Below, in pieces: positions 1 to 64,000 of a stretch of 64,000 bases of DNA. The DNA lies in assembly GCA_965237955.1 (NCBI GenBank), contig OZ250169.1, positions 1,920,001 through 1,984,000 on the forward strand. Direction: 5' to 3'. A program made the position numbers and the translations under genes. The stretch is from Candidatus Marinacidobacterales bacterium. GTDB lineage: Bacteria; Acidobacteriota; Vicinamibacteria; Marinacidobacterales; SMYC01. The notes under the pieces were generated by a model. That model was not told the DNA's origin. It did not search any database and saw only the letters and a list, made by a program, of their open reading frames with translations. How positions within the stretch are numbered: position 1 is the first letter of the stretch; each line of letters starts with the position of its first letter.

Positions 1-338
1 GTCCGGAAATATCCGTCTTTGGCAAACGGCGAGGTTCTGCCCAAATCGGCCGGAAGGGGAGCGGTTTCGGGATAGCCGGGAATACCAATGCCGCTACACT
101 CGGGTCCCGAGCGGCACAGGTTCGTCACGTCCGAGTAGTATCCGAAGTTCGCGGCGGCGTAAGCTTCCTCGGCTCGGTAGACGGTGCGCGCGTCCGCGAT
201 GGCCTGCGCTTCGTCGGAGGCGACGTCGGCGCGCAGAAGCTTCGGCGCGAGAATCGCTGCTCCTAATGCGATGAACGCGAAAAGGACAATCAGCTCCGCA
301 CGCGTCAGGTAACCCCGTTCTACTGTGTGGCAGTTCAC
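1..338 (-). CDS. type IV pilin-like protein, runs off the left edge (not in the ORF track)
   Basis: Manual translation from GTG338 after a GAGGAG RBS: VNCHTVERG-YLTRAELIVLFAFIALGAAILAPKLLRADVASDEAQAIADARTVYRAEEAYAAANFGYY...KDGYFR, open to position 1. Matches the pilin N-terminal helix pattern (P.LLRA..A..EA.A....RT...AE..Y). Confidence 0.75.
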   Translation of the reverse strand, partial: MNCHTVERGYLTRAELIVLFAFIALGAAILAPKLLRADVASDEAQAIADARTVYRAEEAYAAANFGYYSDVTNLCRSGPECSGIGIPGYPETAPLPADLGRTSPFAKDGYFR

Positions 339-380
339 CGCTTCTCCTCATCGGAAAGGGCCGGGGTTGAGAGGACATAG

Positions 381-397
381 TGCAAGTTCAGTGCCAA
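381..397 (-). promoter_or_regulatory. sigma54 (-24/-12) promoter of the pilin-like gene
   Basis: Minus strand reads TTGGCAC-TGAAC-TTGCA (TGGCAC-N5-TTGC consensus), about 40 nt upstream of GTG338. Confidence 0.75.
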
Positions 398-458
398 TCG
401 GGCGGCGTGGCTAAGTCAAGCTAAACGAGTTGGATACGTCACTCGTGCGCCACAACCG

Positions 459-472
459 TGTCGCCGGCGACA
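459..472. promoter_or_regulatory. perfect 14-bp palindrome, candidate enhancer-binding-protein site
   Basis: TGTCGCCGGCGACA, about 60-75 bp upstream of the sigma54 motif. Confidence 0.45.
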
Positions 473-556
473 ATTTTTTGTAACGCGGGGTGCCGCAATT
501 TGAGGTTGTGCGACCGTATACCTTGTCATGACCGGATACAATGAGACAGGGATTCG

Positions 557-1084
557 GTGGATTTCGTAAAGGTCTTGAAACAACTGTCGGAGTTTCTAGA
601 GGGGCGGAAGTATCCCTATGCCGTCATCGGTGGGGTCGGGCTTGCCGGCTACGGAATGTCGCGGGCGACCGTGGATTTGGATCTCGTGCTCGATGCGAGT
701 GCGCAGCCAGAAATGATCGCGTTTCTCGAATCCCTCGGCTACGAGACGCTTCATCGCTCGACGGGTTATTCGAACCACCGACATGGCGAGCCCGAGATGG
801 GAAGCGTCGACCTGGTTTATGTACGCGACGAAACAAGCCGGAGGGTCTTCGACGCGACTCGTGTTCTCCAAGGGCCGGGAGGTTTGAAGATTCCCATTCC
901 GAGCCCGGAGCATCTGATCGCCATGAAAGTGGTCGCGATGAAGAACGATCCGTCGCGAACGTACCAGGATTTAGCCGACATTCGTTTTCTTCTGACGCTT
1001 AACCACGTGGACCGCGAGCACGTTCGGGCTCAATTTGAAAAACACGGACTTTTGGAGCGCTATCATGAGTTCGAAGCATCCTGA
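557..1084 (+). CDS. nucleotidyltransferase (pol-beta superfamily, DUF6036/AbiEii-like)
   Basis: IGGVG...RATVDLD and LIAMK...R..D..D motifs; GTG start; 175 aa. Confidence 0.8.
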   Translation: MDFVKVLKQLSEFLEGRKYPYAVIGGVGLAGYGMSRATVDLDLVLDASAQPEMIAFLESLGYETLHRSTGYSNHRHGEPEMGSVDLVYVRDETSRRVFDATRVLQGPGGLKIPIPSPEHLIAMKVVAMKNDPSRTYQDLADIRFLLTLNHVDREHVRAQFEKHGLLERYHEFEAS

Positions 1085-1265
1085 ACCACTGGACCTCGAG
1101 AGAGATTTGCCGACCACGCCGGAAGACGTGGCCGCGCTCAAACGGATTCGGGAGCGCCAACGGCTCGGCTTTGCCGACTATCTGGAGTTTCTCTCCCGGC
1201 TCGAGCTTCCGACTCACGGAGTCCGCCGGAAAACGCACAAGGGATACGAGCCGTTCGAGCTCTGA
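1065..1265 (+). CDS. small hypothetical protein (66 aa), possible partner or antitoxin of the nucleotidyltransferase
   Basis: ATG1065 overlaps the upstream stop by 20 nt; DLPTTPEDVAAL...YLEFL...EPFEL. Confidence 0.65.
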   Translation: MSSKHPEPLDLERDLPTTPEDVAALKRIRERQRLGFADYLEFLSRLELPTHGVRRKTHKGYEPFEL

Positions 1266-1295
1266 GCCTCGTCGCGGCGCCGCAATGCTCTTGAG

Positions 1296-1652
1296 CTAGC
1301 GCTCGGCGTCCTTCGTCTCCTCGAGATGCAGCTTGTGCAGCATGCGATGGAGCGCAGGTGCGACCAAGATCGCGGTGAGGGACACGAACAAAAGTCGGGC
1401 GTAAAGAATGAAAACGCCGGCGAATACCCGTGCGCCAGCCGAATCAGCAATGTGGTCGACGTCGTGCTGTCCGAGGACGAGGCACGCACGATGGAAAGCT
1501 TCCGACCAACTCATCTGATAGAAATAAACCATCCCGAGCGTGCCCCCGAGCAAGGACATGCCGACGAGCGCGAGCGTTGCGAGGAACGCGCGCGCCATGC
1601 GGCCGATGAACTGCCGGCGTGCGAGGAGCGGCTCTTTGCGATGCTCGAACAT
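1296..1652 (-). CDS. small 2-TM membrane protein with a potassium-channel-like topology
   Basis: MFEHRKEPLL start; TM1, SWSEAF pore-helix-like segment, TM2; ends HRMLHKLHLE. Confidence 0.7.
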   Translation of the reverse strand: MFEHRKEPLLARRQFIGRMARAFLATLALVGMSLLGGTLGMVYFYQMSWSEAFHRACLVLGQHDVDHIADSAGARVFAGVFILYARLLFVSLTAILVAPALHRMLHKLHLEETKDAER

Positions 1653-1775
1653 GGGGACGCGGAGCACGGAAACGTTCTAGAATCGATCGAACCATATGGA
1701 TGACGAATTGTCGACCGCGGGGTTTTCGGGAGTGCGCTCGACGAAGGCGCGTTGAACGAGGTGAATAGAGCGAAC

Positions 1776-2237
1776 GTGAGAAACACCAAGCGTTCAAAGC
1801 CGACAGTGAGCGTCGGCACGTTTCGTGACGATCCGCTCTGCCAACGAATCGCGCGCACTGTGGAGCAGATACTGGCGCGGGGCAAGGTCGTGGCCCCCGT
1901 CGATGTCCTGATCGGCATGGACTTGCTCACGCCCGAGCGCCTCGAGGATTGGCGTCGCGGACGGGTGCCGTACCTGGAGAAAGTCATCAACTGCAACCTC
2001 AACCGGCTCTCCAAACTCCTGCGAATCCTCCGGTTCCACGCCCACGATCTCAACCTCGTGCCCTCGATCACGGTGTATACACGCTGGAGCAAAGGTCCGA
2101 AGCGGCGGCTGCGATTCACCAAGAATGCCGATCCCAAGCTCGAGGAAGCCTACGCGAGGCACTTCGTGTGGCCCGGCAAGGAGCCGTTCCATCTACCCGC
2201 TCCTCGAGAGAAGAATGTCCCAGCTCTCCCTCGATAG
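1776..2237 (+). CDS. conserved hypothetical basic protein, first gene of the SNF2/SWIM cassette (start uncertain, 1752 or 1776)
   Basis: APVDVL...EDWRRGRVPYLEKVI.CNL...LRFTK..DP..E..Y..H; stop overlaps the SNF2 start. Confidence 0.7.
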   Translation: MRNTKRSKPTVSVGTFRDDPLCQRIARTVEQILARGKVVAPVDVLIGMDLLTPERLEDWRRGRVPYLEKVINCNLNRLSKLLRILRFHAHDLNLVPSITVYTRWSKGPKRRLRFTKNADPKLEEAYARHFVWPGKEPFHLPAPREKNVPALPR

Positions 2238-4950
2238 CGCCCCTGACAAAAGCGGCACCCTCGTTTGCGGATTGACCCCGAGCGGTCACATCGACGTCCA
2301 CCCCGGCTCGCCGGATGAGGACGAGGGCCCCAGCCTGTCCACCGCAGTTGAACGGCGCATTGTCGATGCGTTCAACGTCGGGCGCGGGCATGGAGTGCTG
2401 CACCTCGGCGCGGGCGAGCTGAGCACCGACCTTCACCCGACCCTTTCGTATTGGCGCGACATCGGGCGGTCCTTCGTGGCCGGAGTCTGCGGTGCGCTGG
2501 ACCCGCCCGACCCGAAATCCTTGGTCATCCCCGCCCTCGCCCCGGACGAGCTCGCGGTTTTCTGCGAGGCGACGCCTCCCATGCAGGGCGCCGAGCTGGT
2601 CACGGCCGCGCTGCTTGGCGACCTGTGGTCCGACATCGGCGAGGCGCTGGCGGCCGAAGCAGCGCGGTACGAGGACGGGGTCCAGGGCTATCTGAAGAAT
2701 CAGAGCTCGGTCTGGAACGTGGTCGGACGGGTCTGCTTTCATCTGGCCGAGAACAAGCGCGACCTTTCGTTTCCCTTCGCCTTCATCGCGACTTACGTGC
2801 ACAAGGTCTCGAGCCAGGCCAAGCTCCAGTATCTGCCGCTCGGGCGTGCGCTCGAAGACTACGCCGGGGCGAAGAACCGCCAGAAGTTGCTCGCGCTGCT
2901 CTCTCCACTGTCGCGCGCGTCTGAGCGGAGCGAATTCGTCCGCGAGCTGGTCGACTCCGGCGATATCTACCACCCGATGTCCTGGACACCCAAGGAGGCC
3001 CACCGTTTCCTGTGCGAGGTCGCGCTCTACGAGCAAGCCGGTCTGGTCGTACGCATGCCCGAGGGGTGGAACAAAAAGAGTCGTCCCCGCCCCAAGGTCT
3101 CCGTGTCGGTGGGCGGCAAGGCGCCGTCGACGTTGGGCATGGACGCCCTCTTGGACTTCGACGTGAAGCTGACCCTCGATGGCAAGAGCCTGTCACCGAA
3201 GGAAATGGACGCGTTGCTCGCATCCACCGAGGGCCTGGTCTTGATCAAGGGCAAGTGGGTCGAGGTGGACAAGGACAAGCTCGCCGAAGTCCTCGCTCAG
3301 TGGCGCGACGTGCAGAAGCAAGCCCGGGCGGGCGGAGTGAGCTTTGGCGAGGCCATGCGCATGCTGGCTGGCGCCGAGCTCGATTCCGGCGAGTCGGACC
3401 GCGCCGAGGACGCCCGGCCGGAATGGTCGGAGGTCATCGCCGGAAAATGGCTTGCGTCACGGCTCGACGCGCTGCGCTCGCCCGAGCTACGGGCGGAGAT
3501 CGAGGCGGACGCTGGCTTGCGGGGCGAGCTCCGACCCTACCAGAAGCTCGGTGTGCAGTGGCTTTGGACCCTGCGCGGTCTGGAGCTTGGCGGCTGCCTG
3601 GCCGACGACATGGGCCTCGGCAAGACTATCCAGGTGCTCGGCGTGCTGTCTCTGAGTCGGCGCAAAAAAGAGAAGGGCACAGCCCTCTTGGTGGTGCCGG
3701 CCTCGCTCCTCGACAACTGGCGCCTGGAGTTCGAGCGTTTCGCCCCAGAGCTCGAGGTGCTCATCGCCCACCCGTCGCGCATCCCGCCGCCAGAGCTCAA
3801 GAAGCTACCATTGAAGAAGGTGGAGACTCACGACGCGGTGATCACCACCTACGGCACCGCGATGCGCACCGAGTGGATAAAGTCCCATGTGTGGCGGTAC
3901 GTGATCCTGGACGAGGCCCAGGCCATCAAGAATCCTGGTGCCAAGCAGACCAAGGCGGTCAAGGCGTTGAACGCGAGGTGGCGCGTGGCTCTGACCGGCA
4001 CGCCGGTGGAGAACCGGCTCGGCGACCTGTGGTCGATCTTCGACTTCCTGAACCCGGGGCTTCTGGGCTCGGCCCAGGCTTTCTCCCGCCTGTCGAAGTC
4101 CATGGCGTCGAGTGGCTACGCGCCGCTGCGCAGACTGGTGCAGCCCTACATTTTGAGAAGGCTCAAGACCGACAAGAGGGTCATTTCCGATTTGCCCGAC
4201 AAGACCGAGGTCAATGCTTACTGCTTGCTGAGCAAGCGTCAAGCTGTCCTGTACGAGCAGTCGGTCGATGAGATGAAAAAGGCCCTCGCGGAGCTCGAAG
4301 GCATCGAGCGGCGCGGTGTGGTCCTGGCCTTTCTGATGCGCTTCAAGCAGATCTGCAACCACCCGTCCCAGTGGCTCGGCGACGGAAGCTACGAGGCCGA
4401 AGACAGCGGCAAGCTCTCGCGGCTCGGTGAGCTCGGCGAGTCTATCGCTGCGCGGCAGGACAAGGTGCTCGTGTTTACCCAGTTTCGCGAGATGACGGAG
4501 CCGCTGGCTTCTTTTCTGGCCGAGGTCTTTGGCAGGAGCGGCCTCGTGCTCCACGGGGGCACACCGGTCAAGAAGCGCCAGGGGATGGTCGAGCGCTTTC
4601 AAGAGGACGATCGAGTGCCGTTCATGGTGGCTTCGCTGAAGGCGGGAGGCATCGGGCTCAACCTGACCGCCGCGTCGCATGTGATCCACTTCGATCGGTG
4701 GTGGAACCCGGCGGTCGAGAACCAGGCCACGGACCGGGCCTTTCGCATCGGCCAAAAGAAGAACGTGCTCGTTCACAAGTTCGTCTGCCGGGGTACGGTG
4801 GAGGAGCGCATCGACGAGCTGATCGCCAGCAAACAGAAGCTCTCCGACGAGATCCTGTCTGGCGGCGCGGAGTCGGCCTTGACCGAGATGAGCAACGAGG
4901 AGTTGATCTCGATGGTGTCGCTCGACCTGAATAGCGCCGTGGAGCGATAG
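2215..4950 (+). CDS. SNF2-family helicase/ATPase (YwqA/HelZ-like)
   Basis: LRPYQ, LADDMGLGKT, LDEAQ, LTGTPVEN, SLKAGGIGLNLT, DRWWNPAVENQATDRAFRIGQ motifs; ATG2215 preferred over 2125. Confidence 0.95.
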   Translation: MSQLSLDSAPDKSGTLVCGLTPSGHIDVHPGSPDEDEGPSLSTAVERRIVDAFNVGRGHGVLHLGAGELSTDLHPTLSYWRDIGRSFVAGVCGALDPPDPKSLVIPALAPDELAVFCEATPPMQGAELVTAALLGDLWSDIGEALAAEAARYEDGVQGYLKNQSSVWNVVGRVCFHLAENKRDLSFPFAFIATYVHKVSSQAKLQYLPLGRALEDYAGAKNRQKLLALLSPLSRASERSEFVRELVDSGDIYHPMSWTPKEAHRFLCEVALYEQAGLVVRMPEGWNKKSRPRPKVSVSVGGKAPSTLGMDALLDFDVKLTLDGKSLSPKEMDALLASTEGLVLIKGKWVEVDKDKLAEVLAQWRDVQKQARAGGVSFGEAMRMLAGAELDSGESDRAEDARPEWSEVIAGKWLASRLDALRSPELRAEIEADAGLRGELRPYQKLGVQWLWTLRGLELGGCLADDMGLGKTIQVLGVLSLSRRKKEKGTALLVVPASLLDNWRLEFERFAPELEVLIAHPSRIPPPELKKLPLKKVETHDAVITTYGTAMRTEWIKSHVWRYVILDEAQAIKNPGAKQTKAVKALNARWRVALTGTPVENRLGDLWSIFDFLNPGLLGSAQAFSRLSKSMASSGYAPLRRLVQPYILRRLKTDKRVISDLPDKTEVNAYCLLSKRQAVLYEQSVDEMKKALAELEGIERRGVVLAFLMRFKQICNHPSQWLGDGSYEAEDSGKLSRLGELGESIAARQDKVLVFTQFREMTEPLASFLAEVFGRSGLVLHGGTPVKKRQGMVERFQEDDRVPFMVASLKAGGIGLNLTAASHVIHFDRWWNPAVENQATDRAFRIGQKKNVLVHKFVCRGTVEERIDELIASKQKLSDEILSGGAESALTEMSNEELISMVSLDLNSAVER

Positions 4951-4953
4951 CTC

Positions 4954-5766
4954 ATGGGCTGGTACTCGGACGACGATTGGGACGACGACTGGCGACCCTA
5001 TGTTTCAGTGGCCGAGCGCCGCCGCAAGGCCGCGAAGAGGCTCGCCAAGATGAAAAAGGCCGGTCGCCAGATCTCGCCGGTCGAGATTGCGGGCCGCAAG
5101 ATCGCGCTCACCTTCTGGGGCGACGCCTGGTGCAAGAACCTCGAGTCCTACAGTGACTACTCGAACCGCCTGCCTCGCGGCCGGACCTACGTGCGCAACG
5201 GCTCGGTGATCGATCTGCATATCGGGGCCGGACGTGCGCGCTCTCTCGTCAGCGGGACGGACATCTACGAGGTGGACATCGAGATCCAGCCCCTCGCCGA
5301 GCAGCGGTGGACCGGCATCAAGGGCCAATGCGCGGGCCAGATCGACTCGCTGGTCGAGCTGCTGCAGGGCTCCATCTCCGAGGGCGTGATGCAGATCGTG
5401 ACCCGCAAGGGAGAGGGACTGTTCCCATCACCCCGAGAGATCTCGCTGAGCTGCTCGTGCCCCGACTGGGCGATCCTGTGCAAGCACGTGGCGGCGACGC
5501 TCTACGGCGTGGGCGCGCGCCTCGACCACGAGCCGAAGATGCTGTTCACCTTACGAGGTGTCGACCCCGCCGAGATGGTGGAGGCGGCTTTTGACCGACC
5601 ACCGAGCGGAGACAAGGCCCGGAGTAGCAGGATGCTCCCATCGGACGCGCTGTCATCGGTCTTCGGCGTCGATATCGATATGGGTGGGGTCTCTCCGGGG
5701 CTGAAGAAAGCGGCTGAGGCGAAGAAACGGACCGCGACACGAACCACCAGGCAGAGGAAGAAATAG
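4954..5766 (+). CDS. SWIM zinc-finger protein (YwqB-like)
   Basis: NRLPRGRTYVRNG and CSCPD...CKH SWIM motif; 3 nt after the SNF2 stop. Confidence 0.92.
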   Translation: MGWYSDDDWDDDWRPYVSVAERRRKAAKRLAKMKKAGRQISPVEIAGRKIALTFWGDAWCKNLESYSDYSNRLPRGRTYVRNGSVIDLHIGAGRARSLVSGTDIYEVDIEIQPLAEQRWTGIKGQCAGQIDSLVELLQGSISEGVMQIVTRKGEGLFPSPREISLSCSCPDWAILCKHVAATLYGVGARLDHEPKMLFTLRGVDPAEMVEAAFDRPPSGDKARSSRMLPSDALSSVFGVDIDMGGVSPGLKKAAEAKKRTATRTTRQRKK

Positions 5767-5842
5767 AAACCTATCACCTTGACAAGACGTTTTTTTTGGC
5801 GTGTGATGGAATGAACACGATTGCCAACTTCATCTGCTCACT

Positions 5843-7414
5843 ATGGTCGAGATAAACCACGCCGAGAGGTCCATGCGGGCCAAAATCGTCTACTACGGTC
5901 CCGCCACGGGCGGCAAGACGACGAACCTTCAGGTCATTCATAGCCGTTCCAAGCAAGAGAAGGACCTAGACCTTTTCTCAGTCGACACCTCACAGAACCG
6001 CACGATTCTGTTCGACCTTCTTCCGATGAGCACTCCCGCCTTTCGAAACTACCAGCTTCGATTTCAGATTCTGGGGGTGCCCGGCCAGAAGCTCTACGCC
6101 ACGACTCGGAAGATGCTGTTGAAAAACGCCGATTCGGTCGTCTTCGTCGCCAATTCCGCCGCCGACCGGTGGGATGAATCCATCGAAAGCTACAAAGAAA
6201 TGTCGGGTTTTCTCCTCGAGCAGGGCATCGATCCGACGATCGTCCCCATGGTGTTCCAGTACAACAAGCGAGACTTGGGCGACACGGTCGACATACAAGT
6301 GATGGAACGGGCGCTGAACTCTCGCGGGGCGGCGCACTTTCCGGCGGTCGCCAGTCAGGAAACGGGGGTCCTCGAGACCTTCGCCTCGGCGCTCAAAGCC
6401 ACCATGTCCGATCTCGCGAAAAGATACCGGATTGCGTCTGAGCTCACGAGCGCCCAGAGCATCGACGAGTGGGCGGAACAAACGATGCTCTTCACGTTCG
6501 GCGTGTTGAGGTTCGATGACGGTTCCGACTATGTGTCCGCGGAACCCTCGCAACCGCCTGCGGCGGCAGCCGAGCCGAAAGTCGTTCGTGTCCGGACGCC
6601 TTCCAAGAAGCGCAAGGATTTGCCGGCATCGCCCGCTCGGACGACTGGAGCGCGCGCGGACACCCCCGGCCTCGGCAGTCCTCCGTCCCTCCAGAACCCT
6701 CCGAACCACCCGAACCCTCCGGACGTCACGGCGGCCGCGACGGGCGGAGCAGACATGGCTTTGGACACCCTCTCGGCCGCCAGCGAGGTTCAGGATGCTT
6801 TTTCGGCGCAGGCCATGGTGGATAGCTACGCCGAGGCCGCGGTGGGGTTAGCCGATCACATCAGCGAGCTCCGGGAGGCGAAGGACTCGCTCGCCCGGCG
6901 CGGCGCGGACTTCTCTGTCGTGTCCGATACCGTGAGAGCTATCTTGAGCACCGCGACCACCGATGCCCTCCCTCAGCTCGAGGAAATGATACAAAGCCTC
7001 GCGGCCAACTGGGAGGCGTCGCACGCCGCGCTATACATCACGACGTCGGACGGCACGCTGGAGAAGTTGGTAAGCCACGCGCTCGAGATCGATCCTTTGA
7101 TAAGTGCGGTCGATCCCAATGGGGCCTCGGACGGTGTCTCCATCCAGAACGCCGGCAAGAGGGTCGTTCAGATGCGCGGCGAAGAAGGGCCGCTCACGAA
7201 AACCATCAAGCGCGTGGGGCCCGAATGCGTCGCCTCGGCCGCGTTCCCGCTGGGCACACCCAACCGCCGTATAGGTCTCCTCCTCTTCTGTTTCTCGCAG
7301 GGCGCCGCCGCGCTGAACCTGTCCGAATCGGAGCACCTGGACCGAGTAGCGTTCGAGCTGTCTCTCGGGCTCCACGTCCTCTCCGATCTCCGTGGCGCCT
7401 TCTGGGAATCATGA
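5843..7414 (+). CDS. MglA-like small GTPase fused to a Pro-rich linker, coiled coil and GAF-like domain
   Basis: KIVYYGPATGGKTTNL (G1), RTILFDLLP, VPGQ (G3), QYNKRD (G4); C-terminal AAFPL...IGLLLF...HLDRVAFELSLGL GAF-like pattern. Confidence 0.8.
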   Translation: MVEINHAERSMRAKIVYYGPATGGKTTNLQVIHSRSKQEKDLDLFSVDTSQNRTILFDLLPMSTPAFRNYQLRFQILGVPGQKLYATTRKMLLKNADSVVFVANSAADRWDESIESYKEMSGFLLEQGIDPTIVPMVFQYNKRDLGDTVDIQVMERALNSRGAAHFPAVASQETGVLETFASALKATMSDLAKRYRIASELTSAQSIDEWAEQTMLFTFGVLRFDDGSDYVSAEPSQPPAAAAEPKVVRVRTPSKKRKDLPASPARTTGARADTPGLGSPPSLQNPPNHPNPPDVTAAATGGADMALDTLSAASEVQDAFSAQAMVDSYAEAAVGLADHISELREAKDSLARRGADFSVVSDTVRAILSTATTDALPQLEEMIQSLAANWEASHAALYITTSDGTLEKLVSHALEIDPLISAVDPNGASDGVSIQNAGKRVVQMRGEEGPLTKTIKRVGPECVASAAFPLGTPNRRIGLLLFCFSQGAAALNLSESEHLDRVAFELSLGLHVLSDLRGAFWES

Positions 7415-7516
7415 GACCCGCGGCGACATTGCCCGAGGCTCGAGAAATGAAGCCGTAGCGCTTGAGGACGAAAAATTCGGGCCTGCCTCCCAACGAAGAA
7501 ACCACCTAGAGCCGGG

Positions 7517-7609
7517 TCACCTCGGTATTCCCGGCTTGGTGTCTTCGGCCAGATAGACATCACCCATCCCGCCCGAGCCAACCTTCTCCAAGATCTTGTA
7601 GTGCCCGAG
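7517..7609 (-). pseudogene. fragment of a Hanks-type Ser/Thr kinase N-lobe
   Basis: Manual translation [30 protein letters not shown]: Gly-rich loop only, no start codon, no catalytic core. Confidence 0.75.
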
Positions 7610-7610
7610 G

Positions 7611-8637
<1,027 letters not shown>

Positions 8638-8660
8638 GAAGAACCGCCCTGTGGACGCTG

Positions 8661-8700
8661 CAAAAAGAAAAAACCCTCCCCTCCACGAGGGAGGAGAGGG
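8661..8700 (-). terminator. intrinsic terminator of the signalling operon
   Basis: Minus strand CCCTCTCCTCC-loop-GGAGGGGAGGG followed by TTTTTTCTTTTT, about 27 nt after the stop at 8727. Confidence 0.7.
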
Positions 8701-8726
8701 CCGCCTCTAAAGCGAGGCGAAGTTGT

Positions 8727-9881
8727 TTACCGCAGCGCCATCGGGTAGATGAAATGCGCGGTGTGCGACCAGGCACTCTCGTAGCCATCGGCATCGAGAG
8801 TCGAGACACGCCAGAAGTACGTGCCGGGATCGAGGTCTGAGAGGTCGAGGCTCTGGACTTGCGCGGAAGTACCGGCAATCCAGGTCGCGTCGACGAGTTG
8901 CTTGAACTCGGCGTCAGCGGAAACCTCGAGGTGATAACGAGCGGCATTCGCCACCGTGGCCCACGCGAAGTTGTAGTTCGCGAGATCGCCCGCGAGAACC
9001 TGTCGGTCCTCAGGAGTGATCAGCTGAGCTGGAGAGGCGGGCAGCTGGTGAGGCTGGTCGGGCATGGCGCCCTGAGCGCTCACGAGCGAGCCGAAGTCAC
9101 CGTCCACGGAAACGTTCTGTTCGGTGTCACCAAAGTCGACACGGCCCTCGAGGACCTCTAGACGGGTCGCGCCTTCGGGCTCGACCTTCACGCGGAACTC
9201 GGTGCCGCGGATGAAGGACGTGGCCGTGGGCGTGGAGATCTCGAAGCGGGAGTCCCGCTGCGCGAGCTTCTTGACCCGAGCGAGGATGGAGCCCTGATCG
9301 AGCTTGAGCTTGGTCGTGCGGACTTCGCCGCGAGCCGTTTTGGCTTGACCGTTGGACTCGAAGAGGATCTTGGTGTTCGGACGCAACACGATGACGGTTC
9401 CATCATCCTGCTTGATCTCGACGGACGACTTGGCGCGCGTGCGAATCCAATCGCCTTCCTGGACGAGCAAATCGTCCACGACCTTGACCCATTTCCAGTC
9501 GAAGTTGCGAGCGATCTCGACACGGCCACTGAACTTGGTGACCTTGGCCGGGATCATTCCCGCTTTGAGCATATCCTTTGGAACCTTGACGGCAACTCCC
9601 TGTTGCAGGAGATTATGCTCGGTGATTTGACGCCACTCGTCGGCGCTACGCAGATACTTCTGGTAGACCTTGAGCGGAGTCGTGTCCTTGTCCGTCATGA
9701 CCACCACATAATCCTCGCCGGAGCTGTCGGACGTAGCCGCCATCTCCTTGGGAGAGTCGATCTTCGTGGCAGGTGTCGGTTTCTTTTCCTGCTCCTCAGA
9801 ACGCCCCCCATCAAATGTAGCGAGGTTTACAGCGATGGACATGGCAAACGCGAAGGTCAGGACCTTCTTCCAATTGTTCAT
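8727..9881 (-). CDS. exported LysM-like/FecR/Fn3-domain protein
   Basis: ATG9881 after AAGGAGG; signal peptide; degenerate LysM; FecR motifs EGDWIRT, FEISTPTATSFIRGTEFRV, LEVLEGRV; C-terminal PGTYFWRVS Ig/Fn3. Confidence 0.85.
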   Translation of the reverse strand: MNNWKKVLTFAFAMSIAVNLATFDGGRSEEQEKKPTPATKIDSPKEMAATSDSSGEDYVVVMTDKDTTPLKVYQKYLRSADEWRQITEHNLLQQGVAVKVPKDMLKAGMIPAKVTKFSGRVEIARNFDWKWVKVVDDLLVQEGDWIRTRAKSSVEIKQDDGTVIVLRPNTKILFESNGQAKTARGEVRTTKLKLDQGSILARVKKLAQRDSRFEISTPTATSFIRGTEFRVKVEPEGATRLEVLEGRVDFGDTEQNVSVDGDFGSLVSAQGAMPDQPHQLPASPAQLITPEDRQVLAGDLANYNFAWATVANAARYHLEVSADAEFKQLVDATWIAGTSAQVQSLDLSDLDPGTYFWRVSTLDADGYESAWSHTAHFIYPMALR

Positions 9882-9977
9882 CGTGTTTACCCTCCTTGTG
9901 GAACGAAGCGTGAGCTCGTGAAGCCCACTGATTTGGTCGAGGAAACCGTTAAACTCATTCATCATGAGTGCTAAACC

Positions 9978-11264
9978 TCAGTCCAGTCCGACGGCGCGGA
10001 TGCGAGGCTGAAACGCCTCGACTTTGCCGCCGGATTCTGCTGCAGCTTGGGGGGCCGCTGCTCCCGCGCCCTCGGACGTGGGCCGGGATTTGTTGACACG
10101 AACAAAACCTTTTTCCGCGAGCTCTTTGAGCGCCGCCGCCATCTTGCGGGGCGAAAGGCCGACGAGATGAGTAAGCGTACCGAGGTCGCGCGCACCGTCG
10201 ATGTAAGCGAGCAGCTTCCACTGCATCGACGAGAGCTCGAAGGGCTCATCGTCTTTGGGCTCGTCGCGGAGCTCGGGGACAGCGTCGAAGAACGAGTCGC
10301 GCTCGAGCTTGTCCGCTTCGAACGCTACCACCCCGGCGGTGAGAAGACCGAAGATGACACGCCCGGTCTCGTGGGGATCGGTTCCGAGCGCTTCTGACAA
10401 CTGTCGAAGCGTTTTCTCGCCGTCCACGTGACTCAGCACCTTCCAATCTGCTTTGGTAAGACGGATGGGCTCGGTCGCGCCGCTCGCGGCTCGATGAGGT
10501 ACGACATCGAGGCTCGGGATCTTGGACGAAATCAGGTTCCATTCGTCCATCCGCCTCGTGGCCTCCATGAGGAGACTTTGACCGCTGGCCTCGATCGTTC
10601 GCTTGGGTGAGCTTTCACCGACTTTATAGCTGAACTGGCCCTTGTCCCAAAGTGCCAACTCGTAGAACGCGTCTTCGCCCTCGAGCTCGCCGTACTCGGC
10701 GTGGACCGCGTCGCCATCGACGAGGAAAACGTTGCCGATCTCGTCACCGTTCTTCAGCACGAGGGTACCGCTCTCGCCATAAGCCATCGCCAGCTGGAAC
10801 GCTTCGGGAACGCTTTTGTCCTCGAGCGAGCCGCTCAAAACCGCGCCGTCACCGTTGCCGTTCTCCGATGCGGTTGGGCGCTCGTAGCGCTGGCTGCGGC
10901 GGAGAATCATCTCGATGCGAGCCTGAATCTCTTCCGGGTCGACGGTCTTCACCACGTAATCGTCGGCGCCCTTGCGAATGCCTTTGACTTTGTCCGCTGT
11001 CGCTTCCAGGCCGGTGAACATAATGACCGGGATCGTTTCGGTGTCGGGGTCGCTCTTGAGCTGGTTACACGCCTCGAAGCCGTCCATGACCGGCATTTCC
11101 AGGTCGAGCAGGACGAGCGCCGGCCGCTGCTCTGCAACTTTCGCGAGCGCTTCCTTGCCGTTGGCGGCGAGCTCGACCTCATAGCCCCAGGACTCGAGGA
11201 AGTAGCGCATCATGACCCGATTATCGAGCTCGTCGTCGACCATCAGGATCAGCTGCTTAGACAT
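9978..11264 (-). CDS. response regulator, REC + DUF4388 (PATAN-like) + two wHTH-like modules
   Basis: VDDE...LDLEMPVMDG...GADDYVVK; LSGSL...G.V.HA.YG.L.GEDAF..L..W..G.F...LLMEATRRMDEW; two W.VL...DG repeats. Confidence 0.88.
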   Translation of the reverse strand: MSKQLILMVDDELDNRVMMRYFLESWGYEVELAANGKEALAKVAEQRPALVLLDLEMPVMDGFEACNQLKSDPDTETIPVIMFTGLEATADKVKGIRKGADDYVVKTVDPEEIQARIEMILRRSQRYERPTASENGNGDGAVLSGSLEDKSVPEAFQLAMAYGESGTLVLKNGDEIGNVFLVDGDAVHAEYGELEGEDAFYELALWDKGQFSYKVGESSPKRTIEASGQSLLMEATRRMDEWNLISSKIPSLDVVPHRAASGATEPIRLTKADWKVLSHVDGEKTLRQLSEALGTDPHETGRVIFGLLTAGVVAFEADKLERDSFFDAVPELRDEPKDDEPFELSSMQWKLLAYIDGARDLGTLTHLVGLSPRKMAAALKELAEKGFVRVNKSRPTSEGAGAAAPQAAAESGGKVEAFQPRIRAVGLD

Positions 11265-11294
11265 GCCTCGTCATCCTCAATTGGCCTAGTTGGC

Positions 11295-14207
11295 TCAATT
11301 CGTTAACACCGCTTGTGACTCCACGTGACGGGAAGTCGTCGTCGTGGTCGGCTCCATCCCTTCGAGATGGATCGGAATCGTGAACGTGAACGTCGAGCCT
11401 TCGCCGTGCTCGGACTCCACGCTGATGATGCCGCCGTGTATTTCGATGATTTGCTTCGCGAGCGATAGCCCGAGACCGGTGCCGATGATGTCTTTCCGGT
11501 CGTCGTTGCGCACGCGGTAGAACTTCTCGAACAGGCGGGATACCGATTCCTTCGGGATGCCGAGCCCGTTGTCCTGTACCGAAACCGCCATCTGTCCGTT
11601 GCGCTGGGCGACCGAGACCCGAGCCCAAGCACCCTTGGGCGAGTATTTGATCGCGTTCGAGATCAAGTTGATGAGCACTTGCTCGACCAGGTTGCGATCG
11701 CCGAACACTTCGGGAACGGTTGCCGGAGGCGGCTGGTATTGAAGCGCGATGTTCTTTTCGTCGGCGAGCGGTTTCAGGTCGGCGACAGCGTTCTGGATCA
11801 ACTTGTCGAGGTCCACCGCAGCTTTGGTGATAACCTGGCGTCCGGACTCGATGCGGGTGATATCGAGGAAATCGTTCACTAGGTTGACCAGACGATTCGA
11901 CTGGCGGTTGATGATCTCGAGAAACTCGCCAGCTTTGTCGTTGCCGATGCCGCCTTTGAGCAGAATCTGGGCGAAGCCGCGCACGGTGGCGAGCGGCGTT
12001 CGGATCTCGTGCGTGACCATCGACATGAGATCGGTCTTCATCTGGTCCATTTCCTTGAGCTCGGTGATGTCGGAGAGCACCGCCACGACGCCTTGCACCA
12101 GGCCGTCCTTGCTCCGAACCGGTCCAAGCGACAACGTGTAAAAGCGCGTCGTCGGCAGTGAGAGCTTGATGTCCGTGCTGAAGGTCTCGCCCCGCTTGAT
12201 GATCATCTGAAACTTCTCGTGCATCAGTTCATAGGGCACGTCTTCGAAGCGCTGGATGAACTCGACTGCACTTTGTCCTATTGCGCTTTCTGCGTAAAGG
12301 CCGAGAATTTCCTTGGCCTTCGGGTTCAACAGCTGGATGGTCCCGAGAACATCGGTGACGACGACACCGTCCGCGATGCTGTCCATAATGGACGCCATCA
12401 ACGACTTCTCGCTGATCACGGCATCGTTCAATGCGCTGAGCGTTTGGATCCGCCGCTCCTGGTTCTTGTAGGTGAACGTCGCCAGCGGGTTGGCCGATTT
12501 CGCCGTGAGGCGCGCGTAGAGCAGAGCGTTGTGCCAAATCTTGCCGAACTCAGCCGACACCGCTTGGAGGAGCTCTTGGTCCTCGATGCGGAATTCCTCA
12601 TCACGCGGCTTGAACAAGCACAAAGCGCCCACGGTCTCGCCCTTGGATACGAGTGGAACGACCTGTGAGTGATAGGCCGGGACCTGCGGTCTCGGCACGA
12701 TGGCCGCTAGAGGGTGGTTTTGAAGACTGTCGACTTGAATCGGTTCCAAACTGATGAGGAGGCTGGTCAGATCCCCGGTCAGCTTGATGGTTGTCTTTTG
12801 ATTCGGATTAATGCGGGTGAGGCCATACTGCGCCGTCGGGACCAAAATGCCCTTGTCGCGCTCGACTTTTAACAAAGCCGCGGCGGGAACGCCGAGGATG
12901 TCTCGAAGCGTCGCCTCGGCAGAGCGGAACGTTTCGATGATGACTTTCTCGCCCGCCCGCTCGTTGAGCGCGGCCGACTCGGAGAGGCTCACCACCTCCT
13001 GGTCGAGAGCCACGTTCACGTGCCGCATCTTGAGCATGAGCCCGAAGATGAAGGCGATGACGAGTGCGACGATGAGCGGCGATACTTCGATCCAGAAGCC
13101 GTAGCTTCCGAACAGAAACATCTGCGTGACGACGGCGCCGCCAGAGAGAACCACTAGGCACAGCGTTGCTAGTCGTGTATCAAAGTAGAGATAGATGGCG
13201 GCGACGGCCATGGCGGCGAGCGTGGTGACGAGAACGAGCAGCCACAGCGGTGCACGTTGAATGTGCCGTCCTTCGAGGATCCCGTGGATGACGTTCGCCT
13301 GGATCTCGACTCCCGTGGTCGGGCTCCGGTCCAGGGAAAACGGCGTCATGTGCAAGTCGAAGAGTCCGGCTGCATTGCCGCCGTAGAGCACGATCTTTCC
13401 GTCGAAGTAGTTTGCCGGTACGCGTGCCGCGATGACGTCGTTCGCCGAGATGTATTCGAACGTCTCCTGGGTGCCGACGAACGGGATGTTCATCTCGTAG
13501 TCGATGACGAAGACGTCGTCGAAAGCTTCCGCGGACGCGGGCGCCGAGGTGACGGGGATCTCGATGTCGCCGAGAGCGAGGACGCCGGGCCGTACTTCGC
13601 GAATCGAGTCGTCGTCGAGATCGAGATACAACTTCAAGATTTCGAGATTTATGCCCCAGTACGTTCGCTCGGGCGTCTTTTACGCGAGGTGCACTCTCCG
13701 CACGATGCCATCGTTGCTCTGCTCGATGTGTGCGTGACCCATCCCTGCCGCGGCTGCTTGCAGATCGGGAATGGGCTCGAACGCGACCAGCTTCGTTTGG
13801 CCGTCGGTGAGGATCCTCTCCATGATGACCGGGTAGACGACGTTTCCCGCCTCACGCGTCGCCTCGACGAGCTGGAAGTCATTGTCTGGCTCGCGCCGGT
13901 CCGGCTCGAAGAAGCCAATATCCACTCCGATGACTTTGGCGCCTTGCCGGTGGATCTCGCGCACCACTTCGGCGTGGAATGCCCTCGGCCACGGCCAACT
14001 TCCGAGTGTGGCCAACGACGGCTGGTCGATGGCGACGATGACGATATTCGGCGGCGCTTGCCCGCTCGCTGACGCACGAATGTTGCGGTCGTAGAGCTGG
14101 TACTCGAGCGCCTCGAACACCTGGAAGAAATACAGCGTGCATGCGATGAGCGAGGCGAGAGCTCCCGCCAACAAACCCCGCACCGCTAGAGCTTTGCTAT
14201 CTTGCAC
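11295..14207 (-). pseudogene. CHASE2-TM-GAF-PAS-HisKA-HATPase sensor kinase interrupted by one in-frame TAA at 13680-13682
   Basis: ORFs 13680..14237 and 11295..13637 share a frame: ...DGIVRRVHLA*KTPERTYWGINLEILKL...; CHASE2 IVIVAID/WPWPR/GVEIQAN; H-box HEIRTPL; N, G1, G2 boxes intact. Probable start GTG14207. Confidence 0.8.
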
Positions 14208-15183
14208 TGCCCAACCCTTGACTCGTCGTGACCTCACCCATGGCTTCCTCTCGCAGGCCCCTTCGCTCCGAAAGGAAATTGCTGCCGTCGAACTTCTTCA
14301 AATACTTCTTGAGCTCCGCCGCTCGCTCCGCGATCACGTGCGTGCTCTCGAAATCCTCTTTCGCGCCGCTGACGATGGCGAGAGTAATGCTCATGATCGG
14401 AAAGTCGTCGAGCTCGCCGGCACGGTTCTCGATCTGGATGCCCTTACGCTCGAGGTCTTTGTCGTCATAGAACTCGACGATGGTCTCGTCGAATTGCTTC
14501 GCGATGGCCTTGACGATGGTGTTGTCTCGCTCCGGGGTCGTCACCACGACGAAGTCGTCACCGCCGATATGCCCGACGAAGTCATCACTGTCGCTGAGCT
14601 CGCGCACTGTGGCCATGATGACTTGCGCCGTGTGGAAGATGACTTTGTCACCGGCCTCGTAGCCGTACTTGTCGTTGTAGGCCTTGAAATTGTCGAGGTC
14701 GCAGTAGCACACGGAAAAAACGTCGCCGGTGTCGAGTCTCTTCTTGATCTCGCGCTCGAGGGCGAGGTTGCCTGGCAAGCGGGTGAGTGGGTTCGCGCCC
14801 GATTGCTCTTGGGTTCGGCGAATGACCATTTCGATGCGCGCTTGGAGCTCGAGCGGATCGACCGTCTTGATGACGTAGTCGTCGTCGCCTTTACCCAGGC
14901 CATGGACTTTGTTCTGCACTTGATCTTGGCTCGTTAGCATGATGACGGGAATGAACGACGTCGCGAAGTCGCCTTTGATCTTCTCGCACGCTTCGAAGCC
15001 GTTCATCTCTTCCATGTTGACGTCCATCAAAATCAAATCCGGCTCGACCACCTGAGCCTGTTCGACGGCTTCTTTGCCGCTCGATGCTGTCGACACTTCG
15101 TATCCCCAGGACTCCAAGAGGAACTGGGTCAGCCGCAGGATGTCCGGCTCATCGTCCACGGCCAGAATTTTCTGCGACAACAC
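14197..15183 (-). CDS. REC-GGDEF response regulator/diguanylate cyclase (GGDDF variant)
   Basis: REC domain; NPLTRLPGN, DLDNFKAYNDKYG..AGD, GHIGGDDF; GTG start after an AGGAGG RBS. Confidence 0.9.
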   Translation of the reverse strand: MLSQKILAVDDEPDILRLTQFLLESWGYEVSTASSGKEAVEQAQVVEPDLILMDVNMEEMNGFEACEKIKGDFATSFIPVIMLTSQDQVQNKVHGLGKGDDDYVIKTVDPLELQARIEMVIRRTQEQSGANPLTRLPGNLALEREIKKRLDTGDVFSVCYCDLDNFKAYNDKYGYEAGDKVIFHTAQVIMATVRELSDSDDFVGHIGGDDFVVVTTPERDNTIVKAIAKQFDETIVEFYDDKDLERKGIQIENRAGELDDFPIMSITLAIVSGAKEDFESTHVIAERAAELKKYLKKFDGSNFLSERRGLREEAMGEVTTSQGLGSAR

Positions 15184-15227
15184 CTTCCTCCTTTACGGGC
15201 AACTGGAACCCAGACCGGGTAGTAAAC

Positions 15228-15244
15228 AGCAATATCCGTACCAG
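15228..15244 (-). promoter_or_regulatory. sigma54 promoter of the signalling operon
   Basis: Minus strand CTGGTAC-GGATA-TTGCT, 45 nt upstream of GTG15183. Confidence 0.65.
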
Positions 15245-15604
15245 CAAATCGACGCGATGGCACTATTCCATGCTCTTGGTGCGCCCAGGACCATCGCGCG
15301 CAAGTGTCGATGAGTGAGACGGTTAAGGCGGGGGATCGAGGCCCTATTGGGAACTCCCCATCAAAACCTCGGGGTGGTCACGAGGGCTTTTCCCTCCGGC
15401 GTGCTGGTAATCCCCTACAAGCTGGGACCTTGGGATCTACCCCCCACTCGATCTCACACATGGCCCCGCATCGCCGGATTTGGGATGAGTGCGGGTGAAA
15501 TCCTATGTCGTGCGGGCCGCTTTCGGGTGGAATTGACCGCACGCTCGTCGTCATCGCCAGTACGCAAACTAGCTGCTAGCAAGCGCTTACGGTGTGTTTT
15601 CGGT

Positions 15605-15621
15605 TTGGCACACCAGTTGCT
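15605..15621 (+). promoter_or_regulatory. sigma54 promoter of the small wHTH gene
   Basis: TTGGCAC-ACCAG-TTGCT, about 47 nt upstream of ATG15669. Confidence 0.7.
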
Positions 15622-15668
15622 ATATGAACTTCGAGTGTATTTGAAAGGATCAGCAAGGAGTAAGGTCA

Positions 15669-15911
15669 ATGAGTGTCGAGAGCGTAGCTGATATCGGAGA
15701 AGAATCTCAGCTTGCCTTGCAGATCCTCGATTACTTCCGAAGTCACCCCCAGGCAAAGGACTCGGTCGAGGGTATCGCCAGGTTCTGGGTCACTGCCGAT
15801 CCTCTCGAAGTGCGACGTGCACTCGACAAGCTCGTGGAGTTGAAGCTTGTCGAGAAGCGCAAGAACGCTTCGATGGATCTCTACAGCATGTGTGCCGAAG
15901 CATCAGCTTGA
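15669..15911 (+). CDS. small winged-helix-like protein
   Basis: AAGGAG RBS; ILDYFRSHPQAKDSVEGIARFW...VRRALDKLVELKLVEK...Y wHTH pattern. Confidence 0.75.
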   Translation: MSVESVADIGEESQLALQILDYFRSHPQAKDSVEGIARFWVTADPLEVRRALDKLVELKLVEKRKNASMDLYSMCAEASA

Positions 15912-15930
15912 ATCTAGAAAAGCCTGCCAG

Positions 15931-16701
15931 CTACCGTCGGTGAACGGTCGGAGTCCGCGCGCTTAGTGCCCCGTCGGCTTCGAGCGCCAACTGTCTTCGA
16001 CCCTTCCGCACCATCAAAAAAAGTGCGAGCGCTACCGAGAACAAGACGACGACGACGGCCGTCCCGAGGATGACGACGGTTGTCGCCAGCACCGAACGTC
16101 GCTCGAACCTCGCCTCGACGACGAGCTCGGTTGCATCGAAGTGCTCGGCGGCGGTGCGCTCCCAACCAATGATGTTGCCGCGCTCGATGTCGCTCCGTGA
16201 GTTGTAGTAGCGCACGGTACTCGGGAAGTGGAACCGGAGCGCGATGGTTGCGTCCGGGGAAACCCCTTCGGGGATGTCTCCCTCCGGTACGGGCAAGGTG
16301 AGATACAACTCGAGTTCGTCGTCGTCGGTGACGTCGAGACGGCACTCGCGGTCGGCGAAAGCGGGATGAGCGCACAGCTCGTTCCAGTCGGCGAACCGCC
16401 CTTGGACGTGGACGAAGATCCGTCCTTCCCGCTCGGTCTCGCGGACCGAGTCGAGCTCGAAGCCCGGACCCTCGAACCGAGAAGTCATCGACGACGCGCT
16501 CCCCCCGTCGGCCCCGTTGAGCCTGTTGAGAGCGTGGAACGCTTCCAATATCTCGGACGAGCCACTCACCCGGAGTCGACCCGAGCCGTCGACTTCGAGA
16601 AATACCTCCTCCTCGTACTCGTAGGAAGTGCACGCGGGGAGCGCGAGCGCCCAAGGGACCAGAAGTGTCAGAAGTATAGGTGCCGTCCCATGGTGTCCCA
16701 T
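15931..16701 (-). CDS. putative lipoprotein with a C-terminal TM anchor
   Basis: Hydrophobic leader ending LPAC; DGSG motif; C-terminal hydrophobic helix followed by RKGRR. Confidence 0.7.
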   Translation of the reverse strand: MGHHGTAPILLTLLVPWALALPACTSYEYEEEVFLEVDGSGRLRVSGSSEILEAFHALNRLNGADGGSASSMTSRFEGPGFELDSVRETEREGRIFVHVQGRFADWNELCAHPAFADRECRLDVTDDDELELYLTLPVPEGDIPEGVSPDATIALRFHFPSTVRYYNSRSDIERGNIIGWERTAAEHFDATELVVEARFERRSVLATTVVILGTAVVVVLFSVALALFLMVRKGRRQLALEADGALSARTPTVHRR

Positions 16702-16749
16702 GGTGTCGATTCTATAGCGCGGGCATCCGCTGCGATACAATGCCCCCTC

Positions 16750-19443
16750 ATGCCAACGGGCTCGAGCTCGTCCAGGGACTCGCGCGAGCTCCTTCTGCTC
16801 GTCGACGGGAATAACTTAGTCTACCGGTCGTTTTTCGCCATTCCCCCTCTCGCGAACCGCTCGGGCATCCCGACGAACGCGGTCCTCGGCTTTGCCAACG
16901 TGCTCCGAAAGCTCCTCGCCGATGAGACGCCGGCGCTGGCCGCAGTGACCTTCGACGCAGGCGGGAAGACGTTTCGTCATGAACGGTTCGAGGCGTACAA
17001 GGCGAACCGGCCGCCGACGCCGCCCGACCTGAGGCAACAAATCCCGCATACGCGAAGACTGTGCGAAGTGCTGGGTCTAACCATCGTCGAAATTTACGGT
17101 GTCGAAGCGGACGACATCATCGGGACGCTGGCGCGCCGCGGGCTCGAGGCGGGCTACCGCGTTGACATCGTCACCTCGGACAAAGATCTGTTCCAACTCG
17201 TGGGCGATGACATCACTGTCGTCCATCCCGTCCAATACGAGCGTCTCGATGCGGCGGGCGTCGAGAAAAAGCTCGGTGTTGCTCCCGAGCGGGTGGTGGA
17301 TTTCCTCGCGATGAAGGGCGATGCGGTGGACAACGTTCCCGGCGTGCCCGGGATCGGGGACAAGGGCGCAGCGAAGCTCATCAACGAGTGGGAAACGCTG
17401 GAAGAGATTCTCGCCCATGCGGACGAGGTCAAGAACAAGCGACAGCGAGAGGCGTTGAAAGAGCACCACGATACGGCGCTGCTCTCGAAAGAGCTGGTTA
17501 CCATCGACACCAGGCTGGATTTCGAGCTCGACCCCGAAGAGCTCCGCTACAAGGGTGCGGACCGCGATGCCGCGTTCGCGCTCTTCGAAGAGCTCGAGTT
17601 CACGACACACATCAAAGATTATTTGCCAGCAGGGGAGCCCGTCGACCTCACCGCGTCGTTTCGGGCGCTCGGCTCGAAGAGCGAGCTCTCGAGCTTCGTC
17701 GATGCCGCCAAAAAACGCGGGAAGGTCTCTGTTTGGCTCGATTTGACCGAAGTGAAGCGCTTCGCTCCCTGGAATCAGCGCCTTGTCGGCCTCGGTCTCG
17801 CCGTCGAGCCCGGCGAAGGCGTGTACGCGACACTCGACGAAGCTGATCTTCTGGCAAGTTTGAAGGACATTGTGAGCGATCGCGATGTTGTCAAAGTTGG
17901 GCATGATCTGAAACAAGCGGTGACCTTCTTCGGGGCGCGTGGCATCCAATTTCGCGGTCTTGGCTTCGATACGAGAATCGCGGCTTACGTCTTGAACCCT
18001 TCGCGTCGCTCGCAGGATCTAGGCGAGCTTCTGCTGGAGTTCCTGCAAACGCCGCTCACGAAAGCGGGGGACGGGCAGGATGGGCAAGATCAGGGCGTTT
18101 TGCCAGGGCTCGCCGAGCCCGGTGCCGAAGCCACGGGGCCGCTCAACGCCGAGCGCGCGGAGCGAATCCTACGGCTCGAAGAGAAAATGGAGCGGCGCAT
18201 CGAAGACGAAGAGCTGGGCGAGGTCTTTCGAGATATCGAGATGCCCCTCATCGAAGTCCTTGCGCGTATGGAGCTCGCGGGGATCGCCATCGATCGCGAC
18301 GAGTTCATCGCGATGGCAAAGACGATCGATAGAGACATCGACGCGCTCACGAAAGAGATTCACGAGCTCGCCGGCGTCGAGTTCAACATCAACTCGCCAC
18401 GGCAGCTCGGCGAGATCCTGTTCGACAAGATGAACCTTCCATCGTTCAAGAAGACGGAGAAGCAACGAGCCGCATCGACTCGGGTGGAGGTGCTCGAGGA
18501 GCTCGCTCGAAGTTTCCCGTTTCCGCGTAAGGTTCTCGACTACCGGAGCCTGGCGAAGCTCAAAGGGACTTACGTCGACGCGCTCCCGAATCTGGTGAGC
18601 CCGGAGACAGGCCGTATCCACACCACGTTCAATCAAACGGTCGCCGCGACCGGGAGACTCTCGTCAAGCGACCCCAACCTTCAGAACATTCCGATCCGTA
18701 CTGAGCTAGGGCGGCGGCTCCGGCGTGCGTTTGTGGCCGAGCCGGGGTCGCAGTTGCTCTCGGCGGATTATTCACAAATCGAGCTTCGGGTTTTGGCACA
18801 CCTCAGCAAGGACGAGAACCTCATCAAGGCGTTTCGGGACGACGAAGACATCCACGATCGGACCGCGCAGCACGTCTTTGGTGATGTGGTGGAGCTTGAC
18901 GATATCGAGCGGCGCGAACGGCGTCGCCGGGCGAAGATCATCAACTTCAGCATTATTTATGGCAAGACGGCCTACACGCTCGGGAAGGACTTCGCCATCC
19001 CGACCCGAGAGGCGCAGGCGTTCATCGATAGCTACTTCGAACGGTACCCGAAGGTGCGCGAGCTCCTCGACGAGATCATTCTTGACGCGCGCAAGACGGG
19101 GAAAGTACGAACGCTCTTCGGCCGGCAGCGCTACGTGCCCGAGATTGGCTCCCGCAATCGCAATACCCGGGCGGGCGCCGAGCGGGTGGCGGTGAATACC
19201 CCGATTCAGGGGACGGCTGCTGACCTTATCAAGAAAGCCATGCTCGATCTGTCGTGGGGGCTCGAGGAAGGGGGACTCCGCTCGCGCTTGCTGCTGCAAG
19301 TTCACGACGAGCTCGTGCTCGAAGTGCCCGAGGATGAATTGGATAGGGCGAGCGAGCTCGTACGCACGACCATGGAGGGCGTCTATCCGATGGATGTGCC
19401 CTTGAAGGTGGATTTGGCTGTTGGGAGATCGTGGGAACACTAA
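16750..19443 (+). CDS. polA: DNA polymerase I
   Basis: LLVDGNNLVYRSFFA 5' nuclease, EADD, GDAVDNVPGVPGIG, ADYSQIELR, AKIINFSIIYG, QVHDE; 3'-5' exonuclease motif looks degenerate; start ATG16750. Confidence 0.97.
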   Translation: MPTGSSSSRDSRELLLLVDGNNLVYRSFFAIPPLANRSGIPTNAVLGFANVLRKLLADETPALAAVTFDAGGKTFRHERFEAYKANRPPTPPDLRQQIPHTRRLCEVLGLTIVEIYGVEADDIIGTLARRGLEAGYRVDIVTSDKDLFQLVGDDITVVHPVQYERLDAAGVEKKLGVAPERVVDFLAMKGDAVDNVPGVPGIGDKGAAKLINEWETLEEILAHADEVKNKRQREALKEHHDTALLSKELVTIDTRLDFELDPEELRYKGADRDAAFALFEELEFTTHIKDYLPAGEPVDLTASFRALGSKSELSSFVDAAKKRGKVSVWLDLTEVKRFAPWNQRLVGLGLAVEPGEGVYATLDEADLLASLKDIVSDRDVVKVGHDLKQAVTFFGARGIQFRGLGFDTRIAAYVLNPSRRSQDLGELLLEFLQTPLTKAGDGQDGQDQGVLPGLAEPGAEATGPLNAERAERILRLEEKMERRIEDEELGEVFRDIEMPLIEVLARMELAGIAIDRDEFIAMAKTIDRDIDALTKEIHELAGVEFNINSPRQLGEILFDKMNLPSFKKTEKQRAASTRVEVLEELARSFPFPRKVLDYRSLAKLKGTYVDALPNLVSPETGRIHTTFNQTVAATGRLSSSDPNLQNIPIRTELGRRLRRAFVAEPGSQLLSADYSQIELRVLAHLSKDENLIKAFRDDEDIHDRTAQHVFGDVVELDDIERRERRRRAKIINFSIIYGKTAYTLGKDFAIPTREAQAFIDSYFERYPKVRELLDEIILDARKTGKVRTLFGRQRYVPEIGSRNRNTRAGAERVAVNTPIQGTAADLIKKAMLDLSWGLEEGGLRSRLLLQVHDELVLEVPEDELDRASELVRTTMEGVYPMDVPLKVDLAVGRSWEH

Positions 19444-19458
19444 AATCTAGTTGGGGCG

Positions 19459-19638
19459 GCCATCAGCCATCAGCCGTCATCTTCCTCTTGATCCGCCATC
19501 AGCCGTCCGCCATCTGCCATCAGCAGGTTTGAGCTGCACGCGTTTTGGCGGGACACGAGCAGCTCGGTGTGCCGCCGTCCGGGGTTAGGGCAGCTCCGTC
19601 CTGCTGATGGCTGATGGCCGATGGCCGATGGCGACGGC
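19459..19638. repeat. inverted pair of heptamer tandem arrays (GCCATCA)n...(GCTGATG)n
   Basis: Arms end in CCATCAGCAGG (19517-19527) and CCTGCTGATGG (19600-19610); lies between convergent polA and HAD genes. Confidence 0.8.
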
Positions 19639-19652
19639 CTTCGGGCGCGACG

Positions 19653-20291
19653 CTAGTCGAGCCTGAAGCTATCTACTAAATGTCCCGCGTGAGGCAGGAT
19701 CAAATCAGGTTCTGCTTCCTCTAAAACAGATCGTGATCCGTACTCGCTCTCGACGCCTACCGTGTACGCCCCTACTTTTTGGCCCATGACGATGTCCTCG
19801 GGGCGGTCGCCGACGTAGACCGTCGCTTGGGGCGCGACGTCGAGGTGCTCGAGTGCACGGGTCAGGGGCGCCGGGTGGGGCTTTTTCTCTTCCGTGTCTT
19901 CGAAGCAAACGACGGCGGCGAAGAACTCGCCGAGCTCGAAATCGTCCAGCTCGCGGCGAACTCGGTCGCGGTTGCCGGCCGTCACCAGCCCAAGCGTGAG
20001 CCCGGCATCGCGCAAGCGCTCGAGGAGTTGACCAACGAACGGGAAGGGCTTGGAGACTTGGTTCCGATAGGTCCGCCGCCACATCTGATCGGCGTTATCC
20101 CACTCTTCGCGCGGTACCCCGAGCTTCTCGTAGGACTCATACCAGTTGGGACTGTAGGTCTCGAGGAATCGTTCGCGGTCGATATCGATACCGTAGTGCT
20201 CGAGGACCGTGATCGAGGCACGGTAGCCCGCCGGAAACGAATCGAGCAACGTGCCGTCCCAATCGAACAGGATGGCAGTGGATTCTTTCAT
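19653..20291 (-). CDS. HAD-family hydrolase (phosphoglycolate phosphatase-like)
   Basis: LFDWDGTLLDS, KPHP, YVGD...D; start ATG20291. Confidence 0.9.
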   Translation of the reverse strand: MKESTAILFDWDGTLLDSFPAGYRASITVLEHYGIDIDRERFLETYSPNWYESYEKLGVPREEWDNADQMWRRTYRNQVSKPFPFVGQLLERLRDAGLTLGLVTAGNRDRVRRELDDFELGEFFAAVVCFEDTEEKKPHPAPLTRALEHLDVAPQATVYVGDRPEDIVMGQKVGAYTVGVESEYGSRSVLEEAEPDLILPHAGHLVDSFRLD

Positions 20292-20373
20292 GTGGCGTCT
20301 TAACAAGCTCTTCTCCCGATAGGGTACCACCACACAACTCTCCGTGACTCGAAGTCTCCCGTGCGCCGAACGC

Positions 20374-20502
20374 AAGCTCGTCGGACTGTTCCACACTACT
20401 CTCTGTGACGACTACACATCCCCCTCACCCCAGGCCCTCTCCCCCACGGGGGAGAGGGAGAGTCGGATCGACGAGCGGATCCTTTTGAAAGCTCGTCGGA
20501 CT
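20374..20502. repeat. REP-like palindrome flanked by 14-bp direct repeats
   Basis: CCCTCACCC-N4-CCCTCTCCCCC-ACG-GGGGAGAGGG at 20422-20458; AAGCTCGTCGGACT at 20374-20387 and 20489-20502. Confidence 0.65.
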
Positions 20503-20563
20503 AATATTAGGCGCTTGTTCTAGAATAGATCCTCAAACCAGTTCGCTAAGGAGAGTTTGCTCT

Positions 20564-21277
20564 ATGCCCTCGACACGATTCGTTTGGCTCTTAGGCTGCG
20601 TTTTGCTCTGCGCTCTTGCCGCCGGCTGTGGCGGAGGCGGCGGTCCGGCGGCCGAACCAGAGACAGTGGCTTCCGCGCCACCATCCGTGCCTTCCGGAGA
20701 CTCCGCCGACGAAGCGGGGTTAGAGGGGCTCGAAGAGGATTCCGAAGAGGGAGGATCTGATATCGCGACCGGCGCGTATCCGGTGGTCGAGATGCGCACC
20801 AACGTCGGCACGTTGGTGCTCGAGCTCTATCCTGACAAAGCCCCGAAGACCGTCGACAACTTTCTCTCGTATGTGCGCGGAGGGTTCTACGACGGGACCA
20901 TCTTCCACCGTGTCATGCCGGGGTTCGTCATCCAAGGCGGAGGGTTTACCGCGGACATGATGAAAAAAGACACCGAGCCTCCCATCGAGAACGAAGCCGA
21001 TAACGGGCTCTTGAACCTCCGGGGAGCGATTTGCATGGCGCGCACGGACGATCCCCAAAGCGCCACATCGCAGTTCTTCATCAACACCAAAGACAATCCG
21101 GCGCTCGATTTTCTAGAGCGCTCGCCCAGAGGTTGGGGCTATGCCGTGTTCGGCAAATTGATCGAGGGAATCGAGGTATTGGATAAGATCGAAAGCGCGC
21201 CCACGACGAGCCGAGACGGCTACCAGGACGTCCCCGTCGACGTCATTGTAATCGAAAGCGCGCGCATCATTAGCTGA
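20564..21277 (+). CDS. cyclophilin-type peptidyl-prolyl isomerase, lipoprotein
   Basis: LAAGC lipobox; APKTVDNF, FHRVMPGFVIQGGG, MART.DP.SATSQFFIN, YAVFG. Confidence 0.93.
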   Translation: MPSTRFVWLLGCVLLCALAAGCGGGGGPAAEPETVASAPPSVPSGDSADEAGLEGLEEDSEEGGSDIATGAYPVVEMRTNVGTLVLELYPDKAPKTVDNFLSYVRGGFYDGTIFHRVMPGFVIQGGGFTADMMKKDTEPPIENEADNGLLNLRGAICMARTDDPQSATSQFFINTKDNPALDFLERSPRGWGYAVFGKLIEGIEVLDKIESAPTTSRDGYQDVPVDVIVIESARIIS

Positions 21278-21330
21278 TGAGGCGACACTGCGCGCAGTTC
21301 CGGGGGTGTCGACCAGTGGAAGAAAAAATA

Positions 21331-21429
21331 ACGCAAAGTCGCAAAGTCGCGAAGTCGCAAAGGGGTCGACGCCGCTTTGCTTCACTCGATTCGAGTTCTT
21401 TGCGCCTTTGCGTCTTCGCGCCTTTGCGA
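21331..21429. repeat. inverted pair of octamer tandem arrays (CGCAAAGT)n...(CTTTGCGC)n
   Basis: Four 8-nt units on each arm around a ~35-nt spacer. Confidence 0.8.
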
Positions 21430-21463
21430 TTGTTTTTTGGCAACGGCCACTAGGCACTCGCAC

Positions 21464-22702
21464 TTGTCGCTGCGCGTGCTCCTGCTGCTGCCAACATCGA
21501 CTTACCGCACCCGCGACTTCATGGAAGCTGCGGCCCGACTAGGGGCTCTGGTCGTCGTCGCATCGGAAGAGCCCTCTACGATGGAGCGCCTCGCGGAAGA
21601 TTCGTTGCTGACGCTCGATTTCCTCGACGCTTCGGGATCGGCGGCGAAAGTGGTTTCGTTCCATGAGCGGTACCCGCTGAGCGCAGTCGTTTCCGTCGAC
21701 GAAGAGACGGCCGTCGTGGCCTCGACCATCTCCCAGAAGCTCGGTCTTCCTCATAACGCTCCCGAAGCCGCGATGCGAGCACGGCTCAAACACGTTATGC
21801 GCCGCGTCCTCGAAGCGGAGGGAGTTCCCGGTCCCGCGTATCGCGTGCTCGATACTGGGGACGATCCACGCCAGGCTGCGAGGCAGTTGCGCTATCCCGC
21901 CGTCGTCAAGCCGGTGTTTTTGTCAGGAAGCCGGGGAGTGCAACGGGTGAATGACGAAGAAGCGTTCGTCGGTGCGTTCGAGTGGTTGCGAAGCTTTCTC
22001 TCGCATCGCGACGTCAGAAAGCGCGGCGGCGAGCATGCAAGTGTCGTTCTACTGGAGGACTACGTACCGGGAGCCGAAGTTGCCCTCGAAGGGCTCTTGT
22101 CCGACGGGAAGCTCGAGATGCTCGCGCTCTTCGACAAACCCGATCCGCTCGAAGGCCCGTACTTCGAGGAGACGATCTACGTCACCCCGTCCCGGCTGTC
22201 GTCCGCGCTCAAAAACCAGATCGTCGAGGTCACGACACGTGCCGCTACGGCGCTTGGCTTGCGCCATGGCCCGGTCCACGCGGAGCTGAGACTGCCGCCT
22301 GAGCGCGCACCCTCGGTGATCGAGATTGCCGGAAGGTCGATCGGCGGGCTCTGCTCGCGGACGCTCCGTTTCGGTCTCGGCCTCTCTCTCGAAGAGCTGA
22401 TTTTGCGCCACGCTCTGGGTCGAGACGTGTCCGGTCTCGATCGTGAAGGGGGCGCTGCCGGCGTCATGATGATCCCAATCCCGAAAATGGGCATGCTCGA
22501 AGAGGTCACCGGCCTTGACGAAGCGAAGGCAACGGACGCGATCGAGGATGTAATCATCACCGCCCCACTTGGACGACGACTCGTACCTCTACCGGAAGGC
22601 TCGAGCTACCTGGGCTTCATCTTCGCCCGCGCCACGACACCCACCGAAGTCGAAGAGGCACTACGCGAAGCCCACCAAAAACTACGCTTCGCGATCAGCT
22701 GA
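21464..22702 (+). CDS. ATP-grasp domain ligase (L-amino-acid-ligase-like)
   Basis: K..MR..L, YPAVVKP..LSGSRGV, LLEDYVPG.E, FDKPDPLEGPYFEET, HAELR, IEIAGRSIGG; start TTG21464 inferred. Confidence 0.88.
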   Translation: MSLRVLLLLPTSTYRTRDFMEAAARLGALVVVASEEPSTMERLAEDSLLTLDFLDASGSAAKVVSFHERYPLSAVVSVDEETAVVASTISQKLGLPHNAPEAAMRARLKHVMRRVLEAEGVPGPAYRVLDTGDDPRQAARQLRYPAVVKPVFLSGSRGVQRVNDEEAFVGAFEWLRSFLSHRDVRKRGGEHASVVLLEDYVPGAEVALEGLLSDGKLEMLALFDKPDPLEGPYFEETIYVTPSRLSSALKNQIVEVTTRAATALGLRHGPVHAELRLPPERAPSVIEIAGRSIGGLCSRTLRFGLGLSLEELILRHALGRDVSGLDREGGAAGVMMIPIPKMGMLEEVTGLDEAKATDAIEDVIITAPLGRRLVPLPEGSSYLGFIFARATTPTEVEEALREAHQKLRFAIS

Positions 22703-22743
22703 TGGCCGACGGCTGATGGCCGATGGCGTGTCGGCGGCCAAAT

Positions 22744-23334
22744 TCACTTCGACGGAGCGTAATAAGGGTTTCTTCCCGTCGCGTGGTCGGTCGTGTCCAT
22801 GATCGCGCCGATCTGGGGGACGGCTTGGCGGATTGATTTTTCCACACCCTGTTTCAACGTCACGTCGGCCATGCCGCAACCCTGGCACCCGCCGCCCATT
22901 TTAATGAAGACCTCGTTATTCTTGACGTCAATGAGCTCGACCCAGCCGCCGTGCGCGGCGACGGCGGGATTGATCTCGCCGTCGAGGACGCTTTGAATTT
23001 TCTTCTTGATCTCCTCGGGATCGGGAAGAGCGCGAAGCGCGTCTTCGGCGATCGGCGTCTCGTCGCTCGAAAGCACCGAGCGGATCACAGTGCCGACTTG
23101 CTTGGCGATCGGCATCCAGTTGCCGCCGGTCGCCGCGGAGACGGTGACGACGCTGTCCTGGACCAGGACCGACTCGACGGTGTCGATCGCGAAGATCTGT
23201 TCGGCTAGGGGCGAGCCCTCGGCTTGCGCCTTGGCGCCGAAATAGATGGAGCCGTCGGGATAAACGGGCCTGTCCACCGTGAAGCGACAGGTCTGGTCGT
23301 CCTTGGGCTCTGCCTGGATGCTTATCTCGTCCAT
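22744..23334 (-). CDS. Nfu-type Fe-S cluster carrier (Nfu_N + NifU-C)
   Basis: SPLAEQIF N-terminal domain; INPAVAAHGG...MGGGCQGCG...TLKQGVE...DTTDH. Confidence 0.9.
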   Translation of the reverse strand: MDEISIQAEPKDDQTCRFTVDRPVYPDGSIYFGAKAQAEGSPLAEQIFAIDTVESVLVQDSVVTVSAATGGNWMPIAKQVGTVIRSVLSSDETPIAEDALRALPDPEEIKKKIQSVLDGEINPAVAAHGGWVELIDVKNNEVFIKMGGGCQGCGMADVTLKQGVEKSIRQAVPQIGAIMDTTDHATGRNPYYAPSK

Positions 23335-23342
23335 TTTTCCTC

Positions 23343-24755
23343 CTAATACGGTTCCATGATACTACGGCGCGGCCCCGCTTCCGAGAGGACCAACTGGTCC
23401 TCGGTAGGCTCCGCTCAGCAAAACCACGCTTCGGTGAGGCGGGGCGCTTTGGCCGTCCCGGCTCCGAGTGGCACGTTCACACCGACGAGCTCGGCTAGAG
23501 AACGGAAAACATCAGGGTTCGACAAGCCGTCGCGCGTTCCCGACGCGACCAGGGCCGTCGCCTCTTCGTGGAGCCGATCCATCTCTGGATCGGGATGGGT
23601 CCAGCGATAGGTGAGCGCGGCGCGATCCAACTCACCGAGGTGCGGTCGAAGCCCGGGGTTTTCGAGTAGCAAGGCTCCCGGCGGCAAGAGAAGCCTCAAC
23701 GTGAGCTGGATCGGGTCGACGTGGTGGATGAGGTCCTCGTCGGCCACCCAACGAAACAGCTCGCGATAATCGTCGTAGCTCGTCCACGGGGTGAACGCCA
23801 CGAACGTGGGTCGAAGGGCAATCCCGGCTTCGCGTGTGAGCGTCAAGACTTCGCGTGCATCTCGGGCGGTGTGGCCCTTGTCGAGCTCTTCGAGCACACG
23901 GTCGCTCAACGATTCCACGGCGGAAACGATGAAGGTGCACCCTGAGTCCGCGAGCTCTTCCAAGTCGTCGCGTCGCTTGAGAATGTGCTCCACTTTCGCG
24001 GTGAAGTCGAACGTCATCGCCGGATGTTCTCGATGCATCGCGCGGACGATCTCGAGCGCGTGACGCGGTCCGTTCAGAAAATCGGGATCGGCGAAGTTGA
24101 TGTGGCGCGCGCCCGCCTCGACGAGCTGTCGGATATCGGAGAGCACGGTTTCCGGGGGCACGACGAAAAAGCGTCCGTGGTAGACCGGGGGCAGAGGGCA
24201 GTGCCTGCAGTGATGGCGGCAGCCGCGACTCGCTTCGACGGTTCCGACGATCGCGTGCGATCCGTCGGTGCGCTCGACATGAACGTAGCGGTCGAGCTTC
24301 GGGAGCTGGGCTCGCTCGGGCACGAGATAGTCGAGTCGCTTCCGAAACGGTGCCGGTACCAGGGGCACGCGCTCGTCCCGGGTGATCCAGGACACCAGCG
24401 CTTCGTCGCACTCGCCACTCAAAACGGCATCGGCTCCGGCACTATCGACGAGCATTTCCGAGTTGAGGGTGGCATAGAGCCCGTAAAAGCAAAGTTGGCA
24501 GCCTGGATTGAGCTCCAGGACGCGCTCGGCCACGAGGACACCCAGACGGAGCGCCGTGTGCATCGGGACCGATACCGCGACGAAATCCGCGCGCCGTACT
24601 TTGTCCTCGTCGAGCGGATCCACGCCCAGATCGATGGCCTCGGCCTCGATGCCAGCGCGCTCCAAAAAAGCCAGTGGGCTCGCCAGACCCAACGGCTGGT
24701 GTCCCAACTCGTAGCACGAGATCAGGAGCACGTTGGGGCGTGCGGGATGGTGCAT
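23343..24755 (-). CDS. B12-binding radical SAM selenoprotein with a CUAEP tail (Sec at TGA 23415-23417)
   Basis: N-terminal B12-binding-like domain; SRGCRHHCRHC; readthrough gives TEAWFC-U-AEPTEDQLVLSEAGPRRSIMEPY* ending at TAG 23343, 8 nt before the nfu ATG. Confidence 0.88.
23381..23404 (-). promoter_or_regulatory. candidate bacterial SECIS hairpin
   Basis: Minus strand CC-GAGGACC-AGTT-GGTCCTC-TCGG beginning about 10 nt after the UGA; G in the apical loop. Confidence 0.65.
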
Positions 24756-24819
24756 GACACTATTTATGACTAATCTGGTAACAAAAGTCCAATCAAACGT
24801 TCGGGTGTTGCCCAGCCTT

Positions 24820-24970
24820 CGTGCCCGTGCCCTACCCCCTCCTCGATACTAAAATGATGATAGGAGCCATCGACTTCTGACTTCGAGCCCGGCTGCCGAA
24901 TGTGCGGCAATCTTGGACGTTTTGCCAGCGATGGCGCGCGAGCGAAAACGGATCGGGCACGGGCACGGGG
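24820..24970. repeat. inverted hexamer tandem units (CGTGCC)n...(GGGCAC)n
   Basis: CGTGCCCGTGCCC at ~24820 and CGGGCACGGGCACGGG at ~24954; similar single arms at 50390-50412 and 63827-63848. Confidence 0.55.
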
Positions 24971-25053
24971 GGTGGCAATCTAGTTATCGGGAACTGGATT
25001 CCATAAAACGGAACGTGCATAATGCACGGGCATCTACGCCGCCCATCTCACGG

Positions 25054-27240
25054 ATGAGGATATCGGGGTCTCGAATACCTGGCACTTCTGACCAACCGGG
25101 CATCGCTATCGCCGGATACACCTTACGAGGTCTCCTGTTTGCTTTTCTCCTCGTCGCTCCGGCGGAGGTCCGCGCCCAAGATGAAGTGACCCTGCAGGCG
25201 GAAACCCAGCAACAGCTGGGCGACGGTCTCGTCAAAGCTGAGGGGTACGTTTCCATCCGTGCCGGATCGGCGCACCTGACCGCGGATCGTGTCGATTATT
25301 GGCCAGATGAAGGCCGCGTCGTTGCCGAGGGCAACGTCGTGTACCAGCAAGACGACCAGAAGATCGTTGCCGCTCGGCTCGAGGTAGACCTGAATACCAA
25401 AACCGGCCGGTTCTTGAACGCTTTCGGTATGGCGGGCCGCGACTTCTACTTCTATGGGGATGTCATCGAGAAAAAGTCCGAGGACATTTACGTTATCGAG
25501 GGCGGCTGGTTTACGTCGTGCGCGCAGCCGACCCCTCGGTGGCAGTTCACTGCCGGTAAGGCGACGCTGAAGCGAGACCACCACGTATCGCTCCATCACA
25601 CGCTGTTGCGGGTGAAGTCGCTCCCGGTGTTCTACTTGCCCTATTTCTATTACCCCATCAACGACGAGGACCGCTCCACGGGGCTGTTATTGCCCCAGAT
25701 CGGGAACTCCTCGTTGAAAGGCTTCATCTACAACCAAGCGTTCTTTTGGGCGATCAACCGTTCGATGGACGCGACGTTTACCTTCGAGCGGTTTTCGGAG
25801 ATCGGAAACGGTGGCTCACTCGAATACCGCTACGTCGAAAGCCCCGGCTCACGAGGTGAGGTCGACGCGTTCTTGATTCGGAACTCGCAGGCGAACACCC
25901 AGGAGTACACCATCAACGCGTTCGTGAACCAGAGACTGCCCTGGAACTTCAAAGCGGTCGCTCGCGTCGATTTTTTCAGCAGCTTCGAGTTCCAGCAGCA
26001 GTTTCAGGAAAACTACAACCGTGCCACGAGGCGCTCCAAGAGAGCATCGGGCACGATCTCTGGATCGTTCAACCAGTACAACCTCCGTATCCTGTTCGAT
26101 CGCAACGACACGTCCTTCGGTGAGCGTGTTGCGGTCCGGAAGATCCTGCCGAGCGTGAAGCTGAGCTCGCGCCCGAGCGAGATTTTCGGCACGCCGATTC
26201 TCTTCTCGTTCAAGACGGAGGCGACATCTCTCGCGCGAACCACCCGGGGCCAGTTGTTCGAGTACGAGCGCTTCGACGTTTTCCCGACCGTGTCCTATCC
26301 GTTCACGGGCCTGAGCTATCTAACAGCGCGCCTGAGCCTCTCGGGACGATACACGCACTATACGTCGGCGTTGGCAGGCCGAGACCTCGAAGACGTGGGT
26401 ATCGACCGGAAGTACTTCGAGACGCGCATGGACGTCCGTGGCCCGACGTTCGCGAAGATTTTCAATTCTGACAACGGTGGCTACGCGGCGGCGTACAAGC
26501 ACATCATCGAGCCTCAAGTGGTGTGGAGTTATCGCTCACGCGTCGACAACTTCGACTTCATCCCCAAGTTCGACGGTCAGGACTACGTTCCGGGAACCAA
26601 CCAGGTCGCGTTCTCTCTCGTCAACCGTTTTCTTGCGAAGCGCATCGTCAACGGAAAAGAGCAGCAGACCGCGACCGCGATGCTGACGTGGACCCTCTCC
26701 CAGCGCTACTTCTTCAACATCAACGCGTCGCTCTACGACCGGCAATTCTCGACGCCCTACTATTCAGAGGGCGGTATTCCGAGTAGTCGCTCGCCGATTA
26801 CTTCCCGAGTAAACTACCGCCCGTCACGAAACCTCACCGCCAGTTGGAACTTGGACTACGACTTGAACTTCAACGCGATCCGCTCCTCGAGCACCGCGGC
26901 GACTTATGGAGGACGGTGGGGGTCGGTGCGCGGTCTGTGGACGCGCCGCAATATTCCCGATCGGGATGTCAAACGCAGCAACTTCCGGATCGGTACCGCG
27001 TTGAACGTAGCCCGCGGAACTCAAGTCAACTTTAACACGAGCTACGACGTCACTTCGAGAGAGCTCACCAACGTGCGTGCCGGCGTTGTCTACAACATCC
27101 AATGCTGTGGGTTCATGGTCGAGTTCAACCGTTTCAACTTCCGCGGGTTCCGCGAAGAGAACACGATTCGGTTCGGGATTACGCTCGCCAATATCGGGAG
27201 CTTCGGCACCTCGCTCGGCGGTTCCGGGCGCGTGTACTGA
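25054..27240 (+). CDS. lptD: LPS assembly protein LptD
   Basis: Signal peptide, OstA-like jellyroll (AEGNV, FTSC...P.W), R.TGLL.P, beta-barrel ending in QCC; start uncertain (ATG25054 chosen). Confidence 0.88.
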   Translation: MRISGSRIPGTSDQPGIAIAGYTLRGLLFAFLLVAPAEVRAQDEVTLQAETQQQLGDGLVKAEGYVSIRAGSAHLTADRVDYWPDEGRVVAEGNVVYQQDDQKIVAARLEVDLNTKTGRFLNAFGMAGRDFYFYGDVIEKKSEDIYVIEGGWFTSCAQPTPRWQFTAGKATLKRDHHVSLHHTLLRVKSLPVFYLPYFYYPINDEDRSTGLLLPQIGNSSLKGFIYNQAFFWAINRSMDATFTFERFSEIGNGGSLEYRYVESPGSRGEVDAFLIRNSQANTQEYTINAFVNQRLPWNFKAVARVDFFSSFEFQQQFQENYNRATRRSKRASGTISGSFNQYNLRILFDRNDTSFGERVAVRKILPSVKLSSRPSEIFGTPILFSFKTEATSLARTTRGQLFEYERFDVFPTVSYPFTGLSYLTARLSLSGRYTHYTSALAGRDLEDVGIDRKYFETRMDVRGPTFAKIFNSDNGGYAAAYKHIIEPQVVWSYRSRVDNFDFIPKFDGQDYVPGTNQVAFSLVNRFLAKRIVNGKEQQTATAMLTWTLSQRYFFNINASLYDRQFSTPYYSEGGIPSSRSPITSRVNYRPSRNLTASWNLDYDLNFNAIRSSSTAATYGGRWGSVRGLWTRRNIPDRDVKRSNFRIGTALNVARGTQVNFNTSYDVTSRELTNVRAGVVYNIQCCGFMVEFNRFNFRGFREENTIRFGITLANIGSFGTSLGGSGRVY

Positions 27241-27259
27241 CAGATGCCGTGAAAATCCC

Positions 27260-28123
27260 GTGAAAATCCTGGTGACGGGAGCCGGTGGGCTCGTCGGAAG
27301 CCTCGTCGTCGAGCGCGCGGCGGCGGATCATGACATCCGCGGTCTTGTGCGTGCCGAGCTCGACGTCACCGACCCGGGCGCCGTCCGGAGCGCCGTTCGG
27401 GAGTTTTCCCCGCACGTCGTGCTACACTGCGCGGCTTACACCGACGTGGACGGCGCCGAGCGCAACCCGGAGCGGGCCCTCGAAGTGAACGCGGATGCCA
27501 CCGAGCAGGTGGCGGTCGCGGCCAAAGAGCTTGGAGCGAGCCTGGTCTATGTCAGCACCGACTATGTATTCGATGGCAAAGGGGCGACGCCCTATCGAGA
27601 AAGTGACGCCACAAAACCTCTCTCGAGCTACGGGGTCTCGAAGCTCGAAGGTGAGCGACGGGTGGAGGACGCGTGTCCCGAGCGCTTCATCATCGTTCGC
27701 ACCGGTTGGCTCTACGGAGCCGGCAAAGGTTTTGTGGACTGGGCCCGCGCCCGCCTGGTCGGGTCCGAGCAGCTTCCCGTCGTCGACGATCAAAAAGGCT
27801 CGCCGACATACGCGGGCGATCTGGCCGATGCGCTTCTCGAGCTCGCCACCGGCGCTCATCGTGGCGTCTTTCATTTCGTGAACCAAGGGGAAGCAACCTG
27901 GCTCGACCTCGGCCGCGCCGTCGCCCAAGAGCTGGGCCACGGCCCGGCGAAGTTGAAGCCGATCCGTGGGGAAACGCTGCGGCGTCCGGCACCGAGACCG
28001 GCGTATTCGGCTCTGTCAGTCAGCCACTACGAGAAAACGACTGCAAAGCGCGTTCGCCCCTGGCGCGAAGCGCTGAACGCATATTTGCGGATGGCTGATG
28101 GCCGACGGCCGATGGCGGATTGA
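27260..28123 (+). CDS. rfbD: dTDP-4-dehydrorhamnose reductase
   Basis: ILVTGAGGLVG, AAYTDVDGAE, STDYVFDG, YGVSK, DQKGSPT, APRPAYS; GTG27260. Confidence 0.93.
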   Translation: MKILVTGAGGLVGSLVVERAAADHDIRGLVRAELDVTDPGAVRSAVREFSPHVVLHCAAYTDVDGAERNPERALEVNADATEQVAVAAKELGASLVYVSTDYVFDGKGATPYRESDATKPLSSYGVSKLEGERRVEDACPERFIIVRTGWLYGAGKGFVDWARARLVGSEQLPVVDDQKGSPTYAGDLADALLELATGAHRGVFHFVNQGEATWLDLGRAVAQELGHGPAKLKPIRGETLRRPAPRPAYSALSVSHYEKTTAKRVRPWREALNAYLRMADGRRPMAD

Positions 28124-28133
28124 AGGAGAACGA

Positions 28134-29096
28134 ATGAAAGCACTGATAACTGGAATCACCGGCTTCGCGGGAAGTCATCTAGCCGAGTACATCCTCGGCG
28201 AGCATCGCGACTACGAGGTCTACGGCACGATGCGGTGGCGAAGCCGAACCGAGAACATCCGAGATATCGAGTCCAAGATCCAACTGATCGAGTGCGACGT
28301 GAGGGACTCGAGCTCGGTCAAGAAGCTCATCGAGCGTGCGGAGCCCGATCGCATCTTCCACCTCGCGGCGCAAAGCTTCGTGCCGTCGTCGTGGAACGCT
28401 CCTGCGGAGTCGCTCAGCACCAACATTCTCGGTCAGCTCAACATTTTCGAAGCCGTGCGGGCACTGAACCTCGACCCGTGGATCCAGATCGCATGCTCGA
28501 GCGAAGAGTACGGGATGGTCTATGAGGACGAGCTGCCGATCAAAGAGACGAACCCGCTGCGTCCACTGTCACCGTACGCGGTGAGCAAAGTGGGGCAGGA
28601 CTATCTTGGCTACCAATACTGTCAGAGCTTCGGCATGAAAGTGATCCGCACCCGTGGGTTCAACCACGACGGCCCGCGGCGGGGCGACGTGTTCGTGTCA
28701 TCGAACTTCGCCAAGCAGCTCGTCGCGATCGAGAAAGGCAAAAAACCACCGCTCATCGAGGTGGGTAACCTCGAAGCCCGACGTGATTTCACCGACGTGC
28801 GCGACATGGTTCGAGGGTACTGGCTCGCGCTCGATGGAAACTGTGAGCCCGGTGAAGCGTACAACATCGCAAGCGGCACCGACTGGTGCATCCAGGACGT
28901 GCTCGACAAGTTGATCGATCTGTCGGGTCAGAAAGTCGAAGTCCGGGAAGATCCAGCCAGGCTGCGCCCTTCCGACGTGCCCGTGCTCCTCGGCGATGCG
29001 TCGAAGTTCAGAAAAGCCACGGGCTGGACGACCAGTATTCCCTACGAGCAAACGCTTCAGGACATGCTCGACTACTGGAGAGCGGAGATCGACTAA
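28134..29096 (+). CDS. GDP-mannose 4,6-dehydratase-family SDR
   Basis: LITGITGFAGSHL, HLAAQSFV, SSEEYG, PLSPYAVSK, GNLEARRDF. Confidence 0.88.
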   Translation: MKALITGITGFAGSHLAEYILGEHRDYEVYGTMRWRSRTENIRDIESKIQLIECDVRDSSSVKKLIERAEPDRIFHLAAQSFVPSSWNAPAESLSTNILGQLNIFEAVRALNLDPWIQIACSSEEYGMVYEDELPIKETNPLRPLSPYAVSKVGQDYLGYQYCQSFGMKVIRTRGFNHDGPRRGDVFVSSNFAKQLVAIEKGKKPPLIEVGNLEARRDFTDVRDMVRGYWLALDGNCEPGEAYNIASGTDWCIQDVLDKLIDLSGQKVEVREDPARLRPSDVPVLLGDASKFRKATGWTTSIPYEQTLQDMLDYWRAEID

Positions 29097-30068
29097 GTGC
29101 TGTCCCTCGTCACTGGAGCGGCTGGCTTCGTCGGCCGTCATCTCACCCGGCACTTGAAAGACCGCGGGCACGTTGTATCGGCCCTCGTCCACCCGAGCGA
29201 GCACAACGAGGACCTCGAGCTCGATGGTGTCGCCACCATCGAAGCCGCCGATCTGTTGGACGAGCGTGCGCTCGCGGGCGCCGTCGCCCGCCTCGAGCCG
29301 GATGCGATCTATCACCTCGCCGCGTTCTCGAACCCCGAGAGCTCCCTGAAGTATGCGCGCCAGACTTTGGAGACCAACATTCTCGGCACCCAAAATCTCT
29401 TGGAGGCTGCGCGCCACGGCGGACGCGCGCCCCGGATACTCCTCGTTGGCTCGGCTCAGCAGTACGGGAAGGTCACCGAAGACGAGCAACCGATTTCAGA
29501 AGAGCGTGTTCAGAAACCCCTCACCCCCTACTCGGTGAGCAAGGCGTCCCAAGAGCTTCTCGGGCAGAGCTATTTTCTTTCGGAAGGCTTGCCCGTTTTT
29601 TGGACTCGCTCGTTCAACCATACCGGCCCGGGCCAGGCGGACTTCTACGTTTGTTCCAGCTTCGCCCGGCAGGTGGCAGAGGTTGAAAACGGCAAGAGAG
29701 CTCCCGAGATCCACGTGGGAAACCTTGCCGCGCGGCGTGATTTCACCGACGTACGCGACGTCGCACGCGCGTACACGGCGATCGTCGAGCGCGGTCAGCC
29801 GGGCCGCGCCTACAACGTTTGCCGTGGAGAGGCGGTATCGATTCAGGAAGTGCTCGACACGTTGATCGAGCTTTCGACCGCGGACGTCGAAGTGCGAGTC
29901 GACCCGGAGCGCTACCACGCGCTCGATGCCCCGTTGATTTTCGGCGACGCCACCCGTCTTCGTGAAGATACCGGGTGGAGTCCCGAGTTTTCTCTCAGAG
30001 ACACCCTCTCCGACTTATTGAACGACTGGCGCGGCAAGATCAACAAGGGCGACGAAAACAACAGGTAG
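29097..30068 (+). CDS. GDP-sugar dehydratase/reductase SDR (Rmd-like)
   Basis: TGAAGFVG, YHLAA, YSVSK, RSFNHTGPGQ, VGNLAARRDF. Confidence 0.85.
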   Translation: MLSLVTGAAGFVGRHLTRHLKDRGHVVSALVHPSEHNEDLELDGVATIEAADLLDERALAGAVARLEPDAIYHLAAFSNPESSLKYARQTLETNILGTQNLLEAARHGGRAPRILLVGSAQQYGKVTEDEQPISEERVQKPLTPYSVSKASQELLGQSYFLSEGLPVFWTRSFNHTGPGQADFYVCSSFARQVAEVENGKRAPEIHVGNLAARRDFTDVRDVARAYTAIVERGQPGRAYNVCRGEAVSIQEVLDTLIELSTADVEVRVDPERYHALDAPLIFGDATRLREDTGWSPEFSLRDTLSDLLNDWRGKINKGDENNR

Positions 30069-30074
30069 TAACCG

Positions 30075-32060
30075 ATGCTTCTCGCGGTGGCCACCGTGGC
30101 GCTTCTCGTGGCGCTTCTCTCCGGAGTGGGAGGCGCTGTCGGGTCGATCGGAGCCACGGCGCTGTGGATGCTCGCCCTATTCAAGTTGTCCGGAAAGAGC
30201 CCGCCGACGTTCACGGCGTCCGAGACCGGGGGCGAGGCCGGGAACCGTAGCCGCGCCGCCCGATGGTTCGCTTCGGCCGTGGTCGTTTTCGCGTTCGCGC
30301 TCCGCTGGCCGATCGCTTCGCACGACGTCGAGCACTACGCCGGTCCAGATGAAGGTGAAGTCGTCGAGAACGTGCTCGAGATGCTGCGGATGGGTGACTT
30401 CGACCATCGCCATCCAGGCTATCCGGGGCTCCACTTCTACTTGCAAATGCTTCCGGCGCAAGCGCACTTGGCCGCGGCTTCTAAGACGATCCCCGAGCTT
30501 CCACGATCGGGCTTTTACCTCGGGGCGCGTCGGCTCACTCTGATGGCAGGAGTCCTTGCCGCCGGGGTTGTGTTTTGGATTGGGTGCCAGTGGCTTTCGT
30601 CTTTCAGTGCGGCCTTGGCCACGAGTTTGGTGGCGTTGTCGCCGCTCGCTTTTCGCGAATCCGGGGTGGTCAACCCGGACCTCATGCTCATGTTGTTCGT
30701 GGTCGTGTCCTTGGGTTTGTCGTTGCGCCTTTTGGAGTCCAGGTCGTGGCTTTCGTATGGGCTCGCGGGTGTGTCGGTTGGGCTCGCGAGTGCTGTCAAG
30801 TACACCGGAGTCTTCGCGCTCGTGCCGTTCTTGTTGGCTTGGCTTTTCGGGTCGAGCCCGCGACGGGACACCAGCAAGTGGATATTGGGCCTTGTGCTCT
30901 CGGGGATTGCGTTCGTGGTGACGAGCCCGTACACCCTGTTGAACGTATCTGCGTTCGTGCGTGGAGTTTCGATGCACATGGGCTATTACCAAGCGGCTCA
31001 GTTGAACGCGCCTTTCGAGCTGACGCGTCAGCTCGCGACGAGAGGCGTCGGCGTCGTCGCCGCGATCGCAGCGGTTCTCGCGGCGGCGCGAGCTCTGAGC
31101 GCTGTCGACAAAAGACTGTTGGTGCTGATGGGGTATCCACTGACCTACTGGTTCGTGTTCTCGTTCTTCGACCGCGCCTTTCCGAGACACGCACTCGTGC
31201 TGCTACCTGTCGTCGCGCTCCTCGCTGCGGATACGTTCGAGCGCGTCGCGCGTCGCGCGCCGCAAACATCGCGACTTGGGGCGCGAGTCGCGTTGGGTCT
31301 GGTTTTCGTCGCGGGTCCTCTTCTCGGCTCGATCGACCTTTGGCGCCGTGCGCACCGTGAGACTCCTGCCGAAGCCGCCCGGTCGTGGGCGACGTCCAAT
31401 TTTCCACCAGGAAGCCGCGTGCTTCAGGACGAGCACACGCCGCGCCTCGACCCCGAGAACTACCACGTGCACCGGATCCGGGTCGAGGAGAAGCAGTTCG
31501 TCGGAAATTACGATTGGGTTCTGTACTCGGGGTATCCGCCCGGGTTGAGGACGGGAGGCCTACGTGAGGTGGCTCGATTCGAGAACGAAAATGCTCTCGG
31601 GGATCTCATCATCGCGTACCAAGTCCCTGGCCGGGAAAGCCTCATGCCGAGAACTTTCCGCCGAAACCGCCGAGCCGCAGTCATCGGTGCGGGAGAGCTC
31701 CCGTTTTTCGGCAGTGGCTGGTACCCGCCGACCTCCGGCGCCTTCGAAACCTCGCGCCTATCCCAGGGCGATACCTCGGAGATCTTCTTCGTCCTAGACG
31801 AGCCCACCGACCTCGATGCGGAGCTCATGCTCGGCGCCGCCGCAACCGAAGGCGTGGTAACACTGACGCTCAACGAGCAAGAACTAGGCGAACTCGCTTA
31901 CGAAGGAGAACGCGAAACCCACAGCGTGACGATGGCGGCTGAGAGTCTGAAGGCGGGACTAAACCGTCTTGTCCTGAGCTACGACGCGACTCAAAGGCTC
32001 AGCCGCCGCCACCAAGACACCGCGATCCGTCTCTACCGACTCGAGCTTTCAAGGGAGTGA
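30075..32060 (+). CDS. GT-C (family 39/PMT-like) membrane glycosyltransferase
   Basis: PDE motif after the first TMs, YPG, AR.L, KYTG, SPY; many TM helices; soluble C-terminal beta domain. Confidence 0.82.
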   Translation: MLLAVATVALLVALLSGVGGAVGSIGATALWMLALFKLSGKSPPTFTASETGGEAGNRSRAARWFASAVVVFAFALRWPIASHDVEHYAGPDEGEVVENVLEMLRMGDFDHRHPGYPGLHFYLQMLPAQAHLAAASKTIPELPRSGFYLGARRLTLMAGVLAAGVVFWIGCQWLSSFSAALATSLVALSPLAFRESGVVNPDLMLMLFVVVSLGLSLRLLESRSWLSYGLAGVSVGLASAVKYTGVFALVPFLLAWLFGSSPRRDTSKWILGLVLSGIAFVVTSPYTLLNVSAFVRGVSMHMGYYQAAQLNAPFELTRQLATRGVGVVAAIAAVLAAARALSAVDKRLLVLMGYPLTYWFVFSFFDRAFPRHALVLLPVVALLAADTFERVARRAPQTSRLGARVALGLVFVAGPLLGSIDLWRRAHRETPAEAARSWATSNFPPGSRVLQDEHTPRLDPENYHVHRIRVEEKQFVGNYDWVLYSGYPPGLRTGGLREVARFENENALGDLIIAYQVPGRESLMPRTFRRNRRAAVIGAGELPFFGSGWYPPTSGAFETSRLSQGDTSEIFFVLDEPTDLDAELMLGAAATEGVVTLTLNEQELGELAYEGERETHSVTMAAESLKAGLNRLVLSYDATQRLSRRHQDTAIRLYRLELSRE

Positions 32061-32876
32061 GTGCAACGCGAACCTGCTGGTGGCTGATGGCTGATGGCCG
32101 ACGGCGCCGCCTATTTCATTATTGAAATCCAACCCATCTTCACCGAACTCCAGCTCCCGACTGGCTTCATCCGTCTCCCAATTGTCTTGGCTTGGAGTTT
32201 TCGCGGCATTGTCCGCAGGCGGCGCGACGGCCGGTACCTCGGGCTCGGTGGTAGGTGCCCCTGCCGCATCGACCTCGAAACGCCCGACGACGACCCGAGA
32301 TGGGCGCAGGAGAGAGCCTTTCAACATGTAGCCTGGTTGGAGCTCTTTGATGACGACGCCATCCTGAGTCTCATCAGAAACGTCTTCCAACTCGGCGGCT
32401 TCGCTGTGCATTGGATCGAACGGCTGACCGCGGACGAAGATTTTCTCGAGTCCTTCGGTCTTGAGAAGTTGTACGAGTCGCGAACGGACGAGCATGATGC
32501 CCTGGAGGACGGAATCGGCGTCGAAGCTTTCCTCGATCGAGTCGATGGCACGGTCGAGGTTGTCGAGGACTTCGACGAAGCGCGCGATGAAATCGCCCTT
32601 GGACTGTTCGAAGCGCCGACGCTCGGTTTTCTCGATGCGCTCGCGAAGCTTTTCCGTCTCGGCCTTCTTCGAGCGGTACGCCTCCATGACTTGCTCGATC
32701 TGGCTGTCCTTGCGCTCGAGCTGACCTTTGAGCGCCCGGATTCGCTCGAGCGCCTCTTTCGGGAAATCGGGTTCGGTGCGGGGCGGGGCGGGCTTTTGGG
32801 CCTCGACAGCAGGAGCGGTCGCATCGTCGTCGTCGACGATCTCGATAATCTCTGCTTCCTCCGGGATCGCATCCAA
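32049..32876 (-). CDS. grpE: nucleotide exchange factor GrpE (probable true start TTG32948, separated by an in-frame TAG)
   Basis: EVLDNLDRA, G.PFDP.H.EA, ELQPGY......LRP.RVVV. Confidence 0.85.
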   Translation of the reverse strand: MDAIPEEAEIIEIVDDDDATAPAVEAQKPAPPRTEPDFPKEALERIRALKGQLERKDSQIEQVMEAYRSKKAETEKLRERIEKTERRRFEQSKGDFIARFVEVLDNLDRAIDSIEESFDADSVLQGIMLVRSRLVQLLKTEGLEKIFVRGQPFDPMHSEAAELEDVSDETQDGVVIKELQPGYMLKGSLLRPSRVVVGRFEVDAAGAPTTEPEVPAVAPPADNAAKTPSQDNWETDEASRELEFGEDGLDFNNEIGGAVGHQPSATSRFALHSLP

Positions 32877-33081
32877 TGCGGGTTGCGTCTCCGCCGGCTC
32901 CGCTTTCTAGGAGTTGTCCGCTTGGACCTTGTCCTTCTGATCTTCCAAGCTCAGTTGCCCCCAGGGTTTCCGGGTGCGGATAGAATTTTTCCTTTGACTG
33001 AGAAAACCCCATTAGTTTACACGAATCCGCGCACATGCGGTAGTGGCACCCCAGAGAGCCTGCAGCTAAGATATAGCCGCG

Positions 33082-34371
33082 ATGACAGATGTCTCCGGGG
33101 GCTCACTCCGCGCCACCGACCCCGAAATTGGCGAAGCCGTCCACGCTGAATTGCGGCGCCAGGCCGATGGGCTCGAGCTCATCGCCTCAGAGAACTTTGC
33201 CAGTCGCGCCGTGCTCGAGGCGACGGGCTCCGTCTTCACGAACAAGTACGCCGAGGGCTACCCGGGCCGGCGGTATTACGGCGGATGCCGGGTGGTCGAC
33301 GTCGTCGAGCGACTCGCCATTGGGCGCGCCATCGAGCTTTTCGGCGCCGAGCACGCGAACGTCCAACCCCATAGCGGAACTCAGGCGAACATGGCCGTCT
33401 ACATGACGCTGCTCGAGCCCGGTGACACCTTCATGGGAATGGACTTGGCTCATGGCGGCCACTTGACTCACGGCCATCCCCTGAATTTCTCGGGCCGGTT
33501 CTACAAAGTCGTGCCTTACGGCGTTACCGAGGACACCGAGCAAATCGACTACGACCACGTGGCAGCGCTCGCGAAGGAGAACCGGCCGAAGATGATCATC
33601 GCGGGCGCGAGCGCCTATCCGCGATTCATCGACTTCGAGCGCATGCGCGAGATTGCTGATTCGGTGTCTGCCAAACTCGTGACCGACATGGCGCACATCG
33701 CCGGGCTCGTCGCGGGCGGGGCACATCCGTCTCCGGTCCCCCATTCCGACTTCGTGACGTCGACGACCCACAAGACGCTGAGGGGTCCGCGAGGTGGTCT
33801 CGTTCTCTGCCGGGAAGAGTACAAAAAGGACCTGAACCGCGTGACGTTTCCCGGCATTCAGGGCGGGCCTCTCGTGCACGTGATTGCCGCCAAAGCGGTC
33901 TGCTTCCGCGAAGCACTTCAGAGCTCCTTCAAAGACTACGCACAGAAGATCGTTGCCAACGCCAAAACCCTCGGTGAGGTTTTGCTCGAGGAAGGCTTCC
34001 GGCTCGTCTCGGGAGGTACCGACACCCACCTTCTTCTCGTGGATGTCGGTGCGAGTGACATTACCGGAAAAGCGGGCGAAGAGGCGCTCGAAAAGGCGGA
34101 GATCACCGTCAACAAGAATGTCATCCCCTTCGACACGAGACCTCCGCTCGTCGCGAGCGGTGTCCGCATCGGCACCGCGGCACTCACGAGCCGCGGGATG
34201 AAAGAGCCGGAGATGCAGCGTGTGGGCCGGCTGATTGCGCGCGCGCTCAGAGCTCGCGACAACGACGACGAGCTCCACCGAATAGGCGGCGACGTGCGCG
34301 AGCTGTCCTCGGCCTTTCCTCTGTATCCCGACCTGATAGAACGCTCCGGGGACACGCCCATTACTTCATGA
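33082..34371 (+). CDS. glyA: serine hydroxymethyltransferase
   Basis: [45 protein letters not shown]. Confidence 0.98.
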
Positions 34372-34427
34372 GATCTCGCAGGGAGGATGCGGCCGACCGA
34401 TCTCGTCCCTAGATGTGTATGACGGGC

Positions 34428-36410
34428 ATGGCTGAGACCACCGGCGTTACCACGAAAGAGCGCGGTCTCGAAAAACTGGATCGGGACCACGTCCTCGAGC
34501 TCCTTGGCCGCGATGGCCCCCTGGCGGCGACCCTCCCTCGTTTCGAGTACCGTGCCTCGCAACAGGAGATGGCTGCTGTCGTCGCGGACGCTTTTCGCGA
34601 CGGTGGCGAGCTTCTCGTTGAGGCCGGCACCGGCACCGGCAAAACCCTTGCGTATCTGATTCCGGCGGTCCTTTCGGGTCAGCGCGTCGTGATCTCGACG
34701 GGAACGAAAAATCTTCAGGAGCAGCTTTTCTACAAGGACATCCCGCTCCTAAGGAAAGCGATGAAAGTTCCGTTCACGGCCTGTCTCATGAAGGGGAGGG
34801 CCAACTATCTGTGCCTGACACGGTTCGCACAGTTCGCGATGCAGCCGTCGTTCCGCCTTCTCGAGGAGGCGAGCCATTTCGACTCGGTAGAGCGATGGGC
34901 GGGGATGACGAAGACTGGCGACCGTGAGGAGATTCTCGGCGCTCCCGAGCGTCTCGACTTCTGGAAGGGTATTTCTGCGCGGAGCGAGAACTGCACCGGC
35001 AAAGAATGCCCGGAGTTCGAGCGTTGCTACGTCACCAAGCTCCGGCAGCGTGCCGCGGACAGCGATATCATCATCGTGAACCATCATCTCTTGTTCGCGG
35101 ATTTGATGGTCCGCGAAGGTTCCTACGGGGAAGTCATTCCCGACTACGACTACCTCGTGCTCGACGAAGCTCACCAGATCGAAAGTGTCGCCACCCAGTA
35201 TTTCGGCGTGTCGGTGAGCACGGCGCGCATCGAGGAGCTCGCGCGCGACACCGACGCCGCGTGGGAAAGCCACGCGACAGGCAAGCATCGTTCCCAAGCG
35301 CGCATCGAGATCCGCCGTCTGCGAAGCGTGGCCCAAGAGCTCTTCGAGACCTATCGAGCCGAAGAAGACCGCTACCGTATCCGGCCGCGCCAGACGACCG
35401 CACCTCAGGAGCGCTATCGCGCCGCCTTTCTGAAACAGCTCGCGAAAGTGCGCACCGGTTTGGGAGCTATCCCGAATCCGAACGAAGCCAGCGTCGCCCT
35501 TGCTCGTCGCGCGGGGGAAATCGAGCTCGACCTTCAGACGATCCTCGACGCCGCCGATCCGGAAGCGGTGTCGTGGTGCGAGAGCCGGGAGCGCTCGATA
35601 GCGCTTTGGTCGTCGCCGATCCACGTGGCGCCGCTCATTCAACAAACGCTGCTGGCTAAGAAGCGCACGGTCGTGATGACGTCCGCCACGTTGGCGGTGG
35701 AGGATTCGTTCGACTACATGAGTGAGCGTCTCGGGGTGAGCACCGAACGATGCCAGCGTCTGCCGTCTCCGTTCGACTATCGCGAACAAGCGATGCTCTA
35801 CGTGCCACGACATCTTCCCGCGCCGCGCGATGGCGCGTTCTTACCGAAGGCGGTGGCCGAGATCCGCGCGCTGTTGTCAGCGAGCCGGGGCCGCGCGTTC
35901 GTTTTGTTCACGAGCTTCGCGAACCTCCACGCGGTCCGGCGCGCGCTCCAAGGGGAGCTGCCTTACCCGTTGCTCGTCCAGGGAGAAGCGCCGCGCAGCG
36001 AGCTTCTGGAAACGTTCCGCGACACAACCGGCGCCGTGCTCCTCGGGACATCGAGCTTCTGGGAAGGTGTCGATGTCATCGGCGATCAACTCTCGTTGGT
36101 CATCGTCGACAAGCTTCCGTTCGCGGTGCCTGGGGATCCGCTGATTTCGGCACGCATCGATCTGGTCGCGAGCACGGGCGGCAATGCGTTTGCCGACTAT
36201 CAAGTGCCCATGGCGGTGCTGTCTTTGAAGCAGGGGCTCGGCCGGCTCATCAGGTCCCGAACCGATCGAGGGGTGGTGGCGGTTCTGGATAGCCGCATCG
36301 CTACGAGCGGCTACGGCGAGCGGTTCGTGTCGAGCTTGCCGCCGTACCGGCTCACGCATGATCGCCAGGACGTGGTGTGTTTTTTCGAGGCTTCGGATGA
36401 GCGGGGCTAG
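34428..36410 (+). CDS. DinG/YoaA-family ATP-dependent helicase with an Fe-S cluster
   Basis: EAGTGTGKT, KGRANYLC, C...C...C, DEAH, TSATL, SPFDY, FWEGVD, QGLGRLIR; start 34413-34428. Confidence 0.93.
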   Translation: MAETTGVTTKERGLEKLDRDHVLELLGRDGPLAATLPRFEYRASQQEMAAVVADAFRDGGELLVEAGTGTGKTLAYLIPAVLSGQRVVISTGTKNLQEQLFYKDIPLLRKAMKVPFTACLMKGRANYLCLTRFAQFAMQPSFRLLEEASHFDSVERWAGMTKTGDREEILGAPERLDFWKGISARSENCTGKECPEFERCYVTKLRQRAADSDIIIVNHHLLFADLMVREGSYGEVIPDYDYLVLDEAHQIESVATQYFGVSVSTARIEELARDTDAAWESHATGKHRSQARIEIRRLRSVAQELFETYRAEEDRYRIRPRQTTAPQERYRAAFLKQLAKVRTGLGAIPNPNEASVALARRAGEIELDLQTILDAADPEAVSWCESRERSIALWSSPIHVAPLIQQTLLAKKRTVVMTSATLAVEDSFDYMSERLGVSTERCQRLPSPFDYREQAMLYVPRHLPAPRDGAFLPKAVAEIRALLSASRGRAFVLFTSFANLHAVRRALQGELPYPLLVQGEAPRSELLETFRDTTGAVLLGTSSFWEGVDVIGDQLSLVIVDKLPFAVPGDPLISARIDLVASTGGNAFADYQVPMAVLSLKQGLGRLIRSRTDRGVVAVLDSRIATSGYGERFVSSLPPYRLTHDRQDVVCFFEASDERG

Positions 36411-36783
36411 CTACGAGATCTCGGTCGAGACGACCTTCGCCGCGTCGCACCAGCTGCGAGACTACAAAGCGCCGCTCGAGCCGCTCCACGGCCACAACTT
36501 TCGAGTGGAGGTCTTCGTTGCAAGCCAGTCTCTCCCGGACACGGGCTACATCGTCGATTTTCTCGAGCTCGAAGCGATGCTGAAGGAGGTCGTGGCGCCT
36601 TACGATCACCGCCACATGAACGATTTGCCGCCGTTCGACGAGCTCAACCCGACGACCGAGAACATGGCGCGCTTCTTCTTCGACGAGCTCGCCAAGAAAC
36701 TCCCCACGGGCGCGGGCGTGTCAGTGCGCCTGGTCCGGGTCTGGGAAGCCCCTACCTACAGCGCCAGCTACGGTGTAGAGTAA
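36397..36783 (+). CDS. queD: 6-carboxytetrahydropterin synthase
   Basis: FAASH.L...LHGHN, DH..MN, NPTTEN, VWE. Confidence 0.88.
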   Translation: MSGASYEISVETTFAASHQLRDYKAPLEPLHGHNFRVEVFVASQSLPDTGYIVDFLELEAMLKEVVAPYDHRHMNDLPPFDELNPTTENMARFFFDELAKKLPTGAGVSVRLVRVWEAPTYSASYGVE

Positions 36784-36846
36784 TTCCCACATGGCGCCGA
36801 AAAGGCGTTATAATAACGACTTCTGATTCTCTGAAACCCACAACCG

Positions 36847-37554
36847 ATGGATATTCCGACGCGTTTCGAGGAGATTCGTGACCGTATGGAACGAGCGATG
36901 GAGCTAGCCGGCCGGGAGCCTTCATCGGTGAAGCTCGTTGCGGTCACGAAGACACGCTCGCTAGAGGAGATGGCTACCGCGGTGGGGGCAGGCGTCACCG
37001 ACGTCGGTGAGAACAAGGTCCAGGAGGCCGAAGCTAAAAAGCCCGAGCTCCAAGCGTCCGCCCGCTGGCACCTCGTCGGTCACTTGCAAAAGAACAAGGC
37101 GAAAAAGGCGGTGGAGCTCTTCGACCTGATCCACACCGTCGATAGCGCGGCGATCGGCCAGCGCATCGACCGCCTCGCCGCGGAACGGGACAAAGTGCAG
37201 CCGGTACTGGTACAAGTCGATCTCGCTGGTGAGGAGACCAAAGACGGTCTCCCGGAGGAAGAGCTCCTCCCGACACTCGAGTGCCTGAGTGAGTGCTCGA
37301 ATCTTCGGGTCGACGGCTTGATGGTGCTCCCACCGTACTTCGACGACCCCGACGAAGTGCGTCCGTACTTTCAGCGCCTCCGCGAGCTTTCCGAGAACGG
37401 ACACGAGCGTGGGCTTGTCGGACGCGAACTCTCCATGGGGATGAGCCACGATTTCGAGGTCGCCATCGAACAGGGCGCTACCCTGGTTCGCGTGGGGACG
37501 GCAATCTTCGGCCCGCGACCCGCCAAGGTCACGGGCACTGAGCAGGTTGTTTGA
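36847..37554 (+). CDS. yggS: PLP homeostasis protein
   Basis: LVAVTKT, GENKVQE, WH.VGHLQ.NK, LSMGMSHDF, VRVGTAIFG. Confidence 0.95.
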   Translation: MDIPTRFEEIRDRMERAMELAGREPSSVKLVAVTKTRSLEEMATAVGAGVTDVGENKVQEAEAKKPELQASARWHLVGHLQKNKAKKAVELFDLIHTVDSAAIGQRIDRLAAERDKVQPVLVQVDLAGEETKDGLPEEELLPTLECLSECSNLRVDGLMVLPPYFDDPDEVRPYFQRLRELSENGHERGLVGRELSMGMSHDFEVAIEQGATLVRVGTAIFGPRPAKVTGTEQVV

Positions 37555-37627
37555 ATGAAGAACGAGCTGATGGCTGACGGCCGATGGCTGCAGCGAGCGA
37601 CGGGCCACCGTCGCGTCAGGAGTCCCG

Positions 37628-38128
37628 ATGAAGCTAACCCCGCTAGATATCCAACGCCATGAGTTCCAGCAGCGCTCCTTGCGCGGCCTGGATTCTGATG
37701 AGGTGAGGACGTTCCTCAACGACGTCGCGGAAGAGATGGAACAGCTCCGCGCCGAGAACGAAAAGCGCTCGGAAGAAGTGCGTCGTTTGAACGTGCATCT
37801 GTCCGAACACCGCCAGCGCGAAGAGATTCTGAAGAACACCCTCGTCGCCACCCAGCGCACTTCAGAAGAGACCAAAGAGAACGCGAAGAAGCAGTCTCAG
37901 ATGCTACTGAAAGAGGCCGAGCTCGCCGCGGACCGCCTCGTCGAAGCCGCACAGTCGCGCGCTCACGAGATCGAGAAGGACATCGTCGAGCTCAAGATGC
38001 AAAAGCGCCAGGTCTTGAACTCGATCCTCGCAGCGATCGCCAACTTGAGAAACTTGATCCAACTCATGAGCGAAAGCGAAGCTCAATCGGACAAACTGTC
38101 CTTCCTGAAGAGAAAAGCCGAACCGTAG
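37628..38128 (+). CDS. divIVA: DivIVA domain protein
   Basis: LTPLDI...F....RG.D..EV..FL..VA followed by a coiled coil. Confidence 0.9.
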   Translation: MKLTPLDIQRHEFQQRSLRGLDSDEVRTFLNDVAEEMEQLRAENEKRSEEVRRLNVHLSEHRQREEILKNTLVATQRTSEETKENAKKQSQMLLKEAELAADRLVEAAQSRAHEIEKDIVELKMQKRQVLNSILAAIANLRNLIQLMSESEAQSDKLSFLKRKAEP

Positions 38129-38262
38129 AACGATAACTGCCTAGAGGGGCCAGCCGCAATCGACATGGAGGATGCTCAACGAAGAGCATCGTATGCGAGC
38201 CCGCTACCAAGGAGCAAGCCTGGAAGCCCTGCGGACGGATAGCGGACAGCGGGCTGCGTGAT

Positions 38263-38628
38263 CTAGAACAAAATACTCTCTTCGTCCAGCGACACCGTCC
38301 ACTTGTAGGGCTTGCCCGGCAGCCATTCCGCTTCCTGGTTGTAGCGCACCTCGATGCGCGTATGCGTCGGCCTACGCGTGACTTTGATCATGTCACGGGT
38401 TACCGGGAGGTGGAGCTCCGTGGCCTTGGCGAGCACTTCCTGCTGTACGGAGACGGCTGTTTTCGCGCGTGAGAACTTCGCCGCTTCGACGACGGCGTCC
38501 TGAAACTGAAACTGTGCCACCACATGAGGCCCGAACTGTTTGGCCTCGTAAGCGACGAACAGGAAAACCACGAGCGCGATCAGCAACCCGCCGCCCGCGC
38601 CGCCTCGCTGATTTCTAAACCTTTTCAT
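38263..38628 (-). CDS. small membrane-anchored protein (DUF4845-like) with a prepilin-like QRG leader
   Basis: ATG38628 after GGAGAGG; MKRFRNQRG, hydrophobic helix; directly downstream of lepB. Confidence 0.7.
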   Translation of the reverse strand: MKRFRNQRGGAGGGLLIALVVFLFVAYEAKQFGPHVVAQFQFQDAVVEAAKFSRAKTAVSVQQEVLAKATELHLPVTRDMIKVTRRPTHTRIEVRYNQEAEWLPGKPYKWTVSLDEESILF

Positions 38629-38648
38629 CGCCGCCTCTCCTTTGCTTT

Positions 38649-39446
38649 TTACCGCACGAGGTCGAAGAAACGATCCCCCCGTGTGTTCGTGAGGATGCCC
38701 CACTCCCACTCTCCTTGTACACGACGCGGGTAGGGGAGCAACGAAAGCAATCCTCCCCAATACTCCAAACCCCGCTTCGTGTAGTCTTCCTTATCAGACT
38801 CATAAGACCAATAGATGATAAGAGCACGGCCTTTCAGCAGATCTCCGTCGAGAGTGCCCCAATACCGGCTGTCGTGGCTGTTGTCTCGGTTGTCCCCCAT
38901 CACGAAGTAGTGCCCTTCGGGCACGATGACCTCGGGCATGTTGTCGCGCATCGAATCCGAGCTGAAACCGAGAGGTGGTCCGCCGGTGTCATCCTGGAAG
39001 AACACATAGGGCTCTTCGAGGAGGACGTCGTCGATATACACCTGCTTGTCTTCGATACGCATGCGCTCTCCGGGGAGTCCGATGACGCGTTTGATGAAAT
39101 CCCGTTTCGGATCGTCGGGCCACTTGAACACGACAACGTCGCCCCGCCGAACGTTTCTCATCGGGGCGATGCTGCTCTCGAGCCCGCTCGGTGCGGGCGA
39201 ATAGAGCATCTTGTTGACGATCAGATGATCTCCGATGAGCAGATTATTCTCCATCGAGCCCGTGGGGATCTTGAACGCCTGCAAGACGAACGTACGGATG
39301 AACAGAGCCAGGATCACGGCGACGCAGATCGACTCGAAGTACTCGCGAAGTGTCGACTTCTCGAAACCTTCGTCGGTGTCTTTGTTGTCCCTTCCGGAGT
39401 CATGGTCCTTGGACTCCACGACCTTCGGTTTCGTCTTCCGGCTCAC
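38649..39446 (-). CDS. lepB: signal peptidase I
   Basis: IPTGSM, RGDVVVF, FIKRVIGLPG, MGDNRDNSHDSRYWG. Confidence 0.96.
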   Translation of the reverse strand: MSRKTKPKVVESKDHDSGRDNKDTDEGFEKSTLREYFESICVAVILALFIRTFVLQAFKIPTGSMENNLLIGDHLIVNKMLYSPAPSGLESSIAPMRNVRRGDVVVFKWPDDPKRDFIKRVIGLPGERMRIEDKQVYIDDVLLEEPYVFFQDDTGGPPLGFSSDSMRDNMPEVIVPEGHYFVMGDNRDNSHDSRYWGTLDGDLLKGRALIIYWSYESDKEDYTKRGLEYWGGLLSLLPYPRRVQGEWEWGILTNTRGDRFFDLVR

Positions 39447-39525
39447 CGGCGTATTGCCTCCCTCTAAAGGATTACCACTAGGGCATTTCCCATAGTTTGA
39501 AATTAGCAGAGAAGAGGTCGCGTCG

Positions 39526-40278
39526 TCAATTCCCGTCGCTTTCGGGGCGACGCAGCAACCCCATCCATTCGCCCACAGCGCGCTCGACGCCGACCATCAC
39601 CGCTTGCGCGACGAGGTCGTGGCCGACGTTCACCCGCGCGACGCCACCGATATCGAACAGGGCGGGTGTATTCCTGAGCGTAAGACCATGGCTCACGCTC
39701 ACGTGAAGTCCTAGCTTGGCGCCAAGGCGCGTACAATCGGACAGGCGTTGCAGCTCGCGACCGACGGCGTCTTTGTCCCGTGCCATCGCGATACCCTCGC
39801 TCGCGGCGACGTAAGCTTCGGTCGAAAGCTCGACACCGAGCGCGCCGACCTGATGGGCCGCTTTCACTTGATCGATCGAAGGGTCGAGGTAAATGGCTGG
39901 TAGGATGGAGCTTTCCCGCATCTCGCGAACCCGTTCTTTGAGCTGGGAGCTGTTCAGCATAACGTCGAGGCCCCCGCCACCGGCGGTCTCGAGCCGCTCG
40001 GGAATGAACGTCACCCGATCGGGCTTCGCCGTCAGCGCAAAGCGAGCCATCTCCTGGCGCGGGGTGACGACGAGGTTGAGCTCGACGGTCACCGTTTCAC
40101 GCAAGTGATTGACGTCGCGCTCTTGGATATGCGTCCGATCGCCTCGCAATTGCACGTTGATTGCGGATGCGCCTGCTTGCTCGGCTAAAAACGCAACAAA
40201 GATAGGGTCAGGGTTTTTGGCGTTGCGCGATTCGCGTAAGTTGGCGATCGCGTCTAGGGTGACACCAAGCTCAATCAT
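39526..40278 (-). CDS. pdxJ: PdxJ (pyridoxine 5'-phosphate synthase) homologue with altered active site
   Basis: LGV..D.IA.LR..R....PDP, LR.DR.HI..RD, GGLDV, HGL, N.GH framework present; several catalytic residues substituted. Confidence 0.75.
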   Translation of the reverse strand: MIELGVTLDAIANLRESRNAKNPDPIFVAFLAEQAGASAINVQLRGDRTHIQERDVNHLRETVTVELNLVVTPRQEMARFALTAKPDRVTFIPERLETAGGGGLDVMLNSSQLKERVREMRESSILPAIYLDPSIDQVKAAHQVGALGVELSTEAYVAASEGIAMARDKDAVGRELQRLSDCTRLGAKLGLHVSVSHGLTLRNTPALFDIGGVARVNVGHDLVAQAVMVGVERAVGEWMGLLRRPESDGN

Positions 40279-41653
40279 TCGTACTCCCGATCAATTGTTC
40301 CACGACGGCGCGGACGTCCTCGCTCAGCGATGCGATCTCTCCTTCGTCAGGACCCTCCATCATGATCCGGAGAAGAGGCTCGGTTCCGGAATAGCGAACG
40401 AGCACACGACCGCGCCCATCGAGTTGTTTCTCCGCTCGTTCGATAGCGCGTTGGATCTCCGGGACGTCGCCGATGTCGGGTCGCGAACGCACCCGAACGT
40501 TCACGAGCATTTGAGGGAACGGCTTCAGGTGCGCCAGGTCGTCGAGACTCCGGTTTTCGAGCACGATCACGCGCAGAACTTGCATCAACGTCAACAAACC
40601 ATCGCCCGTCGAAGCGTAATCAGAAAAAATGATATGCCCCGACTGTTCGCCGCCGAGAATGATATTACGTTCGGCCATCTCCTGTGCGACGAATTTGTCG
40701 CCGACCTTTGTACGGATCAAGGTGATGCCGTCGTCGGCGAGCGCGACTTCGAGTGCCATGTTGCTCATGACGGTAGCGACCACGCCGTCACCGATGAGGC
40801 GACCATCTCTCTTCAACCTCCGTGCACACACCAACAACACGGCGTCGCCGTCAACGAAAACTCCTTTCGAGTCGACCAGCAGAACCCGGTCGCCGTCACC
40901 GTCGAGAGCCGCCCCCAGGTCGCAACCGTGTTCCGGTACGACAGCCGCCAGACGTTCCATCGCTGTCGATCCGCACCCGCGATTGATGTTCTCGCCGTCG
41001 GGCTCGTCGAAGAGCGGCACCACGTCCACTCCTTGTGATGCGAGAAGTGCCGGACCGACGCGATACCCGGCACCGTTAGCACAATCGAGTGCGATCTTGA
41101 GTCCCGCAAGCGTGATCCCGTCGCCGAGACTCGAGACGACATGATCGGTGTAGAGGCTTTCGAGCCTGTGAAGCCTTTGATGCCTTTGATGAAAGTCAAC
41201 GGGTGGCGTGGCGCCCTGTTCGTCCGGCACGCTCGACGCCGAGGCGACGGCTTTTTCGATCGCGTCTTCGAGTGCCTCGCTCGATTTGACGCCATCTGTT
41301 GAAAAAATCTTGATGCCGTTGTCTTGATACGGATTGTGGGACGCGGAAATGACGACCCCGGCGTCGAAGCCTTTTTCGCGCGTCAGAAACGCGACGGCCG
41401 GTGTCGGCACCACTCCCACGGATGTCGAGAGACCGCCGCCGGCAGCGATACCGCTTCTAAGCCACGTCTCGATATCCGGCCCGCTCGCGCGGGTGTCGCG
41501 CCCGATGAGAATCCGAGGCGCCTCCGCCGGAAGCGCTTTCGCGAGTGCCTCCCCGACGCGGGCGAGAGTGAGTCGATCGAGCGGTGGCGCGTACGCCTCG
41601 CCGCGGATGCCGTCAGTTCCGAAGAGCTTCGCCACGAACGCCACTGACGCCAC
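40271..41653 (-). CDS. glmM: phosphoglucosamine mutase
   Basis: LFGTDGIRG, ISASHNP, DGDGDR, GGEQSGH, RYSGTEP. Confidence 0.96.
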   Translation of the reverse strand: MASVAFVAKLFGTDGIRGEAYAPPLDRLTLARVGEALAKALPAEAPRILIGRDTRASGPDIETWLRSGIAAGGGLSTSVGVVPTPAVAFLTREKGFDAGVVISASHNPYQDNGIKIFSTDGVKSSEALEDAIEKAVASASSVPDEQGATPPVDFHQRHQRLHRLESLYTDHVVSSLGDGITLAGLKIALDCANGAGYRVGPALLASQGVDVVPLFDEPDGENINRGCGSTAMERLAAVVPEHGCDLGAALDGDGDRVLLVDSKGVFVDGDAVLLVCARRLKRDGRLIGDGVVATVMSNMALEVALADDGITLIRTKVGDKFVAQEMAERNIILGGEQSGHIIFSDYASTGDGLLTLMQVLRVIVLENRSLDDLAHLKPFPQMLVNVRVRSRPDIGDVPEIQRAIERAEKQLDGRGRVLVRYSGTEPLLRIMMEGPDEGEIASLSEDVRAVVEQLIGSTND

Positions 41654-42570
41654 TAATGGACGTCGACCTCGATCTCTTCGGGTTTCACGGAGATGATGTG
41701 GATCGCTGCTAGCTCGTCGGGACGGAGAACGCGCACCACGGGCACGACGTGGTGGCTTCCGGCCGCGACCCCGTCGAGTCGGACTTCCGCCTCCAGATCC
41801 TCTGCCCGGAGCTGTTGGACGAGGCTTTTCGGCCCCTCGACGAAAACCCGCACCGTCTTAGGGTTGAGCTCTGCATCGACACCGTCCGGCTGTGGTTTTA
41901 CCGTCACACCAGCGAGCTCTTTTCGCAGGCGAACCTCGCGCACGTCGAGGGTGAGGTCCACGCTCGATTCTTGCTCGAGGCGCACGAGCGGGTCGAGCTC
42001 GAGGCTCACCGAGCGTGAGTACGGCTGGCGCAAGCCTTCGGCGGAAACCGGCTCGGTCGTGACTTGCTCGAGGCTTCTCACTTGAGTGGCAGGACCGATG
42101 ACGGTGATGGCCTGAGGTGAGAGCTCGATGCCTACCAGCTCGAAGCCTTCGGCGGGCGCGCCCGAGACTCTGGGGATGACGTTCACGGTCTTCTCGACAG
42201 TGCGATCGAGTGCAATTTGCACGCTCGCGGGCGTGACGCGTAGGACGCGCGCGCCAAAAGGGACCGCCACGTCGTCCGGCGTCAAATAGGCGACGCGCTC
42301 GCCCGGCTCGGCTTCGGAGAGGTCGACACCGACCCTGAAATCCCGGGGCGTTAAACGGCGTAGTATCTCGGAAGGTCCGCGCAACCGGACGTCGACTTGC
42401 TGGACGGACTCTTCGACGACCTCGAGCCCCTCGGGGACGTTTCTGAGCTCCAGAGGGATCGAGAACGCGAACTCGGCCCCTTGGTCACGCGCGACGGCGT
42501 ACCAGAGCGTGATCCCGAGAACCAGGGACAACACTTTCAACCCCAGGTTTTCGGTAAGGCGTTCTCTCAT
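41653..42570 (-). CDS. cdaR: CdaR/YbbR-like regulator of diadenylate cyclase
   Basis: N-terminal TM (N..LK.LSL....LW) and three YbbR repeats; between cdaA and glmM. Confidence 0.88.
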   Translation of the reverse strand: MRERLTENLGLKVLSLVLGITLWYAVARDQGAEFAFSIPLELRNVPEGLEVVEESVQQVDVRLRGPSEILRRLTPRDFRVGVDLSEAEPGERVAYLTPDDVAVPFGARVLRVTPASVQIALDRTVEKTVNVIPRVSGAPAEGFELVGIELSPQAITVIGPATQVRSLEQVTTEPVSAEGLRQPYSRSVSLELDPLVRLEQESSVDLTLDVREVRLRKELAGVTVKPQPDGVDAELNPKTVRVFVEGPKSLVQQLRAEDLEAEVRLDGVAAGSHHVVPVVRVLRPDELAAIHIISVKPEEIEVDVH

Positions 42571-43406
42571 GAGATCGGCCTTTCCGTTACCGGCGCGCTG
42601 GCTTCGGCTTCGGTGCTGCCTGCGCTCCGTGCCTCCTGTCCAAAGGCCTCGCGCAACTTCTGACGAAGCTCGTCTCCGTCGAGCCCGGACGCGATCGCAC
42701 CGTCATCGATGAAGCTCACCAGGCCCGTCTCTTCTGAGGCGACGATGGCGACCGCGTCGGTGTCTTCGGTGATGCCGATGGCGGCGCGGTGTCGTGTGCC
42801 GAGCTCCTTCGAAAGCTGCGGGTTGATCGAAATCGGAAGAAAGCACGCGGCGGCGGCGGCGCGGTCTCCTTGAATGATGACGGCGCCGTCGTGGAGTGGC
42901 GACTTTGGATTGAAGATCGACAAGAGCAGATCGTACGTCACCACGGCGTCGAGGACGATGCCACCCTCGATATAGCTCCTGAGGCCGATATCGCGTTCGA
43001 GAACCAGTATCGCGCCGATGCGGCGCCCGGCGAGGGTCAGCACCGAGAAGGCGATTTCGTCGAGCGTTCCTTTGCTGGCGGTGGGGTTCAAGAAGCTGAA
43101 CAGGGGTGCGCGGCCTAGATTGGCGAGCCCGCGCCGGAGCTCCTGCTGATAGAGGACGATGACGGCGAACCCGATGTAAGCGAGTGAGTTCCGCAACAAC
43201 CAGTTCAACGCGGTGAGCTCCGCCCACCGCGAGGCGAAAAACAGCAGCACCAGTAGAACGGTTCCCACCACCATCTGGAACGCGCGCCCGCCGCGGATGA
43301 GCTGGAAGAGCTTGTAGAACAGGAAGCTCACCAGAAAGATGTCAAAAACGGCGATGATGGAGATGTCACGCGACACGCTCTCGAAGAAGTCGAGGACTTG
43401 GTTCAT
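42567..43406 (-). CDS. cdaA: diadenylate cyclase CdaA
   Basis: 3 TMs, PLHDGA, GTRHRAA, SEETG. Confidence 0.95.
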   Translation of the reverse strand: MNQVLDFFESVSRDISIIAVFDIFLVSFLFYKLFQLIRGGRAFQMVVGTVLLVLLFFASRWAELTALNWLLRNSLAYIGFAVIVLYQQELRRGLANLGRAPLFSFLNPTASKGTLDEIAFSVLTLAGRRIGAILVLERDIGLRSYIEGGIVLDAVVTYDLLLSIFNPKSPLHDGAVIIQGDRAAAAACFLPISINPQLSKELGTRHRAAIGITEDTDAVAIVASEETGLVSFIDDGAIASGLDGDELRQKLREAFGQEARSAGSTEAEASAPVTERPIS

Positions 43407-44290
43407 GGCGCGACCTCTTGGGCGAGGCCCGTCGCCGTGCGAATGGCGTCCACGACCGTCACGACGTCGGACATCTCGTGGACATCGTGCACTCGAACAA
43501 CGGAGGCGCCGTTCAAGACGGCAGTGGCCACGCTGCCGGCAGTTCCGAAAATGCGGTCGTGGGACGTGTCCGAGAGCAAGCGCCCGATGAAGCTTTTGCG
43601 GGAGGTTCCTATTAGAACCGGCTTTCCCAGCTCGGCCAATGCGCCGAGCTCACGTAAGAGCGTCAGGTTGTGCTCGAGGGTTTTGCCGAAACCGATACCG
43701 GGGTCGACGAGAATCGACTCGCCGGACACTCCGGCCGCTTCCGCGCGCGCGACGGCGTTTCTCAAGTAGGCCTTCACTTCGCCGACGACATCTTCGTAGA
43801 CAGGTTCCCGCTGCATCGTCTCCGGCGTGCCGCGCATGTGCATGAGCACTACCCCCGCGCGAGCGCGTGCCGCTACTTGGGCCATACCGTCGTCGCCGAA
43901 AGCGGACACGTCGTTGACGATATCGGCCCCGGCTTCGAGCGCACGCTCGGCGACCGCGGCCTTGCGTGTGTCGATCGAGAGGAGAGCTTCGGTTCTTGCA
44001 CGTACGCCTTCGAGAACGGGCAGCACCCTTTCGAGCTCTTCTCCAACGGGAACTTCTTGACCGCCGGGCCGAGTGGACTCTCCGCCGATGTCGACGATAT
44101 CGGCACCCGCTTCGATGAGCGCGAGGGCGACTTCGACCGCTTCCGAGACTTCGGGATAGCGGCTACCTTCGTAGAAGGAGTCCGGCGTGACGTTCACGAC
44201 GCCCATGAGAGCGGTTCGCTCTCCGAGGGCGAGCTTCTTGTCGCGAGCGCGAAAAATGTGAGACGGCAGCTTGGAGTGCTTAATGCTCAA
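43403..44290 (-). CDS. folP: dihydropteroate synthase
   Basis: MGVVNVTPDSF, DIGGESTRPG, DPGIGFGK, GTSRKSF, RVHDV; start TTG44290 with GAGGAG RBS inferred. Confidence 0.95.
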   Translation of the reverse strand: MSIKHSKLPSHIFRARDKKLALGERTALMGVVNVTPDSFYEGSRYPEVSEAVEVALALIEAGADIVDIGGESTRPGGQEVPVGEELERVLPVLEGVRARTEALLSIDTRKAAVAERALEAGADIVNDVSAFGDDGMAQVAARARAGVVLMHMRGTPETMQREPVYEDVVGEVKAYLRNAVARAEAAGVSGESILVDPGIGFGKTLEHNLTLLRELGALAELGKPVLIGTSRKSFIGRLLSDTSHDRIFGTAGSVATAVLNGASVVRVHDVHEMSDVVTVVDAIRTATGLAQEVAP

Positions 44291-44582
44291 AATGCCGAGC
44301 TCCTCGCTCACTCGGTCGGTCTTTTTTTCGCGCTTCGCGCTCAACATCTCATACCTTTGAAGCAGCCCGATGCGGACGATTGTCGGTACATAAAGGGCCG
44401 GGCTCGTCGTCTTTCTTGCAACGCGCCCGTTCTTCGAACGGGCTTGCGTTCCGCTCGACCGGCTCGCTGCACGAGGCGGTCGCGCAGGGCCGCGCGGTCC
44501 TTGCTTCAGCGCCCTGCTGTGCTCATGCTCGCTCCCGCCCTCGCCAATCTTGGCGAGCTCCCCTCGAGCTCGATGGCTAGCG

Positions 44583-46523
44583 TTAACTCTGGGGGACGCT
44601 ACCCGGATTTTGCAGAATGGGCGGGGTGAGAGGCGCCTTCCGCTCCTCGTCGGCTTCCTTAGCCTCGGGTTCGTCTTTCCTATCTGGGACCACGTCGTCC
44701 GATTTCGGCTCGCGCTCCTTGAGAGGAAGACCATCGATGATCATCTTCACGTCTTCGGCGTCGAGCACCTCACGTTCGAGGAGTGCGTCGGCCACTTTGT
44801 CGAGGATTTCGCGGTTTTTGGTCAAGATGGTCTTAGCGCGCTCGTAGTTCTCGTGGACGATGCGCTTGACCTCTTGGTCGATCTGGACCGCAGTGGCCTC
44901 ACTGTAATCCTGATGTCGGGCGATGTCACGACCGAGAAAGACCTGCTCTTCCGGGCGGCCGAACGTGAGAGGACCCATTTTCTCGCTCATGCCCCACTCG
45001 CATACCATCTTGCGCGCGAGCTCGGTGGCCTTTTCGAGATCGTCGTGGGCTCCGGTGGTGAGCTGATTGAGAACGAGTTCTTCGGCGAGCCTTCCGCCCA
45101 TGGCGACGGCAATCCTGGCGTTGACGTAGTCCTTGTCGTGGCTGAGCCGATCGGTTTCCGGGAGCATCATGGTAACGCCCATCGCCATACCTCGAGGGAT
45201 GATGGTCACTTTGTGGATGGGGTCGGCATTCTCGATGAGCGCGGCAACGAGCGCGTGGCCCCCTTCGTGATAGGCCGTCGTGCGCTTTTCTTCGTCACTC
45301 ATGATCAGCGAGCGCCGCTCCGCGCCCATGAGCACTTTGTCTTTGGCCTCTTCGAAGTCGTCCATCGTGACGACCTTTTGACCGAGCCGGGCGGCATTCA
45401 ACGCCGCTTCGTTCACGAGGTTGGCGATGTCAGCGCCGGAGAAGCCCGGAGTCCCGCGCGCCAGGATCATCAAGTCGACGTCGTTCGCGAGCGGAATGCG
45501 GCTGGTGTGGACTTTGAATATACCGTCGCGGCCGTTGACGTCGGGAAGCGACACGACGACTCGCCGGTCGAAACGACCAGGGCGTAGAAGCGCCGGATCG
45601 AGGACGTCGGGCCGATTGGTCGCCGCGATGAGGATGACGCCTTCGTTGGATTCGAAGCCGTCCATCTCGACGAGGAGCTGATTCAACGTTTGTTCGCGCT
45701 CGTCGTGCCCGCCGCCGAGGCCGGCACCACGGTGGCGGCCGACGGCATCGATCTCATCGATAAAGATGATGCACGGTGCGTTCTTCTTGCCCTGCTCGAA
45801 CAAATCGCGCACGCGGCTCGCGCCGACGCCCACGAACATCTCGACGAAGTCGGAGCCTGAGATCGAGAAAAACGGCACGCTGGCCTCGCCCGAGATCGCC
45901 CGCGCGAGGAGCGTTTTCCCCGTTCCTGGAGGTCCCATCAACAGAACGCCCTTTGGGATCCTCCCCCCGAGCTTCTGGAACTTTTGCGGCTCGCGGAGGA
46001 AGTCGATGATCTCGCGAAGCTCCGCTTTGGCCTCGTCGACGCCGGCGACGTCCTTGAACGTCACCTTTTTCTGTTGGCTGGAACTGAGCTTGGCTTTGCT
46101 CTTGCCGAAAGACAGAGCTCGATTGCCCGATCCTTGCATTTGCCGCATGAAAAAGATCAGGAACGCGATCATGATGACGATGGGCGTCCAGCTGATGATA
46201 TGCCCGAGCCAAGACGAGCTATTGGCATCTCGCGCGGTGACCTCGACTCCTTTGTCGAGCATCACGTTGACGAGGTTTTCCATCTGCGGCGGCGCGAACG
46301 TGCGGATCGACTGGCCATTCTTGAACTCGCCCACGATCTGGCTTCCGGCGCCGGTGCCGGTGATGACCACCTTCGCCACGTGACCGCGATCGAGCTGCGC
46401 CATGAAATCGCTGAAGCTGAGCTGGCGTTCGTTTTTCTGAATGCGCGACGAGACACTCCAGAAGAGAAAGATCACGAGAGCCGCAACCATCCAGAACATC
46501 AAGTTCTTCATGGTGGAGTTCAA
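44583..46523 (-). CDS. ftsH: ATP-dependent zinc metalloprotease FtsH
   Basis: 2 TMs, [39 protein letters not shown]. Confidence 0.98.
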
Positions 46524-46578
46524 GAGCCGCCTCCGGTTCGAGAAGATTTCGAACGCGTCAAATGGAACAAGATCATCA

Positions 46579-47112
46579 TTATGAGGCCTCCGCGAGTCCG
46601 AGAAATGGTGTCCCCCGGTGTTGTTCGTGAAGTCCTAGGCCGTAGCCCGCGACGAAGCCTTCTTTCGAAAGCTCGAAACACGCGTAATCTACAGGACAGT
46701 CCACCTTACGGTGGTTCTCGCGGTTGATCAATGCGGCCACTTTGAGGGTGCGGGGTTTCCACGTTTCCTCGATATGGCCAGTGATAAAGCTCAAGGTCAC
46801 TCCAGTGTCGACAACGCCCTGTATCAGTAATACGTCACGGGCGCTGAAATCGTTCGCTTGACCGAACGCGACATCCACGCGTTTCGCGTCTTCGGTTGTA
46901 ACCTTCAGGAAATCGCAGGTGAGGGAGCAGTCGATGGCACGAATCAGGTCGGCCATGAAGACCATGGGGTTCGGGAGCACACCCACGCAGGCAATGTTGC
47001 CGTCGGGGTGGTCGTTTGCGATGTCGGCGCCGAGCTCGCGCACACGCTTGCCGATCACGTCGGTGCTGTAGAGGACTGATAGCCCTGTCCCTTTGCTCAT
47101 TGACTCATCCAT
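46579..47112 (-). CDS. hpt: Hpt/HprT-like phosphoribosyltransferase with degenerate motifs
   Basis: Position between tilS and ftsH; FMADLIR, VDTG.TL, FVAGYGL; PRPP-loop ED replaced by QG. Confidence 0.75.
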
Positions 47113-48560
47113 TCGAGGTGAAGGCGACGACGTCCGGCCCCAAGTCGCGCTCGTTCAGAGACGGCATGCCCGGCGACCCAGAGAATCTCATCTGCATCGG
47201 CGCGCACCACCAATGGTACGTGACGCCTGTCTCCTTTCGCGACTTTTCGCTCCATCAGATACCGCGCGAGCGGCTTCGAACCGGGGGCTCCGAGCGGCCT
47301 GAATCGATCCGACGCCCTAGGGCTTCTGACCCTAAGCTCCCAAAGCCCGTCCTCGATTCCCCTGCCCTCGATTCCGATGTCGACCGCGGTTCCCGCGGCC
47401 GCGGCCAGCTTATCCCCGGCCCGAACCGACTCCACGAGATGCGCCGTGAGCAACCCCCGACACTCCGTGATGTGGAGCTTCGCGGGGATCGGCAAACGGT
47501 AGTCATACTTATTATAGACGTTTGTACATTGCTTGCGCCCGCGAGTGGCCGGAGTGGCCCGAGTCGTAAAGATGAGCTCGCCAAAGGACCGCTCCGCGGT
47601 GAGACCCGGGAGGTGAACCTCGCGGCCACTTTTTCCGTCCTCGAGCAGGCCAAGCACATCCGCGACGTGACCCGAGGTCAGGTTCGCGGTATCTCCGTTC
47701 ACGTGCTCGACGGCAAGGCGAGTCAGCCGCCTGCGGAGGGCGGGGTGCAAGGCGTCGAGAGCGGAGACCGAGAGCGAGATTCCGTTCCCGATCGCGACGG
47801 CGGCTGTGGCTGCCTTAGTGAACGCCTTCCGCGCCCGAGCTTCCATGAAATCTTCTTCGTCCCTCAGGATCTCGGCGCTCCGCGCGAGGGTCTCGACAAG
47901 CTTGGGATTGAGCTCGTCCGCGACATACGGCAGGACATCATGCCGTAGGCGGTTGCGGGTGAAGCGGCGATCGAGGTTGCTCGCGTCTTCTCGGTACGAG
48001 AGGCCGCGCTCTTCGAGATAGGCGAGGATCTCGTGGCGGCGCACGTCGATGAGCGGACGGATGATGTCGGCATTCTCTTTTTTTACAACAGGATACACGG
48101 ATGAAAGGCCTCGGACGCCAGAGCCGCGGGCGAGACGCATCATGAATGTCTCGGCCTGGTCGTCCATCGTGTGGCCGACGGCGATACGGTCGCACACGTG
48201 ATGCGCCGCCTGCTCGGACAAAAACGCATAGCGGGCTCGTCGCGCTTCGTCCTCGATGGAGCGGCCGGCGGTTTTGGCTCGGGAAGCGACATCGATGCGC
48301 CCGGCGACGAAAGGCAGGTGTAGAGCGTCCGCGAGCTCGTGACAGAAAGCTTCGTCATCGTCCGCCTCCGCTCTGAGCCCATGGTGCAGGTGGGCGGCGA
48401 TGAGCTCGATTCCAAGCTTCGTTGTGAGCTCGAAGAGCACGTGGGTTAGCACGACGGAATCAGGGCCGCCGGACAATCCGATTAGCACGCGCCGAGCACG
48501 CTTGGCTGGGCACACCATCGCGTGGCGCTGAATCGTCCGCAGAATCTTTGTCGTCAACAT
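47097..48560 (-). CDS. tilS: tRNA(Ile)-lysidine synthetase
   Basis: LSGGPDS, HHGLR, ARRARY, GHTMDDQAET, IRPL, D.SN....TRNRLR, C-terminal TilS_C. Confidence 0.95.
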   Translation of the reverse strand: MLTTKILRTIQRHAMVCPAKRARRVLIGLSGGPDSVVLTHVLFELTTKLGIELIAAHLHHGLRAEADDDEAFCHELADALHLPFVAGRIDVASRAKTAGRSIEDEARRARYAFLSEQAAHHVCDRIAVGHTMDDQAETFMMRLARGSGVRGLSSVYPVVKKENADIIRPLIDVRRHEILAYLEERGLSYREDASNLDRRFTRNRLRHDVLPYVADELNPKLVETLARSAEILRDEEDFMEARARKAFTKAATAAVAIGNGISLSVSALDALHPALRRRLTRLAVEHVNGDTANLTSGHVADVLGLLEDGKSGREVHLPGLTAERSFGELIFTTRATPATRGRKQCTNVYNKYDYRLPIPAKLHITECRGLLTAHLVESVRAGDKLAAAAGTAVDIGIEGRGIEDGLWELRVRSPRASDRFRPLGAPGSKPLARYLMERKVAKGDRRHVPLVVRADADEILWVAGHAVSERARLGAGRRRLHLEWMSQ

Positions 48561-48699
48561 CGTCGGAAGACGGGGAGGGGCAGGGCAGCCCGTCCGATCG
48601 TTTGGAGTTTCGGCCTAAGTGTATTATATTAGAAGAGTTAGGTCACCCTGTCAAGGAAAGTCGCGAAAGTTTCCCCCGCGAGGAGAGGGGTTCGAGACC

Positions 48700-48867
48700 A
48701 TGGAAGGCCAATGCGGGCACTGCGGCATCAGTGAGGAGGAGCGGGAGCTGAAAAAGTGTGTCATGTGCTTCCGTATTTACTGTGTGGAGTGCGAGTACGA
48801 CCGCAATGGCCGCCCGTTCTGCTCCAAGCAATGTTCTGAGCTCTTCTTCTTTGGTGACGAAGATTAG
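48700..48867 (+). CDS. 55-aa Cys-rich zinc-finger-like protein
   Basis: GGAGAGGGG RBS; CGHC, CVMC, CVEC, FCSKQC; acidic tail. Confidence 0.7.
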   Translation: MEGQCGHCGISEEERELKKCVMCFRIYCVECEYDRNGRPFCSKQCSELFFFGDED

Positions 48868-48868
48868 A

Positions 48869-49067
48869 TCAGCATCCAGCATCCAGCATTCAGTTCAACT
48901 CGCGAACTTTGCCTTCGGGCCACGCTGTCCAAAACATTGGTAGGACGTCGCGTTCCGGCGGCGTTACCTGACCCGAAGGTTAGAGCCCTATTGGCGCGGC
49001 GACGACGCTACCGACGGGCAACGTTCGCGAATTGAACCGAATGCTGAATGCTGAATGCCGGAATGCT
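48869..49067. repeat. ~200-bp hairpin element with (CAGCATC)n/(GAATGCT)n ends
   Basis: Left arm CAGCATCCAGCATCCAGCATTCAGTTCAACTCGCGAACTTTGCC pairs imperfectly over ~45 nt with right arm GGCAACGTTCGCGAATTGAACCGAATGCTGAATGCTG. Confidence 0.8.
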
Positions 49068-50324
49068 TTATCGGGTTTTGCGGGCTCTTACGCGTAGCAC
49101 GCGATTACCGGTGACCTTGTCGACCGATAGTAGGGCGCCTTCGACCTCGAGCTCCTCGCCAGCCACGGGGATGTGGCCTAGCCGGTCGAGCATATAGCCG
49201 GCCAGGGTGTGGTAGTCGGCTTGCTCGGGAATGTCGAGACCCAACCGCTCGTTGGTGTCTTTGACGGAGAAGGCGCCGTCGAGGAGGAGGCTCCCATCCG
49301 GAAGCTCGACCACCTGCGACTCTGGTTCGTCTTTTTCGTCCAGCAGCTCACCCACGATCTCCTCTAGAAGATCCTCGAGGGTGACGAGGCCTTCGACACC
49401 TCCATGCTCGTCGACGACGAGCGCCAGGTGGGTCCTTTGATGCTGGAGCTGTTCGAGCGCTTGTTCGACTTTTGCCGAGTCGGGAATGAAGTACGTCTTC
49501 CGCAGGACCTGCTCGAGCCGGAACGGGATGTGCGCCCCCCAATAGGTGAGGACGTCCTTGGCGAAGAGAAGTCCAACGATGTTGTCCAGGGTCCCGTCGT
49601 AGACGGGCATGCGCGAGAATCGCCGGTTCTGGATCAGACGAACGATGCCTTCGAGTGGGGTGTCCTTCTCGACCGCGACCATTTCCGTGCGCGGCACCAT
49701 GATCTCGGCGACCCGCTTTTCACCGAGCTCGATGACTCTTCGGAGCATTTGCCGGCGGGAGCCGCGCTCTTCTTCGGGAACGCCGCCTGCGTAGAGGATG
49801 CCTTTGATCTCCTCCAGGGTGACCGCCGAGCTCAGAGCACCCGTGCTCACCCCGAACAGAGACAAAAATACGTTCGATACCCGGGTCAAGAGCCACACCA
49901 CGGGCGCGCCCAACTTGATGAGTGCGGTGATGGGACGGATGACGAGGAGGGACCAGCCTTCGGGATGGCGTGCGGCGAGGCTCTTGGGAACCATCTCCCC
50001 GAAGACGAGGATGAGCGCGGTGAGGCCGATCGACGCGAAAAAGATCGTACGGGCCTGCGGATCTTCAGAAGCAACGACAACGGTGACGGCATAGGTGAGG
50101 AGAGCACCGGCGGCGGTGTTGACGAACACATTCCCGGTGAGGATCGTGCCCAGGACTTTCTCGGGATGGGCGACGACGTCGACGACGAGCGCGGCTTTCG
50201 GCTTGGTCCGCGCGAGGTGTCGCAGCCGGTAGCGGTCGAGCGACATGAGCGCCGTCTCCGATCCGGAGAAAAACGCAGAGAAGGCGAGGACCAGGACCAG
50301 GACCAGTACAAGAGCGACTATCAT
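49068..50324 (-). CDS. CNNM/CorC-family (hemolysin-like) membrane protein, DUF21-CBS-CorC
   Basis: SAFFSGSETAL, GEMVPKSLA, IMVPR, FSRMPVY, VVDEHGG..G.VTLED..EEIVGE; start ATG50324. Confidence 0.93.
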   Translation of the reverse strand: MIVALVLVLVLVLAFSAFFSGSETALMSLDRYRLRHLARTKPKAALVVDVVAHPEKVLGTILTGNVFVNTAAGALLTYAVTVVVASEDPQARTIFFASIGLTALILVFGEMVPKSLAARHPEGWSLLVIRPITALIKLGAPVVWLLTRVSNVFLSLFGVSTGALSSAVTLEEIKGILYAGGVPEEERGSRRQMLRRVIELGEKRVAEIMVPRTEMVAVEKDTPLEGIVRLIQNRRFSRMPVYDGTLDNIVGLLFAKDVLTYWGAHIPFRLEQVLRKTYFIPDSAKVEQALEQLQHQRTHLALVVDEHGGVEGLVTLEDLLEEIVGELLDEKDEPESQVVELPDGSLLLDGAFSVKDTNERLGLDIPEQADYHTLAGYMLDRLGHIPVAGEELEVEGALLSVDKVTGNRVLRVRARKTR

Positions 50325-50438
50325 CGCGTTCTTAGCAAGTGTCTCACAAGTTGCCCGAGCACTCAGCCCATTGCTGGTGCGGTCTTGGTCGGGCACCGGC
50401 ACGGGCACGGGGGCTTCGCATCGCGGTACAATCCTGAA

Positions 50439-50537
50439 ATGGAGCTGAGCGGCATCGTGATGATGATCCTCGTTCTTGGAGGTCTCTGGGGTGGGTTCGC
50501 GTACTTCCTGTGCCACACCCTGAGCCAGGACAAATAG
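50439..50537 (+). CDS. MetS-like small subunit of NSS transporters (32 aa)
   Basis: MELSGIVMMILVLGGLWGGFAYFL matches the I.MM......WGG pattern; stop 4 nt before gpsA. Confidence 0.65.
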   Translation: MELSGIVMMILVLGGLWGGFAYFLCHTLSQDK

Positions 50538-50541
50538 CTCA

Positions 50542-51531
50542 GTGGGTGTTGCGGTCGTCGGTGCGGGAGCCTGGGGCACGGCCCTCGCGAAGCTTCTCGC
50601 CGACAAAGGCGAGGCGGTCACTCTTTGGTGCCGCGAGCCCGAGGTCGCAGCGTCGATTCGAGATCGCCAGGTCAACGAGGCGTTCCTGCCGGATGCGCCG
50701 CTCCCAGGCACACTCGAGGCCACGAACGAGCTCGCCGAAGCTGTCGAGGGTCGCGATCTTATCGTTCTCGCGGTGCCATCGCAGTTCCTGCGCTTCGTCG
50801 TCGAGGAGCTCGCCTCTCGCGTCGGGAGCGAGCAGCGGCTCGTGAGCGCCACCAAAGGCATCGAGGAGAGAACCCTCCTGAGGATGAGCGAGGTCGTCGC
50901 CGACGCGCTCGCGTTTACGCCCGATCTCACCGCAATCTCCGGTCCGTCGTTCGCGAAAGAAGTCTCCCGTGGCGAGCCCACCGCGCTCGTGGCTGCGAGT
51001 GCAACCGTTGGCTCGGCCGAGACCGTACAGAGCCGGCTATCTACAAAGAGCTTCCGCGTGTACACAAGCGACGATGTCGTGGGGGTCGAGCTCGGGGGCG
51101 CGCTGAAGAACGTCATCGCGCTCGCCGTGGGCGTGGCGTCGGGACTCGGTCTCGGCTACAACCCGAAAGCGGCCCTCATGGCGCGCGGATTGAAAGAAAT
51201 CGAGCGCCTTGCCGAGGCGATGGGCGGCAAGCGCGAAACGCTATCGGGGCTCTCCGGCATGGGCGATTTGGTGCTCACGTGCACCGGAGAGCTCTCGAGA
51301 AACCGAACCGTGGGCGTCGCCCTCGGCCTAGGCGAGCCCCTCGACGCCATTCTCGGAAAGATGCGCCAAGTTGCCGAAGGCGTCAGCACGACCCACGCCG
51401 CCGTCGCCCTCGCGCGTCGCCACGGTGTCGACATGCCCATAGCTGTGCAAATGGAGCGGCTGCTTTTGGGGGAGATAACAGCTTCGCAGGCGGTAGAGGA
51501 GTTGTTGGCGAGGCCGCTGAAAGCTGAATAG
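50542..51531 (+). CDS. gpsA: NAD(P)H-dependent glycerol-3-phosphate dehydrogenase
   Basis: GAGAWGTALA, ATKGIE, SGPSFA, GALKNVIA, GDLVLTC....SRN. Confidence 0.96.
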   Translation: MGVAVVGAGAWGTALAKLLADKGEAVTLWCREPEVAASIRDRQVNEAFLPDAPLPGTLEATNELAEAVEGRDLIVLAVPSQFLRFVVEELASRVGSEQRLVSATKGIEERTLLRMSEVVADALAFTPDLTAISGPSFAKEVSRGEPTALVAASATVGSAETVQSRLSTKSFRVYTSDDVVGVELGGALKNVIALAVGVASGLGLGYNPKAALMARGLKEIERLAEAMGGKRETLSGLSGMGDLVLTCTGELSRNRTVGVALGLGEPLDAILGKMRQVAEGVSTTHAAVALARRHGVDMPIAVQMERLLLGEITASQAVEELLARPLKAE

Positions 51532-51536
51532 ATTTC

Positions 51537-51665
51537 GCCATCGGCCATCAGCAGGCTCGAGTTGTACTCGCCTCAGGATGGCACAGTCCGATCGCAACGA
51601 CACTGCCCCGTACTTGGTGAGGGCGACTAGAACCTGCTGATGGCTGATGGCCGATGGCTGAAGGC
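51537..51665. repeat. inverted heptamer tandem element (same family as 19459-19638)
   Basis: GCCATCGGCCATCAGCAGG...AACCTGCTGATGGCTGATGGCCGATGG between convergent gpsA and mqnC. Confidence 0.8.
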
Positions 51666-51668
51666 GGA

Positions 51669-52751
51669 TCAAAAGACCTCAAGAATTTCATACAACGTCG
51701 TCCTCTGCGCAGGCCGAAATCCTGCCTCCCGAATGATCGTCTTCAGTTCCTCAGTGGATGTCTGATTGATGAAGCCGGTCGCGGCATGGACGTTCTCTTC
51801 GAACAGCGTGCCGCCGAAATCGTCGGCGCCCCAGTGCAGAGCGACCTGACCCGTCTTCTTGCCTTCAGAGAACCACGACGCCTGGACATGATCGAAGTTG
51901 TCGAGGTAGAGCCTCGATGCGGCCAACATGCGCAGGTAGTGGTTGGGACCGGCGTGGCGCGGGATCTTCTTGACGAGCGGAGTGTTCCCAGGCTTGAAGC
52001 TCCATGGGACGAACGCGGTGAATCCACCGTACTCGTCCTGGAGTGCACGGATGGCGTCGAAGTGTTCGATGACGTCTTCGTCGGTCTCGACGTGCCCATA
52101 CATCATGGTGGCAGTCGAGCGGAAGCCGAGCGCGTGCGCTTCGCGATGCACTTCGATCCAGCTGTACCTCATGCCCTTTTTGTACGAGATTTTCTTCCTG
52201 ACGCGCTCCGACAAGATTTCCGCGCCGCCTCCGGGTATCGTCGTTTGTCCGGCGTCTTTGAGCGCGTGAAGGACCTCTTTCAGCGAGAGTCCCGATACCG
52301 CGGCCATGCCTTCGATCTCGACGGCCGACCAAAAGTGAGGCGTGACGTCGGGGTAGCGCTCGCGCACGCCGCGCACGAGCTCAAGATAGTACTCGAACGG
52401 GAGCTCGGGGTTGACGCCTCCCTGCATCAACACCGTCGTCACGCCTTTTTCCGCCGAGCGGCCGATACGCTCGAGCATCTCCTCGACCGAGTGCGTATAG
52501 GCACCGTCCTGTCCCGGGCTTCGATAGAACGCGCAGAACGTGCAATCGACGTTGCACACGTTCGTGTAGTTCGGGTTGGTGTCGACGACGAACGTCACCA
52601 CGGGGTCGGGATGCCGACGACGTCTCTCTTTCATCGCGAGCTGGCCGAGGTCGAGTAACGATACGTCACTCAGAAGGAAGAGACCTTCTTTGCGATCGAG
52701 GCGCTCGAGCGAGCGAACTTTGTCCCGGACGGACTCGAGTGTGACTGCCAT
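51669..52751 (-). CDS. mqnC: cyclic dehypoxanthine futalosine synthase
   Basis: NYTNVC...C.FCAFYR, LMQGG, IPGGGAEIL, ATMMYGHVET, GADDFGGT..EENV; mqn context. Confidence 0.9.
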   Translation of the reverse strand: MAVTLESVRDKVRSLERLDRKEGLFLLSDVSLLDLGQLAMKERRRRHPDPVVTFVVDTNPNYTNVCNVDCTFCAFYRSPGQDGAYTHSVEEMLERIGRSAEKGVTTVLMQGGVNPELPFEYYLELVRGVRERYPDVTPHFWSAVEIEGMAAVSGLSLKEVLHALKDAGQTTIPGGGAEILSERVRKKISYKKGMRYSWIEVHREAHALGFRSTATMMYGHVETDEDVIEHFDAIRALQDEYGGFTAFVPWSFKPGNTPLVKKIPRHAGPNHYLRMLAASRLYLDNFDHVQASWFSEGKKTGQVALHWGADDFGGTLFEENVHAATGFINQTSTEELKTIIREAGFRPAQRTTLYEILEVF

Positions 52752-52753
52752 GT

Positions 52754-53515
52754 CTAAATCGGCTCCAACAGGCCGTGCTCCTCGCTCAGACGGCGAAACT
52801 CCTCCAGTCCTTTCATCTCGTCCGGGCCGAGCCGGTAGTGGAAGTTGCGCAAATAGGACGCGAGCACTTTACGCTGGCCGAGCTCGCCCGCGAACTCCGC
52901 GGCGATCTCGTCGATCTGCGACATGCCGACGATGAACGATCGCTCGAGGAGGTCCGCGAAATTCGTCTTGACGTTGTTCGGAAGCGAGCGGCGCACCGCC
53001 CACAGCGCGAACACGAACGGAAGGCCGGTCCAGTTCCACCACTCCGTGGCCAAGTCGTAGCGGTGGGGAAATCTCGGCGTCGGGGTTTGGTTGCGCCAGA
53101 GCGCTTCGTTCCCGATGACGAGAAACGCATCGGCTTCGTCTCGAAGCCCGCGGACGTATTCCTTCGGTTTGTTCCCATCACGCACCTCGAGCAGGAGCCG
53201 CAGGAGGCGCACCGACGTCGACGTGTCTTCGGTGATCCCGATCCGCGCGCCGTCGAGCTCGGACATGGGCTTTCGGCTGAGGAACAAAATACTCCGCACC
53301 TCTTCGCGGTTCGCGACGCCGAGCCCGGCCGCAGGCTCGTAGCGATTCTCGTAGAGCAGGAAGTCGGCGGTCGCCAAAATCCCGGCGTCGATCTCGCCGT
53401 TCGATGCCATCTTGCCGAGTTCGCGCGGCGGCGTCGGGATGAGACGATGCTCCCCGAGAAGAGGGTAAAACGGCTGGCTGTTGAGATAGGAGATTTGCCC
53501 GATCAGGAGTCGCAC
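52754..53515 (-). CDS. mqnA: chorismate dehydratase
   Basis: ISYLNS.P, V.S..F, TSTS..L, LVIGNEAL, DL...W...TGLPFVFALW. Confidence 0.9.
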   Translation of the reverse strand: MRLLIGQISYLNSQPFYPLLGEHRLIPTPPRELGKMASNGEIDAGILATADFLLYENRYEPAAGLGVANREEVRSILFLSRKPMSELDGARIGITEDTSTSVRLLRLLLEVRDGNKPKEYVRGLRDEADAFLVIGNEALWRNQTPTPRFPHRYDLATEWWNWTGLPFVFALWAVRRSLPNNVKTNFADLLERSFIVGMSQIDEIAAEFAGELGQRKVLASYLRNFHYRLGPDEMKGLEEFRRLSEEHGLLEPI

Positions 53516-53522
53516 GGCGCCG

Positions 53523-54623
53523 TTAGTTGTAGACCCGCACGACGTTGTAGAGGGCGTCGCGCTCCGCGGGGACTTTACCGGATTCTCGGATCATATCGAC
53601 GAGTTCCTCCCGCGCCAGCCCTACGGCACTTTGCGCTTGCGCGTAGTGGGCGATGCGCTCTTCGCCAATGGTTCCGTCCAAATCGCTGGCGCCGAAGTTC
53701 AGCGCGACCGACGCCGTCTCCTCGCCGAGCATCACCCAGTAGGATTTGATGTGGTCGAAGTTGTCGAGCAGGAGCCGGGCACACGCCACCGTCCGCAGAT
53801 CCTCGATGGCCGAGGCCTGCCGCTCCACGAGCCCGGTATTCCCGGGCTGGAGCGCCAGCGGGATGAACGCGAGAAACCCGGGGGTCTCGTCCTGCGCCTC
53901 CCGAAGGCGCACCATGTGCTCGACGCGCTCTGCGTAGGTTTCGATGTGCCCGTAGAGGAGCGTCGCGTTCGAGGGGAAGCCCATTTCGTGAGCGATGCGG
54001 TGCACTTCGAACCAGCGATCGGCGCCCATCTTGTGTTTGAACGTCGCCTGGTGCACCCGCTCGGAGAAGACTTCGGCGCCGCCTCCCGGGAGCGACGAAA
54101 GGCCAGCCTCGCGAAGCCGCTCGAGCACTTCCTGAACCGAGACGCGGCCGATGCGGGCAAACCAATCGATCTCGACAGCCGTCCATGCCTTGATTTGAAT
54201 CGACGGGAACGCCTCGTGGATGCGGGCGATGATGTCGACGTAATCCTCGAACTGCCATTTCGGATGGAGCCCCCCGACGATGTGGACTTCGGAGAGCTCG
54301 TCACTGAGCTTTCCGAGGATCTCGTTCATGGACATCTCGTACGCGTGGTCGTCGCCCGGCTTGGCGGCGAAGTCGCAGAACGTGCAGTCGAGGACGCAGA
54401 GATTCGTCGGGTTGATTTGCCGGTTCATCACGAAGTAGACGGTGTCGCCGGTCTTGGCTCGTTTGACGTGGTCGGCCATCTTGCCGAGGGCGGTAATGTC
54501 CCACGTGTTCAGGATCGTGAGGCCGTCGTCGCGGCCTAGCCTCACGCCCGAGAGCACTTTCTCCCAAATCGGAACGAGGGCCTGGTCTTGAAAGAGGATG
54601 TCTTCGATCGTGGTCGTGCTCAC
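53523..54623 (-). CDS. mqnE: aminofutalosine synthase
   Basis: INPTNLC...C.FC.F, EVHIVGGLHP, PGGGAEVF, NATLLYGHIET, HIKSYWVM; start GTG54623. Confidence 0.9.
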   Translation of the reverse strand: MSTTTIEDILFQDQALVPIWEKVLSGVRLGRDDGLTILNTWDITALGKMADHVKRAKTGDTVYFVMNRQINPTNLCVLDCTFCDFAAKPGDDHAYEMSMNEILGKLSDELSEVHIVGGLHPKWQFEDYVDIIARIHEAFPSIQIKAWTAVEIDWFARIGRVSVQEVLERLREAGLSSLPGGGAEVFSERVHQATFKHKMGADRWFEVHRIAHEMGFPSNATLLYGHIETYAERVEHMVRLREAQDETPGFLAFIPLALQPGNTGLVERQASAIEDLRTVACARLLLDNFDHIKSYWVMLGEETASVALNFGASDLDGTIGEERIAHYAQAQSAVGLAREELVDMIRESGKVPAERDALYNVVRVYN

Positions 54624-54754
54624 AACCGAATTATTGTCAAAACCGGCCGCGTCTTCCAGTGGAATGCTCGCTCGCTCCTCGCTCGCTCGCTCGGCCTCTC
54701 GTCGGCGCTTAAAACGTCGCTGACCAGCCTGCGAGTGCATCACTCCCACGCATC

Positions 54755-55306
54755 CTACTCGAGCTCTTTTGCCCGCCAGCCTCCCGGCACCTCGACGCCT
54801 AGGATTGGCAAGACTTTGTCGATGAACCCGTTCACGTCGTCGTCCATCGAATCGGGGTTCTTGTACCAAGGCGGCGAGATCGGCATGATCACCGCTCCCT
54901 CGCGGGACAGCTTGAGCGCGTTCTCGTGGGCGATCGACGACAGCGGCGTTTCCCGAATCCCCACGACCAGCCGCATTCTCTCCTTCAGTGCGACCTGTGC
55001 AGCCCGGGTGATCAATGTATCGGCAATGCCGTTCGCAATCTTGCCGAGCGTCGAGATGCTGCACGGCATCAGCACGAGCGCATCATAGCAGTTGGACCCG
55101 GAAGAAAACGGCGCCGCCAAATCGTTGTCGCGGAACACCGCTTTGACGTGCGGCCTCAGGTCGTCGAGTCCCATGTGGAGCTCGTGCTCGAGCACTTTTT
55201 CGCCCCAGTCGGAGACCACGAGGAACTTGTCGCCGGGGCAGCGCTCGAGAAATTTGACGCCGTAAATGACTCCGGAAGAACCAGTTATGCCAACAACGAT
55301 CCTCAC
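54755..55306 (-). CDS. ubiX: flavin prenyltransferase UbiX
   Basis: IVVGITGSSG, APFSSGS, PCS..TL..IA.G, RAA.V.LKE, RETPL; start GTG55306. Confidence 0.92.
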   Translation of the reverse strand: MRIVVGITGSSGVIYGVKFLERCPGDKFLVVSDWGEKVLEHELHMGLDDLRPHVKAVFRDNDLAAPFSSGSNCYDALVLMPCSISTLGKIANGIADTLITRAAQVALKERMRLVVGIRETPLSSIAHENALKLSREGAVIMPISPPWYKNPDSMDDDVNGFIDKVLPILGVEVPGGWRAKELE

Positions 55307-56142
55307 GACCAGACTCCCGCCGCCACGAAGCCAAGAACCACGAAACCGACGACCGCGTTGATCTTGAAAAACGCGAGCTCCACGTCGGTTGCCTTTTGAT
55401 GCTCGAGGAGCAACAGCGCCCCGATTGCGAGCAGCATCGTAGCGGCCAGCGGACCCTCCATGAAGGTCCAGTAGAGCACGCCTAGAAGCGCAAACGCCAC
55501 CACGTGGAATAGCAGGGAAATCGCGAGCGCGCGTTCCTTTCCCAGCCGAGCGGGAAGCGAGTGAAGGCCTTCGCTGCGGTCGAAATCTATATCGAGGGTC
55601 GCGTAAATGATGTCGAAGCCGGCGACCCAGAACAACGTGAACAGGCCGAGGAGCACGATGCGAGGGTAGTCGATGAAATCGAGCTGCACCGCGAACCAGG
55701 CGCCTAGAGGGCCCATGGCGAGGGCCGCGCCGACTCCCAGGTGGGCCCACATCGTGAAGCGTTTCAGCAACGGGTAGAGGAGAAAGATTGCGAGCGGGAT
55801 GGGGGCGAGCTCGAGACATCGGGGAGAGATGAGATAGGCGGCGACGAGGTAGACGACGATGCCGACACCGGTGACGAAGGCCCCTTCGGCGAGCTTCATC
55901 TGGCCGCTGGGAAGCTCCCGGCCCGCTGTCCGCGGGTTCTTGCGATCGATGGCGCGGTCGAGAATGCGGTTGAGGCCGAGCGCGGCGGTGCGGGCGCCGG
56001 TCCCCGCCACCAGGATCAGGAGGAGCACTCGCCACGTGAGCTCGCCGTGGGCGAGAAGGGCGCCGCTCAGAAGCATCGGGAACGAGAACAGGGTGTGCTC
56101 GATCTTGACGAATCGGCTGTACGCCTTCAGACGGTCCTGCAT
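55303..56142 (-). CDS. UbiA-family prenyltransferase (MqnP-like)
   Basis: KIEHTLFSFP, NR..D..ID..NPRT..RELP.G, WVAGFDIIYA..D. Confidence 0.9.
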   Translation of the reverse strand: MQDRLKAYSRFVKIEHTLFSFPMLLSGALLAHGELTWRVLLLILVAGTGARTAALGLNRILDRAIDRKNPRTAGRELPSGQMKLAEGAFVTGVGIVVYLVAAYLISPRCLELAPIPLAIFLLYPLLKRFTMWAHLGVGAALAMGPLGAWFAVQLDFIDYPRIVLLGLFTLFWVAGFDIIYATLDIDFDRSEGLHSLPARLGKERALAISLLFHVVAFALLGVLYWTFMEGPLAATMLLAIGALLLLEHQKATDVELAFFKINAVVGFVVLGFVAAGVWS

Positions 56143-56162
56143 CGCGATTGTTAGAAACACCT

Positions 56163-56192
56163 TTGACAGCGCGAATCAATGTTCTTTAGAAT
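56163..56192 (+). promoter_or_regulatory. sigma70-type promoter upstream of the histone H1-like gene
   Basis: TTGACA-N18-TAGAAT. Confidence 0.5.
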
Positions 56193-56390
56193 CGCGACCG
56201 AATGCAACGCGGATCTGGTCTCATTAAACGTTTCGAGGAACATCAGTCTTATCTCTTTGCGCTCTCATCGAGATGACGAAACAAACATTCGATGTTATTC
56301 TCGATTCGGAGTTGCGGGAGATTCGCTTGATGTGTTGGAGTTCATTGCAACGAAGACACCGCTGACCGTGGATGGAGGTGGGCAGCTGAC

Positions 56391-56837
56391 ATGAAGAAGA
56401 AAAAAAAGAAGAAAGCCAAGAAGAAGAAAGCCACCAAGCGGAAAGTGACGCGCAAGAAGAAAGCCGCGAAGAAGCGTCGGCCAGCCAAGAAAAAGGCTAA
56501 AAAGAAGAAGGCTAAAAAGAAGAAGGCGGAGAAGAGAGTAGCCAAGAAGAAGACCAAGAAGAAGAGGGCTACCAAGAAGAAAGCCAAGAAAAAGGCTAAA
56601 AAGAAGGTCAAGAAAAAGGCCGCCAAGAAGAAAAAAGCGGCGCCGAAGAAGAAGGCTCCTCCGGCTCCGAAACCCGCGCCCGCTCCAGCGGAACCGGCTC
56701 GAACGCCGGCACCGTGGGAGAGCGGGTCTTCGGCGCCGGCGACCCCGTCGTGGCAACGGCCAGACTCCGAGCGTCAGGGCTCCGGCGCCACCGGACCCGA
56801 TACGAACCGACGGACCCGGAGACGACAACGACGATGA
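56391..56837 (+). CDS. Lys/Ala-rich histone H1-like nucleoid protein; 3' end possibly frameshifted
   Basis: About 85 residues of KKKA-type repeats followed by a PAP-rich tail; GGAGG upstream. Confidence 0.75.
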   Translation: MKKKKKKKAKKKKATKRKVTRKKKAAKKRRPAKKKAKKKKAKKKKAEKRVAKKKTKKKRATKKKAKKKAKKKVKKKAAKKKKAAPKKKAPPAPKPAPAPAEPARTPAPWESGSSAPATPSWQRPDSERQGSGATGPDTNRRTRRRQRR

Positions 56838-56901
56838 TCTTGGTGGAGGAACGGGTCCGGTCTTCTAGACGAAACGAATAGTCGCGCCTGCCTTCAGCGT
56901 G

Positions 56902-56935
56902 GCGCGCCCCCGGCTTTCAACCGTCGGGGGCGCGT
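56902..56935. terminator. GC-rich hairpin between convergent genes
   Basis: GCGCGCCCCCGG...TCGGGGGCGCGT; no clear U-tract. Confidence 0.4.
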
Positions 56936-56949
56936 TGCGCGCGGCAGGG

Positions 56950-57147
56950 CTAGTCGTCGCCGATACGAAATCGGCCGCTATCCGCGAAGTGTTTCATGTC
57001 GCACGTGGGGCAGGTGACGAACTCCTTGCCAGCTTCTTTCTCGATCTTGCTCGTCACGTCTTCCGCCTCGATAGGGTTACCGCACGTGCAGTAGAACACG
57101 CCTTCTTCGAGGAAAATGTCAGCCTCGACGTCTAGCTCGTCGCTCAT
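56950..57147 (-). CDS. 65-aa acidic zinc-ribbon-like protein
   Basis: GGGGAG RBS; CTCG...CPTC. Confidence 0.65.
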   Translation of the reverse strand: MSDELDVEADIFLEEGVFYCTCGNPIEAEDVTSKIEKEAGKEFVTCPTCDMKHFADSGRFRIGDD

Positions 57148-57322
57148 CGTGAGCTCCCCACTCGTTGGTCTTTTTGTTAATTAGGACGGGAGAATTATAG
57201 CATGGTGTTTCCGTGAGGCGCACTCGTCGGATTGCGATTCGTGGTAGTATTGGTGACCCTTGCGAGGTCGTTTCGACGTCGTTTGCTAGGAAACCAAAGC
57301 TACTACAGGAAGCATAGCTACC

Positions 57323-58486
57323 ATGGAACTCAAGAGAATTCTTGCGTTGGCGGCGGTTTCGCTGCTCGTCTTTGCAGGCTGCGGAGGCCCCAATGTCGGC
57401 GTTACGAGCGAAGAGATCAAGATCGGGACCTGGGCGCCGCTGACAGGACCGGCTTCGAATCTCTCGACGATCGCCAAAGCCATGGACGCCTATTTTGCGT
57501 ATATCAACGATCAAGGCGGCATCCATGGACGCAAGCTGACGCTCCTCGTGAAAGACGACGGCTATGATCCACGACGGACGCCAGGTGTCGTCGAGGAGTT
57601 GGTCGACGGCGAACACGTGTTCGCGTTGCTTGGAGGTAGCGGCACCACGAGCTGTCTGGCCGTGAAAGACTACATCGCGATCAAACTGCTTCCCTGGATC
57701 AACCCTGGCTCCGCCGCGCGGGTCTGGACATCGCCCGTCAACGCCTACGTGTTCTCCACATTCCCTTCCTACGTCACCGAGGGGCGTATTCTTGCCAAAT
57801 ACGTTGTCAACGAGGTCGAAGCCGACAAGTACGGCATGTTCTACCAGGATGATTCCTTCGGGCGCGAAGGCGAAGAAGGGGTGCGCCTTGGACTCCGGAG
57901 CGCGGACAAAGAGATCGTCCTCGCACAAGCGTACCAGGTGGGGCAGAATGACCTTACCGAGATCGCTCAGAAATTCAAAGACGAAGAAGTGGACGTCATC
58001 TTCGTTTGGAGCATCACGGAAGGTGCTGCTGCCCTCGTCAAAGCCATTGCCGCGATCGAGGACTACGACCCTCAAATCGTGGCCACGCAAGTCCTCTCGG
58101 ATCCGATCATGTTCGATCTCGCGGGCGACGGGTGGGAGGGCGCCATCGTCGCTTCGAGTGTGCCCGAGACGACGTCCGATGAGCCCGGCACGATCAAGGC
58201 TCGTGAGATTATCGAACAGTATGGAAACGGTATGGAGTTCGGCACTTACGCTTATTGGGGGCTCGCGCGTGCGGAGATTCTCGTCGAGGGCCTCGAGCGT
58301 GCCGGTCCTGACCTCACGCGTCTCAAGTTCATCCTGGCCATCGAGGGCATCGACAACTGGACCGATAACTTCGTGGGAACGTCCATCAGCTTCAGCGCAG
58401 AGAACCACCAGGGACTGAACGCCATCCATTTGAGCAAAGCCGAAGGGGGTACGCTCGTGCACCTTTCCGAATGGCTCGAGTCCTGA
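57323..58486 (+). CDS. ABC transporter substrate-binding lipoprotein (LivJ/LivK-like, PBP1 fold), no adjacent permease
   Basis: FAGC lipobox; IKIG...PLTG, IN..GGIHGRKL....DDGYDP. Confidence 0.9.
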   Translation: MELKRILALAAVSLLVFAGCGGPNVGVTSEEIKIGTWAPLTGPASNLSTIAKAMDAYFAYINDQGGIHGRKLTLLVKDDGYDPRRTPGVVEELVDGEHVFALLGGSGTTSCLAVKDYIAIKLLPWINPGSAARVWTSPVNAYVFSTFPSYVTEGRILAKYVVNEVEADKYGMFYQDDSFGREGEEGVRLGLRSADKEIVLAQAYQVGQNDLTEIAQKFKDEEVDVIFVWSITEGAAALVKAIAAIEDYDPQIVATQVLSDPIMFDLAGDGWEGAIVASSVPETTSDEPGTIKAREIIEQYGNGMEFGTYAYWGLARAEILVEGLERAGPDLTRLKFILAIEGIDNWTDNFVGTSISFSAENHQGLNAIHLSKAEGGTLVHLSEWLES

Positions 58487-58703
58487 TTTCCCCACGGCCT
58501 CCGCGGTGCGCTGCCCTGAAGGCTGGTTTGACCGTCACCCGTCTCGCCATTAGAATCCCGTCGTCCTAGTTTCTTTTGCAGAGGGGAGAAGTTTTCGCAA
58601 TGCGGCTCGCGGGCCGAAAAAGGGTTGGTACTCCCTTGCCTGCCGGTCCGAGCGTACCCCCCGTCTTTAAGCGATAGCCACCAAAGGAGGGAGGCCATCC
58701 ACG

Positions 58704-59048
58704 ATGAAGTTCGGAAGGACGATACGTAAGCTTCGCGAAGAGAAAAACATCAGCATTGCTCAGTTCGCGCGGAAGGTAGGGATCAGCCCGACGTACTTGG
58801 CGCCGATCGAGCGAGACGTGTTCGCTCCGCCCGCGGAGCACAAGGTCGTCAAGATCGCCAAGGCGCTCGACCAGGACCCGGACGAGTTCCTCGCGCTCGC
58901 GGGCCGTATCGGGACCGATCTGAGGCGCATTATCCGCCGCCAACCGGTCAACGCGGGACGGATGTTGCGCGCGATCGATGGTCTACCCGGCGAGGACGTC
59001 GACGCTCTCGTCTTGAGCGCGAAGAGGAAAAGCCGCCGAAAAAGGTAG
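58704..59048 (+). CDS. XRE-family HTH transcriptional regulator
   Basis: AGGAGG RBS; FG..IRKLREEK.IS...FA..VGISPTYL..IER. Confidence 0.88.
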   Translation: MKFGRTIRKLREEKNISIAQFARKVGISPTYLAPIERDVFAPPAEHKVVKIAKALDQDPDEFLALAGRIGTDLRRIIRRQPVNAGRMLRAIDGLPGEDVDALVLSAKRKSRRKR

Positions 59049-59139
59049 CACGGCGGGTAACGAGCCATTCACCGCCGCGCGATGTCCGCTATCCGCTATC
59101 CGCCGTCCGGTCGACGTCTTCAGTGGTTAGAATAGCGGC

Positions 59140-59964
59140 ATGAGTCAACCGTCCTCGGGGGGATTCCCCGATTTGCGGATCGTTCCCGTTAGCGATCTGC
59201 TGCTACATGAAGACGTGGATCTCGAACGGGCTGCGCGGTTGCTCGACCGCCTTTCGGCGGACGGGATTTTGCGGAACCCGCCGATCGTGGCGAGCCTTCC
59301 CGGAAGCGATCGCTGCTTGCTCCTCGACGGCGCCAACCGCGTTTCGGCGCTCGAGAATCTCGACATCCCTCATTTGCTCGTGCAAGTGGAGCCCTACGAG
59401 AACCGAGACCTCGAGATTCGGCATTGGAACCACGTGGTGCGCGACATCGAGGCGGACAAGATCGTCGAGTATGCCCGTTCGATTCCGGGCGTGGACATGG
59501 TCGAGGGCGAGGCACCCGTCGAGGGTTATCTCGCGAGCTTCGTAACCGACGATGACGAAGCGCACCATCTCGTCACCAGCGCTCCGATGAACGAGCGCGT
59601 GAAACATTTGCGTGCGATCGTCGACATCTACTACAAAGGTGAGGCCCGTCTCGACCGCGTGAACCACGCCGACGTGGCGACGTTGCGCGCACAACACCCC
59701 CACTTCGGAGCGCTGGTCACGTTTCCCGATTTCACCAAAGACGACGTCCGCGCCGTCGCGGAGGCGGGAGATCGTCTTCCCTCGGGAGTGACCCGCATCC
59801 TCGTCCCGCGACGGGTGCTGGGCTTCAACCTCCGCCTACCGCTTCTGAAATCGAACCTCCCCCTGGAAGAAAAAAGGCGCTGGCTCGCCGACGAAATCCA
59901 GCACAAGGTCTCCGAGCACAAGGTCCGTTACTATCAGGAGCCTACGTTTGTGTTTGATGATTAG
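59140..59964 (+). CDS. ParB/Srx-fold protein resembling the free L-serine kinase SbnI
   Basis: LLLHE, RNPPIV, LLDGANR, W.H, LPSGVTR..V..R.L, RYYQEP. Confidence 0.7.
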   Translation: MSQPSSGGFPDLRIVPVSDLLLHEDVDLERAARLLDRLSADGILRNPPIVASLPGSDRCLLLDGANRVSALENLDIPHLLVQVEPYENRDLEIRHWNHVVRDIEADKIVEYARSIPGVDMVEGEAPVEGYLASFVTDDDEAHHLVTSAPMNERVKHLRAIVDIYYKGEARLDRVNHADVATLRAQHPHFGALVTFPDFTKDDVRAVAEAGDRLPSGVTRILVPRRVLGFNLRLPLLKSNLPLEEKRRWLADEIQHKVSEHKVRYYQEPTFVFDD

Positions 59965-60108
59965 TCAGCATCCAGCATCCAGTTCACATCACGCCCTGCC
60001 CGTAAGTGGCGTCGTCGCATATCGAGCACCGTTCCCCCGGTAAGCGACACAACCATTTACAGGCACGGCTCGAATTGGCCTGGATGCTGGATGCTGGATG
60101 CTGAATGC
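59964..60108. repeat. hairpin element with (CAGCATC)n/(GGATGCT)n ends
   Basis: TCAGCATCCAGCATCCAG...TGCCCGTAAGTGG pairs imperfectly with CCATTTACAGGCA...CTGGATGCTGGATGCTGGATGCTGA. Confidence 0.75.
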
Positions 60109-60170
60109 CGCCGCGGGCGGGCTGCAGCTTATTGAGGGCCGGCCCGCCCTCATGCTACGATTCCCTTCCC

Positions 60171-60920
60171 ATGTCGGGTCATTCCAAGTGGCACTCCATC
60201 AAGCACAAAAAAGCGGCTACGGACGCCAAGCGCGGGAAGGCGTTTACCGGTCTGATCAAAGAGATTACGGTTGCCGCTCGCATGGGTGGAGGTGACGTCG
60301 ACTTCAACGCGCGGCTTCGCTTCGCGGTCGACAAAGCGAAGACTGCGAACATGCCGAAGGGCAACATCGAGCGAGCGATCAAAAAAGGAACCGGCGAGCT
60401 CGAAGGCTATAACCTCGAAGAAGTCCACTACGAAGGTTACGGTCCCGGAGGCGTGGCGGTGTTCATCGAGGCGACGACCGACAACAAGAACCGCACCGTG
60501 AGCGAGGTTCGCCATTTCTTTTCCAAGTACGGGGGCAACCTGGGTGAGTCGGGCTCGGTCAATTGGATGTTCGACAAGAAGGGCTACCTCGTCGTCGAAG
60601 GCGAGCACGTGGACGAAGAGGCGCTCCTTGAGATCGTTCTCGAAGCGGGTGCCGATGACGTGAGCGAAGACGGCAGCAATTGGGAAATCTTCACCACTCC
60701 GGAAGCGTTCCAGGCGGTTCGTGATGCGCTCTCTTCGAAGAACATTCCGCTCGCCGCGGAAGAGATCGCGATGATCCCGCAAACCAGCGTGAAGCTTGAG
60801 GGCAAGCAGGCGAAGCAGATGCTCAAGCTCATGGAAGCGCTCGAGGATCACGAAGACCTGACGAACGTCTGGGCTAACTTCGATATCGAGGGAAAAGAGA
60901 TCGAAGCTCTCATGTCTTGA
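60171..60920 (+). CDS. yebC: YebC/PmpR-family protein
   Basis: [29 protein letters not shown]; start ATG60171. Confidence 0.96.
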
Positions 60921-60935
60921 TCCCTCGTTGAAACC

Positions 60936-61433
60936 ATGAGGATTCTCGGGATCGACCCTGGCTCGCACGTTACCGGTTTCGGCGTGATCGATTCCGACGG
61001 AAGCCGCCACGCCCTCGTGAGTCAAGGCGTCGTTCGCACTCGCACCGCGGGTTCCTTTGCCGAGAAGCTGAAACTCATCCATGACGGAATCCTCGACGTC
61101 ATGGACGAGTGGGGGCCCGATCAGGTGGTGGTCGAAAGCCTCTTCTATGCCGTAAACGTCAAGAGCGCGCTGAAGCTCGGACACGTCAGAGGCGTCGCAC
61201 TTCTCACCGCGGTCGAGCGCGGGCTACCGGTTCACGAGTACGCGCCGCTCGAAGTGAAACAAGCCGTCGTCGGCTACGGCCGTGCCGACAAAAATCAGGT
61301 ACAGAGAATGGTCGCCGTTTTACTCGGTCTCGAGACTCCGCCCGAGTCCCACGACGCAGCTGACGCACTCGCCATTGCGATCTGCCACGCGCATCAGCTT
61401 CGGTTCCACGCGAAAGTGCAATCGTCTTCGTGA
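60936..61433 (+). CDS. ruvC: Holliday junction resolvase
   Basis: ILGIDPG, VKQAVVGYG.ADK.QV, DAADALAIAICH. Confidence 0.96.
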   Translation: MRILGIDPGSHVTGFGVIDSDGSRHALVSQGVVRTRTAGSFAEKLKLIHDGILDVMDEWGPDQVVVESLFYAVNVKSALKLGHVRGVALLTAVERGLPVHEYAPLEVKQAVVGYGRADKNQVQRMVAVLLGLETPPESHDAADALAIAICHAHQLRFHAKVQSSS

Positions 61434-62032
61434 TCTCCTATCTCGAAGGGCGACTCAACGAAAAGGCGCCCGATCACGTCGTCGTTCTCGTCGGCGGTGT
61501 CGGCTACAAAGTGTTGATCCCGGTATCGACGTACTACGAGCTACCGGGGGAAGGTGAGTCGATCGCCCTTCAGGTGCACACGCATGTGCGCGAGGACACC
61601 CTGGCGCTCTACGGCTTCTTCTCGGCGAAAGAGCAGCTTCTGTTCCACCGGCTCATTGGTGTCGCCGGCGTGGGCCCCTCGCTGGCGCTCAAAGTCATGT
61701 CGGGTCTCGAGCCTCAAGTGCTCATCGACTCGATCCGGCGTGGAGATCGACAGCGTCTCCACGCCATTCCCGGTGTCGGCAAGAAAACCGCCGATCGCCT
61801 CATTCTCGAGCTACGCGACAAGATGCCCGAGCTTGCCGCGAGCGAAGATCGCACGACGGGAGCGAGCGCCGATCCGGCGCGGACGCTCGCCGACGATCTA
61901 GTGTCGGCGCTCTTGAATCTCGGGTTCCCTCGACCGCAATCCGAGAAGCAAGTCGAGGCGGTCGTCGACAGCGACCCCGACGCCAAATTCGAGGATGCGC
62001 TCAAGAACGTTCTGCGAAAGCTGTCAGGGTAG
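61430..62032 (+). CDS. ruvA: Holliday junction branch migration protein
   Basis: GVGY, HVRED...LYGF, GVGP..A, IPGVGKKTA.R.ILEL, AL..LG. Confidence 0.96.
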   Translation: MISYLEGRLNEKAPDHVVVLVGGVGYKVLIPVSTYYELPGEGESIALQVHTHVREDTLALYGFFSAKEQLLFHRLIGVAGVGPSLALKVMSGLEPQVLIDSIRRGDRQRLHAIPGVGKKTADRLILELRDKMPELAASEDRTTGASADPARTLADDLVSALLNLGFPRPQSEKQVEAVVDSDPDAKFEDALKNVLRKLSG

Positions 62033-63823
62033 ATGACGCGGGAAGAAATCCTCGATCTGTATAGCGCTCGGGTCGCGGAGCGCAAGATCGAGCGAGAGCG
62101 TCGCGGTAAAAAGGTCTCTTGGGTCTCCTACGCGCGTCTTCTTGTTTTTGTCGTAGGCGTCGCGATGGCGTGGTTTGTCTGGGAGACGGACTCGGTCCCC
62201 TGGCCCTGGCTCTTAGCTCCCGCGGCCGCGTTCGCGGTGCTGATGAGCTGGCACGCGCGTCTCTATGAGGGCCTGCGCCAGGCCGAACGCTCCGAAAAAT
62301 TCTACACCCGAGGCCTCGCAAGGCTTCGGGACGAGTGGCCGGGCTCGGGGAACCAGGGTGTGTCGTTCGTCGACGCGCGCCATCCGTATGCGAGCGATCT
62401 CGATATCTTCGGGAACGGCTCGCTTTTCGAGCTCCTCGCCACGACCGAGAGCCCGTGGGGTGCGAATACCCTCGCCGAGTGGCTGCTCTCGCCGGCGAGC
62501 CCCGAGGTCGTACGTCAACGCCAGGAGGCGGTGGCCGAGCTCGCTCCGCTGGTGGAGCTACGCGAAGACATCGCTCGCGAGCACGACGACGCGGTGGAGA
62601 CGGTCAACCCGGAAACACTGTCGAAATGGGCCATTGAACCACCAGTTTTAGTGTCGCGCGGGGCACGTCTCGTCGCACTCGTTCTAGGTGTCCTAAGCTT
62701 TGTGGCCGTCATCGGCTGGGCGGCGTCGTGGTGGGCACGCTTGCCGTTCGTGAGCCTCGTCGCCGTCAGTGGGTCGTTCGCGATCGCGTACCGTCCGCGT
62801 GTGCGCTCGGTTCTCGCGGCGGTGGAGGACCCGGCGAGCGCGCTCGGTGTCCTATCGATGCTTCTGGTGCGTCTGGAAGGTGAAGGGTTTTCCTCGCCGC
62901 TGCTGGTTGCGCTCCAGGAGGCGCTGGTCTCCGATGGCGAGCCTGCGTCGAAACAGATACGCCGCCTCGCTCGACGCGTCGACTACCTCGATGCGCGCCG
63001 GAACCAGTTGTTCGCCCCGTTTGCGGCGCTCTTGCTCTGGGGCACCCAGTTCGCGTTCGCCATCGAGTCGTGGCGGCTGCACTCGGGCCCTCGAGTGCCA
63101 CGTTGGCTGTCCGCCGTCGGGGAGCTCGATGCACTCTTGGCGCTCGGCACCTACGCGTTCGAGCATGCCTCGGACCCGTTCCCCACGATACGGGACGACA
63201 CCGTCGTCTTCGACGCGGAAGGGCTGGGCCATCCGCTCATCCCGGATGCCCGTCTCATTCGAAACGACGTGCGCTTCGGAGACAAGCTACGTCTCGTCGT
63301 CGTTTCCGGCTCGAACATGTCGGGCAAGAGCACGTTCTTGCGCGCGGTCGGGATCAATACCGTGCTCGCGTTTGCCGGCGCTCCGGTGCGCGCGAGACGG
63401 CTCGAGGTCTCGCCACTTGCGGTGGCGGCGTCGATCCGCATTGTCGATTCGCTCCAGGATGGGGTCTCGCACTTCTATGCCGAGATTTTGCGGTTGCGAC
63501 AAGTCCTGGAGCTCACTTCCGGGGACACCACCGTCCTGTTTCTTCTCGACGAGATCCTGCACGGCACGAACTCGCACGATCGCCGCATCGGAGCGGAGGC
63601 GGTCGTCCGCGGCCTCGTCGAGCGCGGCGCCGTCGGCTTCATCACCACGCATGACCTCGCGCTTTCGAAGATGGCCGACGCGATGGATAGGGCCGCGACG
63701 AACGTTCACTTCGAAGATCAGATCGTGGACGGAAAAATCCAGTTCGATTACGTCATGCGCGAAGGCGTCGTCACGAAAAGCAACGCCCTCGACCTCATGC
63801 GCTCGGTCGGCCTCGAAGTTTAG
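62033..63823 (+). CDS. membrane-anchored MutS-like ATPase (domain V, no mismatch-binding domain)
   Basis: Hydrophobic helices; HPYA.DLDIFG..SLF; SGSNMSGKSTFLR, SHFYAEI.RL, LDEILHGTNS.DR, TTHDL. Confidence 0.9.
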   Translation: MTREEILDLYSARVAERKIERERRGKKVSWVSYARLLVFVVGVAMAWFVWETDSVPWPWLLAPAAAFAVLMSWHARLYEGLRQAERSEKFYTRGLARLRDEWPGSGNQGVSFVDARHPYASDLDIFGNGSLFELLATTESPWGANTLAEWLLSPASPEVVRQRQEAVAELAPLVELREDIAREHDDAVETVNPETLSKWAIEPPVLVSRGARLVALVLGVLSFVAVIGWAASWWARLPFVSLVAVSGSFAIAYRPRVRSVLAAVEDPASALGVLSMLLVRLEGEGFSSPLLVALQEALVSDGEPASKQIRRLARRVDYLDARRNQLFAPFAALLLWGTQFAFAIESWRLHSGPRVPRWLSAVGELDALLALGTYAFEHASDPFPTIRDDTVVFDAEGLGHPLIPDARLIRNDVRFGDKLRLVVVSGSNMSGKSTFLRAVGINTVLAFAGAPVRARRLEVSPLAVAASIRIVDSLQDGVSHFYAEILRLRQVLELTSGDTTVLFLLDEILHGTNSHDRRIGAEAVVRGLVERGAVGFITTHDLALSKMADAMDRAATNVHFEDQIVDGKIQFDYVMREGVVTKSNALDLMRSVGLEV

Positions 63824-63874
63824 GGTCGGGCACGCGCACGGGCACGGGTAGGTGAGGTAGACTTTTCCCGAAAG

Positions 63875-64000
63875 ATGACAGAGCGTCTGGTCTCGCTGGG
63901 CCGCACCGATGAGGATGTCTCTCTCGACCAGAGCCTTCGGCCGCGGGGGTTCAGTGAGTACGTCGGCCAGAAGAAGATTCTGGCGCAGCTCGAGATCGCG
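63875..64000 (+). CDS. ruvB: Holliday junction helicase RuvB, runs off the right edge
   Basis: MTERLVS...DQSLRPRGFSEYVGQ..I...LEIA. Confidence 0.9.
   Translation, partial: MTERLVSLGRTDEDVSLDQSLRPRGFSEYVGQKKILAQLEIA

Follow-up and report, generated by a model that had tools for sequence, protein, structure and literature searches.

What could an ATP-grasp ligase, an NfuA-type Fe–S carrier and a radical SAM (rSAM) selenoenzyme accomplish together? The genes for all three lie side by side in a 64,000-nucleotide stretch of DNA from a Candidatus Marinacidobacterales bacterium (contig OZ250169.1; hereafter the window). The idea raised in an earlier note, that they belong to an undescribed pathway linking the rSAM and ATP-grasp subfamilies, is strongly supported by the co-inheritance and the complex model set out below, and the acceptor in this pathway may be the carrier itself.

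Gene layout and surroundings

The ligase gene converges on nfu and the rSAM gene, which lie on the opposite strand (Table 1); all three genes were confirmed, and the arrangement recognized earlier, an ATP-grasp gene facing a coupled rSAM–nfu unit, is real. The neighbours are housekeeping genes (ppiA, a HAD hydrolase gene and lptD), among which the three had been thought to be inserted; this was not confirmed, as the layout recurs in relatives and nfu is the genome's sole match of its type. Matches to the rSAM are found in 18/18 genomes of the host's family, with the same gene order in the loci that were fetched. The periodic hairpins said to bracket the genes do exist, but they are REP-like repeats whose core words occur in 127 and 39 copies genome-wide; they are therefore no marker of the rSAM/ligase locus, and were ruled out as module boundaries. 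No recurring small ORF across phyla that might be a precursor peptide gene was found near 139 loci, ORFs of at least 55 aa being covered. Within 5 kb of 158 loci, aconitase is encoded at 7, CDGSH proteins at 17 and citrate synthase at 4. DUF169 was considered as a core component and rejected, being within 5 kb at only 14/158 loci and unlinked in the window's genome. Contigs from RNA libraries of relatives, a few percent divergent, span parts of all three genes, although contigs cannot show transcription.

Table 1. Features of the locus, in positions of the window
Feature	Position	Strand	Remarks
Periodic inverted repeat, REP-like	21323..21437	.	genome-wide, outside the system
L-amino-acid-ligase-type ATP-grasp enzyme	21464..22702	+	412 aa; nearest solved structure BL00235 (3VOT)
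Ligase loop R291-S-I-G-G-L-C297	22334..22354	+	Cys297 invariant, 40/40 subfamily members
REP-like repeat between convergent ligase/nfu ends	22698..22728	.	genome-wide, outside the system
NfuA-type Fe–S carrier (Nfu_N + NifU domains, CQGC)	22744..23334	-	single genome copy
Nfu C-terminal tail NPYYAPSK	22747..22770	-	Lys196, module-linked lysine, proposed acyl acceptor
rSAM stop TAG overlapping AGGAGG Shine-Dalgarno of nfu	23339..23345	-	coupling after Sec read-through
rSAM selenoprotein, CUAEP-tail, NF040546	23343..24755	-	470 aa, Sec447; family sister to ArsL
SECIS-type hairpin in rSAM gene	23385..23401	-	17-33 nt from UGA, covaries across phyla
Cys446-Sec447 vicinal pair (TGC TGA), WFC-U-AEP tail of rSAM	23415..23420	-	
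CxxxCxxC [4Fe-4S] motif of rSAM, CRHHCRHC	24198..24221	-	C179, C183, C186

The rSAM enzyme is a selenoprotein related to ArsL

With 601.4 bits in a profile search, against a cut-off of 500, the rSAM protein is a member of the CUAEP/CCAEP-tail family NF040546, a large orphan family of selenoenzymes that is uncharacterised; the one paper found on it, 10.1101/2022.07.06.499078, devotes a single sentence to the family, and the term 'ATP-grasp' is absent from its main text. The in-frame TGA at 23415-23417, read as WFC-U-AEP, codes for selenocysteine (Sec) on five lines of evidence: the NF040546 score, the presence of genes for both tRNA-Sec and SelA in the window's genome, the recurrence of one TGA in each of the 21/21 above-cut-off rSAM matches from 31 related genomes, a covarying SECIS-type hairpin, and the overlap of stop codon and Shine-Dalgarno sequence. 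Across 42 loci, 92% of cells are paired and 57 double changes occur, slide 0 giving the best value; this covariation is the only support for the hairpin, which in the window taken singly is unremarkable (z -1.47). Read-through at Sec puts the rSAM TAG on the nfu Shine-Dalgarno sequence, 4 nt ahead of the nfu ATG. The five lines together uphold the earlier description of the rSAM as a selenoenzyme. A contig from a public sequencing run crosses 23291-23703 with zero differences, and may derive from the source sample.

The sister clade of the family is that of ArsL (NF040542), which acts in arsinothricin biosynthesis (arsQML). The rSAM family and ArsL form one clade with a support of 99, are 34-37% identical over their full length in the case of the window protein, and have 61/92 conserved positions in common. 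They also share their core motifs and, at the C-terminal end, a vicinal pair (CC/CU), in which Cys446-Sec447 corresponds to the RCCLKC tail with which ArsL binds arsenic; the AlphaFold model has a pLDDT of about 90 over tail residues 441-450. The window rSAM is nonetheless below the cut-off of the ArsL model (318.7 vs 450) and differs from ArsL in some 50 extra C-terminal residues, in family-specific His/Met/Glu/Trp residues and in the third tail Cys, no conserved counterpart of which was seen in 81 family rows, where C446-U447 stands alone. One position of the CxxxCxxC motif is invariably His in the family but Tyr in ArsL-like rows. The setting differs too: no ars genes are nearby (the window rSAM is not part of an ars cluster containing arsM and an exporter gene), the ligase is a near-obligate partner, and the context is that of an Fe–S carrier. 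Aminocarboxypropyl (ACP) chemistry is assumed for the rSAM by homology with ArsL; it stays an assumption because the residues directing C-gamma cleavage are not named in the available portions of the ArsL papers and because the third conserved Cys is lacking. No ArsL structure was found among the PDB entries searched.

The earlier note had taken the enzyme for a B12 rSAM, a class whose members mostly methylate unactivated atoms. Its fold does include a Rossmann-type domain and resembles the B12-domain rSAMs AprD4, OxsB, MgmA and TsrM, but identity to these structures is 16-18%, well under that to ArsL, and at 27.2 bits the match to the B12-binding family PF02310 stays under the cut-off of 32.1. 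Scores with every B12-rSAM model of NCBIfam were far below cut-off, and ArsL was reconstituted with SAM and a reductant, no cobalamin being named in the main text. B12-dependent methylation is thus unsupported, since the CUAEP family is sister to an aminocarboxypropyl-transferring enzyme.

The ATP-grasp ligase

The ligase combines PF18130 (ATPgrasp_N), PF13535 (ATP-grasp_4) and PF18603 (LAL_C2), the architecture of the L-amino-acid ligase type, and its similarity to 3VOT amounts to a TM of 0.84 at 26% identity. In its three-domain fold, and in the ATP-grasp positions conserved as Lys, Glu and Arg, it agrees with the L-amino acid ligases BL00235, BacD and RizA; unlike these, it contains a FDKPDP...GP.FEE motif of its own and the invariant Cys297, and it goes with an rSAM and a carrier lysine instead of belonging to a known dipeptide cluster. 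Profile models of RimK and LysX scored far below cut-off, and the ligase contains no cluster motif. As regards its substrate, the tail-lysine pattern described below suggests that the acceptor is a protein. Against this, free amino acids are the substrates of those solved L-amino acid ligases whose fold is closest.

Co-inheritance and predicted interaction of rSAM and ligase

Several bacterial phyla show co-inheritance of the two enzymes. Among 201 genomes of the phylum the rSAM was found in 31 and the ligase subfamily (cut at E<=6e-75, the next match being at 1e-33) in 35, with both present in 30 and neither in 165, and in 13 of the 30 the genes are unlinked. In one class of a second phylum (151 genomes) the ligase accompanies the rSAM in 56/56 genomes, as it does in 4/4 further genomes of other lineages with an unlinked rSAM. 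The check proposed with the earlier note, co-occurrence of the two subfamilies in other genomes, thus came out at 30/31 and 56/56, often without linkage. The exceptions are genome G063 and a Thermomicrobium plasmid locus, where the rSAM stands without a detected ligase. Nine genomes of only 1.0-1.1 Mb retain the module.

Structure modelling supports binding between rSAM and ligase: the pair scored 0.65 against 0.00 for the best control, a mark reached by 116/157 solved complexes and 2/215 mismatched pairs. Partner pLDDT was at least 89 and contact agreement between runs at least 0%; one of three runs gave 0.28, and the residues of the predicted interface are poorly conserved. Natural fusions were also sought, and both Pfam domains were found in 5/12 long ligase matches, but the junctions are frameshifted, and these cases are therefore counted as adjacency and not as evidence of fusion. 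Only P0262 among these candidates looks fairly clean.

A module-linked lysine on Nfu and YggX

An Fe–S carrier is encoded in 31/31 rSAM genomes (NfuA-type Nfu in 17, otherwise YggX in 14) as against 80/170 of the others, and its gene, as read from coordinates, is no more than 3.5 kb away from that of the rSAM or the ligase in 17/17 cases for Nfu and 12/14 for YggX; in the second phylum, Nfu adjoins the ligase in 14/14 ligase loci. The window Nfu does not reach the NfuA equivalog (TIGR03341 / NF008392; 94 vs a cut-off of 269), Nfu_N replaces the A-type domain, and the NifU-like domain is matched. In other respects the carriers resemble known NfuA, Nfu and YggX maintenance proteins: Nfu has an ordinary NifU-like domain with CQGC, there is one copy per genome, and YggX matches PF04362. 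They differ in a C-terminal xxxK extension whose occurrence follows that of the ligase, and section 11 of an Nfu review (PMC8593673) mentions no such tail or modification.

A tail Lys at +4/+5 after NP[YF][YF] is present in 87/87 module Nfu (those from module genomes or loci) and in 1/36 non-module Nfu, a count that omits two motif-less rows, one a frameshifted module protein and the other a non-module protein without Lys. It is exactly at +4 in 85/87, and residues follow it in 44/87. No tail Lys was seen in 11 non-module Nfu fetched later from the second phylum, and close non-module orthologues terminate in QSRR or QARR. For YggX the corresponding figures are 18/18 and 5/20 (five motif-less rows omitted). 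The lysine is kept in the ligase-only genomes G107, G166 and G068, while G034 has it at +5 without the module; it is, in both carriers, almost confined to ligase-bearing genomes or loci. Mapped on the Nfu tree, the module switches state 11 times, the lysine 10. Well-supported branches yield only two independent pairs for Nfu and two for YggX, numbers that do not allow a sign test; kinship therefore inflates the lysine counts. This module-linked tail lysine of Fe–S carriers is a new observation. It is among three results left unexplained if Nfu merely supplies clusters in the manner known for LipA, as was suggested earlier: such supply is inadequate because Nfu adjoins the ligase, itself devoid of a cluster motif, where the rSAM is elsewhere, because YggX replaces Nfu in Nfu-less genomes, and because both carriers bear the ligase-linked lysine.

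Proposed mechanism

Set beside the observed gene anatomy, Sec recoding, family placement, co-inheritance, Nfu/YggX adjacency and ligase-linked lysine, the mechanism towards which we lean, at a little short of even confidence, is modification of the carrier. The rSAM would move the aminocarboxypropyl group of SAM onto a soft atom, X, bound by the Cys-Sec tail, and the ligase would join the ACP product through an amide to the tail lysine of Nfu or YggX, giving a modified Fe–S carrier. The site of acylation would be the epsilon-amine, because the Lys is often non-terminal and close non-module orthologues show Arg or a stop in its place. The conserved lysine could alternatively be a docking residue. 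For X, sulphur or selenium would rank first and arsenic second, sulphur being insecure because a radical route from SAM to homocysteine looks wasteful. With S or Se, the outcome would be a (seleno)homocysteinyl-lysine arm, which might serve as an additional ligand for a cluster or for iron, Cys297 of the ligase possibly holding the thiol, and the likely role would be to maintain oxygen-labile [4Fe-4S] enzymes, for instance aconitase. More tentatively, a (seleno)homocysteinyl or related ACP arm on the NfuA/YggX tail lysine may be a widespread post-translational modification that provides a built-in thiol ligand, a role comparable to that in which glutathione serves monothiol glutaredoxins. Lipoylation, the LysW/LysX carriers and diphthamide are lysine-tethered arms or ACP modifications of proteins, and they follow a like logic (an arm on a carrier lysine, an ATP-grasp enzyme acting on a protein, radical ACP transfer), but differ from the module in enzymes and acceptors; Dph2 of the diphthamide pathway, for instance, is in the descriptions available not a PF04055 enzyme.

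Alternative readings

A free small-molecule product is possible and the second-best reading. In the form we consider, which is on balance unlikely, rSAM and ligase would make a non-arsenical ACP dipeptide (a thiol, a selenol or a nicotianamine-like iron ligand) for Fe–S repair, and the Nfu/YggX lysine would serve in docking or act transiently as an amino-group carrier that later releases the product. The nearest ligase, BL00235, yields Met-Gly and Met-Met from free amino acids, Met itself being an ACP amino acid; the Fe–S context is the same as for carrier modification; and small thiols overlap Nfu in function according to the part of PMC8593673 available. A free dipeptide does not, however, by itself predict a ligase-tracking lysine in two unrelated carriers, and no conserved transporter or releasing peptidase was found among the recurrent neighbours of module loci. 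Nor is there a pattern of bacillithiol replacement, BshC being found in 16/31 module genomes vs 116/201 overall. Simple replacement of bacillithiol or glutathione was considered on its own, as GshB was not found in the window's genome, and rejected because BshC is present there.

Improbable, to a greater degree, is an organoarsenical pathway, in which the Cys-Sec tail would bind methylarsenite, the rSAM would produce arsinothricin (or a related compound) in a single reaction, and masking of the product as a dipeptide, or its tethering, would fall to the ligase. The only characterised sister enzyme is ArsL, whose 'MCCA' mutant is reported in a review to be the most effective one with methylarsenate (PMC13598754, section 5.1); an ATP-grasp protein is likewise encoded in some Bacillota ArsL clusters (Bacillus and Alicyclobacillus); and one database protein fuses a CUAEP-type rSAM with a MerB-like domain. 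Yet the ArsL-linked ligases are 22-25% identical to the window ligase and have Asp in the loop where Leu-Cys is found here, acr3, arsB, arsA, arsC, arsR and arsN were not found in 80 metagenome loci, methyltransferase matches in metagenome and genome loci were only weak, and no arsenic family occurs among 133 and 39 annotated neighbours of module loci. ArsM is above cut-off in 14/31 module genomes vs 113/201 overall, the window's genome has neither an above-cut-off ArsM nor Acr3, and the module persists in the nine small genomes mentioned above. An ArsM-like selenoprotein, encoded in the window's genome and in 13/201 genomes, 11 of them module-positive, favours arsenic chemistry, but its restriction to 11/31 module genomes, mostly of two families, speaks against it and led to its rejection as a module partner. 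We read 'MCCA' as loss of the third Cys, a name that PMC13598754 does not spell out. Very improbable, finally, is a cobalamin methylase or canonical 5'-dA enzyme with Nfu only as cluster supplier and a ligase that finishes an unrelated metabolite: the fold and the B12-binding match would suit it, but both are outweighed by the low identities and sub-cut-off score given above, and Nfu tracks the ligase, not the rSAM alone.

Significance

The analysis proposes a function for a large family of orphan selenoenzymes, the sole studied relative of which performs a rare radical ACP transfer, and it names a concrete candidate acceptor, Lys196 of Nfu. If the free-product or arsenical alternatives were true, many uncultured lineages would make a new ACP-containing metabolite, possibly an organoarsenical or a selenium compound. 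If carrier modification is correct, an L-amino-acid-ligase fold would act on a protein lysine, and an undescribed modification would be present on the Fe–S carriers of abundant bacteria of soils and the sea, including some with genomes as small as 1 Mb.

Gene arrangement and selenocysteine

The three-gene arrangement proposed in the earlier note was borne out, in that an L-amino-acid-ligase-type ATP-grasp gene (412 aa; the ligase) converges on nfu and a radical SAM gene (rSAM) whose TGA is read as selenocysteine, and a genome search found one copy of each. When read through, the rSAM matches the CUAEP-tail family NF040546 at 601 bits (cut-off 500), and its stop overlaps the Shine-Dalgarno sequence of nfu. 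Both tRNA-Sec and SelA are encoded in the genome, all 21 over-cut-off rSAM matches from 31 related genomes carry one TGA apiece, and distinct rSAM tails in the fetched loci have TGA in 53 cases and TGT in 2. Across 42 loci a 6 bp hairpin lies 17-33 nt from the UGA, with 92% of cells paired and 57 two-sided changes, and it outscores both shuffles and slid controls. On a Thermomicrobium roseum plasmid an annotated CUAEP gene (L036:11935-13371) stops at TGA with the hairpin present; neither ligase nor Nfu was found within 12 kb of it. The periodic hairpins said to bracket the locus do exist, but the tie to the locus was not upheld: because the genome contains 127 and 39 occurrences of their core words they are REP-like, and fall into two families of inverted repeats with 127-173 and 39 core-word copies.

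Features of the ligase-nfu-rSAM locus and its surroundings (window coordinates)
Feature	Position	Strand	Remark
DNA polymerase I-like gene	16228-19443		upstream
Periodic REP-like inverted repeats	19457-19633, 21323-21437, 22698-22728		
ATP-grasp ligase	21464-22702	+	convergent with nfu
nfu	22744-23334	-	
rSAM	ends at 23343 with TGA as Sec	-	table 11 reading stops at TGA 23415-23417
lptD, then RmlD- and GDP-mannose-dehydratase-like sugar genes	24913-30068		downstream; sugar-gene labels by sequence inspection

Relationship of the rSAM to ArsL

The next-best family for the rSAM is ArsL (model NF040542; 319 bits, cut-off 450). RCCLKC-tail ArsL proteins are 34-37% identical to it across the length, their CC aligning with the CU pair, whereas the 81 CUAEP rows have no third conserved tail Cys; on that count and on score, identity as ArsL itself fails. 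In a quick tree of 61 rows, the rows of CUAEP and of ArsL together make up a single clade (support 99), in which ArsL is a clade (99) beside CUAEP and a single long CUAEP branch groups with ArsL. When positions in at least 80% of the 81 CUAEP rows are called conserved, 61 of 92 are common to at least three of the four ArsL-like rows, and M65, H66, H185, H295, E442 and W444 are family-specific. ArsL has been reported to cleave SAM into methylthioadenosine and an aminocarboxypropyl (ACP) species, to pass the ACP to As(III), and to bind arsenic through its tail cysteines (10.1101/2024.02.01.577332; 10.64898/2026.04.29.721666; PMC8552651). By analogy, the best inference is that the rSAM would work like ArsL.

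Co-inheritance and predicted complex

The co-occurrence of the rSAM and ligase subfamilies, on which the earlier note had staked its pathway, held. Among 201 genomes of the phylum the rSAM is found in 31, the ligase in 35 (34 if the unpublished G053 is left out), both in 30 and neither in 165; re-searching the five genomes that have only the ligase turned up no CUAEP match, and the rSAM genome G063 gave no ligase match. Linkage varies among these 30 genomes: the two genes are within about 1 kb of each other in 16, at a distance of 10 kb in one, and unlinked in the other 13. In the class of an Actinomycetota MAG (151 genomes; rSAM 56, ligase 66) both occur in 56/56 rSAM genomes, nine of which are only 1.0-1.1 Mb, and other genomes of that size have neither. 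The pair is also adjacent, in several gene orders, in loci titled Rokubacteria, Eisenbacteria, Acidobacteriota and Actinomycetes, and four further genomes, from other lineages and with an unlinked rSAM, all have the ligase elsewhere. The pattern recurs across phyla, although kin genomes are not independent. Structure prediction supports binding of the two proteins, the modelled complex scoring 0.65 against 0.00 for the best control (partner pLDDT at least 89); 116 of 157 solved complexes reach the mark, as do 2 of 215 mismatched pairs. Contact agreement between runs was at least 0%, the score fell to 0.28 in one run, and residues at the interface are variable.

Carrier proteins and the tail lysine

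Fe-S carriers are found in 31/31 rSAM genomes (NfuA-type Nfu in 17, otherwise YggX in 14) and in 80/170 others, the role of YggX being presumed from its Pfam name. By listed coordinates, all 17 Nfu and 12 of 14 YggX genes have the rSAM or the ligase no more than 3.5 kb away, and where the rSAM is elsewhere Nfu is still beside the ligase (14/14 ligase loci). Neighbours within 5 kb in 158 loci include Nfu (74), YggX (17), CDGSH (17), DUF169 (14), aconitase (7), citrate synthase (4) and MoaA (4). Bacillithiol synthesis (BshC) is found in 16 of the 31 rSAM-bearing genomes (module genomes) against 116/201 overall, with no sign of the module replacing it. Nfu-type carriers are reported to mature Fe-S proteins, including aconitase, under oxidative stress (PMC8593673).

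As Nfu alignments were shorter in module-free genomes, the Nfu genes of these were fetched for comparison. Module Nfu proteins end in NP[YF][YF]-x-x-x-K (NPYYAPSK in the window), with a Lys at +4 or +5 in 87/87 distinct sequences as against 1/36 where the genome has neither ligase nor rSAM; the proteins of that second group mostly end at most two residues past the aromatic pair, or in QSRR/QARR. It is absent from 11/11 second-phylum non-module Nfu, fetched once the pattern was known; YggX, unrelated to Nfu, has a tail Lys in 18/18 module cases against 5/20, and only 3.9% of long coding-like frames in the window's genome end in Lys. Along the Nfu tree some ten changes of label occur, and the tree-corrected test of tail Lys against module was not significant because just two contrasts rest on well-supported branches. 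The tail Lys tracks the ligase, being present in three ligase-only genomes (G107, G166 and G068). Further residues lie beyond the Lys in 44/87 module Nfu, which points to its epsilon-amine, rather than the C-terminal carboxylate, as acceptor.

Several other proteins were observed. A CDGSH iron-sulfur protein is divergent from the rSAM at L001:6133-6417 and in 16 other Rokubacteria-like loci, most of these proteins ending in a KK-containing tail (module loci alone compared). Upstream of the rSAM, L156, L161 (two copies) and L165 encode YggX-like proteins whose long tails are rich in Gly, include SSK-GGG and finish in RKK. In the window's genome (G000), a DUF169 gene is followed by a CGC-motif gene, presumably bacilliredoxin-like, twice near transposase genes (C1:2949890-2951331 and 3896370-3897811).

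Proposed pathway and alternatives

The reading that fits best, at somewhat less than an even chance, is one in which we infer every chemical step: the rSAM would move ACP onto a soft atom held at Cys446-Sec447, the product would be handed over inside the predicted rSAM-ligase complex, and the ligase would activate it with ATP and amide-link it to the carrier lysine. The ligase has all three L-amino-acid-ligase domains and a Cys297 that is invariant in the R-x-I-G-G-L-C loop (40/40 subfamily members). Its nearest relative by sequence and fold is BL00235 (E 1e-38; profile 1.5e-70; TM 0.84), reported to make Met-Gly and Met-Met (PMC6920838); a free ACP dipeptide serving Fe-S upkeep is an unlikely though credible alternative. 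The earlier note's B12 methylase fared worse: the B12-binding Pfam match falls below cut-off, and the structure model (pLDDT 95) matches rSAM folds of the B12-domain type, with AprD4 leading, but shares just 16-18% identity with them. Identity as a B12 methylase fails, and a B12 or canonical rSAM reading is very improbable.

An organoarsenical pathway is improbable. An ArsL 'MCCA' mutant has been reported active on methylarsenate (PMC13598754), but genomic support is absent: no arsenic genes were found among rSAM or ligase neighbours, ArsM is not enriched (over cut-off in 14/31 module genomes against 113/201), and in the window's genome neither ArsM over cut-off nor Acr3 was found. That genome does encode an ArsM-like methyltransferase that lacks the N-terminal Cys pair and whose gene has a TGA in frame (WTG-U-IAG; C1:2255642-2256466; L085:1468-2295), under all NCBIfam cut-offs and with close relatives in 13/201 phylum genomes. 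Protein P0144 has a MerB-like domain C-terminal to a CCAEP rSAM, a single sequence and possibly a read-through artefact. In the RCCLKC/ArsL clusters of two Bacillota plasmids (L037:5142-11278, NC_011777.1; L038:6124-11278, NC_013206.1), ars genes are accompanied by genes for an AhpD-like protein and an ATP-grasp enzyme of the LAL type, which suggests arsinothricin dipeptides; the ATP-grasp genes of such clusters are just 22-25% identical to the window ligase, and a literature search found no paper on the AhpD-like and ATP-grasp genes there.

Literature searches, with most subscription journals outside their reach, returned a single-sentence mention of the NF040546 family and nothing relevant that linked either ATP-grasp or selenocysteine to ArsL or arsinothricin. 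The parts all belong to named families; on the balance of readings the system is new, and if the arsenic or free-dipeptide alternative were true it would be a variant of the ArsL kind.

Follow-up and report, generated by a model that had tools for sequence, protein, structure and literature searches.

Where does the radical SAM gene on the minus strand of this window (the whole 64,000-nucleotide stretch analysed here, from a Candidatus Marinacidobacterales bacterium) really end, and what would its product do? Under translation table 11 the open reading frame (24755..23415, minus strand) encodes 446 residues, closes with ...PRLTEAWFC and stops at a TGA. The initial annotation proposed that this UGA is recoded as selenocysteine (Sec), giving a vicinal Cys-Sec pair on a flexible tail. 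We asked how far the recoding holds up in this lineage and in the protein family, and which chemistry the pair might serve.

Family assignment of the radical SAM protein

When the TGA at 23415-23417 (minus strand) is read as U, the product continues as C446-U447-AEPTEDQLVLSEAGPRRSIMEPY, with 23 residues past the U (C-U-AEPTEDQL plus 15 further residues), and terminates at a TAG at 23345-23343; the stop after WFC and the read-through sequence had been described exactly. The read-through protein covers positions 1-466 of the 468 in the NCBIfam profile NF040546 and scores 601.4 bits, or 579.5 bits without the tail, against a cut-off of 500. By its sequence it is thus a member of this family, the CUAEP/CCAEP-tail radical SAM (seleno)proteins (an equivalog family), as had been suggested. 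The CX3CX2C motif (C179/C183/C186) is invariant in 112 aligned sequences and PF04055 is above its cut-off, and an N-terminal B12-binding-like domain is a weak match (PF02310, 27.2 bits vs a cut-off of 32.1). The NCBIfam runner-up is ArsL with 319 bits, and the remaining families, those of the B12-type radical SAM enzymes included, reach at most 57 bits. The gene is single-copy in the source genome and its relatives in the family carry the label Acidobacteriota. A search of the solved structures by sequence returned no close relative (best E 6e-8).

Sec recoding is already known for these proteins, since it is built into the curated family name, and the protein of the window is a new member of NF040546. 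It shares the CX3CX2C motif and the C-U-AEP tail with the family and matches its profile over nearly the full length. It differs only in that its SECIS loop has lost 1 nt, privately to this lineage, and in its last 16 residues, which are different and unconserved. In the portion available to us, Haft and Gwadz (bioRxiv 10.1101/2022.07.06.499078) term the family uncharacterised and tie CU motifs to heavy-metal binding. Our literature search for CUAEP, CCAEP and NF040546, which covered mostly non-subscription texts without bioRxiv supplements (those of the ArsL papers may discuss the family), found this mention and no biochemistry for the family, and the family terms tried gave no match in the accessible parts of a 2026 selenoproteome review and of the BSepDB paper.

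Table 1. Location of the genes and predicted elements around the in-frame TGA (positions in the window)
Feature	Position	Strand	Remarks
CUAEP-tail radical SAM predicted selenoprotein gene, read-through form	23343..24755	-	470 aa; NF040546 match
In-frame TGA, predicted Sec447 adjoining Cys446	23415..23417	-	Homologues have TGA or TGY at this place
Predicted bacterial SECIS, 7-bp stem, AGUU loop	23385..23402	-	Loop 19 nt past the UGA; 4 nt vs 5 nt in relatives
Lineage-private frameshifted tail end (LVLSEAGPRRSIMEPY, then TAG)	23343..23393	-	Unconserved; end predicted disordered
TATCAT, likely -10 box of an nfu promoter within the radical SAM gene	23356..23361	-	Within the gene's 3' end; nfu ATG follows after 21 nt
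Nfu-type Fe-S carrier gene, Nfu_N and NifU domains, CXXC	22744..23334	-	Frequent neighbour; housekeeping gene
ATP-grasp gene, L-amino-acid-ligase type (ATPgrasp_N, ATP-grasp_4, LAL_C2)	21464..22702	+	Convergent; start inferred, longest ORF from 21377

The TGA as a probable selenocysteine codon

The strong evidence for recoding is comparative, rather than a matter of folding energy or of the hairpin alone. Among 127 tails drawn from 136 loci of related genomes and metagenomes (nine loci gave no pattern match, several of them truncated at a contig end), the codon at the Sec position is TGA in 60 and Cys (TGY) in 67, and every one of the 60 TGAs is followed by AEP or SEP. An overlapping set of 200 loci from many phyla gave TGA in 102, Cys in 89 and nine unclassified, and of the 120 database matches listed, 102 terminate with W[FY]C, the other 18 running on into CCAEP. 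One natural Cys-Cys member occurs in Thermogemmatispora carboxidivorans (L228). The conservation past the UGA and the Cys-containing homologues that the initial annotation had asked for are therefore both present. On a tree of 93 proteins the Sec/Cys label requires 17 changes, at least six of which are forced by well-supported branches, so that Cys and Sec, as reconstructed from the sequences, swap repeatedly on the family tree; this speaks against the role of Se donor that had been among the suggestions for the pair.

The machinery is in place as well. The source genome has selA, selB and selD above their cut-offs together with the tRNA-Sec (selC), which is what the recoding proposal had called for, and in the phylum sample selA is found in 49/49 enzyme-bearing genomes vs 230/301 overall. 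Two other genes in the source genome served as positive controls, each with an in-frame TGA and a hairpin of the same form with a 5-nt loop. We take them, from recognised motifs, to be a formate dehydrogenase alpha-type gene near G000:C1 6965655 on the minus strand (...QARL-U-HGPTVASLA, AGUUU loop, 811 more open codons) and a DsbA/thioredoxin-like gene at G000:C1:6249356, also on the minus strand (YSDFQ-U-PFC, i.e. UxxC, with a 7-bp hairpin and a GGUCC loop), the latter being likely another selenoprotein. Separately, an ArsM-like methyltransferase match at G000:C1:2255675-2256367 on the plus strand (NF008823, below cut-off) contains one in-frame TGA, which is also seen in many relatives, and possibly represents a Sec-containing methyltransferase.

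Taken over the NF040546 family, the comparison makes Sec insertion close to certain, and for the lineage of the window we consider it highly probable that the TGA after WFC encodes Sec.

The predicted SECIS hairpin and its short loop

The hairpin GAGGACC-AGTT-GGTCCTC is indeed present just 3' of the UGA (23402..23385), beginning 12 nt past it. The bacterial SECIS consensus, as given in the part of PMC13188914 that we could consult, has a 3-9 nt loop, a 4-16 bp stem, a G in the first two loop positions, a spacing of 16-37 nt and an MFE of at most -7.5 kcal/mol. Compared by hand, the hairpin of the window lies within all of these limits, with a 4-nt loop, 7 bp, 19 nt and -14.6 kcal/mol (for the segment), and with a G at position 2 of the AGUU loop, followed by U. 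The five pairs closest to the loop are preserved in 44/52 distinct TGA versions vs 2/49 Cys versions, counts that come from sequences related by kinship and do not amount to a formal probability; the pair types vary at most positions across the TGA versions, and slid registers give 0-1 hits. The idea of a 3'-adjacent SECIS thus gained support from conservation and consensus. The folding energy is not unusual (z from -0.20 to -0.88 in four windows), and the z-score, not being significant, was dropped as support for the hairpin. As a chance background, the same hairpin rule is passed by 1.3% (48/3807) of the long open stretches that end in TGA across the genome.

The loop, 4 nt long in the window, has 5 nt both in the four nearest relatives of the alignment and in the two other SECIS-like hairpins of the genome, and the window is the sole TGA locus that pairs fully in a shifted register. 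These observations would fit a loss of function, in which the 1-nt deletion has weakened the SECIS, the TGA is mostly a stop in this lineage and the product ends at WFC. However, the stem, spacing, loop size, G-then-U and energy all agree with the accessible consensus (PMC13188914), the allele is unchanged in runs from three studies, and the C-U-A-E-P-T-E-D-Q codons are intact, and we regard a mere stop codon as very improbable. An assembly error behind the short loop could be ruled out, as the short loop recurs ungapped in near-identical contigs from three studies (X2 being perhaps the source sample). The extra loop base is present in a more distant strain, in 2/4 runs. The 4-nt loop is a natural allele. 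The lost base shifts the frame, and the residues past ...DQL are consequently private to this lineage, where close relatives read DQ[LF]GP[LI].

Relationship to ArsL

Judged from sequence, the nearest characterised relative is ArsL (NF040542, arsinothricin biosynthesis). The RCCLKC-tail proteins are 31-35% identical to our query (at best 35% over 411 columns), the C-U of the query aligns with the C-C of RCCLKC, and a tree groups ArsL and the CUAEP proteins against four other B12-type radical SAM proteins, with ArsL on a long branch that raised long-branch warnings. Domain order and the RGCxHxCxxC, DxD, PW and WxH motifs are shared. The query nevertheless stays below the NF040542 cut-off (319 vs 450 bits), its tail reads W-F-C-U-A-E-P with two ligands only, the third tail Cys of ArsL (CCxxC / RCCLKC) being absent, about 45 extra residues precede the tail, and many CUAEP members have Sec.

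According to the accessible parts of the ArsL literature (10.1101/2024.02.01.577332; 10.64898/2026.04.29.721666; PMC8552651), ArsL cleaves SAM at C-gamma to yield MTA and an aminocarboxypropyl (ACP) radical and adds the ACP group to the As(III) that the cysteines of its tail hold, with formation of a C-As bond, and removal of the tail abolishes the product but leaves SAM cleavage and Fe/S content unchanged. Serrano et al. report, in the part seen, that all three Cys bind As in ArsL (10.64898/2026.04.29.721666), and the ArsL papers, as far as they were accessible, describe it as the only CX3CX2C enzyme forming an ACP radical. ArsL also takes methylated arsenicals, and an 'MCCA' mutant is best on methylarsenate, as stated in the available text of a review (PMC13598754); from its name, we infer that this mutant keeps two cysteines.

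The genomic setting differs from that of arsinothricin biosynthesis, since ars-cluster genes (arsM, arsQ, arsN, arsR, arsB/C) are found neither near the window gene nor, with the exception of 4/201, at the loci of the family. ArsM-like genes are slightly enriched, in 37/49 enzyme-bearing vs 159/252 other genomes, and with this weak enrichment only, ArsM was rejected as a dedicated partner. An ATP-grasp gene occurs in 3/4 RCCLKC/ArsL clusters examined; the one product compared is 24% identical to the ATP-grasp protein of the window, so that the two need not be orthologous. Such ArsL-type arsenic clusters with an ATP-grasp gene lie on plasmids of Priestia, Alicyclobacillus and Pantoea (L286:3433-4967, L288:3124-4674 and L290:7464-8780), in two of them with a CMD-family gene preceding the ATP-grasp gene, hinting at arsinothricin-containing peptides. 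Our literature search found no paper in which arsL, ATP-grasp and arsenic appear together.

Predicted order of the tail and position of the probable selenocysteine

In thioredoxin-reductase-type tails the Sec is the last residue but one of a mobile C-terminal arm, and vicinal Cys-Sec pairs are redox-active elsewhere. The likeness to our protein is the vicinal Cys-Sec near the C-terminus, but here the Sec is not penultimate (in the TGA relatives 11-34 residues separate it from the C-terminus, and 23 follow it in the window), the tail is predicted to be ordered, and there is no flavoprotein core. In the AlphaFold2 model residues 431-440 have a mean pLDDT of 92 and residues 441-450 one of 87, and past DQL it falls to 74 and then 44. 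The conserved PRLTExWFC-U-AEP segment is thus predicted to be ordered and not floppy, which would fit a floppy shuttle arm poorly, and the flexible tail of the initial annotation is not borne out; the residues past DQL are probably irrelevant.

The same evidence bears on a second reading of the enzyme, as a cobalamin-dependent, canonical (5'-deoxyadenosyl) radical SAM protein with the Cys-Sec pair serving as a moving redox shuttle or as a carrier of methyl groups or metal. It could draw on the known redox activity of such pairs and on the B12-related matches given above, namely the PF02310 score under its cut-off and the B12-type radical SAM families at up to 57 bits. The predicted order of the conserved tail and the distance of the Sec from the C-terminus count against it, as does ArsL, which is non-canonical and has no reported cobalamin requirement (10.1101/2024.02.01.577332), and we consider this reading improbable.

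The ATP-grasp ligase

The convergent gene beyond nfu belongs with the L-amino acid ligases by its three Pfam domains, which are the same as in BL00235 (PDB 3vot, E 1e-38) and in the alanine-anticapsin ligase BacD (6e-21). It differs from these by a family-specific Cys (Cys297) in the motif R-x-I-G-G-x-C, invariant in 64/64 aligned members, and it reached no cut-off in NCBIfam.

The distribution of the ligase follows that of the radical SAM enzyme closely. In 41 related genomes both are present in 24 and neither in 17, and in 301 genomes of the phylum both occur in 48, the enzyme alone in one, the ligase alone in seven and neither in 245, that is, the ligase is in 48/49 enzyme-bearing vs 7/252 other genomes. 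These tallies are not independent, as kin share genes, and one of the seven ligase-only genomes is G063, an unpublished genome; five of the seven were rechecked for a missed enzyme and none held an orthologue, the best matches having 27-28% identity. The pairing includes genomes in which the genes are unlinked, and the ligase lies within 3 kb of the enzyme in 78/129 loci of at least 8 kb. We consider it probable that enzyme and ligase share a pathway, and a literature search on the pairing found no paper. Disrupted copies were also seen: G016 (74% complete; L049) has stops in both enzyme and ligase, and G061 (L280) has a frameshift just before the tail, each by assembly error or decay.

Two repeated elements were noted in passing. 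Short repeats, TGATGGCCGA/CGGCTGATGGCCGA, follow two gene ends in the window (22700-22730 and about 28090-28120), with a similar run at G000:C1:5999147, and are possibly units of a small intergenic repeat. Seven places in the genome (G000:C1:981690, 2842260, 3129704, 8069764, 3357915, 3008967 and 2872704) share a near-identical sequence of 120 nt or more, which is likely an insertion sequence.

nfu and the Fe-S neighbourhood

The read-through frame reaches into the AGGAGG ahead of nfu and leaves 8 nt up to the ATG of that gene (23334). This position, abutting the ribosome-binding site, was correctly noted in the initial annotation, but its weight as evidence for recoding was not upheld and we dropped the argument: among the window and those relatives whose nfu start could be recognised, the gap varies between 8 and 85 nt, the value in the window depends on the lineage-private 1-nt deletion, and nfu likely has its own promoter. 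A TATAAT/TATACT/TATCAT-type box precedes nfu in 23/28 loci, against about 0.04 matches per 50 nt genome-wide; a sigma-70 consensus scan of 21200-25000 found no promoter, and the -10 box is thus a product of comparison alone. Some relatives (L037-L041) seem to start nfu a few bases past the box, without a clear ribosome-binding site.

Nfu is present in 39/41 related genomes, including 15/17 that have no radical SAM gene, and was for this reason rejected as a dedicated partner; it likely only supplies clusters. The recurring neighbours in 201 loci are ATP-grasp (100), Nfu (59), DUF169 (26), YggX (22), the SaoD/DsrE family (15), IscA/ErpA (10) and CDGSH (9), in tallies where the heuristic gene caller may miss neighbours and many of the loci are short and related. 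With one DUF169 query, 14/301 genomes were positive, 12 of them enzyme-bearing, and the source genome had none at the same threshold, two distant PF02596 genes lying elsewhere in it; DUF169 was accordingly rejected as an obligate partner, with only those 12 enzyme-bearing genomes. The SaoD/DsrE-family gene (NF040913, above cut-off) is found in one Cys-type clade, convergent and directly after the enzyme (15 loci: L089, L096, L101-L117, L121, L125, L128).

This neighbourhood suggests a third reading, in which the selenoprotein serves sulfur or Fe-S handling. Its Cys-Sec pair would then hold a persulfide, or an auxiliary sacrificial cluster rebuilt by neighbours of the Nfu/IscA/YggX type, and a C-S or C-Se bond would be formed, e.g. 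in an ACP-thiol ligated into a small thiol peptide. Fe-S trafficking genes (Nfu, YggX, IscA/ErpA, CDGSH, Mrp/ApbC, SufR or DUF971) lie within 3 kb in 68/129 loci of at least 8 kb and in 30/63 cross-phylum loci, the SaoD/DsrE and DUF169 genes (15 and 26 of the 201 loci) point the same way, and ars genes are nearly absent. On the other hand, Nfu persists in most related genomes without the enzyme and likely has a promoter of its own, the Fe-S neighbour varies by lineage, the tail offers two ligands only, and in ArsL the removal of the homologous tail left the Fe/S content unchanged (10.1101/2024.02.01.577332). We regard sulfur or Fe-S handling as unlikely, if a little less so than the cobalamin-dependent reading.

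A possible aminocarboxypropyl transfer followed by ligation

With an ArsL relative and a co-occurring ligase, a more specific mechanism can be proposed than the redox shuttle or carrier of the initial annotation. The homology to ArsL, the alignment of C-U with C-C and the ATP-grasp genes in ArsL-type clusters point to an ArsL-like ACP transfer to an atom held by the Cys-Sec pair, followed by peptide ligation, a model based on sequence comparison that we hold with roughly balanced confidence. In it, the [4Fe-4S] cluster of the CX3CX2C motif would cleave SAM at C-gamma, a step we think somewhat probable in its own right; the docked tail would bind the substrate; the ACP part of SAM would be passed to a soft atom gripped by the Cys-Sec pair; and the ATP-grasp ligase would join the resulting amino acid into a peptide. 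That enzyme and ligase make a small molecule is likely. For the atom itself, the single most likely candidate is a trivalent organo-arsenical such as methylarsenite, since it needs just two thiol or selenol ligands, although even this choice has only perhaps a one-in-several chance of being right. Against ACP transfer and ligation we count that the commonest other neighbours concern Fe-S trafficking and not metalloids; against arsenic in particular speak the missing third arsenic ligand, the ars genes in only 4/201 loci and the slight enrichment of ArsM-like genes.

The genes of the enzyme-ligase pair were seen in Acidobacteriota, Methylomirabilota/Rokubacteria, Nitrospirota, Chloroflexota, Gemmatimonadota and others. 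They may belong to a widespread, undescribed two-enzyme pathway, in which ACP transfer by the selenoenzyme would create a carbon-metalloid bond and the ligase would then incorporate the new amino acid into a peptide, a proposal that we put forward tentatively and think more doubtful than the transfer and ligation themselves.

The recoding matters mainly for annotation, as the 102 of the 120 matches listed that end at W[FY]C are cut there. In the cultured Thermomicrobium roseum, the RefSeq protein (L287:6935-8371) is named CUAEP/CCAEP-tail yet ends at WFC, where read-through gives C-U-AEPLEDPSGPV. As for function, the close kinship to ArsL and the recurrent company of a particular amino-acid ligase narrow a family labelled 'function unknown' down to a question for an assay of two proteins. 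If the carbon-metalloid pathway were true, non-canonical SAM cleavage would extend to a second family of CX3CX2C enzymes, and an organometalloid metabolite would arise independently of ars operons.
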